Shown: positions 1 through 10,290 of the stretch, one piece after another
Layout: the number at the start of each line of letters is the position of its first letter
Numbering within the stretch: position 1 is the stretch's first letter
From: a virus
Lineage: Duplodnaviria > Heunggongvirae > Uroviricota > Caudoviricetes
Reading direction: 5' to 3' (one strand)
IMG/VR virus record: IMGVR_UViG_2778261009_000001
Coordinates: 1 to 10,290 of that record
Length of the DNA: 10,290 bases
Notes under the pieces: generated by a model
The model's database searches: none
What the model was told of the DNA's origin: nothing
Seen by the model: the letters and a program-made list of their open reading frames with translations, nothing else
Translations under genes and position numbers: made by a program

Positions 1-188
1 ATGTTAAATAGCAAGTAGATAAATATACAAGGATGTAAATTTTCACTTTATAAAATATTGCATGTATCTTATTAGTAAATGAAGAACTAAAAAATGGATA
101 TCTATGCGGTTAAAAGGTACTCCTGCAATTTTGAGAATGAAGCGTAGTTTCAGGCACGTTTTCATTCATCTATATGTGAGGGAATTAA

Positions 189-6789
<6,601 letters not shown>

Positions 6790-6790
<1 letters not shown>

Positions 6791-7227
6791 TGCGAACTTC
6801 AGACTACACAATACGGAAATTTTTGATTAATAATCTCAATACTTTGGTAAATCTTCAATATCCATCGAAAGCAACGGTAGACGACAAACCAATGTTATAC
6901 ATCGGTGACAGTACTGTAACACGTTCACGCATTCAAAAAGCAAATACATTAATTAATGGTCAATTAATACCAAGTGAGATTAATTATCTCTGTGAATTTA
7001 GAGTGGACTTTGTAGCAGTAGGTGAAAATTATAAACTTGCATCTGATGAAATTAGTAAAGTACTTGATGCAATCTATGCAAGTGGTTTTATTAATGAATT
7101 GAACAAACTACTTCCAATGGATGTTTTCAATGTTGTTCTGGAAGAGAGCTTAATGACTACCCAGGCCGAAGCAACTAATACGATGTATGTGCATACACAA
7201 ACTATATCTTTTAGCTATGGGGAATAA
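6790..7227 (+). CDS. Tail terminator protein, lambda gpU-like (putative)
   Basis: 145-aa ORF starting in a TAATG stop/start overlap (6788-6792). Size, position just before the tube gene and loose block similarity to lambda gpU (N-terminal helix, CEFRVDFVAVG, C-terminal HTQTISFSYGE vs ADLTYVITYEM). RBS AAGGA at 6779-6783. Confidence 0.45.
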
Positions 7228-7230
7228 TTT

Positions 7231-8913
7231 ATGGCTTTTATTACTAACAACACAAGTGTATGGATTAACACCGACACATTAAACAGTGATCCCAAATCTA
7301 AGGGATTTAAAGAAGTACCAGAATTAAGCGGATTCCCTTCATTCGGTCACAGTACTGAAACCCTTGCCATTGAAACATATGACTCTGAATACATCGAAAA
7401 GGTAGTAGGTAATAGCACCTATGGCGATGTCACTATTACGGTTAACTGGGTTCCATCAAAACATAAGTTTCTCGATGACATCGTAAAAAGTCGCCAATTA
7501 GTACAAATGAAGGTAGAGATCCCCGATGAAGGACAGAATGACCTTACGGTTAACTATGCACTTTATAATGGTTATCTGGCTTCTGTATCTACCAGTGGTG
7601 ATTATGATTCTGTTACTTCCCGTTCCTATGTATTCACCCCAAACGAACAACTTTCTGCGGGTATTCTTGACAGTACGATAGTCCCTCTAAATCGCGGAGA
7701 CTGGGGCGTAGGTGCAAACGGTATTGAGTTTCCAAGTTATCAGGGGCGTGATGGTAACGCTTTTATTAAGATCCCAGGTGCAGGTTCACCAACAGGGACA
7801 GATGTACTTGGTATTAATAACCTTGATTCTAACTTTGGTACACAACTGGTTATCAGTAAGACAGGTACGCCAATAATTAACGTGCGTAACTATGGTGCAT
7901 CTATGGGGGCATGGTACAAGGTCTATACCAGTGCTGATAAACCTACACTGGCAGAACTGGGTGCTGCATCAAGTGCATCTCTTGCAGACTACGTACCGAT
8001 TACCCGTACCATCAATAGCAAACCACTAACTGGTAATATTACACTACTGGCTTCTGATATCGCTGATGTATACAGTAAGACGTATATAGATCAGAACGTA
8101 GTCCCAAAAGTATTCCAGTTAAACGGTCATGCACTATCCGGTACGGCATTAAACTTAGTTGCCGCAGATATTCTTGATGTGTATTCACAGACTCAGGTTG
8201 ATACGTCATTTGTAAAAAAAACAACTACTGTTAACGGTTTAAGCCTTTCCCAGAATATAACACTGACAGCCGCACAACTCCCAGACATGGCGAGTATTGT
8301 TTTTACTAATAACACATATGTACCAAAAACATACTTAATCAACAATAAGCCATTAACAGGAACTAACATTCAATTAGTTGCTGCTGATATTCCTGATGTG
8401 TACTCACGTACTCAGTCAAATGATCTATTTGCACTACGTATCACCACTATTAACGGGTATGCTCTTAACAGCAATATAGTACTGAATTTTGATGATGTAG
8501 GAACATATTCAAAGAAACAGATCGATGACAAAGACAAGGTACTAAAGGAAGAGATTGATACGAAGGTAACAATTGTAGATGATATTCTTAAACTAAATAC
8601 CCTTGTAAATAATTCATTAGAAATAGATTTGAGTGATAGTAAAACTACATTCACAGTGACTCTATCACAACCAACGTCAAACTTCTCTGTACTAAATGCA
8701 AGTGGTAATGACAAAAAGAGTCAAACATTTCAGGTGCTTATTAAACAGGGTACAGGGGCAAATAAAATATCCTGGCCTACAAACATTTTATGGTCTTATG
8801 GGCGTGTTCCAGTATTAACCTTTACAAAAGATTCTACTGATGTATTTCAGTTTGTCACAGTAGACGGGGGTAGTACTTGGTACGGCTCTCTACTAATGGC
8901 AGATATGAAATAA
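7231..8913 (+). CDS. Tail tube protein (lambda gpV-like N-terminal domain) with C-terminal extension carrying phage tail-fibre repeats
   Basis: N-terminal ~150 aa align by eye with lambda gpV ([29 protein letters not shown] vs [46 protein letters not shown] and YNGYLASVS vs YKIRFPNG and FRGWVSSIG). Residues ~257-432 hold five fibre-type repeats, followed by a ~120-aa C-terminal domain. RBS GGGGA at 7218-7222. Confidence 0.6.
   Translation: [560 protein letters not shown]
7999..8526 (+). repeat. Five tandem protein-level phage tail-fibre repeat units (~37 aa each) inside the 7231-8913 CDS
   Basis: Units [66 protein letters not shown] (degenerate), [48 protein letters not shown]. The DNA copies are diverged (GATGTATACAGTAAG, GATGTGTATTCACAG, GATGTGTACTCACGT), so this is ancient repetition, not a recent duplication. 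Confidence 0.65.
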
Positions 8914-10214
8914 TGAAACCACACAATATAGATAATGCATATCAAATGATCGAAGGTCAGTTTAAGTTCTTGGCACGTAATACTGGCCTTACAACAAATA
9001 ATAAGACACAGCACTACGTATTAAACCCGGATAATGTACTTGCAAATAACCGTCACTTTATTGCAGAAACTGGATGGGAAGCACAGCCGGAAGGTGACGC
9101 AACTACAGAAGGTCAAAGCCTCCAGATTCTGGGGGCAATATATGTGTATCAGGCAACTAAAGACCCTTTCTATCTACAGAAGGCAAAAGAGTACTTTAAT
9201 GCATATCACAAGGCGTTCTATCGTGGTGCAGCATTTCCAGATCCACCGAGTTCATCACTACGCTGTAACTGGATTTGTAATGGAAAGGCTCCAGTACTGG
9301 CACACTACCCATTAGATCCCGAATATCCGACGCATGGTGGATTTAAAGGGACACTATTCACATGGGCTAATGGCCTTACAAAGATCCCACATGGTGCTCC
9401 ACACTGGGGTGAATACCTCGATGCAGTATGGTTTGCCTTCCCTAAGCGTGCGGGACTTGGTTGGAATCAGGTTAACGCAACCGCTTATATGTGGCTTACC
9501 AATGAAGACTCAATAGACTGGGACACAAAAGCACCAACCTATGACGTCGAATGGATCATTGATCGTACCGGACGTAAGGTAGACTCAAACGGCACAGTAC
9601 TGCAATCCGGTCTTACAGGTCAGGAAGGTACAGTACAGTTAAAGAATAAAACCATTACTGGTGAATATCGTTTTAACTATGCAACCCGAAACCCTGTAGA
9701 ACATGGCGGGTATATGTTCAAGCGTAATGAACGCTGGCATAACCGACCTGTACACGTACCGATTGATAACTATGGTTCTTTGGACTTCTCTGATAATGCA
9801 TCAGATGCCGAATTATGGTTTTGTCAGGCAGCCAAGTTACTTTGGGATATTACAGGAGAACGCCAGTATTATCTTGCGTGGCAATGTGCACTATTAACCT
9901 GTTATGGTTATTCAGATATTGACAAGTACGATATGTTCTTTCGTAAATCTACTATTGCCGTAACACCTTTTACTGATGGTATTTCATACGACTACTTCTA
10001 CCCAAGTGAGCAAGTAGCATCATATTCCCGTGATGCACAGGGTTATATTGTAATAAATCAAAGTGCATCCGCACAGACGATGTTAGAACAACAATCAATC
10101 TGGTTTAAATTCAATAATAACTCAAAATTTCACATTGAATATGGTGGTGTTGATAATACCAGTACTGAACCGCCCCGGGAATCCTGGAGACTAAACTTCC
10201 TGAGAAAGAGGTAA
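8913..10214 (+). CDS. Hypothetical aromatic-rich protein, possibly tail-associated and carbohydrate-binding; native 3' end removed by IS insertion
   Basis: ORF translationally coupled to the preceding gene through TAATG at 8911-8915 (a TTG at 8877 is an alternative start). Trp/Tyr-rich with helix-pair motifs (ILGAIYVYQATKDPFYLQKAKEYFNAY, WFCQAAKLLWDITGERQYYLAWQ). The last ~16 codons (EPPRESWRLNFLRKR) are read from the IS terminal repeat, so the native C-terminus is missing beyond about 10165. Confidence 0.5.
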   Translation: MKPHNIDNAYQMIEGQFKFLARNTGLTTNNKTQHYVLNPDNVLANNRHFIAETGWEAQPEGDATTEGQSLQILGAIYVYQATKDPFYLQKAKEYFNAYHKAFYRGAAFPDPPSSSLRCNWICNGKAPVLAHYPLDPEYPTHGGFKGTLFTWANGLTKIPHGAPHWGEYLDAVWFAFPKRAGLGWNQVNATAYMWLTNEDSIDWDTKAPTYDVEWIIDRTGRKVDSNGTVLQSGLTGQEGTVQLKNKTITGEYRFNYATRNPVEHGGYMFKRNERWHNRPVHVPIDNYGSLDFSDNASDAELWFCQAAKLLWDITGERQYYLAWQCALLTCYGYSDIDKYDMFFRKSTIAVTPFTDGISYDYFYPSEQVASYSRDAQGYIVINQSASAQTMLEQQSIWFKFNNNSKFHIEYGGVDNTSTEPPRESWRLNFLRKR

Positions 10215-10290
10215 ACAGGATGACTAAAAATACTCGTTTTTCCCCCGAAGTCCGTCAACGGGCAGTCCGTATGGTTCTGGAAAGTCAGGA
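10166..10290 (+). mobile_element. IS3-family insertion sequence, IS629/IS1203-like, left end (partial, continues beyond the window)
   Basis: Terminal sequence TGAACCGCCCCGGGAATCCTGGAGAC starts with the TG typical of IS3-family inverted repeats and is followed by the orfA start. The encoded N-terminus MTKNTRFSPEVRQRAVRMVLESQ matches my recollection of IS629/IS1203 OrfA. Not checked against a database. Confidence 0.8.
10220..10290 (+). CDS. IS3-family transposase OrfA, N-terminal fragment (partial at window end)
   Basis: ATG at 10220 preceded by GAGG at 10208-10211. Translation MTKNTRFSPEVRQRAVRMVLESQ runs to the window edge. Confidence 0.8.
   Translation, partial: MTKNTRFSPEVRQRAVRMVLESQ

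Follow-up and report, generated by a model that had tools for sequence, protein, structure and literature searches.

A conserved side tail fiber of enterobacterial prophages whose attachment end is best read as a copy of the tail tube protein

Results

The window analyzed here, a 10,290-nucleotide stretch of prophage DNA, ends in a run of tail-related genes interrupted by an insertion sequence (IS). At 6494..6790 (+) lies a 98-aa gene of the lambda FII-like, head-closure type, a head-tail joining assignment suggested by weak matches to Pfam Phage_attach (E 0.003) and phrog_82 (E 0.002). It is followed at 6790..7227 (+) by a 145-aa gene, in a neck or tail-completion position that is conserved in all relatives. 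The 145-aa product had no family, PDB, or gpU match, with an hhalign probability of 0.1% against gpU. The 560-aa gene that is our subject occupies 7231..8913 (+) and starts at an ATG with GGGGA placed 8 nt upstream, and it is a real, modular reading frame, as an earlier note made from the sequence had described it. Its stop codon overlaps the start of the next gene (TAATG), of which only the first 418 codons are present (8913..10167, +), the intact gene in relatives encoding 952 aa. What cuts it is an IS3-family, IS629-like element, recognized by megablast to IS629/IS3 annotations. Its left end (TGAACCGCCCCGGG...) fills 10166..10290 (+), with the ATG of transposase orfA at ~10220 and a junction that is ambiguous by 2 nt. 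None of 5,426 complete E. coli genomes contained this exact IS junction.

The 560-aa protein is conserved as a unit. The best 120 listed protein clusters were full-length homologs of 560–563 aa from enterobacterial genomes, at 68–99% identity and 100% coverage, and the exact protein appeared in 121 listed blocks of the contig collection. The same full-length architecture was found at 68–75% identity in Enterobacter, Cronobacter, Klebsiella, Pantoea, Raoultella, and E. coli, and this spread over multiple genera excludes a single clonal defective element. Profiles of tail fiber or tail proteins matched by the protein were phrog_23008, phrog_17472, phrog_7760, and phrog_9017. The layout given in the earlier note, with a tube domain, fiber repeats, and an extra C-terminal domain, proved correct, and the reading frame, ribosome binding site, and homologs together suggest that the gene encodes the proximal subunit of a lateral tail fiber with a tube-fold anchor.

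Several lines of comparison place aa 1–150 (7231..7680, +) with the tail-tube fold of lambda gpV, as the earlier note had supposed. PHROG 158, annotated as major tail protein, matched aa 3–140 with an E value of 1.2e-19, and hhalign of a family profile of the domain against lambda gpV gave E 2.9e-5 at 74% probability. In a PDB search with the tube-domain profile, lambda gpV was reached only at E 0.14–0.16. Pfam was run on four segments of the protein at E values up to 10, and the tube families PF16460, PF16461, and PF06199 all stayed below threshold, at 17.5, 15.4, and 14.8 bits vs gathering scores of 28.4, 23.8, and 26.1, respectively. An AlphaFold2 (AF2) model of moderate confidence (core pLDDT 70–85, mean 54; loop region not resolved) had the element order E-E-H-E-E-E. 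In this moderately confident model and its Foldseek matches, the β-sandwich with one helix and a long β2-β3 loop that marks the tube fold was present. The best PDB matches by Foldseek were the YDC107 tail core and lambda gpV (7t4f, 7t2e, 8k36, and 2k4q), with E values from 3e-5 to 1e-3; the top 10 also included SaPI1 and Hcp1, and the 80alpha tube stood at rank 11. The fused domain keeps, without deletion, the loop region that aligns to the inter-ring β2-β3 hairpin of tubes.

A second tube gene exists in the relatives. Every context read had the same order: the 560-aa gene, the 952-aa gene, a plain 158-aa tube gene, two small genes (~100 aa), a 753-aa tape measure gene, and then Dit (184 aa), hub, and J. 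The slot of the major tail protein, just ahead of the chaperone pair and tape measure, is held by the 158-aa protein and not by the 560-aa gene, which lies two genes upstream of it. The two are paralogs. The plain protein also matches PHROG 158 (E 9e-17), and BLASTP of the fused tube domain against the 158-aa tube of relatives gave 28% identity (E 8e-18). Between the same two lineages, the plain tube is 75% identical vs 59% for the fused domain. In a neighbor-joining tree, 19 of 23 plain tubes fell into one clade together with a single fused sequence, and by these sequence comparisons each type of domain, fused or plain, makes up an old clade of its own.

Because a plain paralog holds the canonical position, the 560-aa protein is more probably a fiber anchored by a tube fold than the major tube itself. 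The opposite assignment, in which the 560-aa protein would polymerize along a bristled tail and the 158-aa paralog would form a minor ring as initiator or adaptor, has precedents in lambda gpV, T5 pb6, and SPP1 gp17.1*, where a tube fold also carries an extension, and it fits the match of both proteins to the same PHROG. We regard it as improbable, since the plain protein sits in the canonical slot and is more strongly conserved than the fused one, and since every prophage context read encodes both the fused and the plain type, which belong to separate old clades. Moreover, relatives of the fused protein are fibers of 700–1,560 aa that end in S74 domains, which would be implausible at ~200 copies per tail, each needing a 952-aa partner. 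The suggestion of the earlier note that this is a tube protein naturally decorated with fiber repeats thus came closer than its other proposal and was incomplete, given the separate plain 158-aa tube.

That other proposal was an in-frame deletion in a decaying prophage, joining the 5′ part of a V gene to a distal fiber gene, and it drew on the lack of a tape measure gene after the 560-aa gene. The window indeed holds none; it ends 1.4 kb downstream, in the IS, and in relatives the tape measure lies four genes further. As the window stops inside the IS-split 952-aa gene, the missing tape measure is an artifact of the window edge and the IS. Intact relatives with exactly this architecture followed by a normal tape measure were found, and the identical 560-aa protein was accompanied by a complete downstream tail module in all 8 contexts shown. 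In the E. coli genome GCA_024675835.1, the prophage has unbroken genes for the large terminase, the 560-aa protein, and a 953-aa partner. E. coli prophage copies do carry IS insertions (in the window, N61, and FDN-24), and to that extent the picture of decay holds, but there is no deletion. A fusion scar is also at odds with conservation of the architecture across genera (68–75%) and of the anchor in ~100 diverged clusters. We therefore rejected this reading, to which we give next to no probability. Because the gene for the distal subunit is broken after codon 418, this particular prophage probably does not make a complete fiber.

We next consider the remainder of the 560-aa protein. A second conserved anchor domain spans aa 151–256 (7681..7998, +) and ends in an 18-residue motif; it is conserved with a 698-aa homolog from DCP80. 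It was modeled by AF2 at a pLDDT of 28–50 and had no match in Pfam or NCBIfam. NCBIfam returned nothing useful on the 560-aa gene, its neighbors, or its distant relatives, so a "pyocin knob" label given by NCBI to one relative could not be placed on this domain.

Then come five tandem repeats of 36–37 aa (aa 254–436; 7990..8538, +), with motifs at aa 261, 297, 334, 370, and 407, which resemble a fiber shaft by their register, a shuffle test, and PHROGs. Their mean Smith-Waterman score was 56.4 vs 19.6 ± 1.4 for shuffles. The repeats matched phrog_23008 (E 4e-17, in three stretches) and phrog_17472, and by tblastn they shared ~32% identity with annotated tail fibers of large vibriophages. No Pfam family matched the repeats or the C-terminus in the four-segment search at E up to 10. 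The earlier note had called the repeats side-tail-fiber-type; five significant repeats with tail-fiber profiles are present, but similarity to lambda Stf was not detectable, the best BLASTP E values of the fiber part against Stf orf-401 and orf-314 being 2.2 and 0.79, respectively. A short charged, heptad-like linker read from the sequence (aa 437–460; 8539..8610, +) may have coiled-coil character.

The further C-terminal domain pointed out in the earlier note was borne out, with a length of ~100 aa (aa 461–560; 8611..8910, +). In PHROGs, it matched the tail-fiber families phrog_9017 (E 3.5e-27) and phrog_7760, both at ~1e-27, and tblastn gave 43–50% identity to small fiber proteins of phi92-, phAPEC8-, and rV5-like phages. 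Alignment with phi92 gp140 and with proteins of Kaonashi, phiEa21-4, and yarpen left 15 invariant columns. On these grounds, we describe it as an adaptor-type domain of the phi92 gp140 type.

The gene that follows was described in the earlier note as an unrelated, aromatic-rich reading frame. Aromatic-rich it is (15.3% W+Y+F), but it is also the fixed partner of the C-terminal domain. The partner protein matched phrog_2871 (E 1e-182) and was 54% identical to the phi92 gp141 type over its full length. Linkage was scored with a query that joined the C-terminal domain to the N-terminal 300 aa of the partner protein; in 518 of 532 phage records (97%), at least 80% of this query was covered in one place, the two being adjacent and collinear. 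The cassette occurs in myovirus, podovirus, and siphovirus backgrounds, behind unrelated N-terminal anchors. The upstream protein is the 157-aa gp140 in phi92 and a 269-aa fiber in the autographivirus Kaonashi. In the myovirus yarpen, a Rosemountvirus, it has 207 aa, and the adaptor and a 985-aa partner lie between neck and sheath genes. From this gene linkage, the 952-aa protein would dock on the adaptor as the distal part that binds or degrades surface glycans.

A structure prediction for the N-terminal 418 aa of the 952-aa protein gave an (α/α)-toroid model (pLDDT 64), by which the protein is probably glycan-active, like glycan-cleaving or -modifying enzymes of this fold. Foldseek with the model returned nothing significant. 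(α/α) toroids are also found in non-glycan enzymes. The PDB yielded no credible match to the 560-aa or 952-aa protein in single-sequence searches or to the C-terminal domain and 952-aa family in profile searches, and these searches brought up no solved structure of either gp140/gp141-type protein.

The annotated tail fiber protein of T7-like phages ends with this same C-terminal domain, and since the domain closes the fiber gene in some podoviruses, it might serve as the receptor-binding tip, with the 952-aa protein acting separately as a tail enzyme or assembly factor. This division of labor seems quite unlikely to us, because domain and partner keep their adjacency and order in 97% of the phage genomes carrying either, because start and stop codons of the two genes overlap here, and because the 157–269-aa upstream proteins of phi92 and Kaonashi consist of little beyond an anchor and this domain. 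An adaptor role remains our preferred assignment, and overall the gp140/gp141-type genes appear to be a portable adaptor-enzyme pair.

Finally, we examined how far the tube domain extends as a fiber anchor. A library-wide search with aa 1–154 recovered 130 representatives, 102 of which exceeded 400 aa (400–1,560 aa) and carried the domain at the N-terminus. A C-terminal Peptidase_S74 fiber chaperone domain was present in seven of nine sampled relatives, and T4 gp36 in one. Comparison of 129 representatives found the tube domain in 129, the middle domain in 94 at the same position, the repeats in 46, and the C-terminal domain in none. This is the arrangement of trimeric side fibers, with a conserved N-terminal anchor and exchangeable distal parts. 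The same gene slot holds a 1233-aa protein in E. coli prophages and a 942-aa protein in Edwardsiella prophages, both without a gene of the 952-aa type. When aa 1–250 were compared by tblastn with 50,697 phage records, the only match was the DCP80 record, which is apparently chimeric. This tube-anchored fiber lineage has essentially no cultured representative, and judged from these sequences, the tube-domain clade of fibers is old and widespread.

Discussion

The 560-aa protein is best read as a conserved side tail fiber that attaches through a copy of its phage's tail tube protein. More fully, we propose that it is the proximal subunit of a two-component lateral fiber of a lambda-like siphovirus prophage, anchored by a tube paralog, and we hold this whole explanation to be right with a probability of roughly 0.65. 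Six copies of the tube domain would form a tube-type ring stacked into the tail, the major tube being built of the separate 158-aa paralog. From this ring, the six C-terminal arms would extend through the second conserved domain and trimerize into two fibers per ring, each consisting of five 36-aa repeats, a short coiled linker, and an adaptor tip of ~100 aa. The adaptor would then dock the distal (α/α)-toroid subunit of 952 aa, made from the next, translationally coupled gene.

For the placement of such a ring, the best analogy may be T5, in which the tube paralog p140 forms one ring at the fiber attachment site, between tube and Dit (PMC10038345). As in T5, the phage has a tube paralog in addition to its major tube protein, and the likeness proposed here is one of role. 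T5 divides ring, collar, and fiber among three proteins (p140, p132, and pb1), whereas here the tube domain and fiber share one polypeptide and no collar is evident.

Alternatively, the ring might lie beneath the terminator or connector, where the tail meets the head, and bear whisker-like fibers. Gene order fits such a neck or collar location just as well: the 560-aa gene adjoins neck genes, coming directly after the head-tail joining genes (98 and 145 aa) and ahead of the tube gene, and in Rosemountvirus the cassette is flanked by neck genes and the sheath gene. Cardarelli et al. are said to have reported in 2010 that connector and terminator proteins use tube-like folds. Nevertheless, gene order is weak evidence, the domain is a close paralog of the tube and not of connector proteins, and those siphovirus side fibers whose attachment is known (Ur-lambda and T5) sit at the tube/Dit junction. 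We consider a neck fiber unlikely and favor a ring at the distal end, as in T5.

Comparison with other systems sets out what would be particular to this arrangement. Lambda gpV, SPP1 gp17.1*, and T5 pb6 likewise join a tube fold to an outward C-terminal extension. There, it is an Ig/FN3 decoration of ~90 aa, whereas here it is a 410-aa fiber with a knob-like domain, repeats, and adaptor; furthermore, the position of gpV is taken here by the plain tube, and Pfam models of the gpV family were not reached. Ur-lambda, also a lambda-like siphovirus, has a lateral fiber, Stf, that is anchored by its N-terminus and binds the receptor with its distal part; the attachment site is the gpV/gpM junction, where the tube has its last ring (PMC12617516). 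The Stf anchor, however, is a 12-mer collar around the tube built on a six-stranded sheet domain, whereas here the anchor would be the tube fold itself; the Stf gene lies downstream of J and the fiber gene here upstream of the tube gene, and there is no sequence similarity between the two.

The distal half of the proposed fiber has closer counterparts. The same cassette in the same order is present in phi92 (gp140/gp141) and in rV5-, phAPEC8-, and Felix O1-like phages, Rosemountvirus, jumbo phages, and T7-like phages. There, the protein encoded upstream begins with a short N-terminus of baseplate or gp17 type, whereas here the adaptor is carried on a tube-anchored repeat shaft. Anchor-branch receptor-binding systems are known from the T4 gp10-like branching of CBA120 and G7C and from Klebsiella phages of the KP32 type. 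In these, a protein fixed to the virion carries the docking site for an enzymatic receptor-binding protein encoded next to it; docking here is proposed from linkage. Taken jointly with the tube-anchored ring, the idea that the cassette can be plugged alike onto myovirus baseplates, podovirus gp17 stubs, and a tube anchor has, in our estimate, about an even chance of being right.

With similar, evenly balanced confidence, we suggest that an ancient duplicate of the tube gene has become the fiber's own anchor and forms a fiber-bearing ring in the tube, in a family of ~100 clusters (at 50% identity) of enterobacterial prophage fibers whose distal modules are freely exchanged. We could not find fiber attachment through a tube paralog, or a tube-like fiber anchor of any kind, described in the literature; our reading was mostly outside subscription journals, so this is weak evidence that the mode is new.

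If the proposal is true, it would add an undescribed form of lateral fiber attachment in which the anchor is a tube subunit, structurally different from and simpler than the known siphovirus anchors (lambda Stf and T5 p132), which are collars wrapped around the tube. It would also provide a clean case in which the hexamer-to-trimer symmetry mismatch is resolved within one polypeptide. The unannotated N-terminus of ~250 aa in hundreds of enterobacterial proteins labeled "tail fiber" or "S74 peptidase" would be explained as well. More than 500 sequenced phages carry the gp140/gp141-type cassette, among them phi92- and rV5-like phages known for their broad host range. Lateral fibers set host range, and their anchors must be kept when fibers are swapped in engineered phages or tailocins.

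Genomic context of the 560-aa protein

The window carries a lambda-like head and neck module with every long open reading frame (ORF) on the + strand: a small terminase (228-785), a gpA-type large terminase (700-2616), a 179-aa head-tail joining protein (2626-3165), a portal of the lambda family (3150-4682), a protease-major capsid fusion (4630-6483), a 98-aa FII-like protein (6494-6790), a 145-aa protein with no assigned role (6790-7227), and the 560-aa protein studied here (7231-8913), whose ATG start is preceded by GGGGA and whose ORF we consider real. A further + strand ORF overlaps its end through TAATG and runs into the last ~125 bases (10166-10290), the left end of an IS3-family, IS629-like element. 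In the capsid fusion, the S78 protease part is joined to the capsid part by an acidic linker (aa ~235-255) that contains an (EA)6 run; near-identical copies of the fusion differ in length (607 to 617 aa), so the run probably gains and loses units.

Domains of the 560-aa protein

Residues 3-140 matched PHROG 158, "major tail protein" (E = 1.2e-19), and the profile of the protein's family aligned with lambda gpV residues 50-148 (hhalign, E = 2.9e-5). The best PDB matches of an AlphaFold model of aa 1-256 (mean pLDDT only 54, core strands and helix 70-85) were the YDC107 tail core, several lambda gpV entries, the 80alpha/SaPI1 tube, and Hcp1. These separate profile and structure checks all agree with the tube-like N-terminus proposed in the earlier note. 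All curated Pfam tube models scored below threshold, which suggests a diverged member of the tube fold rather than of a recognized Pfam family. Five repeats of 36-37 aa start near aa 254, 290, 327, 363, and 400 (similarity score 56.4, versus 19.6 ± 1.4 for shuffles) and match PHROG tail-fiber families and annotated vibriophage fibers, with no Pfam family matched. Their description as five side-tail-fiber-type repeats therefore holds for number and fiber character, but not for kinship with lambda Stf, to which no match was found. The additional C-terminal domain was also borne out, the last ~100 aa matching tail-fiber C-terminal PHROGs (E about 1e-27).

Intact relatives encode a complete tail module and a second tube

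The element is carried by only four complete E. coli genomes. In FDN-24, N61, and ESBLEC_MG48, the 560-563-aa gene is followed by a 940-952-aa gene (IS-split in N61), a 157-158-aa "phage tail protein," two ~100-aa genes, a tape measure of 753-820 aa (phrog_13674, E = 6e-56), and lastly Dit-like, hub N-terminal-like, and DUF6950 proteins and a ~1,180-aa J-type tip protein. An identical 560-aa sequence occurs in 121 listed blocks of a contig collection, with a complete tail module in 8 of the 8 contexts displayed; up to base 10167, where the IS starts, the window matches those contigs at 99.7-99.8% identity. In these relatives, the tape measure reported as missing lies beyond the 952-aa gene, the plain tube, and the two ~100-aa genes. 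Since intact relatives have the identical architecture followed by a tape measure, we reject the suggestion that an in-frame deletion fused a tube gene to a distal fiber gene. The two chaperone-sized genes between plain tube and tape measure (27268-27911 in the FDN-24 prophage, L002; 15101-15744 in another copy, L011) matched no family, and gene calling gives the second a length of 98 or 106 aa depending on the copy.

The plain 158-aa protein occupies the canonical major-tail-protein position, matches PHROG 158 (E = 9e-17), as does the 560-aa protein, and is 28% identical to aa 3-140 of the latter (E = 8e-18); both begin MAF-. Between the window and MG48 lineages, the plain tube is better conserved (75% identity) than the fused tube domain (59%).

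State of the E. coli copies

In the window, the IS interrupts the 952-aa gene, which would encode the distal subunit, after codon 418; this junction is absent from all 5,426 complete E. coli genomes searched. N61 carries an IS3-family insertion of its own at codon 787 of that gene (L001, 24787-26178), where the junction shows a 5-bp overlap, and in FDN-24 and FDN-9 another such insertion lies in the gene for the 145-aa protein (L002, 20391-22164). In all, three independent IS3-family insertions have struck this small region in different prophage copies. The window and copy L012 encode an unbroken large terminase (638 aa); in FDN-24/FDN-9 and several further copies of 99.8% identity (including L011 3517-5398, L013 2319-4062, L017, and L018), two ORFs of 93-150 aa and 470-486 aa take its place, and a few indels, not substitutions, separate intact from split versions. 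The E. coli copies are therefore decaying, as one reading in the earlier note supposed, but through insertion and frameshift, not the deletion that it proposed.

The element (L001 2510-39000; L002 5533-38850) is ~35 kb with ~39% GC and large serine recombinase integration, at sites that vary: N61 carries it beside yggS and FDN-24 within ybhA. The region outside the structural genes is very small and its cargo differs between copies, N61 having SMODS and SLATT genes there and MG48 an ATP-dependent nuclease. Nearly all genes of the element carry the annotation "hypothetical."

The C-terminal domain and the 952-aa gene form a cassette

Along its full length, the 952-aa protein shares 54% identity with the "tail protein" of phi92-, phAPEC8-, and rV5-like myoviruses. 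In those phages a small gene lies immediately before the one for this tail protein, and its product shares 43-50% identity with the final ~100 aa of the 560-aa protein. A query of 120 aa joined to 300 aa, counted if at least 80% covered in one collinear place, was covered in 518 of 532 phage records, among them phi92-like, rV5-like, jumbo, Felix O1-like, Rosemountvirus, and T7-like genomes. The next gene, previously considered unrelated, thus forms one cassette with the C-terminal domain. The upstream cassette proteins of phi92 (157 aa), the autographivirus Kaonashi (269 aa), phiEa21-4 (244 aa), and yarpen (207 aa) are alike in the C-terminal domain only; the N-terminus of the Kaonashi protein is, by its look, presumably of T7 gp17 type. 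Overall, a gp141-type protein of ~950 aa (L002 23850-26708; phi92 gp141, rV5-like, yarpen gp64, Kaonashi gp30) with a ~100-aa adaptor is found in over 500 sequenced phages whose morphotypes differ widely. The simplest reading is that the C-terminal domain is an adaptor carrying the large 952-aa protein. Among PDB entries, no solved relative of either protein was detectable by sequence. A word-indexed search with the N-terminal 418 aa of the 952-aa protein returned only 25 homologues, mostly fragmentary, a number that seems too low.

Cassette matches also included 23 "Campylobacter phage" records of 140-146 kb, one "Acinetobacter," and one "Pseudomonas" phage (e.g., MG065689.1, MG065662.1, OP562383.1, and OR584014.1), with the same identities as in E. 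coli phi92-, rV5-, and phAPEC8-like phages; these host labels may be wrong.

Fused tube-domain proteins are widespread

The best 120 listed homologues each have 560-563 aa and align at 68-99% identity with 100% coverage; they come from Enterobacter, Cronobacter, Klebsiella, Pantoea, Raoultella, Duffyella, and E. coli. Searching aa 1-154 against 1.84 billion cluster representatives gave 130 proteins, about 18 of plain-tube size and 102 longer than 400 aa (up to 1,563), with the domain at the extreme N-terminus. The long proteins are annotated at source as tail fiber proteins; 7 of 9 sampled end in Peptidase_S74, the intramolecular chaperone domain of trimeric fibers, and 1 of 9 has a T4 gp36 domain. 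Across 129 tube-domain relatives, the middle domain (aa 151-256) is shared by 94 in unchanged position, the repeats by 46, and the C-terminal domain by none. A distance tree placed 19 of 23 plain tubes in one clade with a single fused sequence; the other four, near-identical to fused proteins, probably reflect truncated gene calls. The fused architecture is ancient and common, and clade and domain sharing point to one old duplication with distal parts exchanged afterwards. In two distant members, the same slot holds a 1,233-aa (E. coli) or 942-aa (Edwardsiella) protein, followed by a plain tube, chaperone-sized genes, and a tape measure, with no 952-type gene.

The only cultured phage found with a tube anchor is the "Escherichia phage DCP80" record (PQ671644.1), classified as a T4-like Gaprivervirus. 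Its first 18 kb contain the gene for a 698-aa homologue, behind which come a protein whose N-terminus resembles T4 gp37, a plain tube, and a tape measure. The first ~26 kb are a lambda-like siphovirus module related to the window prophage, with T4-like genes after and two inverted copies of rIIA; the record looks like a chimeric assembly.

A proposed lateral fiber anchored by a tube subunit

Most likely, the 560-aa protein is a lateral fiber whose anchor is a tube subunit. The earlier note's other reading, a tube decorated throughout with fiber-like repeats, is unlikely because a separate, better-conserved plain tube exists and relatives include 1,000-aa S74 fibers. In T5, a single ring made of the tube paralogue p140 lies between tube and Dit, exactly at the fiber-collar site, and in Ur-lambda the Stf collar surrounds the junction of the last gpV ring and gpM. 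With the T5 ring as model, six copies of the 560-aa protein would form one ring stacked in the tail, probably adjoining Dit; the six arms would give two trimeric fibers, each ending in the adaptor plus a docked toroid, putatively an enzyme. A neck location of the tube-fold fiber fits the gene order equally well: the gene comes after the neck genes in the window, as does the cassette in Rosemountvirus.

We found no description of a tube-fold fiber anchor in the literature, of which our coverage is incomplete. The tube fold, fiber repeats, and adaptor-enzyme cassette are each of already known kinds; their combination is new, as is the mode of fiber attachment that it would imply.

Follow-up and report, generated by a model that had tools for sequence, protein, structure and literature searches.

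The open reading frame at positions 8913 to 10165 (+) of the window, i.e. the whole stretch of 10,290 nt analysed here, probably represents the 5' 44% of a gene that encodes a virion tail-associated, six-hairpin glycosidase-like protein of ~950 residues, which is the second gene of a two-gene cassette and was cut in this genome by an insertion sequence (IS). Its sequence places it as a new member in a family already present in databases, namely PHROG 2871, to which phi92 gp141, rV5 gp42 and PVP-SE1 gp50 also belong.

The beginning of the frame overlapped the end of the upstream gene (7231 to 8913, +), which encodes a tube-fibre fusion of 560 aa. Its TAA stop occupies positions 8911-8913 and the ATG of the target gene positions 8913-8915, the A at 8913 being common to both; this TAATG (8911 to 8915, +) was read directly from the sequence. 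In the open reading frame listing the frame extended upstream to a TTG at 8877, while the ATG is the start used for the same gene in the RefSeq annotation of three E. coli genomes. The frame remained open for 433 codons, the first 418 of them native and the remaining 15 (EPPRESWRLNFLRKR) encoded by the IS, up to a stop at 10212-10214; positions 10166-10214 of the IS were the source of these foreign codons and of the stop. When aligned with the uninterrupted alleles of E. coli FDN-24 and N61, the window was identical through base 10167 and completely divergent beyond. The dinucleotide TG at 10166-10167 could be assigned either to the phage or to the IS, so that the phage sequence is unambiguous up to base 10165 and the fragment comprises the N-terminal 417-418 codons. 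According to this alignment, the left end of an IS3-family element occupies positions 10166 to 10290 (+), with its terminal repeat TGAACCGCCCCGGG first and orfA from 10220 onward (MTKNTRFSPEVRQRAVRMVLESQ).

The fragment was rich in aromatic residues: W, F and Y accounted for 3.4%, 5.3% and 6.7% of its 417 aa, compared with 1.1%, 3.7% and 3.1% in the eight other window proteins pooled. A preliminary description, made from the sequence of the window, had reported the TAATG overlap, a Trp/Tyr-rich composition and the loss of the true C-terminus to the IS, and all three were borne out, as was its end position at 10165. It had also suggested looking for an uninterrupted allele in related genomes. 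Such an allele was found in E. coli FDN-24, where it encodes 952 aa (reference WP_215254545.1) and is 100% identical to the window fragment over the shared part (residues 1-418), continuing from codon 419 onward with …GCAATGTCAGTATCTGCT…. Since the intact allele encodes 952 aa, the window fragment represents the 5' 44% of the gene.

The intact protein matched PHROG 2871 ('tail protein') over residues 2-950 (E=0, 1206 bits). Measured against a complete reading frame of ~900-1000 aa, as expected for this family, the window copy with its 418 native codons is a member by descent but incomplete. Homologues were detected by tblastn in 528 phage records, 520 of them at full length, and 384 family representatives at 50% identity were counted among 1.84 billion proteins. 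The intact protein displayed 54% identity to phi92 gp141 and ~31% to rV5-type proteins; homologues were encountered as well in jumbo, podo- and siphophages. No match was obtained in Pfam (at the curated threshold) or NCBIfam, and no solved relative was found in the PDB, neither with the single protein nor with a 38-sequence profile (best profile E 0.15). The preliminary description had recognised none of the lambda tail genes G, T, H, M, L, K, I, J and Tfa in this frame, which agrees with these searches, no profile match to this set, V and Stf included, having been obtained. Families of the lambda type (TerL, portal, tube and tip) were matched by neighbouring genes, and the target is foreign to the lambda-type TerL/portal/V/TMP/J set around it. 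A 'sugar deacetylase lateral tail fibre' of the BASEL collection, shared with N4 gp64, was considered as a counterpart of the target gene and discarded for want of any BLASTP similarity.

In FDN-24, N61 and Enterobacter, the gene was flanked by head-completion genes on one side and by tube/chaperone/TMP/Dit/tip genes on the other, and a tail or baseplate module was its location in every phage inspected. Presence in virions was demonstrated by mass spectrometry for rV5 gp42 and gp43 (PMC3606486), gp42 being a homologue with ~31% identity to the intact protein. These two proteins were equated here with FV3 042 and FV3 043 from gene order and sizes, the FV3 annotation reading 'similar to rV5 proteins'. 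As to phi92, a review (PMC5380687) includes gp141 as a putative glycosidase; the protein was not located in the virion in a 2026 cryo-EM study. A literature search on six-hairpin folds in phage tail fibres, or on gp140/gp141, returned nothing relevant.

The 560-aa partner was composite. Its residues 3-140 form a tail-tube domain, which matched PHROG 158 (major tail protein) with E 1e-19, and the partner was 28% identical to the 158-aa tube protein encoded by the prophage itself (E 2e-16). The translation contained, between residues ~240-430, five copies of a tail-fibre repeat, (I/V)NGxxLxGxxxLxAxDI, and residues 405-558 matched tail-fibre PHROGs 7760/9017. Its C-terminal domain (~455-558) was phi92-gp140-like: residues 459-557, encoded at 8605 to 8901 (+), were 44% identical to phi92 gp140 (E 1e-28), and the domain was 40% identical to FV3 043. 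Fusions of 560-563 aa were common in prophages of Enterobacter, Cronobacter and Klebsiella.

This gp140-like domain of ~100 aa formed the end of the gene directly upstream of the large gene in 12 out of 12 sampled phage lineages, as well as in E. coli and Enterobacter prophages. Six-frame scans uncovered one gp140-like match per locus, always in the adjacent upstream frame, and gene boundaries were overlapping or nearly abutting (e.g. in phi92, zoltan, Rouille and L012). The upstream protein of Vibrio phage BX-1 consisted of the gp140-like domain alone (117 aa). The coupling to a fibre gene, proposed in the preliminary description, was thus encountered well beyond the window. Such a constant gene linkage suggests that the gp140-like domain serves as the docking or partner module of the downstream protein; natural fusions of the two were absent from 120 homologues.

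An AlphaFold2 (AF2) model of the intact protein (pLDDT 88.9, pTM 0.84) predicted a six-hairpin, (alpha/alpha)6 glycosidase-like barrel, i.e. the fold that characterises the six-hairpin glycosidase superfamily. Both ends of the chain contributed helices to it (residues 6-102, 297-334 and 719-950), and two predicted beta-sandwich insertions, for which CBM-like matches were found, were located at 121-258 and 357-678. The alpha/alpha-toroid-like fold that the preliminary description had put forward as speculation is therefore what the model predicts, with CBM-like insertions in addition. Among 19 members sharing 34-62% identity, residues D62, E66, Q68, D298, E300, D340, R344, R373, D550, D674, W766, R768, R799 and E936 were invariant. 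Five of these (D62, E66, D298, E300 and E936) were placed, by the sequence and the predicted helices, at helix N-termini and are candidates for a catalytic acid/base pair at the barrel mouth. The (alpha/alpha)6 fold is also encountered in epimerases, terpene cyclases and non-enzymatic proteins, which counts against an enzymatic reading.

By sequence, the protein could not be assigned to any of the CAZy families GH8, GH48, GH76 and GH88/105 or to GH127; sub-threshold Pfam matches to GH76 or GH127 were obtained for only 2-4 of 38 members. Family GH8 had been suspected from the TTEGQS and ASDAE motifs, and a negative hhalign comparison with E. coli BcsZ deprived this likeness of any value as evidence. 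In comparison with known six-hairpin glycoside hydrolases (GH8-like CPF_2247 (3REN), YteR/GH105, GH88, GH76 and GH48), identity amounted to only 7-12% without profile match; the target barrel differed in being split by two large beta insertions, and its activity is a prediction. On the small beta-sandwich, a low-Z resemblance to the gp10-like XD domains of CBA120 TSP2/TSP4 was observed. Erwinia phage S6, a podophage using cellulose as first receptor, encodes two tail-region cellulases, gp094 (GH48) and gp095 (GH5) (PMC9544554), and offers a precedent: its tail-fibre region includes a glycoside hydrolase of the (alpha/alpha)6 type directed at a surface polysaccharide. Kinship to gp094 was rejected by hhalign, which assigned it a probability of 0.5%; the two proteins displayed no detectable sequence relationship, and their partner genes differ.

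The window fragment comprises barrel helices 1-5, the first beta insertion and the first ~60 residues of the second. As the barrel is built from both ends of the chain, these 418 residues would be unable to form the toroid alone. The window copy is almost certainly a pseudogene, because the IS inserted after codon 418 separates helices 1-5 from the other barrel helices and takes away more than half of the barrel. If otherwise viable, the prophage is devoid of the module formed by the large protein.

Compared with phi92 gp141, PVP-SE1 gp50 and rV5 gp42, the intact protein displayed full-length homology, the same length class, the same upstream partner domain and the same abutting genes. Anchors differed: the partner in the window carries a siphophage tail-tube paralogue and a repeat shaft of ~300 aa, whereas phi92 gp140 and rV5 gp43 begin with a baseplate- or tailspike-type N-terminus of 60-120 aa. 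The carriers differ likewise, the window element being a temperate lambda-like prophage with an IS-cut copy, in contrast to the large lytic myophages of the phi92 and rV5 types. The pair would form a portable cassette, in which the first gene always ends in the ~100-aa gp140-like beta-sandwich domain and the second encodes the large protein. Attachment of the pair to a given virion would depend on the N-terminus of the first gene, which varies from phage to phage: myo- and podophages have a baseplate or tailspike-type anchor there, the lineage of the present prophage a tail-tube paralogue with a repeat-containing fibre shaft. Both genes would be translated together, and the large protein would dock on the gp140-like domain and ride on the tail. 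There it may act as a glycan-binding and probably glycan-cleaving host-recognition module, comparable to fibre-tip adhesin or tailspike arrangements. We infer both the enzymatic activity of the large protein and its substrate. Similar solutions are presumably the K1-5/SP6 adaptor proteins, the T2 gp38 fibre-tip adhesin and branched tailspike/adaptor systems.

A bolder version, which we regard as rather doubtful, is that the gp140-like and gp141-like pair is a universal plug-in host-recognition cassette, moving among myo-, podo-, sipho- and jumbo phages by swapping the anchor of its small partner, the anchor being a duplicated tail-tube protein in the present lineage of Enterobacteriaceae prophages. 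If true, a ring in the siphophage tail tube would give rise to long fibres bearing a glycan-cleaving enzyme, which would then be borne neither by the tip nor by the baseplate. To our knowledge, no siphophage with fibres of this kind carrying an enzyme has been described.

The most serious alternative, although clearly less probable than a glycosidase-like host-recognition protein, is that the protein has a structural or adhesive role and no catalytic one: its barrel and beta-sandwiches would bind a glycan or protein of the host surface, or build part of the periphery of the fibre or baseplate, without cleavage. It would be improbable that the protein is instead a fibre assembly factor or chaperone, folding or attaching the upstream fibre and playing no part in host recognition in the mature virion. 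The gene does lie directly 3' of a fibre gene and is translationally coupled to it, like lambda Tfa and T4 gp38, which are also coupled and directly downstream of a fibre gene, and one record labels a family protein as 'tail formation protein'. However, a protein of 950 aa is, in most phages, 4-8x as large as its partner, virions of rV5 were found to contain the homologue, and the architecture is glycosidase-like and CBM-like, for which we know of no equivalent among fibre chaperones. A non-structural prophage cargo (moron, defence or metabolic gene) merely lying beside the fibre gene, the scenario that the preliminary description had itself set against its proposal, is very improbable and largely refuted: the GC content of the gene (43.8%) is slightly higher than that of the remaining window (36-40%), and the lysogen can do without the gene, as the independent IS insertions in E. 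coli copies show (three, of which two lie in the gene), but homologues occur in strictly lytic phages of many families, in tail or baseplate modules in all those inspected and invariably accompanied by this one partner domain, the homologue in rV5 belongs to the virion, and neither a PADLOC-type nor a metabolic signature was found in Pfam and NCBIfam.

The large tail-associated protein with its partner thus remains the preferred reading. Hundreds of phages carry a member of the family, among them therapeutic candidates and models such as phi92, rV5-like phages, PVP-SE1, SPN3US-like jumbo phages and Erwinia biocontrol phages. A split six-hairpin barrel, invariant acidic residues and a strict linkage to one partner domain provide concrete hypotheses that can be addressed by mutants, by co-expression of the pair and in the fibre density of phi92-type cryo-EM maps.

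The window corresponds to a whole draft contig (NMAY01000058.1, GCA_002536795.1), which ends 125 nt into the IS. The 3' part of the gene probably resides on another contig; it was not taken as deleted, because the contig stops inside the IS. The 125 nt of the element, which we take to be IS629/IS1203, were found with 100% identity in many records and matched 23,338 places in 3,606 out of 5,426 complete E. coli genomes, annotated as 'IS3 family transposase'. An origin from O157 Stx phages, first guessed from this IS629-like end, was ruled out by the target gene being carried by only three of the same 5,426 genomes. Contigs representing one genome per species, searched for the exact phage/IS junction, contained no match, and a megablast of the reading frame against 50,697 phage records was negative as well. 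The prophage has no close relative among these sequenced phages, and the family became visible by tblastn only. In E. coli, this prophage was hit by an IS three times independently, twice within the target gene (two among four copies). If the pair is indeed a universal plug-in cassette, the repeated insertions in the gene could reflect relaxed or negative selection in E. coli on a module tuned to glycans of Enterobacter or Cronobacter. The window gene is one such IS-disrupted pseudogene in a decaying, low-GC prophage.

The ORF at 8913-10165 (+) begins in a TAATG overlap with the tube-fibre gene directly upstream (7231-8913, +), whose TAA stop occupies 8911-8913 while the ATG lies at 8913-8915. 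Both this overlap and the richness in Trp and Tyr noted in the preliminary description were confirmed from the window sequence: W, Y and F accounted for 3.4 %, 6.7 % and 5.3 % of residues, whereas the remaining window proteins had 1.1 %, 3.1 % and 3.7 %. The same start is used by RefSeq in three E. coli genomes. The translation comprised 433 residues, 418 native and 15 IS-encoded. Aligned with two other alleles, the gene was identical through base 10167 and displayed no similarity beyond. The foreign sequence after the breakpoint begins TGAACCGCCCCGGG, with the start of orfA at 10220. Of 5,426 complete E. coli genomes, 3,606 contained its 125 nt (10166-10290), with 23,338 copies in all that are annotated as IS3-family transposase; the element is presumably IS629/IS1203. 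The true C-terminus was thus indeed lost to an IS, as first proposed. The window is the entire draft contig NMAY01000058.1 (10,290 bp, assembly GCA_002536795.1), which stops 125 nt inside this multicopy IS, a typical assembly break at a repeat; the fate of the 534 3' codons therefore lies outside what the window shows.

Only three complete E. coli genomes carried the gene. The uninterrupted allele that the preliminary description had advised seeking in related genomes was found in strain FDN-24 (2,859 nt, 952 aa, WP_215254545.1), together with its downstream neighbours: a tail tube protein (158 aa), two small ORFs in the chaperone position, a tape measure protein (753 aa), a Dit-like protein, a protein weakly matching (sub-threshold) a baseplate-hub N-terminal domain, a DUF6950 protein and a tip protein (1,185 aa). 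The allele of strain N61 was broken farther 3' by a different IS3-family element and kept its 3' remainder; by analogy, the missing part of the window gene is probably on another contig. Enterobacter bugandensis displayed the same layout, with proteins of 560 and 940 aa, and the 560-aa protein was encoded widely across genomes of Enterobacter, Cronobacter, Klebsiella and Pantoea, so that the pair is a regular component of the tail module of this prophage.

The large protein matched no Pfam or NCBIfam family; PHROGs assigned residues 2-950 of the 952-aa allele to phrog_2871 ('tail protein', E=0). Tblastn retrieved matches in 528 phage records, with full-length homologues in 520. Identities were 53-54 % for phi92 gp141 and relatives, 40-42 % for Klebsiella, Salmonella (Rosemountvirus), Cronobacter and Pseudomonas phages, 38-39 % for SPN3US-like and Erwinia jumbo phages and Kolesnikvirus, and 30-32 % for rV5-like and Vibrio phages. 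Counted as representatives at 50 % identity, the members gathered by an exhaustive profile search among 1.84 billion proteins numbered 384; this family of modest size was phage-associated in the phage records and prophages inspected. The window gene fitted the phi92 gp141/rV5 gp42 family in every sequence and context feature tested, but this copy is not intact, and it is therefore a broken new member of a known family for which the literature offered no biochemical characterisation of any member. The PHROG 2871 profile has 1,456 positions, of which the E. coli protein spans only 116-1041, and metagenomic homologues P0100, P0105, P0107-P0110, P0114 and P0115 are about 1,600 aa long, some with an extra PF21722 domain; larger multi-domain versions therefore exist.

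AlphaFold2, run on a 99 %-identical 952-aa protein with a 38-sequence alignment, returned a model with pLDDT 88.9 and pTM 0.84. The predicted helices (6-22, 65-102, 297-334, 731-752, 796-840, 863-896 and 931-950) are interspersed with two beta-rich insertions (121-258 and 357-678). Structural matches to six-hairpin glycoside hydrolases displayed sequence identities of 7-12 % throughout, and in Foldseek the beta parts matched CBM22, CBM11 and CBM6-like modules. The alpha/alpha-toroid carbohydrate-active fold, initially advanced as speculation, is now supported as a confident prediction. On this model the family falls, at fold level, within the six-hairpin glycosidase superfamily, whose fold it shares, but no sequence test placed it in a specific GH family and no single CAZy family was backed: the PDB profile search reached E 0.15 at best, sub-threshold matches to GH76 or GH127 occurred in only 2-4 of the 38 members, and hhalign comparisons with E. 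coli BcsZ (GH8) and with gp094 (GH48) of Erwinia phage S6 were negative. Residues D62, E66, Q68, D298, E300, D340, R344, R373, D550, D674, W766, R768, R799, W911 and E936 were invariant in 19 members (34-62 % identity). Several stand at N-termini of predicted barrel helices, where six-hairpin enzymes carry their catalytic residues; this placement is suggestive, and catalysis on a glycan substrate is putative. A non-catalytic adhesin or structural protein is rather unlikely. The window fragment (418 residues) holds helices 1-5, the first insertion and about 60 residues of the second, and cannot form the barrel because the latter draws helices from both chain ends.

Over its last ~100 residues, the 560-aa protein displayed 44 % identity (E 1e-28) to the C-terminus of phi92 gp140, which is encoded directly upstream of gp141. 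Upstream neighbours in phages FV3, A24, SPFM4, PSA28, Rouille, zoltan and KLB28 matched the same region (E 6e-21 to 3e-10). An HMM of this gp140-like domain, built from these partners with the test lineages kept out, recognised partners in four further lineages (Vibrio D532, Erwinia Asesino, Vibrio BX-1 and Salmonella SD-2_S15) with E 1e-33 to 9e-30. Six-frame searches gave a single match in every locus scanned, and it invariably lay at the C-terminal end of the ORF adjoining upstream. N-terminal parts varied in length (117-560 aa) and type, and no natural fusion of partner and large protein was encountered in 120 homologues. The partner of Vibrio phage BX-1 (Ackermannviridae; 2115-2468 of its locus) has 117 aa and is roughly the gp140-like domain alone, with neither fibre shaft nor obvious anchor, which suggests that this domain, not merely a fibre tip, belongs as a subunit to the complex formed by the large protein.

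The 560-aa protein is itself a three-part fusion. Residues 3-140 form a tail-tube domain (PHROG 158, E 1e-19) with 28 % identity to the prophage's own 158-aa tube protein, encoded outside the window; five tail-fibre repeats and the gp140-like domain follow. A single siphophage therefore has two tube paralogues, one bearing a fibre, and a hexameric tube ring would have to bear trimeric fibres.

A review table (PMC5380687) lists phi92 gp141 as a tail-fibre/tailspike 'glycosidase', and the protein is also counted among the four phi92 tail fibres (PMC10269720). A 2026 phi92 cryo-EM paper did not place gp141, and its account of gp140 was limited to a predicted fibre similar to the capsid spike of Pa223. 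The rV5 virion proteome includes gp42, labelled 'putative tail protein', and the 222-aa gp43, whose N-terminus is P22-tailspike-like (PMC3606486); we infer from gene order and sizes that the two correspond to FV3 042/043. The window ORF is probably what the IS has left of a gene for a six-hairpin glycosidase-like protein that is associated with the virion tail and acts with a small anchoring partner. The conserved C-terminal domain of the partner would hold the large protein, physical docking being conjectural, while its variable N-terminus would attach both proteins to the tail of a particular phage; for this family of prophages, the tube paralogue with its fibre shaft would serve as the anchor. 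With one homologue detected in virions, a fibre assembly factor is very improbable. Non-structural cargo, the case named at the outset as refuting a tail role, is essentially excluded by the occurrence of homologues in tail modules of lytic phages.

Adaptor-plus-tailspike and fibre-tip-adhesin systems may be functionally similar to the pair, and Erwinia phage S6, with GH48 and GH5 enzymes in its tail region (PMC9544554), provides a precedent without homology. No description of a strict two-gene cassette of gp140-like partner and large protein was found in the literature consulted; the cassette, and the fact that in a siphophage it is fused to a tube paralogue, are somewhat new. That tube-ring-anchored enzyme fibres are one case of a universal plug-in cassette is possible, if doubtful.

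The window carries the left arm of a lambda-like prophage: small terminase (228..785), gpA-type large terminase (700..2616), head-tail joining protein (179 aa), lambda-family portal, protease-capsid fusion (617 aa, 4630-6483), head-closure-like protein (98 aa), a 145-aa protein without family match, the 560-aa protein and the truncated ORF. The terminase ORFs share 86 nt (700-785) in different frames, and the real TerL start may be further 3' than 700. Prohead protease (S78) and HK97-type capsid protein form a single ORF, joined by acidic, E/S-rich tandem repeats (5143-5404; periods 48 and 27 nt) and a perfect (TGAAGC)x7; this linker looks like a built-in scaffold or delta-domain. GC content was low throughout (36-44 %), far below the approximately 51 % of the E. 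coli chromosome, and highest in the truncated gene (43.8 %). Close homologues (about 76 %) were far less frequent in E. coli than in Enterobacter, Cronobacter and Klebsiella.

All E. coli copies of this rare prophage were damaged, each at a different site: in FDN-24 (locus positions 5637-7380 and 11815-13043) the large terminase was split and the 145-aa gene carried an IS3-family element, whereas N61 (17392-18554) had an IS3 near residues 787-797 of the large protein and the window (10166-10290) an IS629-like element after codon 418. The large-protein gene was hit independently twice among four prophage copies. Just upstream of the terminase genes of N61 (4996-6278), a SMODS nucleotidyltransferase gene and one with a SLATT domain form a CBASS-like defence pair, at a position occupied in FDN-24 by unrelated hypothetical genes.

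Follow-up and report, generated by a model that had tools for sequence, protein, structure and literature searches.

IS629 is a common insertion sequence of Escherichia coli. It belongs to the IS3 family, and a programmed -1 frameshift links its two reading frames, orfA and the orfB that follows. IS1203 and IS3411 count as isoforms of it, its target duplications are 3-4 bp long, and in four O157 genomes it shows a preference for prophages, where 62% of its copies lie (PMC3271280). For example, a gene labelled rem in the STEC phage PPompW_EH2201 (LC567828) is recorded as 'interrupted by IS629', where the element splits a phage open reading frame and is flanked by a 3-bp duplication. As for the target described below, its closest counterparts in virulent phages belong to rV5-like myoviruses, whose tail-fibre loci contain conserved proteins or domains that hydrolyse glycans (PMC8594841).

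Then, how does the present locus compare with these systems? The window analysed here is the entire draft contig NMAY01000058.1, 10,290 bp long, from the E. coli assembly GCA_002536795.1, which agrees with the Escherichia/Shigella-type host proposed in an initial annotation of the sequence. It carries the virion module of a prophage and, in its last 125 bases, the left end of an IS629-type element (Table 1). The target is a prophage gene, as it is for most IS629 copies in O157, and there is no difference in kind from these; compared with rem of PPompW_EH2201, both the target gene and the type of prophage are different. The best overall explanation, to which we assign a probability of roughly 0.88, is transposition of IS629 into a tail gene of the prophage as a simple insertion that knocked the gene out. 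The 1.3-kb element (IS629, IS1203-type isoform, IS3 family) would have transposed into the prophage of an E. coli strain and landed between positions 10165 and 10166, at codon 418/419 of a 952-codon tail gene, in the same orientation as the virion genes. This is a known element and a known phenomenon at a previously unrecorded site. Beyond annotation it has little significance, being one more IS3-family insertion in Escherichia prophages.

Table 1. Features of the window, with the evidence for those at the insertion.
Feature	Position	Strand	Basis or remark
Nu1-like small terminase	228-785		
gpA-type large terminase	700-2616		
Head-tail joining protein	2626-3165		
Lambda-family portal	3150-4682		
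Protease-capsid fusion	4630-6483		
Two small proteins	6494-6790 and 6790-7227		
560-aa protein, major-tail-protein-like N-terminus, fibre-like C-terminus	7231-8913		
Native 5' part of the interrupted tail gene	8913..10165	+	codons 1-417 and 2 bases of codon 418; intact allele 952 codons
Predicted target-site duplication TAC, or GTAC if 4 bp	10163..10165	.	putative; the window has one copy only
IS629/IS1203-type IS3-family element, first 125 bases	10166..10290	+	cut off by the contig end; matches of 125/125 and 123/125
IS629 left terminal inverted repeat, 25 bp, TGAACCGCCCCGGGAATCCTGGAGA	10166..10190	+	comparison with the ends of a full copy; shared boundary
IS-encoded fusion tail EPPRESWRLNFLRKR and stop	10167..10214	+	direct translation; TAA at 10212-10214
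AAGAGG, likely orfA ribosome-binding site	10206..10211	+	read from the sequence; putative function
IS629 orfA 5' end, 23 codons and 2 bases	10220..10290	+	translation equals OrfA of two full copies

Left end of IS629 and its boundary

Alignment identifies the sequence from 10166 onward, which opens with TGAACCGCCCCGGG, as the left end of an IS629/IS1203-type element of the IS3 family, far beyond chance. The segment 10166-10290 matches 23,338 places in 5,830 records (chromosomes and plasmids) from 3,606 of the 5,426 complete E. coli genomes, and the best of these matches reach 125/125 bases (E = 4e-58) and are all annotated as IS3 family transposase. The copy annotated 'IS3 family IS629' in the phage record LC567828, which is 1310 bp long with the target duplication TAA, is identical at 123/125 positions and differs at 10246 and 10290 only. 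Another 1310-bp copy, on the plasmid pTB-nb4 and flanked by AAC, has a left end identical to that in the window; it is 98.0% identical overall to the O157-type or annotated IS629, and its 25-bp left and right terminal repeats match at 23/25 bases. TAA and AAC are the duplications of known IS629-type copies, as annotated or inspected.

The boundary is sharp. Five copies with unrelated flanks all start to match exactly at TGAACC, and the left terminal repeat, which begins with 5'-TG, is identical in the annotated IS629 and in the full 1310-bp copy. Some E. coli matches (H45-H53) seemed to reach 20-30 bases upstream of the element and to share its junction; on alignment their flanks proved to be unrelated and the extension a matter of chance. 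The ATG at 10220, 54 bases into the element, opens MTKNTRFSPEVRQRAVRMVLESQ, the first 23 residues of IS629 OrfA, identical in two full copies; residue 24 is D, as in the pTB-nb4-type copy, and the full OrfA matches NF033516 (IS3 family transposase) in a profile search. AAGAGG lies 8 bases before this ATG and overlaps the final codons of the fusion reading frame described below. The terminal repeat from 10166 and an orfA running in the direction of the phage genes had both been read correctly in the initial annotation. It should be noted that the identity rests on 125 bases, which are too few to tell the IS629 isoforms apart, as the other ~1185 bases lie outside the window; the frameshift site, ~330 bases into the element, also falls past the contig end.

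Junction and fusion reading frame

Gene calls and relatives agree on the ATG at 8913 as the start of the interrupted gene, and this codon shares bases with the stop (TAA) of the 560-codon gene before it. The first T of the element supplies the last base of codon 418 (ACT), and the reading frame continues from ...DNTST into EPPRESWRLNFLRKR, so that the fusion product has 433 residues, 418 native and 15 IS-coded; read-through of this kind with a stop at 10212-10214 had been claimed before and is borne out by the translation. All three frames that enter the left end of the element close before orfA, either at once (TGA) or after 8 or 15 codons (TAA), and the insertion is in the 15-codon phase, hence the length of the tail. 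The fusion C-terminus is real, and it is a trivial by-product of the insertion phase. By exact look-up the fusion protein is on record as WP_190319087.1, from one contig only. This entry should be read as a truncated IS-fusion artefact of the 952-aa tail protein, not as a genuine 433-aa protein.

The junction region was folded in search of an RNA structure that could protect orfA from read-through, and the fold was no better than that of shuffled sequences (z = -0.29). A sigma-70-like site (TTCACA, 17 bases, GATAAT; 10/12 matches) is located at 10129-10157, just upstream of the element and pointing inward; such sites are no more frequent in this region than expected by chance.

Empty sites and relatives

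The whole window was searched against the 5,426 complete E. coli genomes. FDN-24 and FDN-9, clonal isolates from chicken, cover positions 1-10167 at 99.8% identity, and N61, a bovine isolate, covers 6491-10167 at 97.5%. Over 6966-10167 the DNA of FDN-24 is 100% identical to the window, and the first 418 residues of the tail protein are identical to those of the FDN-24 allele (P0037). None of the FDN-24, FDN-9 or N61 matches runs on into the element, and the overrun of two bases (TG) past 10165 is common to the IS end and the target. Across the site, FDN-24 and N61 read ACCAGTAC-TGCAATGTCAG (ACCAGTAC|TGCAATG), and both continue as ...GATAATACCAGTAC-TGCAATGTCAGT... through the insertion point. 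The comparison with these empty-site alleles shows a target uninterrupted across 10166, with no IS there.

The insertion at this site was absent from 5,426 of the 5,426 complete genomes. In addition, the phage part of the window had no match in a plasmid collection, and the junction had none in a collection with one genome per species, a result that carries no information because the source is a non-representative E. coli draft.

Position in the tail cluster and nature of the event

The element cuts the 952-codon gene after codon 418, and 534 more codons follow in intact alleles. In FDN-24, at least eight more tail-cluster genes on the same strand lie past the interrupted gene. They encode, in order, a tail protein of 158 aa, two proteins of ~97 aa, one of 753 aa (called a tape measure in a single UniRef entry), three of 184 aa, 214 aa (DUF2163) and 129 aa (DUF6950), and a tail tip protein. 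Because both the gene and the cluster continue in FDN-24, the element interrupts a gene in mid-cluster. The initial annotation had instead let it end the operon, a reading in which it sits at the natural end of the gene and of the operon and little is lost apart from a changed C-terminus. What speaks for that reading is that the window ends there, and against it stand the 534 additional codons and the same-strand tail genes of the empty-site alleles, by which it is refuted and left with practically no probability. Short-read assemblers break at multicopy repeats, and such a break typically shows itself as a draft contig that ends inside a multicopy IS. NMAY01000058.1 breaks 125 bases into such an element, and its end at 10290 is best taken as a break of this kind. 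The window, being the complete draft contig, would stop where it does because of this repeat.

What, then, became of the other half of the gene? The expected right junction was modelled from the full IS copy and the downstream sequence of FDN-24. It would consist of the IS629 right end CCCGGGGCGGTTCA, followed by (G)TAC-TGCAATGTCAGTATCTGC, or also (G)TAC-TGCAATGTCAG, and in this model the first ATG after the element is Met420, two codons past the insertion point. Seven candidate remnants were looked up exactly. The remnant that runs from Met420 to the end of the protein (P0148, 533 aa) occurs on a single 14,454-bp contig at NCBI, and its sequence is identical to the C-terminal half of the FDN-24 protein, while the six variants that start in the right end of the element (a 3-bp duplication with an earlier ATG or GTG, or starts at a contig edge) are not on record. 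With a 3-bp duplication the frame of the remnant stays open into the element and has earlier ATGs, so the Met420 start of the recorded remnant fits either a 4-bp duplication or a choice of the gene caller. For a gene caller to choose this start, the gene must be disrupted no more than ~30 codons upstream of Met420. This contig is very probably the partner of the window, a candidate put forward on sequence grounds, and the lone Met420 remnant speaks for a simple insertion and against a deletion. The insertion would then carry a duplication of 3-4 bp (TAC or GTAC), with the rest of the gene and of the tail module on another contig. An earlier reading, in which the 3' half was absent and its best homologues were 72-73% identical, was dropped when its own 114-member cluster turned out to be present by exact look-up. 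The word-indexed protein search had missed this cluster, which is the query's own, and the lack of close matches in that search carries no weight.

A deletion or rearrangement mediated by the element deserves consideration, in which IS629 marks a breakpoint, the 3' half and perhaps the tail module have been lost or moved, and the prophage is a remnant. The window shows the left junction only; IS629-mediated deletions in O157 are documented in work cited in PMC3271280, and matching duplications were present at just 21 of 47 IS629 sites, so that about half are without them (PMC3271280). However, one NCBI contig alone carries an exact 533-aa remnant of the FDN-24 sequence whose start lies two codons beyond the junction, this 14.4-kb contig is long enough for the remaining tail genes, and the start called at Met420 needs a nearby upstream disruption, all of which make such a loss improbable. 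It is still less probable that the last 125 bases were misjoined to the phage contig while the genome itself carries an unbroken gene. In favour of a misjoin, the IS part is a short stretch of a multicopy repeat at the extreme end of a draft contig. Nevertheless, the join coincides with base 1 of the terminal repeat, as in a true insertion, a separate remnant with a Met420 start exists, and an intact gene would have given the assembler a unique path across the site. Simple insertion of IS629 is therefore preferred.

The broken tail protein and probable consequences for the prophage

The intact product matches phrog_2871 ('tail protein') with 1206 bits over residues 2-950, of which the window holds residues 1-418 only. 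Proteins of rV5-like phages (Vequintavirinae such as 4MG, PHB05, JohannJBalmer and inny) that are annotated as tail protein or lateral tail fibre protein fall in the same PHROG and share ~54% identity with it across 100% of its length. The interrupted protein fits the conserved component of glycan-hydrolase type in the rV5-like tail-fibre locus (PMC8594841). In contrast to these 140-kb virulent myoviruses, the broken gene here lies in a temperate prophage with a lambda-type terminase and portal and a tail module that contains a tape measure. Mosaicism is also visible, in that a gene 54% identical to that of a virulent rV5-like phage sits beside prophage tail genes of the DUF2163 and DUF6950 types. 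Searches of Pfam, NCBIfam and the PDB (sequence and profile) with the interrupted protein gave no match.

In an AlphaFold model of a homologue with 83% identity (pLDDT 76), each terminus carries helical hairpins, and beta-rich domains separate the two sets. These terminal hairpins probably form one (alpha/alpha)6 glycoside-hydrolase-like barrel, an assignment made on a medium-confidence model of a homologue. Compared with (alpha/alpha)6 glycoside hydrolases of families GH8, GH88/GH105 and GH76, to which the sequence identity is 7-12%, the barrel seems to be split by ~600 residues of beta-rich insertions. The site of the IS maps to residue 406 of the model, in a loop of the first beta-sandwich. 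According to the model, neither fragment would hold a complete barrel, and with a cut at this point loss of function is likely, that is, the gene is likely knocked out. The initial annotation had called the module at least partly defective, which holds insofar as at least one gene is broken. As a mildly useful by-product, an (alpha/alpha)6 glycoside-hydrolase-like fold can be predicted for a widespread, unannotated family of rV5-like tail proteins.

As for the genes downstream, the full IS copy contains only weak terminator-like sites, at chance frequency, and the ORFs of the element together with a restart at Met420 would leave little untranslated RNA. With no convincing predicted terminator and little RNA left untranslated, the tail genes downstream would probably suffer small or modest polarity. 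The prophage would still express most virion genes, and the virions would lack the predicted glycan-targeting tail component. A prophage copy without an intact glycanase-like tail component would probably be impaired as a phage.

Decay of the gene and of the prophage type elsewhere

Further disruptions are found among relatives. In N61, the same tail gene carries an IS3 with the end TGATCCTACCCACG..., simply inserted near base 2361 (L001:12787-14042) and followed by the 3' 500 bases of the gene, a second and independent IS knockout. In FDN-24, an element of ~1.33 kb annotated as IS3 family transposase lies in the 145-codon gene that corresponds to the second small protein of the window (window 6966-6971, L002:14958-16287), which is an independent insertion in the same prophage type; its size would fit IS2. 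Truncated alleles (P0042, P0044, P0047 and P0051) occur in the same 90% cluster, with E. marmotae, E. albertii and E. fergusonii among the hosts. For example, the 490-aa allele of E. marmotae ends in the foreign residues IDWPPESPDNQYHLNK, and the 550-aa allele of E. albertii ends in ...RISD where a partial E. coli protein starts with RISDD, which suggests another break point in the sequence.

Could these disruptions reflect more than decay? One could propose an uncharacterised family of glycan-degrading tail proteins, with a split (alpha/alpha)6 barrel, no Pfam entry and no solved structure, shared by temperate Escherichia prophages and virulent rV5-like myoviruses and repeatedly disrupted through selection on lysogens to silence it. 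This proposal is improbable. Intact alleles of 952/953 aa dominate, on ~106 contigs among the cluster members listed, and therefore nothing beyond random decay is indicated.

Other observations on the virion module

In the 560-aa protein upstream of the interrupted gene, phrog_158 is matched at residues 3-140, and phrog_7760 and phrog_9017 are matched at residues 405-558, while no Pfam match was obtained for it. An Rfam search with the whole window gave no match. In the linker of the protease-capsid fusion, a run of Glu-Ala repeats is specified by a perfect tandem repeat, (TGAAGC) x 7.3 at 5361-5404. It is two units shorter in FDN-24, and the repeat is accordingly length-polymorphic between near-identical prophages. 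Just upstream of it, imperfect repeats of 48 and 27 bases (5169-5298) encode a very acidic stretch rich in Glu and Ser in the same capsid-fusion gene. At window positions 1096-1140, in the large terminase gene, FDN-24 lacks three bases at a run of eight A and has one extra base 36 bases further on. Because of the resulting frameshift, the FDN-24 terminase is annotated as two pieces, whereas the large terminase gene in the window is intact, with 638 codons.
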